From positions 1,798,001 to 1,862,000 of the forward strand of contig NW_027117343.1 of the NCBI RefSeq assembly GCF_038025025.1: a DNA stretch of 64,000 bases, in the 5' to 3' direction. The notes beneath the pieces were generated by a model. That model was not told the origin of the DNA and ran no database searches. It worked only from the letters and a program-made list of their open reading frames with translations. The DNA comes from Phyllosticta citribraziliensis (lineage: Eukaryota). The position numbers and the translations under genes were made by a program. Positions 1-64,000 of this stretch are shown piece by piece. Positions within the stretch are counted from its first letter, which is position 1, and the number at the start of each line of letters is the position of its first letter.

Positions 1-552
1 TCGCGTTGCGGCCTGAGGACTGCGCAAAGTATACGAAGAGATTCTGCGCGCCTTCGGCGTCGAAGTCTGCCCCCGTCGATGCTGGGAATGCGCAAAAGAT
101 TGCTACTGTCCCGTACAAAATATGGCGCAGGAACATGGTGTGTGTTGTCGTCTCCTACACGACCGGCCACGCTGGCTGCGCACCCCTATCTCATGCGGGC
201 CACTCGAGACGTCGAAGCAGACTGCGAGGCGCCCGCGCGATCTTTGTTCTCCACCAGGAGGCATTGGCACATCTTGTCGTTTCACGCAAGCGTCTCTCCC
301 GATCAACTGACTATTCTTTCAGCTTCGATAAATCCCGCACACCGGCCTACGCGCCTAATCTTTCCATCTTGTCCAAAGACCATCTGCTTGCGAGTCTTTG
401 TGCACGTCATCGATGCCCCCGCGGTATATGAGCATTGTCCTGTCGATGGCAGTCCTGCGGCATTTCATTTCGTTCATTGACCGACGTCTGGGTCCACCGA
501 TCGCGATCCACCATCTGCAGTCACCGCAAACCGATTTCACAGCCGACAACAC

Positions 553-867
553 ATGGCGCGCCAAAAAGCCAACCCGGGCCAGCTGCGTCGTAGCGAGCGT
601 CTGCAAACACAGCATCAGCAAGCGCCACCGCAGCAGAAGAAGCGCCGCAACTCTCTCGAAATGCTGCGCGACGCCGTTGCGCCCTCGATAGCCAGGACGG
701 CGCGCGCGGCGGCGGCGAAGACCAAGCAGCTGCTGGCCATGGCGACCAAGCTTGCCAAAGCCAGCGTCGGCGAGGGGCCGGCCGTCGTGCATTTGCATCC
801 GGAGCGGGCGCGCCGGGGCTCGACGTACTCGGAGGTGGATGCGCTGTACCAGAATGGGTCGTGCTAG
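553..867 (+). CDS. Possible small basic hypothetical protein (104 aa) or terminal exon of a gene starting upstream
   Basis: ATG-started ORF with coding-like GC3-rich codons in its 3' half; no recognisable domain. Confidence 0.3.
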   Translation: MARQKANPGQLRRSERLQTQHQQAPPQQKKRRNSLEMLRDAVAPSIARTARAAAAKTKQLLAMATKLAKASVGEGPAVVHLHPERARRGSTYSEVDALYQNGSC

Positions 868-2428
868 GCGTGAGCGCCGTGGAGGTGGTCACGGTATGTC
901 TGTTGTTTTTTGGGTGGAGTAATGTCTGGGCAAGGATGGTGCTGATGGGTGGTTTTGTTGCAGTGTTGGGAGGAGAGCTTGTGTGCCGTCGTGTCGAGGC
1001 CTCATGTGGGTGTCATGGCTATTTGTCGCACTCGATGGTCGACGGACAGAGCGAACGTTGGGAGATTGGAGCAAGCTCCAGGAGATTCAAGGCTGAGACA
1101 ATGGGTGGCCAGTCACTTCATTGGCTTGTGGCGCCTCACGGGCAAATCATCCGCCATGGCGACCATAAAAGCCCAAAGCGCGACCCATACTCCCCACAGG
1201 GGCTGGGTGGCCGACAGGCAATCGATCGGACCTGCCGAGATGGCAGACTACTACGCGCGCATGATACACGGAGAGGTATTATTACAAGAAAAGGACCATA
1301 CACACAACGACTCAACAAGGGATATCGCAATAGCAATATCGTAACAGAGACATAATACCTTGGTACATACACACATATGTCGGCACGACCAACCGGTTGT
1401 GCTGACGACTAATAACGGGGTTATCATGGCGCGTACTGTCCAGAGGTCTATGTTCGATACCCCTGCCCAGCTCCTACTTTTTTTTTCTCTTTTGTTCTTA
1501 TTGAGATTGTTGCGACGGTGGTGACTGTGGTGTTCCGCCCGTCTTTTGCTCCCTCCCAACGCATCCCTAAGGTGACTGACTGCCATGCGTCGTCTTTATT
1601 TTACCTGAGCGCATATATCTCTCCAAACCTCAGCTTCCAATATCGATCATCACCGCTCGTAGAAGTGCCACAACAAGTAAAAGGATCTCAGTCACTCTTC
1701 AAACAGTAAATACACGCGACATTCGCGCCCAATTCCTCCTGCAGAAACTTGCCCGTCTCCTCAACTCTGGCGCCAGATTGCTGAACCATGGTAGCAACGC
1801 TCAACCACGGCTACGAAAAAGCAGCCACCTCTTCCCTCTCCCTGCCTACCTACCTAGATACCCGAATAAACCATGCTTTTCTCCCAGAAAAGCTCTCTCC
1901 ACGTGCGTGTGTGCAGTACAGTGTCGCCGCAGTAGCTAGAGCCATCGATTCATTGTTAGATAACTAAACCGGTGCCTTCGTTGCGGCACTCATGCCTGAC
2001 TATCTCACCTCATCTCTTAAGGAGGCGTACGGAGGAGTGTTGCGAGAGCAGACACACATGTCTGGGTTCGTTTCAGGGCTCAGGTGCGTCTGTATGTCGG
2101 TCTGTCTGTCTGTTTTGCCCCCGAGGTGTGCCTGCCGGACATTACACACGGCCACCACCACTGTACCGTGACAGTGATTATGGGGGGGAAAGTATGCGTC
2201 TGCCGCCCGTTTCGACGTATCCCCCAACTCCAACGTGTCAGCATCAGAAAGCGACACAGAAAGGCAAGGTAAAGCAAAACAAAGCAACGCGCAGAACAGC
2301 AAAGCAGAAAAGGTGGCATGCATGCGTAAAAAGACTGAAAAATATGTACAACGAAGAAGGGATTCTTTCCACTATCACCGACGGGCCCCTGCCGCCTTCT
2401 GCCCACAAGCGACGCATCCCTTGCCCCC

Positions 2429-3453
2429 TTACACGACCGGCCAGCCGCTGGAGAAGTCGATCGTGTTCCAGCCAAACTGCTTGTCGCCGTCGGCATAGCC
2501 AATCGTGGTATCGACTGCGCGTACACATTAGCAAGCGCCCCAACACTTCGCCAGCACATCCGCAACTCACCATAATGGTAATACAAAACGGGGCCGCGCG
2601 TCGGGTCGTCATAGACGCCCTGGCCACCGGGGCCATATACGTTGTCGTGGCTCTCGAGGACGACGGTGCCGCCGCCATTCGTGCAGTCCGTGCCATCGGC
2701 GTCGACGAAGCCGCCCGTCGCGCTGCTGCTACGGCACGCCATGATCTTGTACTCGGCGCCGGCCGCCGGCTTGCTGGAGTCGTAGCCGCAGCACTGGCCC
2801 TTGCTGTAAAAGAGGTAGTAATAGTCGCCGTTCTTGAAGACGAAGGCGCCCTCCTCGGCCGTGGTGGTGGGGTCGTAGGCGACCTGCGCGGCCGAGCCGG
2901 CCGCCGCCGTCGGCGTCGACTTCATCTCGACCTGGTAGATGTTCTTCCAGAAGGAGCCGAAGGTCAGGTAGTAGGTGCCGTCGGCGTTGATCAGGTTCGG
3001 GTCGATGGCGTTGTAGCTCTTGCTGCTGCTGGAGCGGATGCCCGTGCTGCCGCGGTCCGTCCACGTCTCCAGGTCGGTCGACGTCGCGACGCCGATGGCG
3101 CTGTCCTGCGACCCGAAGCTCGACACGCTGTAGTACAGGTAGTACGTGTCGCCGACCTTGGTGACGTCGGGCGCCCAGAGGTCGTCGTTGCCCGTCAGGT
3201 CGATGCTCGAGCCGGCTGGGATGGCGGCTCCCAGGTACGTCCACGACCCCGTGAGGTCCGACGCTGTGTGCACCGCGATCTTGCCACCCGTCGAAAAGCG
3301 GAAGTACGTGCCGTCGCTGTCGCGCCGGATGATGGACGGGTCGTGGGTGTTGGTGCAGGTGCCGGAGCAGGCGCCCGGGTTGGCGTAGGCGTGCGCGAGG
3401 GCAGGCAGCAGCAGCGCGGCGGCGCTGAAGGAGAGCTTGCTGAGGAGCTTCAT
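2429..3453 (-). CDS. Secreted GH43 endo-1,5-alpha-L-arabinanase, 2 exons (3453-2571, 2514-2429)
   Basis: Signal peptide [22 protein letters not shown]; motifs HDPSII, WAPDV, AIDP, EG, GPGGQGV. A GTGAG..CTAAT..CAG intron at 2570-2515 restores the C-terminus [32 protein letters not shown]. Confidence 0.95.
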
Positions 3454-5050
3454 CTTGATGTTGCGAGGCAGCGCTGGGGCTGACGTCCGGAAAGAAGGTG
3501 TAGGTATCGAGCAGGAAGAAGAAATAGAAGCAATTGAAACACGACGGTGGAGAACCTGCTTCTTACAGACTTGACTCTGCCCGGGGAAAATGCAGTATAG
3601 AAACCAGGGGGGATACTTTCAGACGCGTCCACGTCCAGCACTCTCATTCATATACATACTGCCCCAACACCGCATGGCAGCCAGCGGGCGAGCGCCGGCG
3701 CCCTACGCTTGGAAATCAATATCCGTCGCAAACAGCGCACAGGACACCCGGTGGGCGCATCGCAGACGCGACGGCTGTGGTGCTGCCATCCAGGGGGGGC
3801 AGGTCGGCGGCGCCGTGTTTCGAAAAAAAGGTGGACGCACTCGCTTATGCTCCATTGGGGCCTCAGATCCGGGCCACTCTCGACAGCCAAGAGCGCTGGA
3901 CTGCGGGCCCGCAGTCTTGCGTTGGAAGGTGGTTTTTTCGTGCCTCGTGTGTTTGCTGGGCCGGCGGCTGATATGAGAGTGGGATTAATCCGTGCTGGAC
4001 GAGTGCAAGTGTGATTAAGCGTATCTGCGCGTGTGATAGGTGGCATGCAAGTTCCACCGTCGGTTCGTCGGTTGCCTCGGGCCGTTGCGTGCGCAGGTCC
4101 GCGTCCATCACTCGACTACGGCGTGGCTGGCCCCTGGACGCTCGCTGCCTGCCTGCCTTTCGTCAACTAGCGCGGCTGTGGGAGGGAGTGGGAGCTCGCG
4201 GAGAAATCCTTGGGATAAAAGGATGTTGTTGCTGCAGGCGACGACCACCTCAGCAAATTACGGGAGCAGCAAAAGCACGGTGCCCGTCGCTCTACACGAG
4301 ACCCACCTGGCCTGTCCTGTTTCGTCGTCCATCTTCAGGCGGCGCACGACCACCCGTAGGAGATCCGCCTGGCCTGGGTAAGGATCATAGGAGCGTGTTG
4401 AAGAGGACGACTCGAGCCGCGACGAGGCGAGCTTGATGTGCTGCGAGGAACGCGACGCATGTTTGGTGCCATGTCGATGCCGCCCTTATAACTGTGCGGC
4501 CTCCCGTTAGGAGAGCTTTGCGCGTGCGACGTGGCAATGGCCGCCAATGACCTAGCGAAGATGAGTGCTCTTAAAGTGACTTTTCACGAATCTAACAACT
4601 GGTGGAAAGGTAAGCTGCTTCATAACTTGCCTGGAGACTCACATGGAATTCAGTCTCTACCCAGTCTGGTTCGCACTATGGCTACAACGCTTTCCTCCTC
4701 CGCCTTCGATCAGCACTGATCCAAAACCGCTCCACGGCGCAGAAACGAATGGATCATCAAGACCAGTGTACAACTCCAAAGACGCGATGCGCGCCCGTCA
4801 TCTCAAAAGTGGGAATTGAAGAACCACTCCGCATGCTAGAAGAAGAGCAGAGCCGTCATAAAGGAACAAATATAAAAAAAGTGCAAACGAAACCGACAAG
4901 ACTTGGAGCAGTACTGATCCTGACACTGGCAAGACATACTACAAACAGATACTCCGACTGATGCAAGTCAACGTTAGGAAAACATACACGACATGCCCGA
5001 CATGCCTGGACATGGTCTCTGGGTATCACCGCCGTCGGCCACTGGCGCAC

Positions 5051-6538
5051 TCAGCTGCTGCCCTTTTCGTGGCCATTCTCCTCCATCCTCTGATCCGTGT
5101 CTTCTTTCCTGGGGCTGTTCATCTGGGTCGACGCCTTGCTGCCTCTCCGGGGAAAGGTTCCGTCGCCGACCGGGGTCGTCACTTGGCTGCCGAGGAGGTG
5201 CTGAGGGAATCTTTCCAAATCCTTTGAGCTGGTGGAAAAGGTGCTGACGACGGGGGTGTAGAACTCGCTGTTGCTGGCAGAGTGGCCACTGGTTCCACTG
5301 AGGCCGCTGGTAGCACGTCGGTGGTTGTTTTGTGTCGGCGTGAGGGCCTCGCCCAGGCCGGGGCTCGCCACGCTGGGGGGAGCTGCTTCGGGTTCGTTGG
5401 TCTCGTCAAAGGATGCCTCCTGGGCGATTTCGTTGCCGTTCATCAAGCCGTTCCATCCGCCCTCAATGTCGCGAAGTAACCGCACATACTCTTCGGGCAC
5501 GAGTCCCGACTCGCCCGTGCGAGGGTCTTGGGCAACGAGCCAGCCCTGTCCATGTCGATAGCTGACGAGGATTATTTGTCCCTCGGTCAAGGGCAGCTCG
5601 TTGTCGTTCTCGCGCTCAAAATCAAACAAGGCCACGGCTTTTCCGTGCATCTCCTCGTCTGGAGAGGCAATGGTGAATTGGTAGTCGCGCGAAAATCTGC
5701 TCCCCTCATTGTGACCGCCTTGGGACGACGCATCCGACATGTCATCTTCCGAGTACAAGAGGCCATCTTGGTCCGAATACTTTCTGCGCGGCAAGCCTTC
5801 GGAAGCGCGCCGGGCCAGGTTTCTCTCTTCTTCACCCGCGGGGTAGGTGATGAATTCGCCGCCGGGACCATTGGCCTCGTCCAGGTCGCTGACGTAGTAG
5901 GTTTGGCTGCCGTCGCCATTGGTGCCGGTGAATGATCCCCGCCTCGGGCCGGCATCGCGCTCGGTGGAGCGACCTCGAGTGTCGTACTCGCCGGCGCTCG
6001 ACTTGTGCTTTTTGTGTCTCGCGCTCGTCACGACCGGGCTATGCAAGTCTTCGTCTTCGCTCCAAGGCGGTCCATCGCCAAAGGAACTCGACGGTAATTG
6101 TTCGCCCGCGCTCTCCCACGGGCCGGTTCCCCAGTAGACCCTGGAACCGTCCCACGAAAGAGGGGGGTCAGAAAGACGCCTGCTTTGCGATTCGCTGACG
6201 GGGGTGGAAATCTCCGAGTGCTGCTCAGGCAGCGGACCGTAAAACAGAGGACTATACGGCGGATAGGCAAAGTCCCGGACGAGAGTGTAGCTGAGGCTCG
6301 AGTGAAAGACTGGGTAGGCCGTCGAAGTTGGGCGCGAGCGATGGGCGGCAGAGGTCTGCGAAAAGGCCGAGAGGCGATTTTTGGCGTAGAAGCTTGCGCG
6401 CGCGCTGTTGGAAGGTCGCGATTCGGGCGAGGTGACGAGCGGGGGGAGAGTGGAGGGCGAGGTGGAGGGCGGTGGGGAAGCGTCCTTGTTCGGTGGAGAC
6501 TGAGATTCGGGCTTTTGGTCGACCGCAACCGCCGCCAT
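5051..6538 (-). CDS. SH3-domain adaptor protein, Nbp2-like (HOG pathway)
   Basis: SH3 domain AVALFDFERENDNELPLTEGQIILVSYRHGQGWLVA..GESGLVPEEYV and an N-terminal VRDFAY motif as in fungal Nbp2 homologues; single 495-aa ORF. Confidence 0.85.
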   Translation of the reverse strand: MAAVAVDQKPESQSPPNKDASPPPSTSPSTLPPLVTSPESRPSNSARASFYAKNRLSAFSQTSAAHRSRPTSTAYPVFHSSLSYTLVRDFAYPPYSPLFYGPLPEQHSEISTPVSESQSRRLSDPPLSWDGSRVYWGTGPWESAGEQLPSSSFGDGPPWSEDEDLHSPVVTSARHKKHKSSAGEYDTRGRSTERDAGPRRGSFTGTNGDGSQTYYVSDLDEANGPGGEFITYPAGEEERNLARRASEGLPRRKYSDQDGLLYSEDDMSDASSQGGHNEGSRFSRDYQFTIASPDEEMHGKAVALFDFERENDNELPLTEGQIILVSYRHGQGWLVAQDPRTGESGLVPEEYVRLLRDIEGGWNGLMNGNEIAQEASFDETNEPEAAPPSVASPGLGEALTPTQNNHRRATSGLSGTSGHSASNSEFYTPVVSTFSTSSKDLERFPQHLLGSQVTTPVGDGTFPRRGSKASTQMNSPRKEDTDQRMEENGHEKGSS

Positions 6539-8083
6539 GGTGTTTTGGGGGCTCCCGCAGAGCTAGGTCGTGTGCGCACCAATATGTGCAGTACTATGGT
6601 GGACCAACAACACGGACGTCGCGTTCCTGCGGGGAGAAATGCGCCGGATTGTAGAGGATGCGACTCGGGTCTGCGAGGAGGCAGAGGAGGGTAGAGATTC
6701 GGCCTTGGGCAGTTGAGTCGGCAGGCACAGGGCGGTGGTTGTTGGGCAGAAGTGAAGGGTGGCGGTGAGGTGGTAATTGGGAGCGTCGCGAGTTTGGTCG
6801 GGTGTTGTTTGGCAGCAAGGCAGGTGGAGGATCAAAGGGCCAATGGAGAAGAGAGTGGCGCTTAGCGGGACGTATCCCGTGGAGGGGGCCCAGTGGAGAG
6901 ACGGGCGCAAGTGGTGTTGACTTGTGTCGGTGGATGTCGCAACGCAACGCAGCGCAGCGCAGCGCAGCGCGGGTGGGCTGGCGGGAAGCGCTGACAAGGG
7001 TCGTTAGGAGCGAGGGTCAGCTGCGAGAGCGAGCGCAAAGGGTATCCTGCGCTCGGGGACGGCGAGGCGGAGAGGAGGGCGAGGGCGAGGGCGAGGGCGA
7101 GGGCGCTCGGTGGGCGTGGGCGCAGGTGGGTGACGGGAGGTGGGTGAGGTGGGTTGGTGCTTTGGTCTGGTCTGGTCTGGTCTGGTCGTGATGGAGATTC
7201 AGAGAATCGAGGGTTGACGGGCGGTTGTTCTGTTCGCGGGCTAAGAATAGACGGGGTCGTTTCAGATGGGCCGAGACGACAAGACGACAACAAAAACAAT
7301 TCCTTGTCCCCTCATTTTCATTTCTTGGTCCCGCTGCCGTGTGTGGTGAGCATGTTCACGACGACTACAGGTGCCCTCTGTCGACGACAACTTCACCTCG
7401 GTTGAGAGTGGCAGACAGACAGACAGACAGCCGTTGACGCCACCTCAGGTCCTCACACCCACTGGACACCCACAGGGCGCACCCGAGGCCCGCCCGGTCG
7501 CAGACTGCATCACAGAGCAGGGCACTCGACCAGGACCAGGAGCCCAACACGTAGGGAGGCCGCAAATGCTGCTGAGGGCGCTTCTTGAAACAAGACTCAA
7601 AATTCTTGGTCCACCTCATCGACATGTCCGGGCTGAGTTTGAAATTCCATGACGACCATCTGTGTCTGTGTCCTGATTCAAGCTGCGTCCTCAGGCATTC
7701 AGGTCACTGGACACCCGGCCGGGGGCAGCGCTGCCAAGCCCACGTGACTCGGCATCCTCACGTCAAACCAAGCGAAGCGCGTCGACCAACTTCTCGCCCT
7801 CCATCTCCACCACAACACCACCTCATCCTCAACCCTCCCTCCCTGCAAGGTACGTCCCCTCTTCACCCTCCCCTCGCCCAATTCCATGATGTTACCCTTA
7901 TTGGAGCTGTCCTATCAACTTTGAGGAGACAACTATACCGTATACGCAACTTTCTGACCCTACCGTCAACCTCTCGCACTTGGCTCAAACACTGCTTCGA
8001 CTTGCCGACTGACCTCGCATCCAGATTCCTTACCAACCCCTCTCCATCCCCTCTCTCTCAAACCCGTCCACCCCACTAGAACA

Positions 8084-9217
8084 ATGTCTGCCGACCCGAG
8101 ATTACGATCCAAAGCCGTGCCCGTCCCACCACCGCCTCCCCCGGAAGAAGTCTCGGAGCAGATTCAGGTTGGCTTGGACGGCTCAAATGATGCAGTCACA
8201 CCCCCAAACGACAAAAAGAGCAGCGACGGCGGCTACAAGCTCAAGTTCTGTACCGTCTGCGCAAGTAACAACAACAGGTAAGTCCGAGGACTGATTCGCG
8301 TGACGACGAAAAATTCTGGTGGCTCTGCTTTTCTACTCCGACGTCTTTGATTCCAATGACCCACCATCTTCTGTGCCATGACACCATGTAAAATACTTTG
8401 TAATCGACTATCTATGCAAAATCTACCTGTGGCCCTGCCTGCTCTCTCACCGTGTCGACGCGTCAATCAATCGTCCTATTTCGTGTTTCCACCCATGCGC
8501 CGCCCATGTATACACACACATAGCTACCCCACGCACGACTAACGCGGCGACGCTCACAGATCCATGGAAGCCCACCTCCAACTCTCCAGCGCCCAGTACC
8601 CCGTCATATCCTTCGGCACGGGGTCGCTAGTACGCCTGCCCGGCCCGTCCATCACCCAGCCCAACGTCTACGCCTTCAACACGACGACGTACGACGCCAT
8701 GTACCGCGAGCTCGAGTCCAAGGACGCGCGGCTGTACCGGGCCAACGGGATCCTCAACATGCTGGACCGCAACCGGCACACGAAGCGGTACCCGGAGCGG
8801 TGGCAGGACTGGCGGGTGGGGGCGCCGCGCACCTCGCACAAGGAAGACAAGGGCGCGTCGGGCGTCGAGGGCGGCGTCGTCGACGTCGTCATCACGTGCG
8901 AGGAGCGCTGCTGGGACGCCGTGGTGGACGACCTTCTGTCGCGCGGCAGCCCGCTCAACCGGCCCGTCCACGTCTTCAACGTCGACATCAAGGACAACCA
9001 CGAGGAGGCCCTAGTCGGCGGCAAGGCCATCCTCGATCTGGCCACGCGCCTCAACGACGCCGCCAACGAGGAGCGCGCCCTCAAGGGCCCGCGCAGCTGG
9101 GACGCCGGCCACGGCGCCGCGAGGGTCGGCTTCGATGAGCGCGTGCCGGATATTTTGGGCGAGTGGCAGGAGAAGTGGCCGGGGCTACCGGCGCTGTGGA
9201 CGCTGGCGTGGTTCTAG
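8084..9217 (+). CDS. SSU72: RNA polymerase II CTD phosphatase Ssu72, 2 exons (8084-8277, 8560-9217)
   Basis: Splicing GTAAG(8278)..CTAAC..CAG(8559) gives the catalytic CASNNNRSMEAH motif; [12 protein letters not shown] and [12 protein letters not shown] also present. Confidence 0.95.
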
Positions 9218-9588
9218 ACCCCCTAAACACCACCTACCCTACCATGTGTCACCTTCTCCAAACGAGCAACCGAGAGAACGAGGCATCACAACCACAGACA
9301 AAACAGACGGAGATGCGGAGCGGCGTGCGTGGTACACGACGCCCCCTCCACTAGCAGAGATTAGAAGAAGCAACCACCTAGCTAGCTCACCAAACGTCCT
9401 CCTCCTCCGACGAGATGAGAGAGACCACCGATGGACAGCAAAAACAAAAAGTACCTATGCAGTAATACTCACACGTCCGAAACATGAAATCAAACAATTC
9501 TCTATACACATGCTGCATGACAACGGCAACGGCAAGCGCCTCCGCCGCGGGCTGGATAGACACGTGCTTCGGTAGTATAGTTTGGACA

Positions 9589-9591
9589 GAA

Positions 9592-9634
<43 letters not shown>

Positions 9635-9736
9635 TAAGTGAATAGAAGCCCTGACCACGCGCGGGTAGCCTGTCTGTCAACCAACCAACCAACCAACCAG
9701 CAACCAACCAGCAATCAGTCAGTCAGTCAGTCAGTC
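9589..9736. repeat. Compound microsatellite (GACA)n, (ACCA)n, (CAGT)n in the convergent 3' intergenic region
   Basis: Tetranucleotide tandem runs directly visible. Confidence 0.9.
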
Positions 9737-10384
9737 TTCAATATACCATCAGGTCGATCCACACAGCCCACGGCAGTGCTACGCGGCAACAGCGTAAGCG
9801 CAGTCGGAGTAGAGTGCGGAGTGTCGACTGACTACGGTACGGTACGGTACATAAACAAGTGAGCCACGAACAAATGAATTGGTTCGCTTTTCCAGTCCTA
9901 CGCTGCGCTGAGCCGTGCTATATAAATACAGCCTGCCCTGTCTTGCCATGCCATATCATGGCACTAAACGGCAACTACACTACCATCACAAAACTACAAA
10001 ACAACATCCCTACATGGATGTATGTCGTCGTACAAACCGTAACCACCACCACAACCACCGCTAGCTGGCGAGCAAAACAGAGTAAATCAAGAACATGCAG
10101 CGTCCGTACTTTTAGAGATGGAGAGCTAGAGCAAGAGCTAGAGCAATGTAGAAGAAAAAAGAAGAAGAAAGAATACGAAAAAAATAAAAAGGGGGTATTT
10201 CATTCGTCCGTCCACCGCACATCATCCACCCATCCATCCGTCCGTCCGTCTGCAGGATTGGCAGCAACCGGAACCATCCTGCCTTTTGCTAGCCACACAC
10301 CACCTTTCTTCAGCACTTCATTCACCCGTCCCGAGAAGCGTCGAGCCTCACGTACACACATCAACCCGCCGCCTCGCCGCCGGC

Positions 10385-13300
10385 TCAATACTGATGCTGA
10401 TGCTGGTGCTGGTGCGGATGGTGCGGATGCGAATGCGGGTGATGCGAATGATGCGAATGCGCATCGCCGGCTCCAGCATGCGACGGCGGCGGAGGCGCAG
10501 ACGGGTGATGATGGACCGGCTGCGGCGGCGGAAGGGGATGCTGCTCTGAAGCCGGGGCAGGCGGTTGCGGCGGAGCAGCTGGTGCTCCAACGTTGCCGGC
10601 AGCAGTGGGCGCAGGCCCGAAGCCGACCAAGTCGGCGCCGAGGCCGCCGCTGCCGAGGGACCAGCCGCCAAAGAGGCCGGACCAGTCGACGCCGAGCGCC
10701 ATGCCCGAGATGTCGAATTCGTTTAGTGTGGTCATGTCCCAGTTGTATCCGGTGCCGAGGGTTTGGTGTTGCTGCTGGTGTTGTTGGGCTGCTGCTGCTG
10801 CGGCTGCGGCGGCGGCTGCTGCGGCGTCGTATGTGTACGCACCGGCGCCTTGCTGGGATGGTGCTTGGTGATGTTGTTGAACGGCTGGAGGTGCTTGCGC
10901 GTGCTGCGCTACTTCGGAGAGCAGGTGGAGCGGCGTCTGCGTTTGGGCTGCTGGGCCCGGTGGACCAACGCCGCCGGGGTGGTTGCTATTGTGAAAGTTG
11001 CCGGTGCCATTGTGACGCGTAGAATCGTGGAAGCTGCTGCTAGCAGAGTTCGAGGTGTCCGTTGGCGCGCCTGTCACGCCTCCCGGCGCAGTGGCTTCCG
11101 TCACAGTCTCCGGGCGGTGTTCAGACTTAAAGTGCCGGAACCGGCCTTGCATCGTCCTGAGTATGCGAGGAAACTTGACGTGCGGGCCCTGCGGATCTCG
11201 TTCTTCGGTTGCCGTGAAGCGGCGCATCAACTGACCAGAGTAGTCCTCGAGGCGAAGAGACCCGGGCGCGACGACACCGCCCAACTCGCTGCCACGAGCC
11301 GTGACTTCTATCCACATTTTCGCCAGGCAGACTAGAGCGTAGAGAGAGCGGACGGCTAAGCAGGTTAGAGTCAGCAGGTTATGTGGACATGTCGGTACTC
11401 ACAATACATCAATGGCAGGATGTAAAAATCATCAAAGGCGAGGGACAAGAAGTTTTCCAAAATGCCGTGGCAAGCCGAGATGCACTCTTGCAGACACTTT
11501 ACTCTGGCGGGATCTGAAGCCATTGCCCGGCTCTCTTCGGCAGTCTCGTCCACGTTTTGGTTATGCTGCATGGCAATTTCATGCATGTAGAGACTGATCA
11601 CATGCTCATAGTACTTGATGACAGCTGCGAAATGTCAGCTTTCAGATAGGAAGATAGGAAGCATTCCATACCTGGATCAGAATGCACCGGGCGTTGTTGG
11701 CGCAGACGCTCCAACCTTGCTTCATAGCCTCTAAGCGCATTCTCATTGAACTTATCTGAGAGATTGGGGCTTTCAGCGGGATCGTCCATGGCGAATTGCG
11801 ACGCGACCTCCTCGGCAATGGCAGCCAGCTTGAGCCTATGGCACAGAACCTTGTCCGATGGCAGCGCGTCCTGGGATGATTCGAGCTCGGCGATGCACTC
11901 GTCCATGTACTGGTTCCAACGAAGCATGATGGGACGTCGAAGGACCATTGAAATGCTAACGACCAAGTCAGACGATGAGGTCTCACAAAACTGAAGTTAC
12001 TCACTTTGTTCCAATGTAGTAGCACATTGCATAGGCCCTGCGAGCTTCTGGCCCTCCCGCATTTGGGAGCGCCTTTCTGAACGGCGCCAGTCCCAGTTTC
12101 GCCTGTGCATTCCCAGCCCGTTTTCCGAGGCCAAGCTCCAGAACCATTGTGGTGGCAGCATTGGACATCATGTAAAAGGCATGACGGTCGAATGCCGCAG
12201 GAGGGCGATACCAGAGCACACACACTTGGAGAGCCTGGACAATCTCCAGACTCTTGTCCTGTCTGCGCCAGACAAGCTCCGCAAACCAAGACTGTAGCAG
12301 CTCCGCCAAGTGCCGTTGCGTCTCGGCAGGGACCAGCGGCTCAATGCCATATGATGCAGAGTTCAATATCGACAGCAAGAGCAGCGGCTTCTCTTCTCTG
12401 AGCTTGGAGGCGGTCGTGTCGGGCGGCAGGGGAACGGCAGGGAAAGCGGGAGCCATGATGTGGACGTATCGGTGGAGGATTCGATCTACCGCATCCGGGG
12501 AGAGGCAGCGGTCAATGTCGTAGCAAATAGGAGCAAGGTCAGACTGCGACGGCTCGATGACGAGCGGCTCGTCTTTGCGCGATTCGTGCGCATTCTATTC
12601 ATGGTGAGCCAAATTCTTGGTAGATGGATCGGACGGCATACCGAGACATCTGTAAATTCGCTGATCCGACGCCGCTTCTCTGGACGCGCAGGAGACTCCA
12701 GGTAGTCGATCGGATAATGGCCCTCGGGAATTGCAGCAGCAGGACCGGAGGCAACGAAAGGTGGCATTGGAGCATCGCCGAGACGAGCTGTCAGCTCATT
12801 GACCTTTTTCTCCAACTCTGCCACTCGAGTATCGGCCTTCTTAGTGCGCTTCTTCGCTGGTGCGGTGGTGACGCAGGTCTTCTTAGACTTTAAACAGCGG
12901 CGACATGGGTAGATTTCGGAGATGATGCCATTCTCTTCTTGAGGGTCGCAGCGCACCTAGGCGACGTCAGTGACGCGAATCGAGACGGATGGAGGAATCG
13001 CGCACCTTTAGAGCGCGACAATGGTCGCAAGCTCTCAGGCGCTTGCCATCTGGACCGAGCTTCGTCTGGCTGCAGGGCAAGTTAGCAGAAGCAAGCCAGG
13101 GAGAAATTTGGTTGCGTCGTACCCGTGGCCATCGGCATCATGTTTGACAGCGCCACCGGCGGAGGCGGAGCTGGCGGAAGAAGCTCGACGGTCATGCTGA
13201 GCGGCTGTCGCAATGGCCTGGAGGGCGGCCTCGGTGTTGTCGGCGGAGGGATGCGAATGGTCCTGGGGATGGTAGGCTGGGTAGTAGGTGGCGGTCGGGC

Positions 13301-13409
13301 GGGCGAAGAACTGGTCGTGCAAGCGCGAGGCAATGTCTTGTTCCGGGCGATCTTGTTGGGTGTAAAGGGCGGGATCAACCACGGGGGGATTTGGCCCTGG
13401 AGCTGTCAT
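10385..13409 (-). CDS. Zn(II)2Cys6 fungal transcription factor with middle homology region, multi-exon, with a Q/A/H-rich C-terminal tail
   Basis: Spliced zinc cluster RACDHCRALK|VRCDPQEENGIISEIYPCRRCLKSKKTC (introns ~13122-13070 and ~13005-12957). Downstream exons match a fungal TF domain (MAPAFPAV..KPLLLLSIL, KSLEIVQAL, LRRPIMLRW). Internal exon edges are approximate. Confidence 0.88.
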
Positions 13410-14816
13410 GGTCGGGTCGAGTGTGTGGTTGGCCAAGAAGGTGATGGGTCCGCGAGCTTTGTCGGCGGTCGGTGGTGTTCATGTCCCGACAGCCCGCCCC
13501 GTCTTATGTCAACACCCGGACCCGCCTGTGCGCCTGCCTGCGCCACGACCCGACGCCACACGTCTTCGACTCCTGCATCTTCAAATCAACCACGCCCGTC
13601 TGACACGCCGTCGGTTGGAGACGACACGTCCTGTCCTCCGACTGTCCGTCGTCGCATCAGCTCGTCCTTCTTTCCAACACCTGCCTTGGCGACATGGCTG
13701 CTCGCACCGAGAGCGTACGGCCCGCGTTGAGCTTGCGAGCTTCTTTTCCATGCCGCTAGGTGTTCAAGAGCTCTGGCCAAGCACACGAGGGCCGTATACG
13801 ACGGGACGCGCTTACGAAGGACGAGGCATCGCGGCAACCACCACCAAGTCAAGTCAAGCGCAGCAAGCGAGCCGACAGCATGTGTCAGCCGGCAGTCTGC
13901 GAAGGAGGATGGACGTGGACGTTATCGCGGTGCAGGTGAAGTGAACCCCTCGGACGGCGATGGCACAGGGAAACGTCCAAACGCAGAGGGAGATGAAAAT
14001 AGAAGCTGCACTGGCTGCACTGCCACTCGAACCAAGGTAAGACAGGGATCCTCATGATGCCACCGCCCACCGCCGGCCGTCACCTCACCTACCTACCGCA
14101 CTCAGCTTTCCACGCTCCCGACTTCACGTCGTCACCTGGCTCGCCTTGATCCCTCGTCGACCGCATTTACCTCGTCTTGTACCCATTCGCCCCGTCGCTC
14201 GAGTCCCGTCGTCTCGACACGCCCGCCTGCTCTTCCGCCGCCCTCGCCGCGCTCCTCGATCCTCTGTCCTGCAGTCCCACGGGTGCTACGCTACCACAAA
14301 TCGGTCCCGCCGGATTCCCAGCACCACCCTCGAAACCCCTACGCGCGCGCCCTGACACGGCCCCTGAACCTGAGCGCGACCTGAGAGAGCGGCTGGGCTT
14401 CGACTCCTTCCCTGCTCCGCTGCCAACGGCCCTTTGCACGCTTCCTCTCCGCTGCTGTGCTGCTTCTGCGGCGCCAGTCTGCCCCGGGAAGTCGGCGTTT
14501 GGCCCAACAGGCATCTTCGCTGTTGCTAGCTGCTCGCACAATCAGGATCCAAGCCCTTTCGACTGATCGGCGCACCCCCGCCAGGGCGTAGAGGCCGCTG
14601 ACGTCCAAGCTGGTGGCCCTGAGCAGCGCCGTTTCTCGCACAAACTCTTGGATGGAACGCGTTGCACCCAGCCCGTCGACTTCTCATGCCTCGCACAGCC
14701 ATGAAGATTTGCACAACCAGCTAGCTTCGACCACGGCCGCTCCAGCGCCAAGCAGCTCCGTGTCGCATGTGCTCTCGCGGCAGCCAGTCTCGCCCCGTCC
14801 TCGCGCCCGCCGGAAG

Positions 14817-17800
14817 ATGCATCGTCTAGTCCATGGCAGTACTGTGCTAACGCTCCTCCTCCTCCTGTCCTTTTACACCCGCGCCGTCAATGCCGCCTTC
14901 ATAGTCTTCGACAATTGTCTGGACCCCTCCATTGTCAACTCGAATCCAAAGCAATTGCAGTTTACCCCCTACTTCTTCAACGCGCGCTTCAACACCTCCG
15001 CCCCGAACCACAACCTGAACATCACCATCTACGGCAATGTCTCGGGCCAGGCAACCCAAGGCACTCTTCCCTCTGCGGACAATACATCGTACTGGAACAA
15101 TCCCAATGACACGTTTGGCAAGATTGTGGACCTGAGCGTGTCCAACAACAAGCTCACCACGCTGTTCGCAAAGTCCCAGGTCCTTTCGTACACACCATTC
15201 GATGAAGCCTCTCGGTTTTGCGAAGCAACGTTCAACACGACGTGCCCTATTGCGCCTGCGTTTTACATGAATCGGAGCAACCCGTATGACCTCCCGGCCT
15301 TCACCGTGGCCCATAACTTCTACAGCACTTATGCGTTTGCGACCTTGGCCACCACCATCCGCATTCAATCTGGAGATGCCGGCGCACCTGACCTGGCTTG
15401 TATCTCGGCAAACATCACACCCGACTTGGGGAGCACAATAGCCAACGCGCTTTGCTTCATCCCGGTCGCCATTCTCGTCTTCGTCGCCGCCGCGACCGTC
15501 TTTGCCGCCATGTACAGTCCTTGGGGTTCCTCGGATCCGTTTCGTTGGACCAGCAACTACGGGAGGGATGAAGATTTGCTGCGACTGGTGACTCCCGGGT
15601 TTGGCGACTGCTTGGCCTACATTCAATTTGTGGTGCTCGCCGGCAGTCTGAACCTGGCATATCCCGGATTTTACCAACCCGTGGTGAGCCAGGCAAGTTG
15701 GTCCAGCCTGCTCTTCAACGAGAGCCTCGTCAGTGATGGCAACGGAAGTTACCGCAACCTCGTGGATGGGCTCTATGCCATCAATGGGACGTACGGTCTG
15801 TCTCGTCTCGGGGAGCTGGTCGGAATGCGCGAGGACCAAGACATTTGGGCCACCATGGCTGTTTGGTACCTTGGCCTTACCGTCGCGGCTGTGCTTCTCT
15901 GCCAGGGGTGGTTCATGCTGCGATGGTTGAAGCGTTTCCTTACCAACACTCAAGAGGAGGACCTGCGGAGCAAGAATGCGCCATTTTCAACGGGAATAAT
16001 TGTGCGTATGACATTTAACTATTTTCTCCTTCCGATTGTGGCCCTGTCCTTTTTTCAGCTGGTCGTGGCAACCGATTCCCCGGCGTCTGTCGTTGCCATG
16101 GCCGTGGTTCTCTTGTTCGCCGTCATCGGCTTTGCGGCTTGGATATTCCGCCTCATCTTCACGACCAAACCGCGCGCGTACCTCTTTGATGACCTGCCAA
16201 CGGTCCTCATGTACGGACCGCTGTACAATACATATTCTGACGACGCGGCCCCGTTTGCCTTTATACCCGTCTTGCTATCTTTCGTTCGTGGGGTGGCCAT
16301 TGGCGCGATCCAACCCTCCGGCATTGCTCAGCTCATCATTTTGGCCATTTGCGAAGTCATCTACATTTTGACGCTGCACGCGTTCCGTCCTTTCCAAGCG
16401 CCGACGTCCATGAACGCGTACCACACATTTTTCTGCATTATTCGTTTGGTGACCACGCTGTTGATGGTCGCCTTTGTTCCTAACTTGGGAGTTTCGGAAT
16501 CGTCAAAAGGCTGGTTGGGTTACGTCATTTTGATTTTACATGCCATCGTCCTGATATTTGGATTCCTCCTCAACGCTGTCCAAACCATCATCGAAGTTGG
16601 AGCAAGGCTAGCAGGAGCGGGAGATGCAAGAGGAGGGCTCACAAAGGTGTTTGGAAAGCGGCAGTTGTCAAGACGCCACCGAAAGCAGCGCAGCAGTCTC
16701 AACTCGACCGCTGCCATGCTCGCGGGGGAAGAGGGCAAATCCGTGCACCTCGTTGGAAGTCGAGCGAGTCGATCCCGAAGCTTGTCGGCAAGCTCAACGA
16801 TCCTACTTGGTCGCGCTGGTACCGATGGCCGGATCAGCGGGTTCTTTGATCGGTTCAGCCAAGGGGGCGATGTAAGCCTTGGAAAGGCAAGTCCGGAACT
16901 CGGGGCCTCTGGTGGCATGGCCACTCCACATTCGTTTCTCCCTAGCGGCAGCGCATCGACGGCCGCTGGATCTCGACGCATAACCTTTACAGGCGCACCT
17001 GTCGTCATAGGCTCGTCCGATCCTTACTATCGCCCTCCTAGGCCGCGAAAGGAGCAAAATCCAGCAGCTTATACTCCTGGAGCTCGCAGTCGAGCGTCAT
17101 GGGGAAGCGGGGACTGGTCCAACAGATTTCCCGAAGGTGTGGAGAGTGCCGATGCAGGAGAAGGTCCGTCATTGGCCCAGACTGGAGGCAGTCTCACTCC
17201 TGCATATCTTCGGACTCTAAGGGACGACTCTGATCCAAACGTCAACGAGACGCGGAGACCAAGAACAGATTATGCTGTAAGAGAATCAGACTTTTACTAC
17301 GGTGTGACCCGAGGACCACCTCTAGCAGAGGGCGTTCCCACCCGAAAGCTCAAGACTGGACCTGCCGATCCCATGGGACCTGTAGCTTCGGCAGGAAGTT
17401 GGTTGAAAGGTCTGTTTGGGGGCAACAGAAAAGACAAGGGCAAGGGCTTCGAGGTGGTGCGGAGCACACGAGCCCCTCACATGATGGCTCTGGAGGAAGA
17501 CGATGAACATTTGGGTGCCGTCGGACCCGAGCCCTATCGCGACAATCCCGACACGACGGCTGGCGCGAACCGGAGCTCGACCTCTTCCAGCGATTCCGCA
17601 ACCACAAACTCTTCTCGGAACCAAGAAGGCAGAGGTCGGGATAGCGCGGAGCGTGAAAACTTGATTGGAGACGACAGCGACTCGTTTGACCTGGACGAAG
17701 CGCGGGCGTCGGGCATAGCACCCTCGCTGGGACCAATCGAGACGGCAGGAGGCATCGAATTGCCAACAAGAATGGCATCAAACGCCAGCTCAAGACTGTC

Positions 17801-18206
17801 ATCAGGCACGTCACTGCACACTGCGCCCGAGATCCCACGCAAGAGCTCCAAACGGCACTCGTCGTACGGCGACAACCAGCTATCAGACTTTGCGCCAGAC
17901 GAGCCGACGACGACCGACTACCTGCGGCCGTCGACGGCCGAGCGCGTGCCCAGCCTGCCGTTCGGGTCGTCGGAGCCGTCGCCGTCGCCCGAGCGGTCGG
18001 CAGCGTCGAGCATCGGCGGCGGCGAGAGCAGCACGACCAACGCGGCGCGCCAGGGGGCGTCGAGCCGCGGCAGCGAGCGCCCGCTCAGCACGGGCTACGT
18101 GCACCAGCACAAGGCGTCGGACAGCATCCAGCCGGGCATGTACAATGCGGGGACGCATCTTGAGAGCGCGGCCGAGTTTGTGCACGACTCGAGCTCGCGC
18201 CGTTGA
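14817..18206 (+). CDS. Fungal TRP-like/FLC-family integral membrane protein (ML-like TRP_N domain, multi-TM domain, long disordered tail)
   Basis: Signal peptide from MHRLVHG; Cys-containing N-domain ending ACISANITPDLG; TPGFGDCLAYIQF..LNLAYPGFYQP motif; several hydrophobic helices; YGPLYNTY. Confidence 0.85.
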   Translation: MHRLVHGSTVLTLLLLLSFYTRAVNAAFIVFDNCLDPSIVNSNPKQLQFTPYFFNARFNTSAPNHNLNITIYGNVSGQATQGTLPSADNTSYWNNPNDTFGKIVDLSVSNNKLTTLFAKSQVLSYTPFDEASRFCEATFNTTCPIAPAFYMNRSNPYDLPAFTVAHNFYSTYAFATLATTIRIQSGDAGAPDLACISANITPDLGSTIANALCFIPVAILVFVAAATVFAAMYSPWGSSDPFRWTSNYGRDEDLLRLVTPGFGDCLAYIQFVVLAGSLNLAYPGFYQPVVSQASWSSLLFNESLVSDGNGSYRNLVDGLYAINGTYGLSRLGELVGMREDQDIWATMAVWYLGLTVAAVLLCQGWFMLRWLKRFLTNTQEEDLRSKNAPFSTGIIVRMTFNYFLLPIVALSFFQLVVATDSPASVVAMAVVLLFAVIGFAAWIFRLIFTTKPRAYLFDDLPTVLMYGPLYNTYSDDAAPFAFIPVLLSFVRGVAIGAIQPSGIAQLIILAICEVIYILTLHAFRPFQAPTSMNAYHTFFCIIRLVTTLLMVAFVPNLGVSESSKGWLGYVILILHAIVLIFGFLLNAVQTIIEVGARLAGAGDARGGLTKVFGKRQLSRRHRKQRSSLNSTAAMLAGEEGKSVHLVGSRASRSRSLSASSTILLGRAGTDGRISGFFDRFSQGGDVSLGKASPELGASGGMATPHSFLPSGSASTAAGSRRITFTGAPVVIGSSDPYYRPPRPRKEQNPAAYTPGARSRASWGSGDWSNRFPEGVESADAGEGPSLAQTGGSLTPAYLRTLRDDSDPNVNETRRPRTDYAVRESDFYYGVTRGPPLAEGVPTRKLKTGPADPMGPVASAGSWLKGLFGGNRKDKGKGFEVVRSTRAPHMMALEEDDEHLGAVGPEPYRDNPDTTAGANRSSTSSSDSATTNSSRNQEGRGRDSAERENLIGDDSDSFDLDEARASGIAPSLGPIETAGGIELPTRMASNASSRLSSGTSLHTAPEIPRKSSKRHSSYGDNQLSDFAPDEPTTTDYLRPSTAERVPSLPFGSSEPSPSPERSAASSIGGGESSTTNAARQGASSRGSERPLSTGYVHQHKASDSIQPGMYNAGTHLESAAEFVHDSSSRR

Positions 18207-18587
18207 TTGCTGTCGAGCGGCGGCGGGGAGTTGGTGTGTCTTGAGTGGTTCTTTTCCTTTTCCTTCTCTGTAATTTCGTTAAGAACGGTAGACTTGTGGA
18301 ATCAATCGGCAATTTTTCTTCCTGGTTGTTCTGTCAGGGGTAGGGTAAGGGGTTACTGTTTGGAAAAGGAGTGACACGACTCTAGCGTTGGCGTAATAGC
18401 GTACGTACAGTGAGTACATAGTTAGTTGGGTTGTGGAGTATGGTCAGAGGAGGAGGCGATGGAGCAAGCAAAGCGGAATGGGGAGACCAAAATTATTCTT
18501 TCTCTCATCATCACTTCATGCCATGTGCGTTTATTTTATTTTGTCCACCACCACCGCCGCGACCACAACACCCATCTATCATCTCGC

Positions 18588-19853
18588 CTATTTTCCTGGT
18601 ATCTCAACGACGACCTTCCCCCGACACCTCCCACTATCCAGTCTCTCAAAAGCGCTCCTCGCATCCTCAAACGCGTACACAGAATCAAGCACAATCTTCT
18701 CCTTCGCGCCGCCCTCAGCCGCCTCAACAACGCCCACGCACTCATCCAGCCAGTCCCCCCGCGTCTCCAAATTCACGCACGCGTACGCCTCATCGCCCAA
18801 GCCGACCCAGCGCCGCGCAAACGCCGGGATCCACGCATTCAGCGTTTGTGGGAGGTAGGAAGCGTTGCTGCTGGCGAGCGCGCGCAGCGCCATGCGCGGG
18901 TTCCACGCGTACGTCGCAGCGCCGCCCACGGCGCTGCGCGACGTCTTGTCGCCGACGATGGTGATGTAGCGGCGCACGCCGGGGAGGGCGAGCAGGGCGG
19001 TGCCGCCGACGCAGTCGACGATTGCGGCGGGGCGGCGGGCGGCGACGGCGGCGCGCAGCGCGGCGGGCGAGGAGAAGGACGTGTAGTCCAGCGTCTCGGC
19101 GGCGCCCATGCTGCGCACGAGGGCGGCCTTGGAGGGCGAGCAGGTGGCGACGACGCGCCAGCCGCGCGCGGCGGAGAGGAGCGTCGTGTAGAGGCCGGTG
19201 GCGGAGGCGCCGCCGAGGACGACGAGCGTGGTGTTTTTCTTGCTCCTCTTGACATGTCCATCCCCATTCCCGTCCCCTTCTCCGCCTTCGTCAACATGGC
19301 CCACGCACCGCTCCACACACGTCCGCGCCGTCAGCGCCACCAGCGGCAGACTGGCCGCCTGCACATCGCTCCAGCCTTCGGGCACGCGGCGCACGACGTC
19401 GCTCGCCGCGTCCAGCAGCAGCGCCTCGCTAAGGGCGCCGCGCTGCGCGCCGGGGGCGAACACGAGACCGAACACGCGGTCGCCAACGCTGAAGCCCGAG
19501 CCCGCATGCGCAGCGACGACCTCGCCGGCGAAGTCGGCGCCGACGCCCTTGACGCGGGACGCAAGGGGGTTGAGCGACCAGAGGGCGCTGGTGGGCCAGG
19601 TGGTGAGGAGGGAGGACAGGGGGAAGGGGAGGAGCGAGGGCGTGAAGAGCGGGAAGTTCATCAGTTGGATGTCGACGGGGTTGAGGGCGGCGGCCGTGGT
19701 GCGGATGAGGAGGTGGGTTCCCTTTTCGCCTGGGGGCGGCGGCGGCAGGTGGGGCGCTGGGAGGGTGGTGAGGGTGAGGCACTCGGGGTAGGGGCCGGTG
19801 GTGTGGGTCCAGGCGTGGATCTGGGGGGTGGTGGTTGGTGTTGTGGTGGCCAT
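18588..19853 (-). CDS. MDR-superfamily NAD(P)H oxidoreductase (enoyl reductase/quinone reductase, Yim1-like)
   Basis: AAALNPVD, GADFAGEVV, GDRVFG, AASLPLVALTA, Rossmann VVLGGASATG, C-terminal AFERLDSGRCRGKVVV. Confidence 0.88.
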   Translation of the reverse strand: MATTTPTTTPQIHAWTHTTGPYPECLTLTTLPAPHLPPPPPGEKGTHLLIRTTAAALNPVDIQLMNFPLFTPSLLPFPLSSLLTTWPTSALWSLNPLASRVKGVGADFAGEVVAAHAGSGFSVGDRVFGLVFAPGAQRGALSEALLLDAASDVVRRVPEGWSDVQAASLPLVALTARTCVERCVGHVDEGGEGDGNGDGHVKRSKKNTTLVVLGGASATGLYTTLLSAARGWRVVATCSPSKAALVRSMGAAETLDYTSFSSPAALRAAVAARRPAAIVDCVGGTALLALPGVRRYITIVGDKTSRSAVGGAATYAWNPRMALRALASSNASYLPQTLNAWIPAFARRWVGLGDEAYACVNLETRGDWLDECVGVVEAAEGGAKEKIVLDSVYAFEDARSAFERLDSGRCRGKVVVEIPGK

Positions 19854-20327
19854 GGTGGGTGGTTGAGTTGTTGTGGTGTTGTTTGTCGTTGTGGTATTGT
19901 AGCTTCAAAGGGACCTGAGCGCCAGAAAGAGCACAAATCTACGACAAGTCAGTCAGCCATTTGCGTTCTCCATACATATGCAGATTCAGTGCATACGAAC
20001 CAAATCACCAACCTCAAATCAAACCACACAAAAAACAAACCACACAAACAACAGATGCCAGATGAAGAAGAAGACAGAAAGCAACCGTACCGAAGTACCT
20101 ACATGTACTTTTCCTTGCCCAAGAAACACGAGCCTTACCAATCAACATCTCCACATCTCCGCTCCTCCGTTTCCTCCGTTCCTCCGTGAGACCTGCACTG
20201 CAACACCTATCTCCGGCTGGCTGGCTGCAGTTGATTTGAAATGTCGTCTGGCCCCAACGGTGCGTGTAAGACGCGGTACCGCGATTTCCGCCCCGTGGCG
20301 TCATAGCGGAAAGGTAATCCGCATCCC

Positions 20328-20371
20328 GCCGCGCCGCGCCGCCGCGCCGCGCCGCCGCGCCGCGCCGCCCG
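20328..20371. repeat. GC-only (CCGCG/CCG)n tandem repeat upstream of the MDR gene
   Basis: gccgcgccgcgccgccgcgccgcgccgccgcgccgcgccgccc is visible. Confidence 0.8.
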
Positions 20372-20630
20372 CTGCGTCGCCGAGAGAGACCTCCACAGTT
20401 CTTGTGTTCTCCGCTGAGTGGCGCAGCATGATGGTACCTTAGGTAATGTACATATAAGGGTATACACAGGCGACCTGGACATGGATGGGGGCCAGCCATC
20501 AGATGATCTACATCTCCTCCACACTCCCGTCCCCTCGCCCGCCCTTCTTCAACATGACTATATACACATGGGTGAACATGCATCGATCCATCCATCCGGC
20601 GTCCCATCCACTTCATTCCCCATTCCCCAT

Positions 20631-21172
20631 TCACACCACCCGCCGCAGCCCCCGTCCCCCGCGCAGTACGAACAACACGGCGACGACGCCGCCGACCAGC
20701 GCGGCGAACAGCAGCCAGAACAGCCAGCAGATGAGCGTGCGCCGCGCCTTTTTGGCGTGTTGGCGTGCTAGCCAGGAGGGTTCTGGTCGTGCTGGTGGGC
20801 TGCGCCGTGGTGTTAGCGGTTGATGTGAGGGGGAAGGGTGAGGGCGGGGTGGAAGGGGGGAGCTTACGGTTTTCTCTTTTCCTCTGTCTTTGCCTTCACT
20901 TTTTCTTTTTCTTTTTCTTTTTCTTTTTCAGGCGTCTCGCTGCCGCTATTGCTGTTGGTACTGCTGGCTGCCTCAGATCCTGGTTCTTCAGGCTTTCCTT
21001 CCGCCTTCTCATCCTTGTCCGCGCTCTTATCTGCCTTCACTTTTATCTTCGTCTTCGTCTTTCCTTTCGTTTGAGCGTCTGCCACCGCCGCCGCTGCCGC
21101 TGCTTGTTCGACCTCGCTCGCGTGCACGGCGGCGCTGAAGCGCTTCCAGAAGTAGGGGTCGCGGACGGCCAT
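20631..21172 (-). CDS. Small tail-anchored hypothetical protein, 2 exons (21172-20868, 20799-20631)
   Basis: MAVRDPYFWKRFSAAVH N-terminus. A GTAAG..CTAAC..CAG intron joins in frame to SWLARQHAKKARRTLICWLFWLLFAALVGGVVAVLFVL (single C-terminal TM helix). Confidence 0.75.
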
Positions 21173-22491
21173 TTTTTTTTTTTTTTTTTTGCTCGCTTGT
21201 CGGCTTGCTTGCTCCAAGAAAGAAGGGAATAGGAAAAAAGGCAAGCGAGGGAGAAAGTAAGGAGGCCGGCCCCCTGCCCGCGGCTGTTGTTGTCGTTCTT
21301 GGTAAATTGAGTCGAGTCGGCTCGGGTGGAGTGGTCAGAGTAATCGGGTATAATTCTTGGCGTGAGATACAGTGGGTAGGTAGGTGGTCAGCCTAAAGCG
21401 GTAGGTACGGACTGGAACTGGATGACGGGATCCGCGCCGGGATGTGATGCGATGCGATGCAATCCGATGCGGCGCTACGGCGTCCTGTCCTGTCTCTGTC
21501 TAGTGAGGCACTTTACGGTCGTCTGGTCCGAGTCCGTTCGGTTCGGTTGGCTTTCCTGTATATCTCTGACGCCGCTGGACGGTGCTGTGGGGCCGGGGAA
21601 TATTGGATGCTGGTGGACTTTATGCGAGTGCGGTGCTGATATTTTGGAGAGAGGGAGTGAGGAGGGGCTGAAGAGAGACGGGAGCAGAAGAGGAATTCTT
21701 CAACGTATGAAGTGCGGTGGTGAGTGGGCTTCCGGATGCGCCTTGGCGGATGCGGTGATGGTTGGTTTCTCGTTGACGGTGGTGGACAGACGGACGAACG
21801 AACGAACGTGGAGAATGAACGTGGTGGTGGGCGCGTGGATTGGATTGCAGCGAGCGAATGCGGGACGAGACGCGAGCGAGTGACGTTGGAAGCGGAAGGA
21901 AGGTGGGTGCAGGCACGTATGTAGGTATGGAGGACTACCGGGAGGGCGACTTCATGGTGGTGGAATTCGACGTCCTCGCGGCGGGGGGCAAGGAACGGGT
22001 GATGGGCGTAGTGGAATGGACCAGCACAGACAGGACAGGAGAGGAGAGAGAGAATTGAAGCAATGCAAATGAAAAACAGTCGGAAAAGAGGAGCGCTTGA
22101 AAAGTTCGTGTGCAGCATGCAATTGGCATAATACATACTCACACAACATGTAATATCGGTCGTGGCACAGGACCGGAAGTGGACCACCGGTACATACGGG
22201 ACAAGGATGGTCCATGATAGCAGGCTGATCAGTGAGTGGACGAGAGGGTTTCGTAAACGGCCAAATGCAGCGCGTCTCCGTCAGGGGCATTGTTGCATGG
22301 ACGAGCTACTCCAACGGTTGAGCACGATGGGATGGGCTCTGGCATGACGGAGGGTTGGTGTGCGCTGAATAGGCGGAAGAGCGAAAAGGCGTGGGCCTGG
22401 CGTCGGATGCGTTGCTCGATTCAGCTGGTCACCGCCCACCAGTGCTACTAAAACGAGACGTGGACGACGTCCAACTCTTTGCATCAACACC

Positions 22492-23373
22492 ATGGCCTCG
22501 ACCGCGACTGCGCTGCCCTGGTGGCAGGTCAACGTGCCCGAGCAGCTGCGCACCGCCGAGTGCCCCGACTTTCTCCAGGACTGCAACGAAAAGGACCGCC
22601 GCATCATCGGCACGCCCAACTCCGAGTACCAGCCCTATACGTGGGAGCAGGTCAAGGACATTGTCGGTATGTAGGTAGGGCGCCCCAGCCGTGCGCATCA
22701 TCAGGCCTGCCCAACCTCACGTTTGTTTGCCGCCGTCGCTGAGAAGTCCACGGCAGCATCCAACCGTCTCGGCGACTTGGTGCGCAAGCCCAGCGAGCTG
22801 CGCCGATACAGGCATTACACGCACGAGCTGGTCAGAAACCACGGGTCCATTGTCAACTTTGTGCAAAAGGAGCGGCTGAAATGGGACGATCTGACGCCTC
22901 GAGGGCCGCCGTTTAGCAATCCAGGTTTGCCGCTGTTGTCGGTCGCGTTGATTGTTTGGTGGTGCTGACGAGGTGCAGCCGACATCAAGATCCTGCACAA
23001 CGACTGGCCGTACGGCGTCGACGAGAGAATAGTGCATCTGGTCGTGTGGACAAAGTTTGAACTCGAGGAGGACGCAGCGACGGGCGACCTGACGGGGCGG
23101 GCGCGGCAGGCCATTGACGACTACGTGACGCAGACGTTTCGCGGGCAGGTTGACAGCGACAGGGTAGGGCGATTCTGACGTACATGTCGTTTGTGATTGA
23201 TGGTGGCACTGCTGAACAAGGCGCAGGTTATCTGGTTCAAGAACTGGAGGTCGCTCAAGAGCGTGCATGCCGTCGAGCACTTTCACGTCATGCTGCATGG
23301 GCCGGACTTGGCCTTTGTCGACGCCATTACTGGTGGCGACGTGCCTCTGTCGAAAAAGGCGCCCGAGATTTAG
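22492..23373 (+). CDS. DUF3605 / GlcNAc-induced protein Gig1-like, 4 exons
   Basis: [19 protein letters not shown] and [19 protein letters not shown] motifs characteristic of DUF3605; exons separated by short GT-AG introns. Confidence 0.82.
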
Positions 23374-23732
23374 TGAGGGAGAGGCGGAGCAAGGCAGAAA
23401 CAAAACAGAGCGAGCGGATAGATGGGCGCATGGTTGTCGGGTGGTTGCATGCCCGTCGACCGATTGCGGCAGGTTTCTGGATTATCCGCGTCGCACAGGG
23501 GCGCCGGGTCTGGGTCTGGGTCAGGTCAGGTCATCTGCCGAGTGTATGTAGATTGTACAGTAGATACATAGATGGTGTTGAGGCAGAGTCGAAGGGAGTG
23601 GCTCGGTTGCCGACGACGACTACAAGTCACCGACGTGGCTGAGTGCTGCAAGACGACAACAAGGGTACAGCGACAATACATAGCAGAGCCAACAAAGACG
23701 GATGAAGCGTGCAGCAGAGGCGGTGTGGTCCC

Positions 23733-23743
23733 CAGCCAATCAG
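23733..23743 (+). promoter_or_regulatory. Candidate CCAAT box (HapB/C/E site) upstream of HMG-CoA reductase
   Basis: CAGCCAATCAG ~340 bp upstream of the ATG matches the RCCAATCA consensus; function is inferred. Confidence 0.35.
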
Positions 23744-24075
23744 CATCCCCAATGGGCCGACGGAGGTTGCGACGCAGCGATAAATTTATGAGCCCACGGC
23801 GGCGCGCGCCCCTAGCTTCAGTTCTCTTCTGCGTGCTGTGCTCCTCGAACGCCTCCACCCACTCCACCCACTGCCAAACCGGAAATCCCAAATCCCACAA
23901 AGGACCCACGGCCACGACCCTCGTCCCTCCCGATGCCACAAGACGACCCGAGTGCCCCATCTCGTCGCCCTCTCCATCCACTCGTCCCCGTCCTATCCAC
24001 ACCGCAAAACTTCGCCCGTTGCCGCGAGTCCTAGGTCCAGCGCGAAGCCTCTACACCCTCCACCTCCACACCACC

Positions 24076-27000
24076 ATGCTCGGTGCGAAACTGCTGCCCT
24101 CGCGCGTCTACGGCGGCAGCGAGTCGTCGCCGCGCCCCAGCTGGTACGACCGCCAGGTCTCGCCGCTGCTCCAGGCCGTGTGTCGTCGCGCCTGCACCCA
24201 CCCCATCCACACCATCGTCTTTACCGCCCTGCTCGCCAGCACCACCTACCTGAGCGTCATTGAGAGCAGCCTGTTCAATGGCCCCAGCTCCGTCACCACC
24301 TCTCTCGGCAAGGCCGACTTCACCACCTTGTTGGCCGGCAGCAAGGTCCTGAGGACTGGTCCCGCAACCGAGTGGAAGTGGCAGGCCGACGACGACCACA
24401 ATGCCACAGCCTCTGAGCAGGTACGGCGCATTCCTCAACTCTGCAACTCTCTGCTGACCCTCCAGGACACCGACCACGTCGCCTTGTTGACCCTCTTGTT
24501 CCCCGAGTCCACTCCCGCCAACGCCCCCCAGACTGCGCCTCTGAGCAAGGCCATTCCGCTGCCGCGCAACTCGTCCGCCGAGCTGCTGCCCAGCTCCTCG
24601 ACTGCCTTTTCGCAAATCTCCCACGACACCACCCTGGCCTTTTCCATACCCTACGATGAGACGCCCGAGTTTCTCGCCGCCATGCAAGAGATTCCCGCCC
24701 CCGTGGGTGCCTCTGATGCCAAAAAGGCCGACGACGGCTCGGTCGAGGAGAAGAAGTGGATCATGAAGGCCGTCAGGAATCCCAGCAAGTCGGGCGGCGT
24801 GCTCGAGCGCATCAACGACGCCTGGACCTCGTTTTTGGACCTTCTCAAGGTGCGTACTACGTCGACAAGAAGCGAAACGGCGCTAACCGTTGCCAGAATG
24901 CCGAAACCCTCGACATTGTCATCATGGCCTTGGGATACCTGTCAATGCACCTGACGTTTGTTTCCCTGTTCCTCTCCATGAGACGCTTGGGCTCAAACTT
25001 TTGGCTCGCCGCCACGGTGCTGTTCCAGTCCGTCTTTGCCTTTTTGTTTGGCTTGACCGTCACCACCAAGCTCGGCGTCCCCGTCAACATGGTCCTATTG
25101 TCCGAGGGCTTGCCATTCTTGGTCGTCACCATTGGATTCGAAAAACCCATTGTCCTCACCAAGGCCGTCCTCTCTGCGTCCCTCGACTCGCGCCGCCGCG
25201 TCTCCAACAGCGGCGAGAATGCCCCGCTCACCATCCAGTACGCCGTCCAGACGGCCGTCAAGGAAAAGGGCTTCGAGATTGTCCGCGACTACTTTGTCGA
25301 GATTCTCATCCTCGTGGCTGGCGCCTTTTCTGGCGTCCAGGGCGGCCTGCGCCAATTCTGCTTCTTGGCCGCTTGGATTCTCTTCTTCGACGCCCTCTTG
25401 CTGCTTACCTTTTACACGGCCATTCTGACCATCAAGCTCGAAATCAACCGCATCAAGCGTCATGTGGCGCTGCGCAAGGCGTTGGAGGATGACGGCGTCA
25501 GCCGCACCGTTGCCGAAAACGTTGCGTCCATCAACGACTGGCCCAAGCTCAACGGCTCGACCGACGGCGACGGTACCACCAAAACGACCGAGATTCCGGG
25601 CTTTGGCAAGAAGATGAGGGAGACGAGCATCCCCCGCTTCAAGGTGCTCATGGTTACTGGCTTCGTCGTTGTCAACGTCTTGAACCTGGCAACCATTCCT
25701 TTCCGCAGTGGCTACGGATCCAACATTGCGTCCTCGGGACTCTCGAGCATGGTCAACCCTGCCGCCATGGACCCTTTCAAGGTTGCTGGCAATGCGCTCG
25801 ACACCATTTTGGTTGCTGCCAAGGACAAGGACACTGCTACCCTCGTAACTGTTCTGGCACCCATCAAGTACGAGCTCGAGTACCCGTCGATTCACTACGC
25901 TGCTCCCGCGGCGACCTCGGGCCTTTTCGCCGGCGAATACAAGGACCAGCTCATGGACGGCATGGGCGGTCGTGTTGTCGAAGGTGTTCTCAAGAGCCTC
26001 GAGGACCCTGTCCTGAGCAAGTGGATCATTGTCGCATTGGCCCTCAGCTTGGCCTTCAACGGATACCTCTTCAACGCTGCCAGATGGTCCATCAAGGAGT
26101 CCCACCCGCCTCCCGACAAGCCCCCGGCAGAATACGAGGTCATGGACAAGTCGCCCAGCAGTGTCAGCCTCGTGGACCGCCCCGACAACATTCCGCCTAC
26201 CCCTCTCCAAGTCTCCGAGCCAAAGTTGCCTGAGCCTGCCCAGAATGGATCAATTGCCAATGGAACTGTTCCTCCGCCACATGTCCACGTCCCAACCGGC
26301 CCCACTCGTCCCATGGGCGAGTTGGAAGTCTTGCTCAAGCAAAAGAAGACGGCTGAAATGACTGACGAAGAAGTCATCGAGCTGTCCCTCTGCGGCAAAA
26401 TTCCCGGCTACGCTTTGGAAAAGACGCTGGAAAGCAAGACTCGCGCCGTCAAGGTTCGCCGTGCCGTCGTCGCCCGCACCCACGCCACCCGCCACACTTC
26501 TAGCTTGCTCGAAAAGTCGAAGCTGCCCTACGAGCACTACAACTACGACTTGGTTTACGGCGCTTGCTGCGAGAACGTCATTGGCTACCTGCCCTTGCCT
26601 GTTGGTGTCGCTGGTCCGCTGATGATTGACGGCCAAAACTACTTCCTCCCCATGGCCACTACCGAGGGTGTCTTGGTCGCGAGCACCAGTAGAGGCGCCA
26701 AGGCCATCAATGCTGGCGGCGGTGCCGTCACGGTCCTCACCAACGACGGAATGACTCGCGGTCCCTGCGTTGGCTTTGAGACTTTGGTGCGCGCGGGCCA
26801 GGCCAAGATTTGGCTCGACTCTGAAGAGGGTCAGAAGGTCATGAAGAATGCCTTCAACTCGACCAGCCGCTTCGCTCGTCTCCAAACCATCAAGACGGCG
26901 CTGGCCGGCACGTATCTGTACATTCGCTTCAAGACTACGACTGGTGACGCCATGGGCATGAACATGATTTCCAAGGGTGTTGAGCACGCCTTGAACATCA

Positions 27001-27749
27001 TGCGCAACGATTGCGGATTCGAGGACATGGCAGTCATTTCTGTTTCTGGCAACTACTGCACAGACAAGAAGCCTGCGGCCATCAACTGGATTGACGGACG
27101 CGGCAAGAGTGTCGTGGCCGAAGCCATTATTCCTGGAGAGGTTGTGAGGAACGTCCTCAAGAGCAACGTCGATGCACTTGTTGAGCTCAACATAAGCAAG
27201 AACTTGATCGGCTCGGCCATGGCTGGCAGCATTGGTGGTTTCAACGCTCACGCGGCCAACATTGTTACCGCCATTTTCCTGGCCACTGGTCAGGATCCTG
27301 CGCAAAACGTCGAGAGCAGCAACTGCATCGTCGTCATGAAAAAGTAAGTCTTTCACTGGATTTTTCAAGTGCCGCTGCTAACCTAGACTAGCCTCAACGG
27401 AAACCTCCAAATCTCCGTATCCATGCCGTGTATCGAAGTCGGCACCATTGGCGGCGGCACCATCCTCGAGCCGCAAAGCGCCATGCTCGACCTCCTGGGC
27501 GTCAGGGGCGCGCACCCGACCAGCCCCGGCGACAATGCCCGACAACTCGCTCGCATCGTGGCTGCGGCCGTCCTGGCCGGCGAACTGTCGCTCTGCAGTG
27601 CTCTCGCCGCCGGCCACTTGGTCCGCGCGCACATGAGCCACAACCGCAGCCAGGCGCCGTCGCGCGCGTCGACGCCCGCCCCGACGGGCACGCAGACGCC
27701 GACGACGCTGGCCATGACGAGCATTCAGGAGACGGCCAAGCGTCGTTAG
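24076..27749 (+). CDS. HMG1: Class I HMG-CoA reductase with HPIH and sterol-sensing domains; introns 24421-24465, 24850-24896, 27344-27391
   Basis: [65 protein letters not shown], catalytic His in HMSHNRS. Confidence 0.98.
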
Positions 27750-29518
27750 TCCTTGTATCTTTCTTCGTCTGCTGTTGCTGCTGCTGCTGCTCCCGCTGCC
27801 ATGAGTCTTCCGCCTCCTCTCTTCCTCTCTGGCCCTTCTGTGTCTCGACCGTTGGAGCTTTGGTGCCTCGCTCGTCTTGGTCTCTCCATCCCATCCTACT
27901 AGTCAACCAACACTTTCGCCGCCATCCGCATCTCGTGGCGCTCCTCCTCCGCCCATCAAGCATGATTCTTCGCTTCTCTTTTCTTCTTCTCCTTCTTCTT
28001 CGCATCGCTAGGCTTTTCTTCTTCGTCGGTGGGCCAGGTGCATACATAGAACGGCGTCGGTCAGTCAGTCAGATAATCATACAATAGTCAGATCGCGCAG
28101 CACGTGTGGTTTTTCGTCATCAGTCGGGTCGGCGTCAGATTGGTCTACACGACACGATGCCAGGAGGTGGGGTGGATGGGAGTGGGAGCTTGCTGCTGGT
28201 CTGCGCACTGCATTGCTGCACTGCTGTACTGTACGGTACACGGTACGGGATTGAGTGCGTACGTACGTACGTACGTGCGCCTGCGACCTTGAGGGTTTGC
28301 CTGCTTGTCCTCCACCTTCTGTCGCGTCTGGCTAGCAGCTCTGGTCGTGGCTTGGCTTGGCTTGGCTGGCTGGATGGCTGATTGGGTGGATTGGTGTGTT
28401 TTCTCTCCTTTTCCTTTTCTTTTCCTTCTGGTGGCTAGCGAGGATTGAGACGGACGGACGGGCGGACAAAAGGACGGGGATGGTGTGTGCAGAGAGAGAA
28501 AGAGAAAAGACAAGAACCGCCTGGTCTGGTCGTGGCTCGCGCCTCGCCTTGCCTTGCCTTGCCTCGCGTAGCATCTCCTCCCTTCCTCCGGTCGTCACTT
28601 TTCCTGCGGTTCATTCTATCTAGGAAGCATTGCCTTTGGTGGGCTGGGTTGGGTATGTTGGGTGGGGTTTAGCATCATGCATTGATTGGTTGTCGGACAG
28701 ACGGGCGGGAGGGCACGGCGGGTGGAGGTGATGGGGATAATCGGGGGTAGGGGGTAGGTGGTAAAGGCATAGTGGTATTGGTATTGGTCGTAGCAGTGGC
28801 AGCACAACCATGTATATGTAGGCCTAGCGGCGGCGGTAGTGGCGGTGGTGGTGTACTGTAATATATGCATATCCATCCATCACGCATCCATACATCCAGT
28901 GTCCTCACCTCCTTGCGGCGGTCGTGATTGGTATTGAGACGACATGGAGTCACTAGCGAAGGTGAAAAGAGGAAAGGCAAAAGAAAGGTAAAAGACTTCG
29001 TTGGATATCTATCTGCACTGCTCGCTCCGTCGATCAATCCATGCGCGTCAGCCACTCCAACTGCCAAACCTCTCCGCTCCGCTACGCTTGCTTTTTGGAT
29101 CCGCTGCACCGCACCTGCGCCGCCGAAAAACGCCAGAATATGTGTGAATAGATAGATGCCGTCCTTGGCAGAGAAAGAGGAGGAAAGGCTCGTTCGTTGG
29201 AAGACGCTTGCTTGCTCTGCTCGCATGCTGTTGGCGCGCCACCGAGGAAGAAGCAAGGAAGCCGTCGTTCGTTTGAGGCGTAGGTGTGGGTCTGAGTGGC
29301 CGGCGGGTGGGTGTCTTTCCCGTGCGATCAAGACTCGAGGAGTCTGCCTGTCTTGCTGTCCGGTGCCTCTCCTGGCGACGCTTCACGAGGCTCATACTGC
29401 CAATCCGCCCAACGACTAGCCGCTTGTCTGTGTCCTCCCACCCCTCCCCTCCCCACCCACCCAGACATCGATCAAGCCCAATCGCACTCCAGACACACGC
29501 CCCGCCTCACCCACCTCC

Positions 29519-30344
29519 TCAATATCTCCTCCGGGTGGGCTCCGGGCTCGGGCTCCGCGTAACGCTGCGCTCATCGCGGCCGCGCAGCTTCAGCCACTTC
29601 TTCGTGCTGAGCGTGAGGTCGCGCTCGAGCTCGGGCGAGGGCATCTTGCGGTGGATGAAGTTGCAGAAGCCGCCGCGCACGCAGCCCTCGCCGCTGTTGA
29701 GCCGGCAGCACGCCTCGCGGAAGTCCGTCACCGGCGACAGCTCGCAGTAGATGGGCCGCGCCGCGTACCACCGCGAGTTGAGGTCGTCGCACGCCTTTTG
29801 CGCCGAGTCTTCGTACTTGAACCGCGCGTACACGTTGCCGATGAGGTCTGTCGTCGCCCGCCAAAAAGTTGTTAGCCTCTTCTCTCTTCTTATTCTTCTT
29901 CTTCTTCTTGTCTTTGCTGCAACGCCTTTCTGCGTCACCCTATATACCCGGGGCACTTACGGTCGTTGTTATTATCGCACACCACCACCTCCTCCAGCTC
30001 GCCGTACTTGCACATCTCGCACCAAAAGTCCTCGTAGAACGCGTCAAAGTGGTTCTGCAGCTGGCTCGCGTTCATCTTGTTCTTCGGGTCGAACGCCGGG
30101 TTCTGGTACAGGTTGGGCAGCAGTACCGTCTGCGAGTACGACGGCTTGACGTGCTTGCGCGAGCACCGGTCGCCGTGCCGGCACGCGCCGATCTTGTAGT
30201 AGAAGGAGCAGTTTACCCTGCAGAAGAGCCGTTAGCTGCTGTTTGCGCCGTTGCTGCTGCGCTCTCGAGGGATGCGCAGCGCCTGGGTGGTGGGGCTTAC
30301 TTGTCTTGCTCGGTGCCGAAAATTGATGCGAGGTAGTTGGCCAT
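29519..30344 (-). CDS. U2AF1: Splicing factor U2AF small subunit, 3 exons
   Basis: MANYLASIFGTEQDK|VNCSFYYKIGACRHGDRCSRKH, UHM domain, second CCCH finger CRLNSGEGCVRGGFCNFIH, short RS-like tail. Confidence 0.97.
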
Positions 30345-30762
30345 GGTTGCGGTTTGGGGTGAGGATGTGACGGGGGAGAGGCGACGCGTGAAGTAGACGT
30401 GGTGGCAGTGGTTGAGGCGTTGGATCCATGCGGGCGGCGATGCGGATGCGGTCCGTGCTGACAAACGCCGGCGCGCCAAGCTTTCCGCTGCTGTTCCTCC
30501 GCCTCTCCGCTCTCCGCCTCCGACTTGTCACATCACAGCTTTGCCACCCGAGACCATGCTATCTCAACGTTGCGAATGCTTTCATCGAATTGGAAAAGAA
30601 TACTCTGAAAGGAATTGAGGCTAGGTCTTTGGCGAAGAAAAAGAAAACCCCACGGCTCCCATCGACCTCACACGCCGCCACCACCCCGAAAACGATCAAC
30701 ACTAAGGAATCGATGCCAGGTCTCAGGTCAAGGAAACGTCAACGCCACGCCACCCATTGATC

Positions 30763-32623
30763 TCACACCCCTGATTTTCCTTCCCACGCCGAGTCTCCAT
30801 GTTCTTGCTTTGGATACCGCTTCGTCGGCCTGAAGCACGGGAGCCACTTCTTCAAGGCCTCCGTGAAGAGCTTCCTCGTCACAGCCGCATCCGGGCTAAC
30901 ACCGAAGTCGAATCCATGCTCCGAGTTCCGCATCATTCGACCAAAGATCTCGTCTTTCTTTGACACATTGCATTTCGGGATTTTGGAGGTGATTTTTGGA
31001 TGCGGTGCGGCGGGATCTTTACTGAAAAGGGTCCAAGGAGTCCAGGGATCGAATTCTCCCGCTGTCCAGAAAGTGTTGCTGGGTCGGATGTCCCATCCAC
31101 CGTACATTTGATTTGCAACGTCTTCCGGTATACCAAGATCTTCCAGGCCCTCACAGTACTTCGGCCGGAAAGAGCTGACCAGCTGCATCGATCTGTTGTT
31201 TGAAGTTGCCAAGCCGATCGGAAACTCTGTGCATGTTTGCCAACGCCAACTTGTTGCTGCTGCCTCGTCCCAGTCCGTTTGATTTTGTGGCTCCTTGCGA
31301 AAAGAAGCCCACTGGTCGACGACAAATTTTGCACCGCGGCTTGGTGCCCATCCATCCGCTCCGGCAATAGTGCCATTGTCAGTTGTCTCAATCCAGTCGC
31401 AAAACTTGCGGAATTGATGCCCCATGCCCACGTCCCTCCAACCTTCGAAAATCCCGGACAGATTTTGCGCAAATTCGTCATTGCTCGGCACCGTAATTCC
31501 CACACGAGCACCCAGAAACTGCCTCTTGAAGGCGGCGGCCGTCTTGGGGTTTTTCAAAAGGGTGTCGATGTGGAGAATTGCTGCGTTGATGTCCTTGGAG
31601 CAATTGCCAAAGCCGTATGCATTCATTCCGCGGTAGATTTGATCATAGTAGGGGCCAAACGCTTCGCCTAGTTGAAGAGGAGCGGACGATGCATATGCGG
31701 CGAAAATAACATGAGGGTAGTACTGCCGCAGCATCGCCGCCCGATTCCCAGGATAAGACGCGCCAACAAATATCCACGGCGTCGACTCTGGCGTCAAGTC
31801 GACTTTCGGAAACTTGGGACGGGAGAAGCGGGTCGCGAAATACTCCACGTCCTTTAAGGCTTGCGCCATGGTCAGGTAACGGAATTCATTCGCTGGTGTC
31901 TCTGAAGTGATGTTGACTGGGCTAGAGTCTCCATAGTAGCGGTGTTCCCAGACGATGCCAATGCTATCGGCAATTAGCTTTTCGACTTTTGTGGGTTTTC
32001 GAGGTCTTTGCTCACCCTCCGAAGTCGTCTACCATTCTTCTGAAGAAGGAAGACCCATTCCCAAGTATGTTCGGTGCATATTCTTCTGCGTTTGCCTCCC
32101 CAACATCGTAGACGAAGACCGGAAGGCCTTGGCCCAAATAATTGGCATCAGAAACCCAATACCGATTGAGGAAAGTGCGATTTGTGCCGCCATCAAAGTG
32201 ATCCAGAGGCATTTTGATGTACTCCGGCTCGATTCTTTCGCCGCTGGATTCAACCGTGAACCCTGATTCAGATCCAGCGGTAGGCTGGGTAGTCCCACTT
32301 TGACACAACTCAGACTGCTCAGACAGCTCAGAAAGGAATGAAGGCCACGCCTGGGTGGGCAGGTTGACCAATATACTGGAGAGAATGGGTGGTATGGTCT
32401 GGGTGCCTGGCATACTTCCGTCTGGGGATCGCATCAGCATACTGAAGTAACAACCTCGTCTCATCTCACTGGACGGGAACAAACTTGGATAAGAGCCTTG
32501 TTGGGCCATCTGGTCCCTTTTCCATGCGGCCGACCCATGGAGGCCGAGATTCTGACCGTGCGAATAGAGGATATTGAGAGAGAGGAGAGATAGGAATACG
32601 CTGATCCTGCCTGCGGAAAACAT
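30763..32623 (-). CDS. Secreted serine peptidase family S28; intron 32015-31964, further N-terminal introns possible
   Basis: Signal-like N-terminus; PLDHF..RYWV; spliced GGIGIVWEHRYYGDS; QALKD; catalytic GASYPG, GEFDPW, EHGFDF; WRWQTCTEF. Confidence 0.88.
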
Positions 32624-33743
32624 GATGAAGCTTTCGACAAGTGGACAGCTCTGATCGAGTCAGCGGATTGAAGCAAGGACTTGTAAGAGATGCCGTCTGT
32701 TGATGAAGAGTGCTGGTCGAGAAGGGATCCGTGAGAGTCTCAAGAGCTCTGTCAAAGATGCTCCTCCTCTTCCTGGCTTGCGCTCCTCCTCAGCCTGCCA
32801 ATGACATCACCTAGCGAGGAAACTAAGCAGCAGCGAGCAGACTACGACGAGTTCGTGGACAATCTGGAAAGGACGATTCTCCATCATGGCTTCTGCTCTG
32901 CTCCCTTTGCATTGGAACTGCCCGAATCAAGTCGATCCATCCCCTCGCCAATGAATGAGGCGGTCGAGTTTAGAAAGCAGGAGCTGCACGAGGCAGTCGC
33001 GATATCACACCCAGCATGCGGAACGTTCCAAGAGAACAACTTTCCAAGTCTCCTGGCACGAGGATGAACACTCCAGCTCTTCTTGTACGTCGAGCACGGA
33101 AAAAACTCCGAGGGTCTACGAACATGCGGTCAGTCAAGTAATCAGGCGCCCAGGTCCTTCACACTCACTTCCAAAGACCACGCTCAGCATTGCCCTTTTG
33201 CGAGATTTATTCTTCGATCAATGTACCACCGCCGGAAAGAACTTCTTATCAAAGACAACAGTCATCAAGTTAACTTGTCTTCTCTCTGGAATCGGTCCAG
33301 AGCCATCCGCGTGAGCTCTGACCATCCAGAAAGGGGTCTTTGAACATCCCAACCAATCACCGCCAACGTCGGGCCGAACCTGACTGGTGCACGCCGCCAT
33401 CTTCCAGCCTGAATCTATCGAACAATCCGTCTCCCCGAGGAAAAATGTGGAATGATTTATCAGTGAACGAAGTAAACCTCGGCGCCCCCCGAGTCCGAGG
33501 CGAAGCGGAGCGCTGTTCCGAGATCCTCCTCTGTTCAAGTGCTGCTAGCTCGTCAATAGTCGTCACTGTGACCAGCTGCCTCAAGTCACTGTAGAATCAT
33601 CGCGTCTTCGTCTGCTCGGTGTGTCCGTATAAGAAAGCGCCGAAGCGTCCCATCGCCGACGTGGGATCCCAGCACATTTTTTCTTCTCGCCCCTTTTTTT
33701 ACGTTCTTCCTGACGTACGGTTCATTACAAGTCATCCGCCAAA

Positions 33744-35674
33744 ATGTCCGAATCATGGAGTCCTCCTCGTGAATATCAGACGCGACCTATTGCCGTCCTT
33801 GGAGGCGGTGTCCTTGGCCGTCGGATCGGTGGGCAAATCCCTACTCCTTCGAAGAGCTCGCTCTGACGTATTGAAAGCATCGTGCTGGGTGGCCGCCGGG
33901 TACACCGTGAACATTCGCGAGCCAAGCGAACAGCAGCGCATCGCGGCGCTGAAGTACATTGAAGAAAATCTCCCGACTTATGTCAAGTTCACAGGCAGGA
34001 CGCCCGGCAGGGCGTTTGTCCACGAGGATCTGCCAACCGCCCTTCAAAATGCCTGGATGGCGTTTGAATGCGTACCCGAGAGTCGACAGATCAAGATCGA
34101 CACCTTCGCCGAGCTGGAAGCGCTCGCTCCTCGAGACTGCATCTTGGCCACAAATTCGTCTTCGTACAAGTCCGCCGACTTGATTGGGAAAATTAACAAT
34201 GTCACCAAACGACGCGTGCTCAACACTCACTATTTTATGCCTCCTGCGATGATGCCCGTCGAGCTCATGACTTGCGGATCTACCGCTCCCGAAATCTTTC
34301 CTTTCCTTGTCGAACGGTTCAAGGAGACCGGTGCGAGTCCGTATGTTGCGAGGCAGGAGTCGACGGGCTTCATCTTCAATCGCCTGTGGGCGGCAATCAA
34401 GCGCGAGATTTTGACGATTCTTGCGGAGGGCGTTTCTGTTCCCAATGAGCTGGATGCGATGTGGAAGCAAATCATCCTCGACCCGAAGAGCGAGCCTTGC
34501 AAGATGATGGACAGTAAGCGCACTCCGTTTCTCTGTTGATTTTGGGAGCTGACAATTTGAAGTCGTCGGTCTTGATACGGTCGCCTTGATTGAGGAGCAC
34601 TACGTCAAGGAGCGTGGCCTCCCTTCTTTCCCTGTAGACTTCTTGCGCAAAACCTACCTTGAGCAGGGCAAGCTGGGAAAGAAGCCTGGCTCCAAGGGCG
34701 GACTCATCGACTTCAATAGCGCTTCTCAACCACCGGCTCCATCCCCCAAGTTGATTGCCCTGGACATGGGCTTCTCTGGTCCAGTAACCAAGTTTTCCCA
34801 AGGAAGAGTGGTCGAGATTTCTTCCGACGGCAAGATTCTGCGTACACTATTCGAGAACGAACTGCTGCCAGACGGCGTCGACGTTTCTCACGCCGACAAC
34901 CGCATCTTCTGGACCTGCATGGGCATGCCCGGCGCACACGATGGCGCCATCTACTCGGCCAACCTCGACGGCAGCGACAGACGCACTCTCGTCTCCGGAG
35001 GCGTCATCAACACGCCCAAGCAGCTCGTCATCGAGCACGCCTCGCGAAAGCTGTACTTCAGCGACCGCGAGGGGCTGCGCGTGATGCGCTGCAACTTCGA
35101 CGGCTCGGACCTCGAGACCCTGATCCAAAATGGCGACAGCAACGACGCGGCGCAACGCAACGACCTCAGCCGGTGGTGCGTCGGCATCACGGTCGTGCCG
35201 CAGCTCGGCAAATTCTTCTGGACGCAAAAGGGATTGCCCAAGAGCAACACGGGCCGCATCTTTTGCGCAAACATCGCCACGCCGCCTGGCCAGTCACCCA
35301 GCTCCCGAACTGACGTCCAGTGCGTCCTGGAGGGTCTGCCGGAGCCCATCGATCTCGAATTCCACGCCGAGACCAGCTCGCTCTATTGGACCGACCGTGG
35401 CGAGCTGCCGTTTGGTAACTCGCTGAACCGCATCCAGATTGATGCGTCTGGCGCGGCTGTGCCTTTCAATGGACTCACCGAGGGGCGCTTCAAGCACCAG
35501 ATTGTGGCGAGGAAGTTCAACGAGGCGATTGGGCTGAGGATAGATGCGAAGAACGGCCATGTCTACGTGTCGGATCTGGGCGGAAGTCTGTACAGGGTGA
35601 ATCTGGATGGAAGTGGCAGGACGAGGCTTCTGTTGGATGACAACTGCACGTTTACTGGCATTGCGCTGTTGTAG
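33744..35674 (+). CDS. 3-hydroxyacyl-CoA dehydrogenase fused to a C-terminal YWTD (LDL-receptor class B-like) beta-propeller; introns 33829-33877, 34514-34562
   Basis: Rossmann IAVLGGGVLGRRI; ECVPE, ATNSSS, HYFMPP, GFIFNRLWAA, MMDIVGLDTV; then propeller blades IFWTC, LYFSDREG, FFWTQ, LYWTDRG, VYVSD. Confidence 0.9.
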
Positions 35675-35804
35675 GCGGCTTGACGTGTGGAATTTGCATA
35701 GCGTATGGAGCTGGATAGACATGAAAGTAACGTGAAATTTCTTCGTTCCTCATGGCAGAGTCAACCAATCGCCGTATTTAACGTGTTTGCTCCTCTTTTC
35801 TTAC

Positions 35805-36623
35805 TCATTGGCCCTGAAGCTTCTCCCGAGCCTCCCTGATGGCCTCCTCGATGTGCTGAGCGTTGATTTCCGGGTAGCTGAGGAACGCACTGTGAGAGCC
35901 CGGGTTGCGCTTGATCGACACATCGCCCAAAGAACCAGCCATCGCTTCCTGGATTGCCGGCAGGAGGATAGTGTCACTTTCGCAGATGAAGTACGCCGTC
36001 GGAATCTCGTGCCACGGCTCGCACGTCGATTTGCCGGCAAAGACGCCTGCCGACGTGTGCGTAAGTCGCGCGTGCCACTTCTGCTGCTTGATGGGCGGAA
36101 GGTCGGGCATTGAGAATGAGGCGTCGACATCGACGAAGACGCGGCCGTCCTGATCTACTGTCAGCGACTGCGTTTCGACACATTCGAGCCAGACAGGAGC
36201 ACTTACTTCGTTCCGCATCCACGGCAGAGGCTCTCCGCCGGGTAGCATGTCCATGAGGCTCTTTCCCTTGGGGATGGCAAAGGCAGCTTGGTAGATGAGG
36301 ACGAGGATTTCGCCCTTCTTGCCCTCCGCCCTCCGCTGCTTGAGTCCTAGGCCTTCACTGGCGCAGGATCCAACCACACCGCCGTACGAATGCAGCAGAA
36401 CAACAACATCCTTTTCTTCTTCCTCAATCAGCTGCAGGAGGAGCCGTCTCAGTGATGCAGCGTCGCCCTCCAAAGTCCCCGTAGGCGGTTCCGCCCCCAC
36501 AGAAGGGTGGTCGACGGCGTGAGTCACATATCCCCTCTCTTTCAAGATGGCCCTGAGCGGATCGAAGCAGTCCGACGGCTGCCATGCTCCTGGGACAAAG
36601 ACTATTTCGGGTGTCGAAGCCAT
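35805..36623 (-). CDS. Alpha/beta hydrolase (Abhydrolase_6-like esterase); probable in-frame intron 36206-36150
   Basis: VFVPGAW oxyanion motif, nucleophile HSYGG, Asp in CESDTIL, His in GSHSAFLS. Confidence 0.88.
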   Translation of the reverse strand: MASTPEIVFVPGAWQPSDCFDPLRAILKERGYVTHAVDHPSVGAEPPTGTLEGDAASLRRLLLQLIEEEEKDVVVLLHSYGGVVGSCASEGLGLKQRRAEGKKGEILVLIYQAAFAIPKGKSLMDMLPGGEPLPWMRNEVSAPVWLECVETQSLTVDQDGRVFVDVDASFSMPDLPPIKQQKWHARLTHTSAGVFAGKSTCEPWHEIPTAYFICESDTILLPAIQEAMAGSLGDVSIKRNPGSHSAFLSYPEINAQHIEEAIREAREKLQGQ

Positions 36624-37460
36624 TCTGATTTCTTGAGACCCGAGCTCTTGCAGACTGGATGCTTTGCGTTGCGGATGCGTACCGACACCATGGTGGTGAC
36701 CATGAGGTGGTTTAAATCTCCACACGATGCCCCGCTTTTATCGGATGCTGTGCCTCACGGATGGCCTCTCTTGGAAGGCGGCTCGTCGCTTCGGCAAGTT
36801 CGGCGTTCAGTGCGGGCCGTTAGTTCGCGTGGAGTTAAGAAGTCTCCCCGCAGACAACAAAAACGAGAAACGGGGATGTCCGCATGGCGACGGTAAGCTC
36901 AGGAAGGCCATTGGATTGGATGAAATGCTGCCAGAGTACGTAAACAATTGCGAGTCTAGAGCTGCAAGTGGAAAGTTTGCCAGTGACAAACTGGTGTTGA
37001 AGAGTTGATGTGTCTGACTGGACAAGGCCGAGGCGATGCGGGCAAGGATGCTGACTAAGGGCCAACAGTTCGGGGCTAATGCCATGGGTGACTCTTGTTC
37101 CTTGTGATGAGATGCTTTGTGGACAGAATTTGGTGTTTTATTTGACAGGAAGCCAGTCGTTATTGTAAGGTGTTCGGCAGAATGATCTGCCTGCGGGTGG
37201 CACATTCGCTCGGCTCATCTTTCAGCCGCCGCTCCCCAGCTTTCTCCTGCATCTCGCTCGCTTCGGTACCTTGTTCAGCCTGAACTGATCACTCCATTCG
37301 CGCTCTTCGACGGCCACCAGAGCACATTTGCTGCGTCATGTCGTTTTAGACGTGGACGGGACAAGGGTGGCTCCTCCGATGGCGGCGAGACGCCGTCGAC
37401 ATATAAGGCGATCGACCCGGCTGTTGGGGAATGGTCAAGTCCAAACAACATCTTTCAAAC

Positions 37461-38669
37461 ATGTCCACCACCAAGACCTACAAGATTGCCTCTATCCCTG
37501 CCGATGGCATTGGTCCAGAGGTGGTAGAGGCGGGAATCGAGGTCCTGCAAACCCTTTCGGAGACGCTGCAGTCCTTCAAGTTTGACTTTACCAACTTTGA
37601 CTGGAGTTCGGAGCGGTACAAGAAGACTGGCCACTACATCCCCGAAGGCGGACTCGACGAGTTGCGCAAGCACGATGCCATTTTGTTCGGAGCTGTTGGA
37701 GCACCCGGTGAGTTGGCCAGCTGCTTAAGTTAAAACGGCAAATCGCTTATTCTTCCCAGACGTACCGGACCACATCTCGCTGTGGGGGCTGCGTCTAGCC
37801 ATCTGCCAAACCTTCCAGCAATACGCCAACGTCAGACCGACCAAGGTGTTCCGCGGCACGCAATCTCCGCTGCGCAATTGCGGCACTGGCGACCTGGACT
37901 GGGTCATCATCCGCGAGAACAGCGAAGGCGAGTACGCCGGCCAAGGTGGACGATCGCACCGCGGCAAGCCCTGGGAGACTGCAACCGAAGTCTCCATCTT
38001 CACGCGCCACGGAGTGGAGCGTCTGATGCGCTTCGCTTTCCAGACGGCGCAAAGCCGGCCCAGGAAGCTGATCACCGTTGTTACCAAGAGCAATGCCCAG
38101 CGCCACGGAATGGTGCTGTGGGACGAGGTCGCCAAGGACGTCGCGAAGGACTTTCCCGACGTCAAGGTCGACAAGATGCTCGTGGACGCCATGACGACTC
38201 GGATGGTGCTCGATCCTGCTTCTCTGGACACCATCGTCGCCACAAACCTGGTAAACCTTGGTTGACTCTCTCCGCATACCTTTTCGCTAACATCCACCAG
38301 CACGCCGACATCCTGTCTGACCTGGCCGCCGCTCTGGCCGGCTCGATTGGCATCGCGCCCACGTCAAACCTGGACCCCAGCAGGGAGAACCCGTCCATGT
38401 TCGAGCCGATCCACGGCTCCGCCTTCGACATCACCGGCAAGGGCGTTGCCAATCCTGTCGGCACTTTCTGGACTGCCGCTGAGATGCTTGCGTGGCTAGG
38501 CGAGAAGGACGCGAGCGAGAAGCTGCTGCTGGCCGTCGAGAACGTTTGTGCCAGCGGCATCGTGACCAAGGACCTTGGTGGAAACGCCAAGACGAAGGAA
38601 GTCACTACGGCCGTGCAAGCAGAGATCAAGAAGAGGTTTGGCGCAAACGGAGTAAATGGTAGCATCTAG
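37461..38669 (+). CDS. Tartrate dehydrogenase/decarboxylase (D-malate dehydrogenase-like), isocitrate/isopropylmalate dehydrogenase family; introns 37708-37759, 38251-38300
   Basis: IPADGIGPEV, DHISLWGLRL, QYANVRP, RENSEGEYAGQGGR, TKSNAQRHGMVLWD, FEPIHGSAFDI. The SLWGL and TKSN signatures point to the tartrate DH subgroup. Confidence 0.88.
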
Positions 38670-39521
38670 AATGTGCCGAGATAGATTGGACGACGAAATG
38701 ACCTCTTGAGCCTTCTAGAGATTTGTAAATAGGTTGGCGCAATTTGATTGGTATAGCACTCAGTGAATTCCGATGGTCAGTAAATCTCGCAATGATTTCG
38801 AGTAGCGCTCTGTTTTCGAATATTAAATGTGGTGTCGTCGCTGGGGTAACGACGTCGGAGTCGACGAGTAGCAAGACCGGCGCAGCTGCAAAGGACAACA
38901 TCATCAACTAGTCCGGTCCAAGGCGTCGAAGCGGTCTTTCAAGCACCGTGCAAGGGGCAGAAAGATGTCACGATAGACCGCGGCAGCATCGTCTCGGAGT
39001 AGCTTCAAGACCGCGCAGAAAAAAGAATGCGCTCAAAAAGCACAAGATTTGAGAAACAAACAGGAGCAGAGAGCGAATGAAAAATGAAAGGGGAGAGGGC
39101 TGGAAGCAGTGTGGTCGCTGTGGCGCACGCCGGTGTCGTTTGGGGTACCCCATTTCGTCAGCGCTACACCACCTCCACAATGCAGTTTGCGTGCTGGTCT
39201 CTGCACGTCAAACGGCCATGGCAGCCTCTCCACCATCGATCACCTAGAACGAAATTTGTACAAGTCGGCTCTGATTGTGAGGCGCAGCTGCCTGGCAACA
39301 CGGATGGTCGAGGCCAGTCCTGGATACACGGTGCGGCGACGCCGGCATGGACTAGAAGCCAGATCACATGGCTGGAGTGCCCCATCGTGGGTTTCATGAT
39401 CGATGCTTCGTGCGAAAGGCGACGGAAGTTTTGTGTGGGGGAGTAGGCACGATAAAGAGATTGGAATTTCTCGCGGGATTCCGTCTCTCACGCAGTTCTT
39501 GCATTGCATCACTTTGTCAAG

Positions 39522-42320
39522 ATGCGTTCGCTCGGCAGTGTTTTGTCTGTTAGCTCTTTGCTTCTCCACTCGGCCAGCGCGGCTCCGGCACTCCTTCCTT
39601 CATTGCCCACTGATGGACTCATCGCTACCCCTAATTTGCCGGGTGTTGATTCGCTGGCAAACACTGATGCTTTGACCGGAACCACTGATGGCCTTAACAT
39701 CGTTAAGAAGGGTCTTCTTCCCACGTTGCCTACCGATGGACTCGTCGCTACTCCCGACCTGACGGCCGTCGATGGCCTGACCGACACGGATGGACTGACA
39801 GACACGGAATCCTTGACCGGAGCTACCGACAGCCTGAACATCGTCAAGAAGGGTCTTTTGCCTGCGTTGGACAAGATTGTCGCCGCTCCTGGTTCCCTGG
39901 CGCCTGGATTGGACAATGGCGCAATTCCCGGAGTTACTCAACTCGCCAACAGCTTCAAGAGGGGACTTTTGCCCTCTGGAATCCTGCCTACCAACGGGCT
40001 TGCCACTACTCCAGATGTGACCAGTGTTGATTCTCTGGCCGGCACAGAAGGGTTGACAAACACGGATATGGGCTCCGTCGCGAACACTGACGGGCTGGCA
40101 AACACCGACTCTTTGACCGGAGCGACCCCAGATCTGACCAAGGGCGTCGACTCGTTGGCCAACACTGTAACCCTGGGCGGAATCACCCAAGGCTTCAATG
40201 TCGTCAAAAAAGGACTCTTGCCATCCGGTCTCTTGCCCACCAATGAACTTACCACTACCCCAGATGTGGCCGGTGTTGATTCTCTGGGAGGTACAGATGA
40301 GTTGACGAACACAGACGCCTTGACTGGAACGACCCCTGACCTGACGAAAGGTGTGGATTCCGTTACCCTGGGTGGCGTCACTCAAGGCTTCAACGTTGTC
40401 AAGAAGGGTCTCCTACCCGCCTTGGATGAATTGGTCGCCGCTCCGGGTGCTTTGACGGGATCCTCTGAGACTGATGCGATTCCCGGCATCACTGAGCTTG
40501 CCAACAGCTTCAAGAGGGGCCTCTTGCCTTCTGCAATCTTGCCGACCGGTGGCGAGGGGCTTGTTCCTGCTCCAGAGCTGGGTTCTTTGGCCGACACCGA
40601 CGTTCTGACTGAAGACACTCCGGACCTGGATATTCTCGAAAGGGGCCTCATGCCCACCGGGTTGTTGCCAACCAGCAACGAGGGTCTTGTTCCGACTCCA
40701 GACCTGCATTCGGTCGTTAACACTGACGCGCTGGGAGGAACTCCGAATCTGAACATTCTCACCCGAGGTCTTCTGCCCAGCGGGCTGCTGCCGACCAAGG
40801 GCGAAGGACTCGTGCCTACCCCAGACCTTCACTCCGTGGCCGACACCAACTCTTTGACCGATGGAATTCCGAATCTCAACATCCTCACGCGTGATCTTTT
40901 GAAATCGGGCATTCTGCCGACCGACGATCTCCTCAAGACGCCCGAAGCCTTGGGAGGCATCAATTCTCTGGCGGACACGGATGCCTTCATGGGAGCAACC
41001 GACGATCTCACCGCCATGGAAAAGAGAGGACTGGTCAAGGCCCTCACTGGCTCAGTCGACACGCTGTCTAAGCAGGTCAGCAAAGCCACGAGCACCAACG
41101 ACATTTTGAACCTGTTGGTCTCCGCCATCCCAGCCATTGCGGCGCCGACGAACGTGACTGCGCTCGTGGACACCCTTCAATCGATCTGGGGCTCTTCCCC
41201 TTCCAACTGGTACTCTGCGCTCGGTGCCCAGATCTTGGCCGGTGTCATCCCTGAAATTTCTCTGGGCAGCTTGACGACTGTTGTCGATCCCATCACGGGC
41301 ACCAGCTCTGTCACGAACAGTAACACCCGGGAGCCATCTGAGCCAGTATTCCCCCAGAAAGGCGTCAAGGACGCGCCCTACTCGCTGAGTGAGGCCGAGC
41401 TGCGCGAAATCATCTACTTCCCTGAAGAGTTCACCTACGGGCAGAAGCAGCCAGTCATTCTCATTCCGGGCACTGGCGTCTACGGCGGCGAAACTTTTGA
41501 GCACAACTGGGCGAAGCTGTTGAAAGACGTCGACTACGCCGATCCCCTCTGGCTCAACATCCCTAAGGCTTCGCTCCCGGATGCGCAGATCAACTCGGAG
41601 TACGTCGCATACGCCATCAACTACGTTGCCGGCATCACGAACCGCAACGTCAGCATCCTCACGTATTCCCAGGGTGGTCCAAATGCGCAGTGGGCCCTCA
41701 CCTTCTGGCCTTCCACTCGGAACGTCGTGTCCAACTTCTTCGGCGTGTCGGCCGACTTCCGCGGCACCGTCATGGCCAATCTGCTCTGCGTCAACCTCGG
41801 CGGCTCTACTGGCATCGGTCCCTGCGATCCATCCGTCATCCAGCAAGAGTACACAGCCGACTACGTAAAGGCCATGCGCAAGAAGGATTCTGGGTCGGCT
41901 TGGGTGCCCACGACGACGTTTTACACCGGTCTCTTCGACGAGATCGTGCAACCGCAGGGGGGCTCGGGCGGCTCGGGATACAGGTTCGACGTTCGCGATG
42001 TGGGCGTGACAAACAACCAGGCGCAGCTGGTATGTCCTGGGAAGCTTGCCGGCAGCTTCTACGGCCACGCCGCCATGCTGTACAACCCCATCACGTTTGC
42101 CCTGGTCAAGGACGCCTTGATCAACGGTGGTCCCGGCCAAGTGAAGAGGATTGACCTGGACGAGGTCTGCCCGCTCTACATCACTCCCCAGCTGTCGCTG
42201 ACGGACGCCATTTTGACCTCTGGAACGATCATCTTGGCTGGCATCAGGGTGTTGGCTTACTTTCCCAAGTACGTGACCGAGCCGGCCTTGATGGCGTATG
42301 TGAATAACGACGTTTCTTGA
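39522..42320 (+). CDS. Secreted CalB-type lipase (lipase B) preceded by ~480 aa of repeated peptide units with basic junctions
   Basis: Signal peptide MRSLGSVLSVSSLLLHSASA; lipase motifs PVILIPGTG, DAQINSEYVAYAIN, TYSQG (Ser at 41667), DFRGT, DEIVQPQ (Asp), GHAAML (His), corresponding to CalB TWSQG/D/H. Confidence 0.9.
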   Translation: MRSLGSVLSVSSLLLHSASAAPALLPSLPTDGLIATPNLPGVDSLANTDALTGTTDGLNIVKKGLLPTLPTDGLVATPDLTAVDGLTDTDGLTDTESLTGATDSLNIVKKGLLPALDKIVAAPGSLAPGLDNGAIPGVTQLANSFKRGLLPSGILPTNGLATTPDVTSVDSLAGTEGLTNTDMGSVANTDGLANTDSLTGATPDLTKGVDSLANTVTLGGITQGFNVVKKGLLPSGLLPTNELTTTPDVAGVDSLGGTDELTNTDALTGTTPDLTKGVDSVTLGGVTQGFNVVKKGLLPALDELVAAPGALTGSSETDAIPGITELANSFKRGLLPSAILPTGGEGLVPAPELGSLADTDVLTEDTPDLDILERGLMPTGLLPTSNEGLVPTPDLHSVVNTDALGGTPNLNILTRGLLPSGLLPTKGEGLVPTPDLHSVADTNSLTDGIPNLNILTRDLLKSGILPTDDLLKTPEALGGINSLADTDAFMGATDDLTAMEKRGLVKALTGSVDTLSKQVSKATSTNDILNLLVSAIPAIAAPTNVTALVDTLQSIWGSSPSNWYSALGAQILAGVIPEISLGSLTTVVDPITGTSSVTNSNTREPSEPVFPQKGVKDAPYSLSEAELREIIYFPEEFTYGQKQPVILIPGTGVYGGETFEHNWAKLLKDVDYADPLWLNIPKASLPDAQINSEYVAYAINYVAGITNRNVSILTYSQGGPNAQWALTFWPSTRNVVSNFFGVSADFRGTVMANLLCVNLGGSTGIGPCDPSVIQQEYTADYVKAMRKKDSGSAWVPTTTFYTGLFDEIVQPQGGSGGSGYRFDVRDVGVTNNQAQLVCPGKLAGSFYGHAAMLYNPITFALVKDALINGGPGQVKRIDLDEVCPLYITPQLSLTDAILTSGTIILAGIRVLAYFPKYVTEPALMAYVNNDVS
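39582..41027 (+). repeat. Ten degenerate coding repeats (37-83 aa), mostly starting GLLP and ending KK/KR/ER/TR
   Basis: Recurring junctions NIVKK|GLLP (x2), NSFKR|GLLP (x2), NVVKK|GLLP (x2), DILER|GLMP, NILTR|GLLP, NILTR|DLLK, AMEKR|GLVK. Confidence 0.92.
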
Positions 42321-42737
42321 TAACATGCATTGGTGCGGAAAAGGCGGTGCATTGAGCGAGGAGTTGCTTGGCGTTGTTTTCTGTTTGATTGTTCATTTCC
42401 TTTCGACGTTTAGATTTTTGCTTCGCTGCAAGTAGATTCTGCATTGATCAATCGCACTGTTGTTGGCTTTGTCGAGTGCTTCCATTGCATGTGAGTGCGA
42501 AATCGGCGAGCTTGTTGCAGATGCCGATCTTCCCCGCAATACGTCATATGTTCCGATTCGTCCACACGGCGGCAGCGGAAACTTGATACGCGCATTGCGA
42601 GATTGAAGCTAGCTGCCGAATTCCGAGGAGCGGCTGGCTATCATTCAAATCAGCAATCGTCCTCAATGTTCATGTAGCCAAGTATCCGCAGCCTTTTTTG
42701 TACTCTCAGCAGCGTCCAGCTTTCCATTGAACAGCCA

Positions 42738-44054
42738 ATGTCTTCCGCAACGGTTCCCGTGGCATCTGCCCCGCCTGAGCGTAAATATGGCCAATATCAA
42801 AACGAGATATACGCCAAGGGCATGTTTCAAAGCCAATTCTCCGACGTGACGACCGATCCGAACAAGCTGGAGGCCCAAGCGAAGGAGATCTTGAGCGCGC
42901 GGGCTTATGCCTACGTGGGCGGTGGAGCGGGGGAGCGCGCCACCATGGATGCAAATCGGGCTGCTTTCAGATCTTGGAAGGTGAGTCTTTTTTTTTGATT
43001 TGACATCAGCAGCTCGCATCAATGCAGCTGACATGGGACGAATCTGTAGCTTGTCCCGCGCATGCTTGTGCCAACAACACCTCGTGACATGCGAGTCACG
43101 ATTTTTGGGCAGCAATACGATAGCCCTCTTCTCTTCTCGCCGGTCGGGGTACAATCCATATTTCATGAAGACAAAGAGACGGGCGTCGCGGAGATCGCTG
43201 CAGAGCTCGGGGTGCCGTACATTATGAGTACAGCAGCGAGCTCCACCATTGAAGAGGTTGCACGAGCCAGTGGAAATGGCAAAAGGTGGTTTCAGCTGTA
43301 CTGGCCATTGGACGACGAGATCACCATCTCAATTCTGAAGCGCGCCAAGGAGAACGGCTTTTCGGTGTTGGTCGTCACACTCGATACCTGGACGCTAGCC
43401 TGGAGGCCGTGGGACTTGGACAATGGCTACGTTCCGTTTGTCAAGGGCGTTGGCAACTCGGTCGGCTTTTCGGATCCTGTCTTCAGGCGCAAATTCAAGG
43501 AGAAACACGGCAAAGAAGTCGACGAAGATATTCTCACGGCCAGCAGAGAATGGGCGGCGACTGCATTCTCAGGAGCGTCGCACACTTGGGATGAGGTGGA
43601 GTTGCTCAAGAAGCATTGGGACGGCCCAATTGTTCTCAAAGGAATTCAGCATCCAGCAGATGCGGCCAAGGCGGCGGAAATCGGCGTGGACGGCATCATT
43701 GTGTCGAACCATGGCGGAAGGCAACTCGATGGAGCCATTGGGTCGTTGTCAATGCTGCCAGAGATTGCCGATGCGGTCGGCGACAAGTTGACTGTGCTCT
43801 TCGACAGCGGTGCCAGGACAGCTGTCGACATCATCAAGGCTTTATCTCTGGGAGCAAAGGGTGTCTGCATCGGAAGGCCATGGGTGTACGGCCTAGGGAT
43901 AGCCGGCAAAGTCGGAGCCAAAAGCGTGATGCAAGGACTGCTCGCAGACCTGGATCAAAGCATGGGTTTGGCAGGCATCCAGAACACCAAGGGCTGCAAC
44001 CGTGATGTGCTGAGGCAGATTGATTATCCTGGAGATAAGGCGTCTTCGAGTTGA
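42738..44054 (+). CDS. FMN-dependent alpha-hydroxy acid oxidase/dehydrogenase (lactate 2-monooxygenase-like); intron 42981-43049
   Basis: YVGGGAG, LVPRML, PVGVQ, WFQLY, LVVTLDT, VLKGI, VSNHGGRQLDG, DSGAR, GRP motifs of the FMN_dh family. Confidence 0.93.
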
Positions 44055-44457
44055 ATTTGGACATGAAGCCACTTAGACAAGGTACATGTAGACCACAGGA
44101 AACAGCCGTCATGGTGCTATCATCGGTATGATTGGGCTGTGCCGTTGCGCGTCGGTTCGAGGTCCAGGTAGTGAAAACGAGGAGATCCACTGAGCGTTGA
44201 AACCAAAAGTCTTGTCGTGTCTGATCGTTGGTGTGCGAGTTTGACGAGGTGAGGCCCGCACAAGATGTCTGGTCCTCGCGCAACACCTCGACCCAAACAG
44301 GCTAGCGCGGCGGAAAATCAGAATAAGCGAGGCGCCGAGCGAGGGCTCTTCGCACCCAACTTTTCGATATACGTCTGGAGCTGCCGACGACGACAATCCC
44401 CGCGACGACGCACCACCCTCCTCCCCACCGACCGTTACATCCCCGTAAACCGATACA

Positions 44458-45248
44458 ATGGCTTCCAGAGGGTACGTCGCCCCCGCTGCGAATTCCGTCC
44501 TCGAGGACGCCCGTCGACCGAAATGCGCGGATCGCCCGACTTGAGCGTGGGGAAATGGCTTTGCACATGAGATGCTGACGTTTTATTTCGCAGTCGCGCC
44601 GCCACCGGCAACAAGCTGAAGATGACCCTCGGTCTCCCTGTGTACGTTGCCCACCGATGACATCTCCCGACGAGCAGGAACACCAAAGGCCCGAACGACC
44701 GAAACGAACACGCGCAAGGACACGCCGAGGATGGATGGGCTGACTGTGGAATAGCGGAGCCGTCATGAACTGCTGCGACAACTCCGGCGCCAGGAACCTG
44801 TACATCATCTCCGTCAAGGGCTTCGGTGCGCGCCTCAACCGTCTGCCGGCCGGTGGTGTCGGTGACATGGTCATGGCCACCGTCAAGAAGGGCAAGCCTG
44901 AGCTCAGGAAGAAGGTCATGCCCGCCGTCATTGTCCGCCAGAGCAAGCCCTGGAGGAGGTCCGACGGCATCTACCTCTACTTCGAGGACAACGCTGGTGT
45001 GGTACGTACAACTTGGGCGGACAGAGGAAACGGACGGTTTCGAGGGTTTGGGTACACATTTTCTGACGGAATTTCACGCAGATTGTCAACCCCAAGGGTG
45101 ACATGAAGGGTTCGGCCATCACCGGCCCCGTCGGCAAGGAGGCTGCTGAGCTGTGGCCCGTAAGTCTCCGCACGCGCACGCCTCAAATCATGGCAATTTC
45201 TAACAACCTCGACAGCGTATCGCCTCCAACTCGGGTGTTGTCATGTAA
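44458..45248 (+). CDS. RPL23: 60S ribosomal protein L23 (uL14), 5 exons (44458-44471, 44594-44641, 44755-45001, 45082-45159, 45216-45248)
   Basis: Spliced product [37 protein letters not shown]...[43 protein letters not shown]. Confidence 0.97.
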
Positions 45249-45954
45249 ACGTCGATCCAAGCTTAAGGGGGGGCTCCTTTCATCGGTTCTCGTGGGAATT
45301 CAAAACACAGGCGATTATGTTGCATTTTTGGTCGCCAGGGCCGGGGTTCATAGTGGTGGGCGACGGAAAGACTACTACTGCGCGGTAGCGATCGAAGAAA
45401 CGAATGAACTCACAATACCCAAACCAATCCGATTCGACCTTGGTCTTGCGCGCAGCCGTGTAGGAGTTGGGAGTTTTGGATAGGGATGTTGACGCTTCGA
45501 ACTTCGAACGCACCACGCATTGAGCCTGGCCGGGATCTCGTATCGAGTTGAAGACCAGCAGATACGACTAGCAAGCGCCATTCGCCTCGAGAATCCAGCA
45601 GGAATTCAGAATACCGCTTGTCGACGGCTTTACATTCTCAGTCCGAGAGCCTCAAATGGTCCGTCCAAAATGGTCGACTCTCAAAGTGCCATGAAAGATT
45701 GCTGAAGCCGCAACTCGCGACCACTTTTGATGTCTTGCTTCCAATCAATGAGCGCCTGTAGCTGACCCCACAAGCTTGTGACGCCGCACCTCCAGCAGGA
45801 GCTCCTGTACTGTCGAAATGCCTCATGAATTCCCAACCCCAAAGCCAGACCCAAAACCCCAAAACACCGCAAGCACCGCCCATGCCCTGAAGCCCCACGA
45901 AACCACGCAAGCAAAGCCCCTCCGCACGCAACCACCATGGCCATAACGCCCACG

Positions 45955-46625
45955 CTAATACCGATATCTAGTCGAGTAGTCCTTGGGGCTGACGACCAAA
46001 CCACGGCCCTTCTTGGCGCCGCGGTAGATGGTCTCGATGATGTCAATCAGCTCCTGCTTGTCCTCGAGCACCCAGTTGAGCTTGTTGTTGTTGCCCGTGC
46101 CGAAGTCGCACATCATGTGCTTGTTGCGGTAGAAGAACATGATGGTCATGGGGTCGTAGAGCTCTGCGCGGAGAGGGGCGTTAGCAAGGCGGGAGGGAAG
46201 ATTGTGAGGGTGGATCGGACTGGTACTCACCGTACATCTGGTTGAAGTCGGGCACCTCGTCTGCGCGCACACAGCGTCAGCACACCCATAGTCAAGAAAA
46301 ATGACACCCAAACGCGCCCAACACAGCATTCAACACTGCCTTCCAATCGAAACCGAGCAAGGACTCACCCAAATCGCACACTGCCTCTCAAGTCAGCAAA
46401 GCCTCCCAGATACACACACTTGACAGCGCGGGTGCGACACTTACAGTAGATGACGGCAAAGCTCTTGACGCGGTCGGCGATCTTGTACAGAATCTCGTCC
46501 TGGCGCATGCAGTCCGGGTCGTAGTCGCGCCCGAAGCGGATCACGACGAGCCGCTCCTCCTCGCTCATGATGGCTTGGTCGACGTGCCAGCCGGTCCGCA
46601 GGTGGGGCAGGACGACGGATCCCAT
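45955..46625 (-). CDS. DIB1: U5 snRNP thioredoxin-like protein Dib1/Dim1, 4 exons (46625-46445, 46380-46369, 46260-46231, 46163-45955)
   Basis: MGSVVLPHL..WHVDQAIMSEEERLVVIRFG; spliced YLCDLDEVPDFNQMYELYDP; DFGTGNNNKLNW..RGAKKGRGLVVSPKDYSTRYRY*. Confidence 0.96.
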
Positions 46626-48020
46626 GGTTGTTTTGCGGTTGCGGGTGCGGTTTTGGTGGAAGCGGCGGGGGTCGAGTTTTTGGGACGGCGCGTGAGAGGC
46701 GGGTTTTTTTTGGGCGTGTGGCGAGTGCGCAGGAGTTGTGGAGAGAAAGTTCGAGCTGGAGGGCGAGTGAGGCGCACGCGGAGTAGGCTGGTGGGCTTGA
46801 TGGTGGTTGTGGAGAAGTGTGTGGAAGCGTTGGTGGGCAGGGTGCTGGGTTCAGTTGGTGAGGACCATCTTATCTGATCGCCGCGAGATCTGCCTGGTCG
46901 CCTGCCGCCCCGACGACGTCCCAGGGCATTGCTGCTCACCATACACATCATTCTGTTCTCACGACATCACATGCATCTTTCTGGCATCAACCGCTGTATC
47001 ACAAGAAGATGAACTTGATATTGTGTCTTCCTTTCTGAGATTGACGGCACCAAGTCCCAAGCATCGCGTCAACGGACCAAACAGAAATCACTGTACAGTA
47101 GGAGCTCAGCGCGAATGGAAAAGTCATGTCCCTTACAATTGAATCCTATCAAATACTTCAACACAATTACATCCATGGCACCTTGAAAACATCTCCCAGT
47201 TGTCCAACAAAGCTAATTAATACTCAACAACAACCTCCCCCGGGAAGGCACCGCATGCCATGGTCTTTGCTACCAAACATCCGAATTCGCGCACCCCAGT
47301 TACGTTTTGGTTCAAACCTCAATCTGTTGAGATGAGTCTGACAAAACCCCTGGGTTGAGGTGAGGCACATATTTGTGGTTTCCTCTCGTCATTGGTTTCT
47401 CCGCAGTGTCTCCATGAGCTCGACCCTTTGTGAACTTTGGTCCCCTGGAGTAGTCAGGGATGATTTTGGTCATGTCCCCCATGAATTGGTAGGGATCAGG
47501 CAAGGAGCTTTCATACACTGCAACAGACACATGATGGGGATCATCCGGACTCAAGCCGCCCTAGACCAGAGTACGTGCTCAGGAGCATTCAGGAGTCCAA
47601 GAGAGCAGTCATAGGGAGCATTCAAGCCGTACTCCGAAGAGCCTTGGTTGGGTTTGCAACCAAGCCACGGAACCTCTTCGCGCCCTGGCACGCGCGGGCT
47701 TCGAGTTTTACCCAGAGCCCTCAGACCCAAGGGAGGGTCCCTCTCAACCGGTTACAGATGAGGTCCCTGGGCAGAACTCGAATTCCAAGGGTATATCAAT
47801 ATGGGCCCCCTCCCGTTTTCTTGTGCTCACACCATCGACCGTATTCTCCTCACGCTCTCAAAGCTCACACACGCTTTACGCTCCAGCCACTACGTGCCTG
47901 ACCTCAACTGCACAAGCAACTCTTCCTCTCTCCCACGGCACAACAGACAACCCTCGACGCCCTCCCATCCTCAGCAAACCACTCCAAAAAACAACAAAAA
48001 ACAACAAAGTCTTCGCCAAC

Positions 48021-48269
48021 ATGCCCTCCTCCAGCACCCCCAGCACCCCCAGCAGCACGCCGCAGGCCATCAGCGTGTTTTCCAAGGACGACCGCCTCTA
48101 CCACGGCGACGAAAACGACCGCAGCACGTGGTGCCAGCTCCCCTCGTGGGCGCACCCCGGCGACAAGTGCAACTGCGGGAAGATGGAGAAGACTCGGCCA
48201 CGCGCCACGCCTTGCCCCTGGGCCAAACCCACCACCACGACCACACCTGGCGCACCTACGCGGTCGTGA
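48021..48269 (+). CDS. Possible small hypothetical protein (82 aa)
   Basis: ATG in good context (CCAACATG) after a CA-rich leader, GC3-rich codons; no known domain. Confidence 0.35.
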   Translation: MPSSSTPSTPSSTPQAISVFSKDDRLYHGDENDRSTWCQLPSWAHPGDKCNCGKMEKTRPRATPCPWAKPTTTTTPGAPTRS

Positions 48270-49065
48270 CCACGGAACCAAGGTCAACTGAGCTGATGGC
48301 ACGGCGGACTTCCATCGACGACACCCAGACTCCTCCGCCTGAAGGCCGCACCTCGGGAGGTCCATGGTCCAATTTGTTTTGGCGTTGCTTGTTTGACTGC
48401 TTCTCGTCATGTTTCTCTTTCGTCCTTTGTCCAGGTCTGTCCAGGAGCTCCGCAGTTTGTTGTCTCATCTCTTCCGCTGCTATCCTGCTCGTCTTCTAAA
48501 TCTACACCTGTTTGTTTGTTCGTTTAACATCCAGACTCCCCTTCCATCCAGCATCCATCTCCTCTCCGCAAACCACCGCACTCATGTACCCCCCACGACG
48601 CTCACCTCCCGTTTGTTTTCCCCGCTACCTCTCTTCCGATCTGTTCTCCAGGGCGCTTCTTTCACACCATCTCATCTAGGTCAGAGCTGCCTGGTACCTA
48701 AAAAAGCTCGGGCGGGCGGGTACACCCAAGTCTGGCACGGCACGCACGCACGCACGTCGGCCAGCCTTGGGGGCTCTACTGTCTCCTTTCTCCTTTCGTT
48801 TTCTTTCTGTTCAACAAGTCAACGCAGCTAGTGAGAAAATAGAAATCTTCTACTTTTGATTTCAGTGTCTGATGTCTCCTCTTTGATGTTTGACATGTAC
48901 AAGTACACAGTAGCGCCAATCTCGGCATCAACACCAATTCCATCTCCTTATGATGAGGCCGAAGGGAAGAAGCTGTGGATGGTTTGTATATTTGTATGTC
49001 TGTGATGTAGTTGACCGCTTCGACGAGCAGCGAAGTGGCTCGGTCTTGTGCTGTCACCCACGCAC

Positions 49066-52000
49066 CTACATAACGCCCAACCGGCCAAAAGCCGCCACAA
49101 CATCCTTATCCACATTGACGAGCCACTCATCCCGAAACCGCTCCTCGCCGCCGCAGCCCAGGACAACGCGGCCCAGCGTCTCGCGCACGCACGCCACCAG
49201 ATTAACCCTATGCACGGGATCGCTGTAGATGAGGTCGCGGCGGCGCGCGTCGTCGGGGGCCTCGGGCGCGGCGAGCAGCGGCGGCTCCTGCTCCCAGACG
49301 AGGCAGTCGACGGACGTGTCGACGTTGCCGTCGGTCAGCTCGACGTGCAGCGCCGTCCACAGCGCCATCAGGTCCTGCAGGCGCAGCAGCATCCACTCGT
49401 CGCGCGCGGCGTCCAGCAGCGCCGTCAGCGCCAGGCACATGAGCTTCTTGTTCGTCGGGCTGGCGACGTTGTCCATGTGGTCGAACCACTCGGTCAGCAG
49501 CCAGCCCATGCGCTGCGGCAGCGGCTCTTCGGGCTGCACCGACGCCAGCGCGCCGAGGAGAATGCGCGGCGACGCGAGGGCCAGACGTGCTAGCACTGCG
49601 AAGTAGTCCGTCTCGACGATGCCGTCGACGGCTGAGGCGCGCGCGTTCGGCCCTGTCGTCTGGTGCGCTTCCCACGCCCCCTTGAGCCCGTCGAGCAGCT
49701 TGGCCAGGAAGTCGGTCCGCAGCATGTCGCCCGTTAGCACTTCGACGGCGGCTTCGCCGCCCAGCAGTTGCGCGGTGCGCACGAAGACTTCGACGAGGTG
49801 CGTGACGAGGCCGTTGTTTTCGGGGCGGAGAGAGCCGAGGAGGGATGCTGTGGCAAGTCAGTCAGTCAGTCAGTCTGCGGACGGGCGGTTGTCAGGTGGA
49901 TGCTTACACAGCGAGGTGAGCAGCGAGGTGCGCATTTCGTCAGAGCACATCTCCGTCGGCGCGAGCAGGAGATACGTCTCGGCAATCTCGAGCGTCTTGC
50001 GCAGACTGTCGGTGCCGAGTTCGAGCGACGGAATGAGGTACGGGGCCAGCGAAAGGACGTCTTGAGATGCCGGCGCAGGGGTTTGGACGAGCACGGCGTG
50101 CCACAGGTCCAATGCATCCTCGAGGAGGTACACCTGCGTGTCGGATCCGGGCTCGAGGGTGTTGCGGATGATGGGGATGACCATGGAGTGGTAGGGGATG
50201 GACTCGGCCTTCATGGCGTTGATCAGGCGGGCGAAGATGGTGAGGATGGCTTGCTTCATCAGATGCTGCTCCCCCGACTGGTCCCACAGCGGCGGCAGTA
50301 GACTGACAATGCTGTTTGCGTATGGTGTGATCTGCCATGGTCAGCGCGAATATCGCAAAATGAGATGCAGACATACATGGTGTTCAAGCCTCTCCACAAT
50401 GACACTGATGGTGTTCAGCAGCGCCATCTTGGTCTCGGTGAGCTCGACTTCTCCAATCAAGGCCATCAAATGACCCAAAGTGTCGGGGGCATATGGGAGG
50501 AACGCCTCGATGCTGAATTCCCAGTCATCGGCAATGTTCTTGAGTTGACGCCCAGCCGTGACTCTGACGACGTGGTCGTTCAGCGGGTCGTTCTTGTTCA
50601 GCAGGTGCTGGAAGATTTGGTAGACGAGCGGCTTGCTTTCTGCAGACACCTTGATTGTGATCCACTGTCCAAGCAAGATTGCAATGCGGCGACGCAAAAC
50701 GCTGAATCCGGGCTTTTGCTTCTGTACCTCCTGGACCAAGGTCGAGCCGATGAAGGAATCAAAGTCCAGCTGGTGATGAAGAACGGGCGCCGCCAGGCCA
50801 ACGGCAGTGTAGACAGAGTCCTTGAAGAGAATGTTCTCATTGTCAGGCGAGGCGACCGAGTAAAACACTCCAAGCAGAGGCTGTACTAGGAGGTCTTTGA
50901 AGTTGATGGCTAGGTCAAGGAAGAGCTTTTCAGCACAGGAACGGACTGAAAACTCAAAGTCGTCGCCCTCCATGTCCTCGCGCCTTTCCCATTCGTCGGG
51001 CTCTTCCTCCCACTGCCGCAGATCGCTTGGGCGAAAGACAAAGTAGCGGGTGACGACAGTCTCCATCATCTCCTTGACAAAGTTTTCGCCCAGGAGCTGC
51101 TGCTTGACAATTTCTTTTGCCTGCGCTTGCTGCAGACACTCAGTATAGTCCCACGCATAGAGAGTGGACACGTACCTCTGACTTTTCTTGGTCATGTCGA
51201 TACTTGAAAGTTTGATTGGGATTGAAGACCATCTTGAGACAGGCGCGGATCAACAACAGACCTTTCAAGCTGAGCCTCTCCAGAATCGACTTTCCCTCAT
51301 CATCTGCGTCACCGTCGGTTCCAATCTGAGCATCTCCAGATGGCGACTTGGCACCAAAGGCCTCGCCAAACTGCAGGACCAGGCCCCAGTACGCCTTGGT
51401 GATGTCCATGGAATCAGGAAGCAGTACAAATGCAGCAGGGTGCGCCTTTGCAGTCTCCAAATGGAGCTTCGACAGCTGCATGAGGTGCTTTTCCAAGAGA
51501 TCACGCACGGGTTGCGCCAGGGGGTTTGGCTCTTGCGTCGCCAGAGCAAGAAACTGGCCCAGCTGGTCGCGGACCACGAACCAGAATTCTTGCACATCTT
51601 TCTCTCGGTTGGGAAAGTCAAAGCCAGCCACCAGGACGCGACGCAGAATCTTTATTGCGAGCAAGCTCTGCTCAATGTTCTCGAGCGCCCCACCTTCGTC
51701 GTCTCCTCCCTGCTGAAGGAAGCTTTGCCACTGCCGAACCTTGTCGACATAGATGTGGCCAAGGGTGCGGAATATCTCGGGTGCTATCGACTGGAGGTTT
51801 GAACGCATCCGGATTGTGCGACCAGTGGCGAGCTCTTTGATGACGTGGAGGAGGACAAGAAGGATGCGGTGCAAGTAGAGGGGATTAGCGCCGGGGGCGA
51901 CAGAGTTGCGCAATAGGTCCAGCAGCTGGTTGACCACATCAGGCCAGTCGTTGGGAAACTCGAACCTGACAATCTTGGAAATGACCAACGCATTTTGCAG

Positions 52001-52728
52001 GGCGAGTCGTTGGTCGGCTTCGTTGGCAGCGGTCTCGAGAAGTCTTGAGCGAATGACGGTTTTGTCTTCTTTGCTGACGGCACTGTTTTCGGTTTAGCAA
52101 CTTGAAGTCGGTGGAGGACGAGATGCGTACTTGGTGGCAGTCTTGCGCCAATACTTGTCTATGCCATTCTTGAGCTGGATAATTGCAAGATAGCGGACTT
52201 CAAAGGGAAGAGACCTGTCGATGAAAACTGTCTGACACGCATCTTAGTGTATGATCTTTGAGAGAAGAGGCATTTATTGCTGTCGACCTGGCCAATTTCG
52301 TGCAAACTCTATGATCTGGAGCTTGGTTGTGAGAGCACCAGCGTTGCATTTGATTTTTCCTGGGTTGCACAAGTACGATTCGCGTCACTCAACCTTGACA
52401 GTAAACGCATGTGGCTCATGACGAACTTTCAAGTATCTGGGCCACGCTTGAGCGAATCGACCACGACTCCAAGCTTCATGTCTGCATGGAAGAGACCCAG
52501 GGGCTATTCGGTGAGGAAAAGAATTCCCAAGACGAAGCAAGAAATTGGGCAAGGTTGGCCTACCTGTAGCAAAGGGTAAAATCCTCTCTCCTTCTCCCAC
52601 TGCTGCAGCTGCTTGGTGCCCGTCTGGATTTGGTGAGGGTCGCTGGAGGCGGCGGAGCGAAGCACGTGGAAGAGGATGTTTTCGGTGAGAGGATTAGTTT
52701 CGGCAGGAAGCTCGACACTGCCTTGCAT
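49066..52728 (-). CDS. Importin-11 / karyopherin Kap120-like, multi-exon
   Basis: IBN_N region (TGTKQLQQWE, RYLAIIQLKNGIDKYWRK), ISKIVRFEFPNDWP, WEEEPDEWE, LRRRIAILLGQW, C-terminal DPVHRVNL; several GT-AG introns. Confidence 0.9.
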
Positions 52729-52961
52729 GTTGGGCGACTAGTTCAGGGCGACATGGGCTGGAGCAACAGTTGTCAGCGCGGTGTGTTGGTGATGCAGCTG
52801 GCGAGAGATGGACAAGACAGGCATCTGATGAAGCAGAACCCAAGTCGCGACTCACGCGTCGGCAGCTAGCTCTCCTGGGACTAGCGCGCTGATGATGTAA
52901 TGGCGGCGGGGGAAAGTCGGCGGGAAATAATTCAGCACCCATCAATCAAAACAACAACAAC

Positions 52962-53908
52962 ATGGACGATGAGCGCTTCATACACGGCGCCAATCTTGGT
53001 GCGCCAAACTTCATTACTGAGCTCGAGGCTCAAAGTCTATGGCCACATGCCGCCGACAAGGTGGCCGTCCGCAACCTGAGCCTGGTTGCCAACGCCGGCT
53101 TTGACATTTGGGGCAGGAAAAAGGAGCAGCCCTTGCAAATCTCAGTCACTTTGGCCATCAGGGCGCCATTCAAGACTGCCGCCAGTAGCGACAAGGTTGA
53201 TTCCAGCACGGTCCACTACGGAACCCTCAGCAAGAATGTTCTACGCGCCGTTTCTACCGCCTCGAGCAAGAACTGGCTAGACGAGTGGACACTTGGCTCC
53301 GTCATTAGTGCCGCCATTCTTGAAACGGCACCGAAGAAGAACGAGGCGCTGGAAGCAAGTGCCATTGACGTTCACTTTCCCAAGGGTAGCACGCTGGGTG
53401 CTGGTGCAGGCGTGAGCTGGAAAATCTTCTACCGCTCGCCGGAACAAGTTGACGACAGGAGGACAATCGTCAAACTTGCGCCCTGTCTGTACCTGCGCGA
53501 CGTCCGTGTTCCCACCTTGATCGGAGTCAACAGCAACGAGCGTGAGAAGAAGCAGGTAGTCGTGCTCAATGTCTGGGTAGACAACTTTGCGATTGACTTG
53601 CTCGATGAATACTACGACATGGAGTCTTGGCTCGTGGAGGTGAGAGTGTGCGCCCAAAATTCGATGAAGAACTGCTGATCATGGCGTAGCTCATGGAGAA
53701 GAGCTCGTTCGAGACGCTGGAGGCGTTGGCGGAGCAGCTGGCTTTGAAATGCCTTTCTGGATTCGACGCACCCCTGCCAAACCCTCAAGCAGGGTACCCA
53801 AGCGTGCGTATCCGTTTGGAGAAGCCTTCAGCTGTGCCTCTGGCGGATGCGCCCATGATTGAGATTTCCAGGACTTGGGGATATTGGGCAACGGCTGAAT
53901 CCCAGTAG
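52962..53908 (+). CDS. Stand-alone tandem FolB (dihydroneopterin aldolase-like) domain protein; intron 53640-53689
   Basis: DKVAVRNL..GFDIWGRKKEQP..STVHYG and a second domain LIGVNSNERE..SSFETLEALA..IRLEKPSA. Head-to-head with importin-11 (~230 bp). Confidence 0.78.
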
Positions 53909-55135
53909 GGCTTGCGGACGAGGGATCCCAATCTCTTTTATTTTGTTCTTCTCGACCGCCATATTGTTGAAGGCTGTAGACTCGATTGGAGATTCAAGAA
54001 AGATAAGGAGCAATTTCGACCAAGACAATGGCGCAGTTGTGATGTTCAACAAGCGAAGCCACGCAAGCAAAAGATGGCCCGAAGCGGAGGCGAGGCGACG
54101 AAAAGGGCGACAAGGCCGGTTTCCTGGGCAGCGGGTGGCAGCAGGCATGGAGGGAAGGCTTTCAGGTCGTGTCTGCAAGGATGTAAATACATATGTAGGT
54201 GGCGGCAGGCGTTGCAGGTACGGTAGTGTTCTGTAGATAAAATGGCCGACGAGGGGCACAACATCAGCTGGTGGTCGCGAGTCGGGCGCAACATGAAGCG
54301 TGAGATGGCGATCTCCCGCGCATCAGACTCGACACCCCCACGTGTGAGGGCCGCGGCGAATGACAGACGTCTCGGTCCAACAATTTCGGGGCGCACGGCG
54401 GCTTGCATCCAACGCTGTCGACGAGAAACGTCTACTTGCGACGAGCATCCCAGGCGACAGGGGCCAAGGGGGAGGGGATCAGCAGTTTGCCGCCGCCGAC
54501 GCGCGCTCGAGTTGCCACTGCAGAGAGGGCACAAGAAACGGCTGCGTTGCGTGACGGTTGGGTTGCAGGCGGCCCGGGTCATGAATCTGCAGTGCCGTAA
54601 CGGTCGCTCAACAATTGATGTAGTTGACGGCAGTCGGTAATTGGCAGTGGTGGAGCATTCGGCGCGTGAATGGAGGCCGCACGCCAAAATTAGCCATCCC
54701 TGGCCTGGTCAGTTCGGTTCGTGTGGTGTGGTGTGGGCGTGGGCGGTCGGCGAGACGACGCAGTGACAACCGGCCACGACTTTCCTCCGCTGTCAGTGTC
54801 CAGGCCACAGGACAGGCGCAGGCGCAGGAGCTTTGGCCACCGCGGAGCTCTCCCCTCCACCCACCCACCACGTACATCTTAAGGCCCTCTGCCATCTTCC
54901 CTCATCTTCTCTCCCTCCCTCCTGCCTTCATCTCTCTCCTCCAACACACTCCACCCATCACCCTCAGAGACCGACGTCCAACTCCTCGGCTCGGCCTCAT
55001 TGACCCATCACCGCTCGCTCAATGTAAGTCGACGCCGCGCCTTGGCTCCGTGACTGACCATTCCAAACCACCCCCTTATTGACTTTTCTGCCCCTCTGTT
55101 TGCAGTTCACTTCATTGCATCCCACCTTCATCAAC

Positions 55136-57394
55136 ATGGCCTCGCGCATCATCCCCGATCGCCTCAAGCCCTCCACCAACGACGGTGACGCCGACGGCTT
55201 CTCGAGGCACCATGGCAAGACCCAGTCTCACATGGTAAGCCAACTTTTTTCCCCTCGCCATGTTGCCCGCCAGCGGCGTGCCACTCGCCGCTCTTGAACA
55301 CAATGTCACTCCACGCTTGACGCCGACGCCGTGCGACTTGCATTGGCCGCTCAAAACCCGTCGAACCCTTCGCAAACGACCTCGCCTGCGAGTAAACATC
55401 CGCCGCCTCACCCACCCCACTCCTCGGCCGCCACCCCTCAACACCACCGTCGATCATGACAGCACGAGCCATAAACACATGCGACACCGCCTTGCCCCCC
55501 GTCCACCGCCACCTCGAGTGCGCTGGCTTGGGGCTTGGGCCACGGACACGCACCATGGGAGCAACTGTCGGAAACACCTGATGGGCCCCGATCATGGCAC
55601 GTCGACGACTCCATCCAGATCATCGTCGCCATGCCGTCTGACGAGGCCACTCTCGGCGCGGGACCAGCTGTTTGGCCCCACACTCTACGTGGAAACCTGT
55701 AACAGCCCCTTATCCCTGGTGCTTCAGTCCCGCCCACCGGCCCGTCCCATGCTCTCGCCGCCCAATGTGGCTGCCACCTCAAATACCGGCTTCGACTCTG
55801 GACCTCACTTGACAAGCTCGTGGCACGCTGCTGGCACCATGGCGCAAACCTACGTCAATGGCAATACTAACGGTGACCAGGCCTTTGAGAACACCTCCAC
55901 CTCTGTCGCCGCCTCGCAGATGCGCAATGCGCTTAACCAGCTCGTCGACACCGTCCAGGACCCTGCTGAGAAGCAGGTAAGCACGCTTCACCTCTCATAC
56001 AATGCCTCAATGCTAACTCCCAACAGAGGTTCGAGACGGAAATGGACAACTTCTTCGCCCTCTTCCGCCGCTACCTGAACGACAAGGCCAAGGGCAACGC
56101 CATTGAGTGGTCCCGCATCGCTCCTCCCAAGCCCGAGCAGGTCGTCGACTACCACGACCTCGCCGACACCCAGTCCCAGGAGTACCTGAAGAAGCTTGCC
56201 GTCGTCAAGCTCAACGGTGGTCTTGGTACCTCCATGGGCTGCGTTGGCCCCAAGTCCGTCATTGAGGTCCGCGACGGCATGTCCTTCCTCGACCTGTCGG
56301 TCCGTCAGATCGAGTACCTCAACCGCACCTACGATGTCAACGTTCCCTTTGTCCTCATGAACTCGTTCAACACAGACGCCGACACGGCCAACATCATCAA
56401 GAAGTACGAGGGCCACAACATTGACATCATGACCTTCAACCAGTCCAAGTACCCCCGTGTGCTCAAGGACTCTCTTCTCCCCGCGCCCAAGAGCGCCTCG
56501 TCGCAGATCTCCGACTGGTACCCCCCTGGTCACGGTGACGTTTTCGAGTCCATGTACAACTCTGGCATCCTCGACAAGCTCATCGACCGCGGCATCGAGT
56601 ACATCTTCCTCTCCAACGCCGACAACTTGGGCGCCGTCGTCGACCTCCGCATCCTCCAGCACATGACTGACACCAAGTCGGAGTACATCATGGAGCTGAC
56701 GGACAAGACCAAGGCCGACGTCAAGGGTGGTACCATCATCGACTACGAGGGCTCGGTCCGTCTTCTCGAAATCGCCCAGGTCCCCAAGGAGCACGTCAAC
56801 GAGTTCAAGTCGATCAAGAAGTTCAAGTACTTCAACACCAACAACATCTGGCTCAGCCTCAATGCCGTCAAGCGCGTTGTCGAGAACAACGAGCTGGCCA
56901 TGGAAATCATCCCCAACGAGAAGAGCATCCCGGCCGACAAGAAGGGCGAGGCCGACCTTTCGGTCATCCAGCTCGAGACGGCCGTCGGTGCCGCCATCCG
57001 CCACTTCAACAACGCGCACGGTGTCAACGTGCCCCGCAGGCGCTTCTTGCCCGTCAAGACTTGCTCCGACCTCATGCTCGTCAAGTCTGACCTCTACACG
57101 CTGCAGCACGGCCAGCTCGTCATGGACCCCAACCGCTTCGGTCCTGCTCCTCTCATCAAGCTCGGCTCCGACTTCAAGAAGGTGTCGAGCTTCCAGTCGC
57201 GCATCCCGTCGATCCCCAAGATCCGCGAGCTGGACCACCTCACCATCACGGGAGCGGTCAACATTGGCCGCGGTGTCACGCTCAAGGGCACGGTCATCAT
57301 TGTGGCGACCGAGGGCCAGACGATCGACATTCCTCCGGGATCCATCCTGGAGAACGTCGTCGTGCAGGGCAGCCTGAGGCTGCTCGAGCACTAA
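55136..57394 (+). CDS. UGP1: UTP-glucose-1-phosphate uridylyltransferase; exons 55136-55233, 55881-55976, 56028-57394
   Basis: [72 protein letters not shown]-terminal GSLRLLEH. Confidence 0.97.
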
Positions 57395-58162
57395 GGGGAA
57401 GGCGAGGCGAAGACGGCGGGGAAGGGGGGTGGCCGGTGAGGCGGTCAACAAAACGTGTTAGAATATTCAAGGGCAGACGGCAGATGCATGGAATGAGCTC
57501 GCTACAGGTCTGCAAGACAGGACGGGGGCCATGGAACGGCGCAGCTAGTGCTATGTAATAGAACGGAGCAATGGACGATGATTGGGCTTTTCTAGCCGGG
57601 CGCATGCGGTGCGATGCAGCACTACCGTCTCTAACAGGGACGATTATGTGAGTTGCGGCAGTGATGTCAGCGGTAGAGGCACGAACAGGGAGAGACGGGG
57701 TCGGGACGACGCTGAGGCTGAGTTGGCGGGAGAGCGATCGGTGATGGGGGGGGGAGTATATCGAGGGCTGTTTCAGCTTCACCGGGACTGGGAGTGATGG
57801 GTTTTTATTGTCGGGCTTCAGGCTGAGTTCGCTGAGGGAGATCCGGTCTGGGTCTGGGTCTGGGTCTGGATGACAAGACTTGTACTGTACGAGGCATTGA
57901 GCCTGGCTGGCTGCTGATCACCCGAACCAACCACCACGGCCCAAGTCGACGCTCAGGTCGCTCACCTCCGTCTGCCAACCCGCGCCGCCGCCGCCGCTGC
58001 TGCTGCGCTGCTCTGCTGCTCTGCTCTGATCGGCTGCCAGCGTCTCCCGCCCTCGGCCCTCATCCTCCTCCCCTCCTCCCTCTCCTCCTCTCTCTCCAGA
58101 TTTCTCCTGGCCCTCTGGCCTCCCTGCATGCTGCCAGCCGTCGCATCACCGCCCGAGCCGGC

Positions 58163-60537
58163 ATGGCAGAGACGACTGGCACCGCGAAGCCCGAATCGCC
58201 CTCTTCCGACGCCCACCAGTTCTGGGGCTACCTCTTCAAGCCCAACAAGTGCGGCACCGACCTGCTCAACCGCCTGCTGGCCGGCATCGCCAACTACGTG
58301 GTACGCTCCGCTCACCGTCGCATCGCATCACGGCCGTCTCCACTGACCTCCGCTTCCCCACACAGGCCTCCAACTTCGGCCCCGCCGAGGACTGCACAGA
58401 CATCACCCCCACACAGCTCGCTGCCTTTTACAAGGCCGTCGGCGGCGACTACGACATCCTCTTCCTCGACACGCCCGCCTCCTCCATCGGCTTCATCTAC
58501 AAGTCTCTCGGTTGTCTGCACTCGCTCCAGCCGGCCCCGGACTCGGACGGCTACGCAATACCCTCTATACCCGCGCTGAAGCCAAAGGGATTCGTGACAT
58601 GGCAGACCATCCAGCTGCTGCTCGGTCCAGACGAGCACGTTCCCTTTCTGCAGAACGCCGTCGCCCAGTTTGACATTGTCGACCCGGCCACGTCCAAGAT
58701 TTTTCCCAAGCTGCTGCCAAAGGAGGCCTTTCCGGAGAAGCCCGATGATGACATGCTCACATGGTACGAGAACGTGTCCAAGCGCTTGCGCCAGGAAGCC
58801 GAAAAGGCTGCCAAAGCCGTTGAGCCACCCAAGCCTGGCGTGGCCAGCCCGCGCATCGAAATCGTCGACAGTGACGGCGAAGAAGAGCTTCCCCCGGAAG
58901 ACCGCACCCATGCCGCCGCCGCCGCGTACTTTCGCAATCCCCTGTATCGCAATCGCGAGGGCCGTCCCACCATTATCCGCCGCTACACGCGTGTTCCCGA
59001 TTACAAGACGCGGACGCCACGTGAGATTGTGCAGGACCGCGGCCGTGTAGTCGCCAATACCTTGAGCAAGCACTTTTGGACACCCTGGGGAAAGAGGGAA
59101 GACCCGCGACGTAGAAGCCCCGTGGCCCATCGTCGCAGCACCTCGCCAGTCTCCGAGGATGCAGCTGGAGAGTTTGATGATGATGACGACGATCTGGATC
59201 CTACGCCTACTCCTCATCGCCATGCTCACCTTCACCCACACCACGGTGGCCACTCGCGGCAGCCGTCGAGCCCTCCGCCGCCAAAGCAACCGCCACGGCC
59301 ACGGCCGCAGGCATACAGACGCGCCAGCAGCCGTTCTGCACGTAGTCTGCCGTCTTCCGAGTCTGAAGACGATGGTCCGCAAATGGCATACACGCGCCCT
59401 CGTCCGGCGCGCACTCACTCGCAAGCGTACAATCCAAATGTTCCCCTCCGCCATCGTCGATCGCATTCGCCCCCAGGCTCGCCCCGAGAGTATTTTCCGC
59501 CGTTCCACGAGTACACGCAACACGCGCAGCATAGCAGGCGTCACAGCGATAAAGAAAAGCAAAATTCAACGCATCACCATACGACAAAAGTTCACAGCCC
59601 TCATAGACACGCCACTTCCGATCCCTCACGGCCACCGAAAGATGTGAGGGAGAGATACGTTGAACGCGACTGGGCCCACGAGGCCCAAAACTCCCCCAAA
59701 CGAGATCGCGAGCCGGCAGACTCTCCCATGGCTGGCTCTGCGCGCCCCAGTCCGCGCGAGTCTTATATGCCAGCTCCATCAAACGTGCCCTCGGCGAGCA
59801 ACAGCGCGCCCCCAACGCCTCCTCCCATCAAAACCTTTTCCGGCACCAACCTCAGCGAGCTCGCTGGCGGTGGTCACGGTCCCGGCCAGCGCACTTCTGG
59901 CCACGGAGCCCACCGCCGCAATCAAACCCACGCCCCCGGCGCGTCCATGATGACGCCGCAGAATTCATCACCTAATTCAGGCCAGCTGCCCCCTGGCTTC
60001 CGCCCGACTAACGGCCCCCTGTTCGCCACTCAAGTCGCGCACATGCACCCCACCGCGCCCATCACGCCCGCCGCAGCAGGCAACGCGCAGCCCGGCGTCG
60101 ACCCGCGCGTCCCGGCCTCTGCGACCCCCTCCGCCGTCCCCCAAGGCTACTACAGCCCGCACGCCCCCGGGGGAGGCGCGCAACAACCGCAGCACCATGG
60201 CGGCGGCGGTGGTGGCGGCGGCGCCCGCCGTCCCAGCTACCCGCCGCGCGCCGAGCGCAACACCATGGCCGGCCCGCCGCCCAGCCGCGGCCAGAGCCTG
60301 CGCTTCGCCGCCGGGCCCCCCGGCAGCGCCGGCAGTCCGTGGGGCAGTCGCAACAGCAGCGTCGAGCGCGGCGGAGGTGGCCGCGAGCGCGAACGCGAGC
60401 GCGATCGCCTCGCTGCGGCTGCGGCTGCTCAGCCGCACCGGTACGTCCCGCCGGGCGTCGTGGTTGGTGATGGAGGTGGTGGTGGTGGCGGCGGGGGGAT
60501 ACGGCGGGGTGGCTATGCCGGGGATGGGTGGTATTGA
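58163..60537 (+). CDS. Conserved fungal hypothetical protein with an N-terminal globular domain (DUF7514-like) and a long P/R/G-rich disordered tail; intron 58301-58365
   Basis: FWGYLF..LLNRLLAGIANYV|..ITPTQLAAFYKAVGGDYD..IYKSLGCLHSLQP..PSIPALKPKGFVTWQTIQLLLGPDEHVPFLQ. Confidence 0.75.
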
Positions 60538-61193
60538 TTGAATGAGTGAGGGCTTTGGTTTCGTTTTATGTCGTGTCTTCTCGCCTCTTCTCGCCTCTTC
60601 TTTTTCTGTTTTCAGCTCGAGCTCGAGCCTCTCTTCTCCGTGAGCGCTTTGCTTTTGCTTTTGTTGCGTGCGTGCGTGTGTGGACTGGCGGGTGGTTTTG
60701 GTTTCGGCCAGTCTCATGGACTGGATCGGATGTGCGTAGCGTGTCTATCCAGTCGAGCCGTCGTCGTGCCGTCGTCTATCCAATCGTCTGTCATGTCGTC
60801 ATGCTATGACTTGCCATGCCATGGGCATACGCGGAGATTCTAGGTAGTGAACCATATACTCTTCCTCCTCTTCCACCAACACCTCCCTCCTCTTTCTCCT
60901 CGTCGTCATTGTTGTCCTCGACGTTAAGGTATGATTGGTGTCGTTGCAGTGTTGTGTCGTTGATGTGCGGCTCTTGCTTTAGTGATGATAAACTGCGGAT
61001 GTGAAAGGACGTCGCGCTGTGCGGTGCGGGGGCGAGAGAGAGGGCAGAAGTAGAGAAGGGGAGGGAGACAGTCACATCGAATCTTGCCGCCATGACCAGT
61101 GGGCCACCAGTAATGTCCCATCATTCTCCTGGGGCGGTGGGCGCGCTGTGCCGTGTCGCAGAAGAATCATCGGGGAAGTAGAAGGGCGGGCGG

Positions 61194-63947
61194 TTTTATA
61201 GCCGCTGGCGAAGACCGGGACGAGCAAAGCGTGTCCGGCCGGCCACATGGGCGCGGTCTGTCCACCGTGCTCATGCCTCCTCTCCTATCATCGCCAACGC
61301 ATCCGCTTTCCGCTGCGGGAGAACGGCGTTGGATGGTAGCAGCCATTATACCCACACAACGCTGAGGTATAGCATTTTGTGTAGAAGGGCGGTAGAAGAC
61401 AGCGTATGGCAGGGAGGCAAAGACAAGGGCAAAAAGAAAGTGAGAATTGCGAGTTGGCAGGTCTCCCAAGTAAAGCATGAGTGTATCGTCTTTAGTCCCA
61501 TGCGCGCAAATAAGCGTCGTAGGTAATGAGATGCAGAGAAAGCAGTGCAGGGAGAAGGGGGGTTTTATACGCGTGCTCGGCCGGAACCCCTGACCTCCTG
61601 ACCGCCGCCCTCACCCTCGTGCCCCTGACTGCTTGCCTCCTGACCACCTCCTCAGCCGGAACCTGGCAGCAGTGGTTTCAGCCTGTCTCCTGAAAACCGG
61701 AGTGGAGTGGAGTGCAGGGTATATAAACCCCCTGCCTCTCTCCCTGGCAAATCTTTCCTGTATAGCAGAGCAGACGCAGGCGAGTGGGCTCGCAAGAGAT
61801 CAAGGACATGATTACACTGCTGTGGAGGAACTCTCTGGGTGGAAAGTCAGACTGCAGCTGGTGTGTGTGTGGGTGTAAGTGTCTTTCTATCTCCGTTTTG
61901 CTCCCTTCTCGCGGGAGAGCAGCTCAGGGGCGTCGTTTTGCCACGATGTTGTACGCAGGCGAGGACACTCAGCGCTGGAGCACGGTGTCAACGGGACACG
62001 ATGTCGGCGCTGCTTGCTTTATGACGGGGGAAATGAGAGGATAAGGGGGTTCTGGTAGAACGTCTGACACAGCAAGACGGGCGGCAGCCACCGCAGTCAA
62101 ATCGTCTGGAAGGAGTTGTAGACGCCGACAGTTTTCGATTGGTTGGCTTCTTGTGGTGAGCCGAGCTTTCCAGCGCTGATGTCGTGGATGAGGGAGCAGA
62201 TTCAACGGGAGAGTGTAGGGGGTTTTATACGCTGAAGGAGGGCTAGCGCTTGTGATTTCCTACTTCTAGCGCGCGGGGGCAATGCGGCCCATGTAACGGC
62301 TGGAGCCCCTGACAGAGGAGTAGTATTTAAGTAGGAACTGACCTCGCACTTCTCTCACCAGTTGCGGATGCAGTGCCTTGGCTTTCCAAAAGCTGAGGAG
62401 AACTGCCAGCGACACTGTTGCAGAAGCTCAAAAGGATCCCCACTGTTGGTTTCCGTCGGCTGCCTTTTCTCTCTTTCCTTTCTCTTCCTGGGGAGTCAGA
62501 GGACGCAGCAACAGACAGCAATCCAGGGGTTCCATGGCACAGTGTCGCCGTCCACTAGTAAGGACACATGATGAACACTATCGCCGTCGAGGTATAAATC
62601 TGCGTCTCCACGCGAAGAGTATTAGGAAAAAGGTTATGAAAAGAGCAACCACCACAGCCAAAGAGTGATCCTTTTCGGTAATGGAGCCACCAACAGTGGC
62701 ATAATAGCCTCGTGGTTGCCACACAGCTCAGCGCGCTGGAATGACAAGAAGAAGGACATAGCTAAGAGCAAGAAGCTTCTTTTATACCTTAAAGGAGAGA
62801 GGAGACGTGGGCAAAGTCATATGTGCTGTGTCTTTATGATGCAGTGGCTTCCATTTCCTGCTTCGGCGCGACTGTGTCGACGTGTCGACGTGGCTGGCGT
62901 TGCATGTGACACCCCTACCTGCTGCCTTGCCTGGTACTCTTGCCCCTGAAGCTGCAGAGTATAAAAGCTGCCTACCCCCTTCTCAACGGATTCCTGCATC
63001 AAACGGACAGAGTTACAAAGCTTCGAAGGATGATAAGGTAGTCGGACTGTCTGTCTTTGTTTGGTAGGGACTCAACGACGCGACTGGTGCGCTCTGTTCT
63101 CCTCTTCTTGCCATCCTTTTGCATGCGCAATTCGCCATGGCGAAGCTTCAATTTGGCAGTGTTTTTGAGTATTCAAGGACTGCGGCGAGGCACCGTAATG
63201 ATGTCTAGCTGCGTTGAAGAACCACGACAATTTCCCAACATCGAAAGCAATTGGAGGAGAGGAATGTGTTTTCACCTCTGCACAAAGCCTCCACACAAAA
63301 CAGTCGTCATTCCGCTGAAGATGTTCGCCGACAGTCACAAAAGTCTTCGCGAGGGAAGTCATTAAGAGCTGAGAGGCTTGCAGACAAGTCAGCAAACAGA
63401 GACAGAAGGAGTAGTTTTATACCTTATGCGAGGGCGTAGAATGCGCTGGGCGCGCAACTCTGCCCTTGTGACTCTGAGCTTCTCGCCATTGCACGTGTCG
63501 TCCTTCAGGGCATCTGGCAGCGTCTTGAGGCCTATTTAAACCCACTCCTCCCTGTGCTAGAAATCTTTTGTCAACCAGACAGTCGGACATTGAGTGACTT
63601 CGCAAAGATTCGTACAGATGGACAACTGCTTGCCTTTATCAATCGCAAAATTTGTATGTTTCTTTTCTTCCGCTTCTTGTTTGTTGAGCCAGTGAGTCAT
63701 TCTGACAACTCGATTTCGTTGTGTTTTGGCGCGATGAACGGTCGCCGCATCAACAGGTAATGATGGATAGTGACGTAGCAAAAAATAGTGCTGGTAATTG
63801 AGTGGGGATTTGCAGAGGACGATGCAAGTAAATCCCTCCTCTCCAAAAGCACAAGAGAAGTAACAACTTTGATTTTTCCGAGCGAGTTACGAGTCTCAAA
63901 AGCCGCTCCTTGCGCCGTTGACTGAGTGAGGAGAGGGCAGTTTTATA
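61194..63947. promoter_or_regulatory. Array of TATA-box plus pyrimidine-tract core-promoter-like elements on both strands
   Basis: Minus-strand TATAAAA (seen as TTTTATA) at 61194, 61563, 62223, 62780, 63415, 63941. Plus-strand TATA-like boxes at 61720, 62324, 62593, 62960, 63533. Confidence 0.55.
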
Positions 63948-64000
63948 CGCAACCAAGGGCGCTGAAGAAGTCCGCACGCGCATTGCTCCTTGTGAGTCGT

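Follow-up and report, generated by a model that had tools for sequence, protein, structure and literature searches.

A probable pre-pro-lipase gene of Phyllosticta citribraziliensis with ten repeat units ahead of its enzyme

The reading frame at nt 39522..42320 (+) of the 64-kb window (the whole stretch of DNA of this leaf-spot fungus analysed here) places an array of repeats ending in basic residues, the layout of the fungal KEPs, ahead of a lipase, and it raises the question of whether the gene encodes a precursor of secreted peptides plus an enzyme, or an enzyme with an unusually large pro-region.

The reading frame and its parts

Our analysis finds 932 aa there without interruption, comprising a signal peptide, ten Cys-free acidic units and a complete lipase, as a preliminary description of this DNA had claimed. 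The start codon is the first ATG of the ORF, with A at -3, and there are no candidate plus-strand introns with fungal splice signals within the 932 codons. The parts of the frame are:

39522..39581 (+): signal peptide, aa 1-20, MRSLGSVLSVSSLLLHSASA; n-h-c layout, predicted cut before APALLP
39582..39710 (+): unit 1, aa 21-63, ends IVKK; common alignment frame, profile match
39711..39851 (+): unit 2, aa 64-110, ends IVKK; 29/41 aa identical to unit 1, dN/dS 0.13
39852..39962 (+): unit 3, aa 111-147, short type, ends SFKR; common alignment frame
39963..40211 (+): unit 4, aa 148-230, long type, ends VVKK; partly in public models P0150 and P0145
40212..40406 (+): unit 5, aa 231-295, long type, ends VVKK; 54/65 aa identical to unit 4, pS 0.57, dN/dS 0.08
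40407..40517 (+): unit 6, aa 296-332, short type, ends SFKR; 25/37 aa identical to unit 3, dN/dS 0.16
40518..40643 (+): unit 7, aa 333-374, ends ILER; P4 Ile, P2 Glu and P1 Arg, as in the extended Kex2 motif given in PMC8528282
40644..40766 (+): unit 8, aa 375-415, ends ILTR; common alignment frame
40767..40892 (+): unit 9, aa 416-457, ends ILTR; 31/41 aa identical to unit 8, pS 0.68, dN/dS 0.09
40893..41027 (+): unit 10, aa 458-502, ends AMEKR, the predicted pro/mature junction, with R502 in the junction column of the family
41028..41351 (+): start of the mature lipase, its N-terminal subdomain, aa 503-610; matched to the 7v6d chain from residue 17
41352..42320 (+): alpha/beta-hydrolase core, aa 611-932, through to the stop codon; by homology and conserved triad
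41667-41669 (+): Ser716, in TYSQG; catalytic triad by alignment
41937-41939 (+): Asp806; catalytic triad by alignment
42066-42068 (+): His849; catalytic triad by alignment

Homologues agree with this N-terminus. In 71 of 81 of them residues 1-20 are aligned with residues 1-26 of the query, and M1 reaches at least 90% conservation in the homologue alignment; an N-terminal ER signal peptide like that of KEPs is thus indicated both by the n-h-c layout and by alignment with homologue signal peptides. The ten units all fit one alignment frame, in which the boundary block reads N-[IVS]-[VFL]-[KTE]-[KR] before the boundary and G-L-[LM]-P after it. The codons of this block vary (Arg is AGG three times and also CGA, CGT and AGA), and even units 8 and 9 differ in their terminal Arg codons, CGA and CGT, respectively. 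A profile made from the units matches exactly those ten places in the six-frame translation of the window and nowhere else in it, and no relatives of the repeat region were found in two large protein libraries. The units end, in order, in KK, KK, KR, KK, KK, KR, ER, TR, TR and KR, and unit mapping places the end of the last KR (aa 502) at nt 41027, the position given for it in the preliminary description. The GLLP-like start proposed to follow nearly every site holds in the looser form GL[LMV][PK] at nine of the ten sites, the exception being DLLK at one. DNA copies that are merely 60-86% alike, together with contigs from three further runs (one of them from a relative) that cover the same repeat structure, show that the array is not an assembly artefact, and we reject that source for the repeats.

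The 482 residues of the pro-region (aa 21-502) include no C, Y or W, and their composition (L 17%, T 14%, G 12%, D 9%, Pro 8%) gives a pI of about 4; Ser plus Thr make up 95 of the 482 (20%), and the repeats lack N-glycosylation sequons. Seventeen of the 23 K/R residues of this region are at unit ends and six are away from them, with a basic P1 at all ten ends. Dibasic pairs number seven where 1.05 are expected, a count reached in 2 of 100,000 residue shuffles, a statistic to be read with the fact that the units are homologous and their basic ends not independent events. GC3 is lower in the repeat part (0.61) than in the lipase part (0.78).

From aa 503 to 932 the protein is homologous over its whole length to LTL1 of Lasiodiplodia theobromae (7V6D) and AFLB of Aspergillus fumigatus (6IDY), with which it shares the N-terminal subdomain, the Ser-Asp-His triad and an inserted loop region flanked by Cys. 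The match to 7v6d has an E value of 3.6e-124 (query 513-927 to chain 17-430) and that to 6idy 2.4e-94; CalB (1TCA and others) is a more distant relative than these two, its 15 chain sequences matching query 642-927 with E values of 5.7e-33 to 2.1e-29. Identity to relatives outside Phyllosticta is about 47-50%. The motifs xSQG, DEIVQPQ and H of the triad are present, and S716, D806 and H849, which had been described as a TYSQG/D/H triad, are invariant in an 8-sequence alignment; across 82 aligned sequences this still holds for D806 and H849, and the conservation of S716 is at least 90%. Residues 503-932 are therefore predicted to form a lipase B of the CalB/LTL1/AFLB type with an intact triad. 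The earlier label "CalB-type" was right as to a complete lipase B of this fold family, but the subtype is that of LTL1 and AFLB, with an N-terminal subdomain of about 110 aa such as is described in those enzymes (PMC8508680, PMC12734981), and not the bare CalB form.

The pro-peptide junction and the unit boundaries

The position of the last unit end relates the repeats to the rest of the lipase family. Across 81 homologues the column of R502 holds Arg in 56, gaps in 23 and other residues in two; P4 of this junction is L in 36, I in 10 and V in 8 (54 together), at P2, E occurs in 35 and K in nine, and a position-specific matrix of the junction gives 12.5 bits at R502 alone. LTL1 and other Botryosphaeriales relatives have EKR or DKR before the mature N-terminus, as here, and EKR is retained in the citricarpa, citriasiana and capitalensis models. 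Since KR 501-502 sits in this family-wide pro-peptide junction column, the repeats would be an expansion of the lipase's own pro-region. That the array might be a "hugely expanded pro-region" had been offered as an alternative, and it gains support from the R502 homology and from the signal peptide alignment (71/81). The expansion is large: between signal peptide and junction LTL1, AFLB and other relatives have a pro-peptide of about 10-35 aa, whereas here there are 482 aa of repeats. The junction P2 in the family is mostly Glu, not Lys (35/56), and Kex2 cutting of the family junction is itself deduced.

The sequence A-M-E-K-R502 before the folded mature part is also what is described for K2PP proteins, whose N-terminal pro-domain ends in KR/RR or LxxR and is removed in the secretory pathway (PMC8528282). 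Taking these points together, we think it on balance probable that a single exon here encodes a secreted pre-pro-lipase that belongs to the LTL1/AFLB/CalB family, with a genus-specific expansion of the pro-region and Kex2-type cutting.

How many of the ten sites would be cut is less uniform. According to a review, P1 of Kex2 sites is "almost exclusively Arg", and the extended motif combines Arg at P1 with Lys or Arg/Thr/Pro/Glu/Ile at P2 and an aliphatic P4, or "LxxR" (PMC8528282). Among KEP sites KK is counted too, but "to a lesser extent" (PMC6339444), cuts after a single Arg are reported for KEPs expressed in Pichia (PMC9769878), and a yeast study saw in vitro cleavage at no more than about two thirds of the Kex2 sites predicted (PMC2515848). 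Here P1 is Arg in a compatible context at six of the ten sites and Lys at four. The KK, ER and TR sites had all been put forward as possibly weaker. This seems correct for the four KK sites, which are doubtful, but the ER and TR sites, with Ile at P4, fit the extended motif.

Public models, antisense RNA and selection on the units

Eleven public Phyllosticta models of this gene, of 182-444 aa, all differ from the 932-aa reading; each is cut short at the N-terminus or mis-spliced, none has a signal peptide or contains the full repeat region, and among them there are four different 5' solutions, with several flagged partial. The short forms arise from an internal start at Met499 or Met490 or from a 969-nt intron that removes aa 260-583 (P0150 corresponds to window aa 169-259 plus 584-932). 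The introns proposed by these models or by RNA contigs are:

40301..41269 (+): 969-nt "intron" shared by public models P0150 and P0145; probably an artefact of gene prediction
40704..40762 (-): antisense intron, 59 nt, GTGAGA..CAG; a run X1 contig joins across it
40368..40416 (-): antisense intron, 49 nt, GTAGGA..CAG; a run X3 contig joins across it
41621..41701 (-): antisense intron, 81 nt, GTGAGG..TAG; spliced and unspliced in run X1

The 969-nt "intron" has a weak donor (GTTGAC), no branch-like CTRAY in its last 60 nt and a length that is in frame; it is about 15 times as long as the three introns at the locus, would delete the conserved N-terminal subdomain and is absent among the RNA contig joints at the locus. 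All three joints in the RNA-like contigs (two runs) are GT..AG on the minus strand, and no sense-strand transcripts were seen in them. In run X1 the 81-nt antisense intron is present in a spliced contig of depth 139.6 and an unspliced one of 177.9; no contig of that run is unspliced over 40702-40760, so the abundant RNA there is antisense. This abundant spliced antisense RNA suggests condition-dependent control.

The units have diverged far at the DNA level. Paralogous pairs have pS of 0.48-0.69, with synonymous sites near saturation, while amino acid identity between units is 56-83% (38-83% in all pairs compared); dN/dS is 0.08-0.2 for the closest pairs, with 0.08 (units 4-5), 0.09 (8-9), 0.13 (1-2), 0.16 (3-6) and 0.17 (7-9), and is higher, 0.42-0.50, for pairs 7-8 and 9-10. 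Judged from these codon comparisons, the units are old and under strong protein-level purifying selection, which means that their sequence matters beyond mere length or composition. Between the P. citrichinensis model P0145 and the window, 78 of 90 residues are identical in the HSP over units 4-5, with few differences ahead of the model's splice point, and 340 of 361 in the lipase HSP; this stretch of repeats thus appears about as conserved between Phyllosticta species as the enzyme. Run X4 comes from a relative with two alleles, and its contigs cover 39525-40809, 40679-41099 and 41075-41420. Its indels in the ORF total 3 + 12 nt per allele and are in frame, while those upstream of the ATG are of 2, 2 and 1 nt. 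Among the 30 substitutions listed in the repeats 16 are synonymous and none is at a basic site, a tally that rests on 40 of 361 differences. One allele of the relative has an extra AAG (Lys) just before the KR of unit 3.

Known precursors and the possible fates of the units

The KEP search rule of Umemura 2020 takes at least three repeats of at least 8 aa with no more than 100 aa between KR/KK/RK/RR (PMC7329392). Six units in a row here, 37-83 aa long, have KK or KR at their boundaries and three more have ER/TR, so the claimed KEP-like layout of signal, repeats and basic sites fused to a lipase is real and falls within that published rule. It differs from typical KEPs, which are described as small and almost all cores, with 9-24 aa the commonest class (Le Marquer 2019, PMC6339444; Umemura 2020, PMC7329392), in its long units, its three non-dibasic boundaries and its 430-aa enzyme. 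An alpha-factor-type pheromone precursor can be rejected: there are no STE13 XA/XP dipeptides, GL follows nine of the ten sites and DL one, and the units are 37-83 aa long and 38-83% identical. The dikaritin (ustiloxin-type) precursors, another suggested parallel, also fail, with no Tyr in aa 21-502 and no DUF3328/UstYa in any of 36 ORFs scanned between 24.7 and 57.5 kb, where the neighbours are metabolic or housekeeping genes.

The layout has a precedent in Ustilago maydis Hum3, in which a hydrophobin domain is reported to follow 17 repeats of 31-36 aa; Kex2 motifs separate 14 of these repeats (PMC4617103). Both have a signal peptide, imperfect tandem units between Kex2 motifs and a C-terminal folded domain in one polypeptide; that domain is a lipase here and a hydrophobin in Hum3, and the two fungi belong to different phyla. 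Rep1 of the same fungus, with 12 repeats of 34-55 aa, is described as yielding peptides by processing (PMC4617103). The units here fit Rep1 and Hum3 in size and layout, but are acidic and only weakly amphipathic. The preliminary description knew of no KEP-lipase fusion, and we likewise found none in searches of an open-access library of papers, although Hum3 is a precedent for repeats plus a folded domain. Of single-pro-domain enzymes, the Rhizopus chinensis lipase has a 94-aa prosequence with a Kex2 cut at K66R67, and the intact prosequence lowers its activity (PMC4417512). It belongs to a different lipase fold family, and the pro-domains of such lipases and of K2PP proteins are single, non-repetitive and under 100 aa, whereas the one here is five times longer and made of ten units, each with a site.

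The mechanism that we propose begins with a short pro-peptide of the relatives' kind (about 10-35 aa, ending (L)x(E/K)R), which would have become a 482-aa acidic pro-region in the genus Phyllosticta. After removal of the signal peptide in the ER, a kexin (Kex2-type) protease in the late Golgi would, by homology of the site, cut after Arg502 and free a 430-aa lipase with its N-terminal subdomain and the Ser716/Asp806/His849 triad. The same protease would probably also cut at five internal Arg sites (SFKR147, SFKR332, ILER374, ILTR415 and ILTR457), and less certainly at the four [IV]VKK sites. The secreted products would then be the lipase and, at a fixed stoichiometry, six to ten acidic peptides that are rich in Thr, Leu, Gly and Asp and about 35-185 aa long, and the units might act as free peptides or, before cleavage, as a chaperone or inhibitor of the lipase. 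No specific peptide activity is indicated for them. The idea that they are surface-active is not borne out, the maximal alpha-helical hydrophobic moment exceeding 99% of shuffles in just two of the ten units and the beta moments lying below the shuffle means; AlphaFold2 on unit 5, with the ten units as alignment, gives mostly coil (mean pLDDT 59.4, pTM 0.18). The units are thus without strong amphipathicity and without a confident fold. A bolder reading, which we hold as a possibility, is that they are genus-specific secreted bioactive or structural peptides grafted onto the lipase pro-peptide, made from one mRNA at a fixed enzyme:peptide ratio at the host or leaf surface, kept since before the citrus-associated Phyllosticta diverged and possibly gated by the spliced antisense RNA.

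The mechanism proposed above has to be weighed against others. The repeats could be a large pro-domain and nothing else, removed whole or in a few pieces at the three KR sites. It would serve the lipase itself by acting as an intramolecular chaperone, inhibiting it, keeping it soluble, helping to sort it or shielding the cell that makes it, and its fragments would have no function of their own. The ancestral nature of the junction KR, the chaperone or inhibitory roles reported for Kex2-cut Rhizopus lipase prosequences (PMC4417512, PMC4430139), the suspicion that K2PP effector pro-domains are chaperones (PMC8528282) and the weak amphipathicity and fold of the units all agree with this. However, relatives whose N-termini could be read have only short pro-peptides, so the ten units are not needed for folding, N-terminal repeats occur in none of ten long forms, and a basic P1 kept at all ten ends through near-saturated synonymous divergence is difficult to account for unless the internal sites are cut at least sometimes; we regard a pro-domain of this kind as somewhat unlikely. 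An uncleaved N-terminal extension, an O-glycosylated spacer or a wall- or surface-binding arm on the secreted enzyme, seems improbable. Its Thr (14%) and Pro (8%) would allow O-mannosylation, long Ser/Thr-rich tails exist in other family members (C-terminal in seven of ten long forms), and predicted Kex2 sites are not all cut (PMC2515848), but with only 20% S+T and 17% Leu the region is unlike those tails, it lacks N-glycosylation sequons, its unit sequences are conserved beyond composition, and a conserved EKR junction lies between the supposed arm and the enzyme.

It is more improbable still that the 932-aa protein is not made, either because a short form like those of the public models is the true product or because the locus is silenced by antisense RNA, the repeat ORF being a relic or a separate entity. 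The 11 models of 182-444 aa without the full repeat region, the long "intron" common to P0150 and P0145 and the antisense splicing of the RNA contigs all point that way. On the other hand, a short form would lack the signal peptide that 71 of 81 relatives have, the models disagree among themselves in their 5' ends and are in several cases partial, and the "intron" has the defects given above; moreover, the repeat frame is open for 482 codons, is under purifying selection and has in-frame indels in the relative.

An enzyme at the C-terminal end of a Kex2-site repeat array is what would be new here, the Hum3 layout being already known; in searches of an open-access library of papers we found no earlier case of such an array fused to a hydrolytic enzyme. 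The public models of citrus-associated Phyllosticta lack the signal peptide, so secretome and effector predictions miss this lipase and its repeats, and KEP surveys that start from annotated proteins likewise miss them. Condition-dependent control by the spliced antisense RNA is worth testing. If the bolder reading of the units is true, the gene would amount to a polycistron-like cassette, found in nature, of "peptides plus enzyme". The gene also shows how multiplication can turn a short pro-peptide with its cleavage site into an array like that of a peptide precursor, which may be a route to the origin of KEPs or to the gain of co-secreted partners by enzymes.

The open reading frame and its repeat units

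A 932-codon open reading frame, with A at position -3 of its first ATG, runs without interruption on the plus strand (39522..42320). Its N-terminus, MRSLGSVLSVSSLLLHSASA/APALLP, is built like a signal peptide, and 71 of the 81 homologous lipases in alignment A2 place their first 20 residues on query residues 1–26. Amino acids 21–502 (the pro-region) form ten units, and their ends in the translated frame agree exactly with those of the preliminary description, including the last KR at nt 41027:

Ends of the ten units (position of the last amino acid)
Unit 1: KK63
Unit 2: KK110
Unit 3: KR147
Unit 4: KK230
Unit 5: KK295
Unit 6: KR332
Unit 7: ER374
Unit 8: TR415
Unit 9: TR457
Unit 10: KR502

All ten fit one common alignment frame, GLLP(SG)LPT..GL.ATPDL..(VDSL)..NTDALTG.T.DL..N[IV][VL][KTE][KR], and a profile built from them, run against all six reading frames of the 64-kb window, matches the ten units alone. 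The site order (KK, KK, KR; KK, KK, KR; ER, TR, TR, KR) has a higher-order pattern, in which a short SFKR-type unit closes each of two triplets. The pro-region is rich in Leu, Thr, Gly and Asp, has a pI of about 4, and contains no Cys, Tyr or Trp and no N-glycosylation sequons. Within the one frame GC3 is 0.61 in the repeats (39582–41027) versus 0.78 in the lipase part (41028–42317); despite this gap the codon-choice fractions of the two parts are correlated (r = 0.76).

There are seven dibasic pairs in the pro-region where 1.05 are expected (2 of 100,000 shuffles reach seven), and unit ends hold 17 of its 23 Lys and Arg residues. Given the homology of the units, such counts are a weaker argument than the evolutionary one. 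The proportion of synonymous differences between paralogous units, 0.48–0.69, is near saturation; the closer pairs have 56–83% amino acid identity, and dN/dS is 0.08 (units 4–5), 0.09 (8–9), 0.13 (1–2), 0.16 (3–6) and 0.17 (7–9), with 0.42–0.50 in the most divergent pairs. The codons of the boundary block vary from unit to unit. In X4, a run from a relative with two alleles and about 90–95% identity, 16 of 30 substitutions in the repeats are synonymous and none of the 30 is at a basic site, in a partial sample of 40 of the 361 differences. Indels in X4 total 3 + 12 nt per allele in the open reading frame and are of 2, 2 and 1 nt 5' of the ATG. Read from sequence comparison, the selection data say that the sequence of the units matters. 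One X4 allele has an additional AAG directly before KR147 (window 39957–39962), which gives F-K-K-R, and both alleles have a 12-nt insertion in unit 5 that restores four residues that unit 4 has extra.

Several other accounts of the repeats were weighed. An assembly artefact, which the preliminary description named as a possible undoing of its proposal, does not fit the divergence of the copies: their DNA likeness is 60–86% and Tandem Repeats Finder detects no array over them, so that neither assembly collapse nor a recent expansion can account for them. Three other public runs have contigs over the same repeat structure, and those of X4 bridge both the repeats and the repeat–lipase junction. 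The composition (S+T 20%, Leu 17%) does not resemble a Ser/Thr stalk, and the pro-region falls on the "ordered" side in a charge–hydropathy analysis, so that a simple disordered linker is at most a possible description of it. AlphaFold2, run on a single unit with an alignment of all ten, returned mostly coil at low confidence (pLDDT 59), and amphipathicity by hydrophobic moment is weak, with two of the ten units beyond 99% of shuffles. The likeness to dikaritin precursors that had been drawn earlier fails, and a dikaritin-type RiPP or RiPP cluster is excluded, as the units have no Tyr and none of the 36 ORFs scanned around the gene is a DUF3328 gene. The neighbours (HMG-CoA reductase, S28 peptidase, 3HCDH, alpha/beta hydrolase, Iso_dh, FMN_dh, importin-11, FolB and UGPase) are ordinary metabolic and housekeeping genes, and no biosynthetic cluster is seen among those listed in the window, which include the following:

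Neighbouring genes (window coordinates)
24717–27344, HMG-CoA reductase with sterol-sensing domain
30766–32028, S28 serine carboxypeptidase
37734–38666, isocitrate/isopropylmalate-type dehydrogenase
43050–44051, FMN-dependent dehydrogenase
55970–57391, UDP-glucose pyrophosphorylase

The lipase part and the pro-peptide junction

Amino acids 513–927 match LTL1 of Lasiodiplodia theobromae (7v6d, E 3.6e-124), the lipase part also matches AFLB of Aspergillus fumigatus (6idy, E 2.4e-94), and CalB entries align from residue 642 onward (~1e-32). With these matches and a conserved triad of Ser716 (in TYSQG), Asp806 (DEIVQPQ) and His849, the complete lipase with a TYSQG/D/H triad that had been read from the DNA is borne out. 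The ~110 residues after Arg502 are the counterpart of the N-terminal subdomain of LTL1 and AFLB, which is absent from CalB according to two papers (PMC8508680; PMC12734981). The whole protein gives no Pfam family above threshold (DUF1542 is sub-threshold, E 0.28), and Pfam has no model for the lipase B family to which the Ser716 enzyme, judged by its sequence, can be assigned. Long C-terminal Ser/Thr-rich tails of 100–350 aa occur in the lipase B homologues P0009, P0012, P0024, P0018, P0020, P0023 and P0007 (Venturia and others), which suggests wall- or surface-tethered forms, another way to extend the same enzyme.

In ordinary relatives the signal peptide is followed by a short leader, which ends in L-[ED]-[EK]-R, and then by [QG]-L-L-x-G-L-L. 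In the A2 column of R502, the last residue of unit 10, Arg is present in 56 of the 81 homologues (23 have gaps and 2 have other residues); P4 is L/I/V in 54 homologues, P2 is Glu in 35 of the 56 and Lys in 9, and EKR or DKR stands there in the Botryosphaeriales relatives, LTL1 among them. The leader end is a putative family-wide LxxR-type pro-peptide site, which is not discussed in the accessible portion of the LTL1 paper. Both the leader end and the [QG]LLxGLL that follows are conserved in lipase B homologues from Dothideomycetes and Sordariomycetes.

The repeats thus occupy the place of the usual short pro-peptide. Flanked by a signal peptide and a junction that both have their homologues in the family, they represent an expanded pro-region of the lipase. 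This was the alternative of a "hugely expanded pro-region" in the preliminary description, and the position of KR502 in the family junction column upholds it. By eye R/GLLPSGLLPT in the units resembles R/QLLPGLLSG in the family. Three tests nevertheless leave unsupported the idea that the units were copied from the junction or the mature N-terminus of the lipase itself: a unit HMM against 143 homologues gave a best E of 0.027 (reversed controls 0.14); in an ungapped PSSM from 46 family junctions site 502 alone scores (12.5 bits), with -3 to -15 for the remaining nine unit ends; and a gapped junction profile gives the real pro-region -9.6 bits, a value equalled or exceeded by 650 of the 965 shuffles listed.

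Distribution, public gene models and antisense RNA

The separate searches with the two parts that had been proposed earlier gave a divided result, the lipase part being nearest to Phyllosticta models (93% identity in P. citricarpa and P. paracitricarpa, 74% in P. capitalensis; best matches after these at most 59%) and the repeat part finding no relatives in the protein libraries. A word-indexed protein search with residues 1–505 (lengths 512–1631) gave no match among 8000 scored candidates, an exhaustive phmmer search of 1.84 billion representatives none at E <= 0.001, the ESM Atlas no usable match, and JGI metagenome contigs 280 pattern matches with no relatives. These blanks are not proof of absence, because they are partly due to truncated public gene models. 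A 15-billion-protein collection does not contain the exact 932-aa protein, and none of ten long-form relatives outside Phyllosticta has N-terminal repeats, their extensions being C-terminal Ser/Thr-rich tails, Cys-rich tails or a merged neighbouring gene.

A cluster look-up gave 11 Phyllosticta models of 182–444 aa (P0025, P0026, P0145–P0153) from P. citricarpa, P. paracitricarpa, P. citriasiana, P. citrichinensis, P. citribraziliensis and P. capitalensis. All 11 are N-terminally truncated, partial or equipped with a doubtful 969-nt intron, and they offer four differing 5' solutions:

Solutions for the 5' end in the public models
Solution 1: start at the Met of A-M-E-KR
Solution 2: start at the Met nine residues before that of solution 1 (MGAT..EKR)
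Solution 3: start within unit 4, then a 969-nt in-frame "intron" (window 40301–41269)
Solution 4: fragments

From the MGAT..EKR starts it follows that P. citricarpa and P. capitalensis have the tail of unit 10. The partial P. citribraziliensis model (P0150) is identical to the window over aa 169–259 and 584–932 (349/349), and the P. citrichinensis model (P0145) contains units 4–5 with the VVKK/GLLP boundary, a stretch about as similar to the window as the enzyme is (340/361). The donor of this "intron" (GTTGAC) is weak, a branch-like motif is lacking, and splicing it out would delete the conserved N-terminal subdomain; we regard it as a prediction artefact. Since none of the 11 models has a signal peptide, lists of secreted proteins and effectors probably lack the gene. 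It is not mentioned in the accessible text of a Phyllosticta genome paper (PMC6965161).

Contigs of X1 and X3, two runs that behave as RNA, contain three joints, all CT..AC on the plus strand and hence GT..AG on the minus strand:

Antisense introns
40368–40416, minus strand, 49 nt, donor GTAGGA
40704–40762, minus strand, 59 nt, donor GTGAGA
41621–41701, minus strand, 81 nt, donor GTGAGG; both spliced and retained forms seen

They belong to a spliced natural antisense transcript (minus strand, window 39300–42500) that spans all repeats and part of the lipase, and its splicing differs between the two runs. As no X1 contig covers 40704–40762 unspliced, this transcript appears to be the dominant RNA at the locus in X1. 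The longest ORF on this transcript, of 397 aa, mirrors the frame of the lipase with its high GC3 and matches no Pfam family. Contigs of the runs covering the locus show neither a splice nor a start on the sense strand. The antisense RNA may explain the confused gene models.

Predicted processing and related systems

According to a Kex2 review (PMC8528282), P1 is almost exclusively Arg, P2 may be Lys, Arg, Thr, Pro, Glu or Ile, and Leu or another aliphatic residue is favoured at P4 (the "LxxR" motif). Judged by these preferences, SFKR147, SFKR332 and MEKR502 would be canonical, ILER374, ILTR415 and ILTR457 would fit the extended motif, and the four [IV]VKK sites are doubtful for Kex2. The earlier view that the KK, ER and TR sites are weaker thus stands for KK, with its P1 Lys, and falls for ER and TR. 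In other reports, KK is accepted as a site in KEP surveys (PMC6339444; PMC7329392), cuts after a single Arg were observed in KEPs expressed in Pichia (PMC9769878), and about two thirds of predicted sites were cleaved in vitro in a yeast study (PMC2515848). The STE13 signature is absent after the sites, since GL follows them. Cutting after Arg only would give fragments of 127, 185, 42, 41, 42 and 45 aa and a 430-aa lipase; full cutting with Kex1-type trimming would give ten peptides of 35–81 aa. We lean slightly towards a pre-pro-lipase with predicted cleavage at the junction and probable internal cleavage.

The signal–repeat–basic-site layout of a KEP that had been proposed is sustained at the level of formal definition, under which the 932-aa protein falls with its processing as predicted. 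The closest layout is that of U. maydis Hum3, in which 17 repeats carrying Kex2 motifs precede a hydrophobin domain (PMC4617103), and the present protein combines features of repeat precursors and K2PP pro-domains, two Kex2-processed fungal classes distinguished in the same review (PMC8528282). A Kex2-cut prosequence can modulate the lipase in Rhizopus pro-lipases (PMC4417512). No report of a Kex2-repeat–enzyme fusion of this kind was found in the literature searched. The repeat–lipase architecture is real, conserved and unannotated, and the processing predicted for it is plausible.
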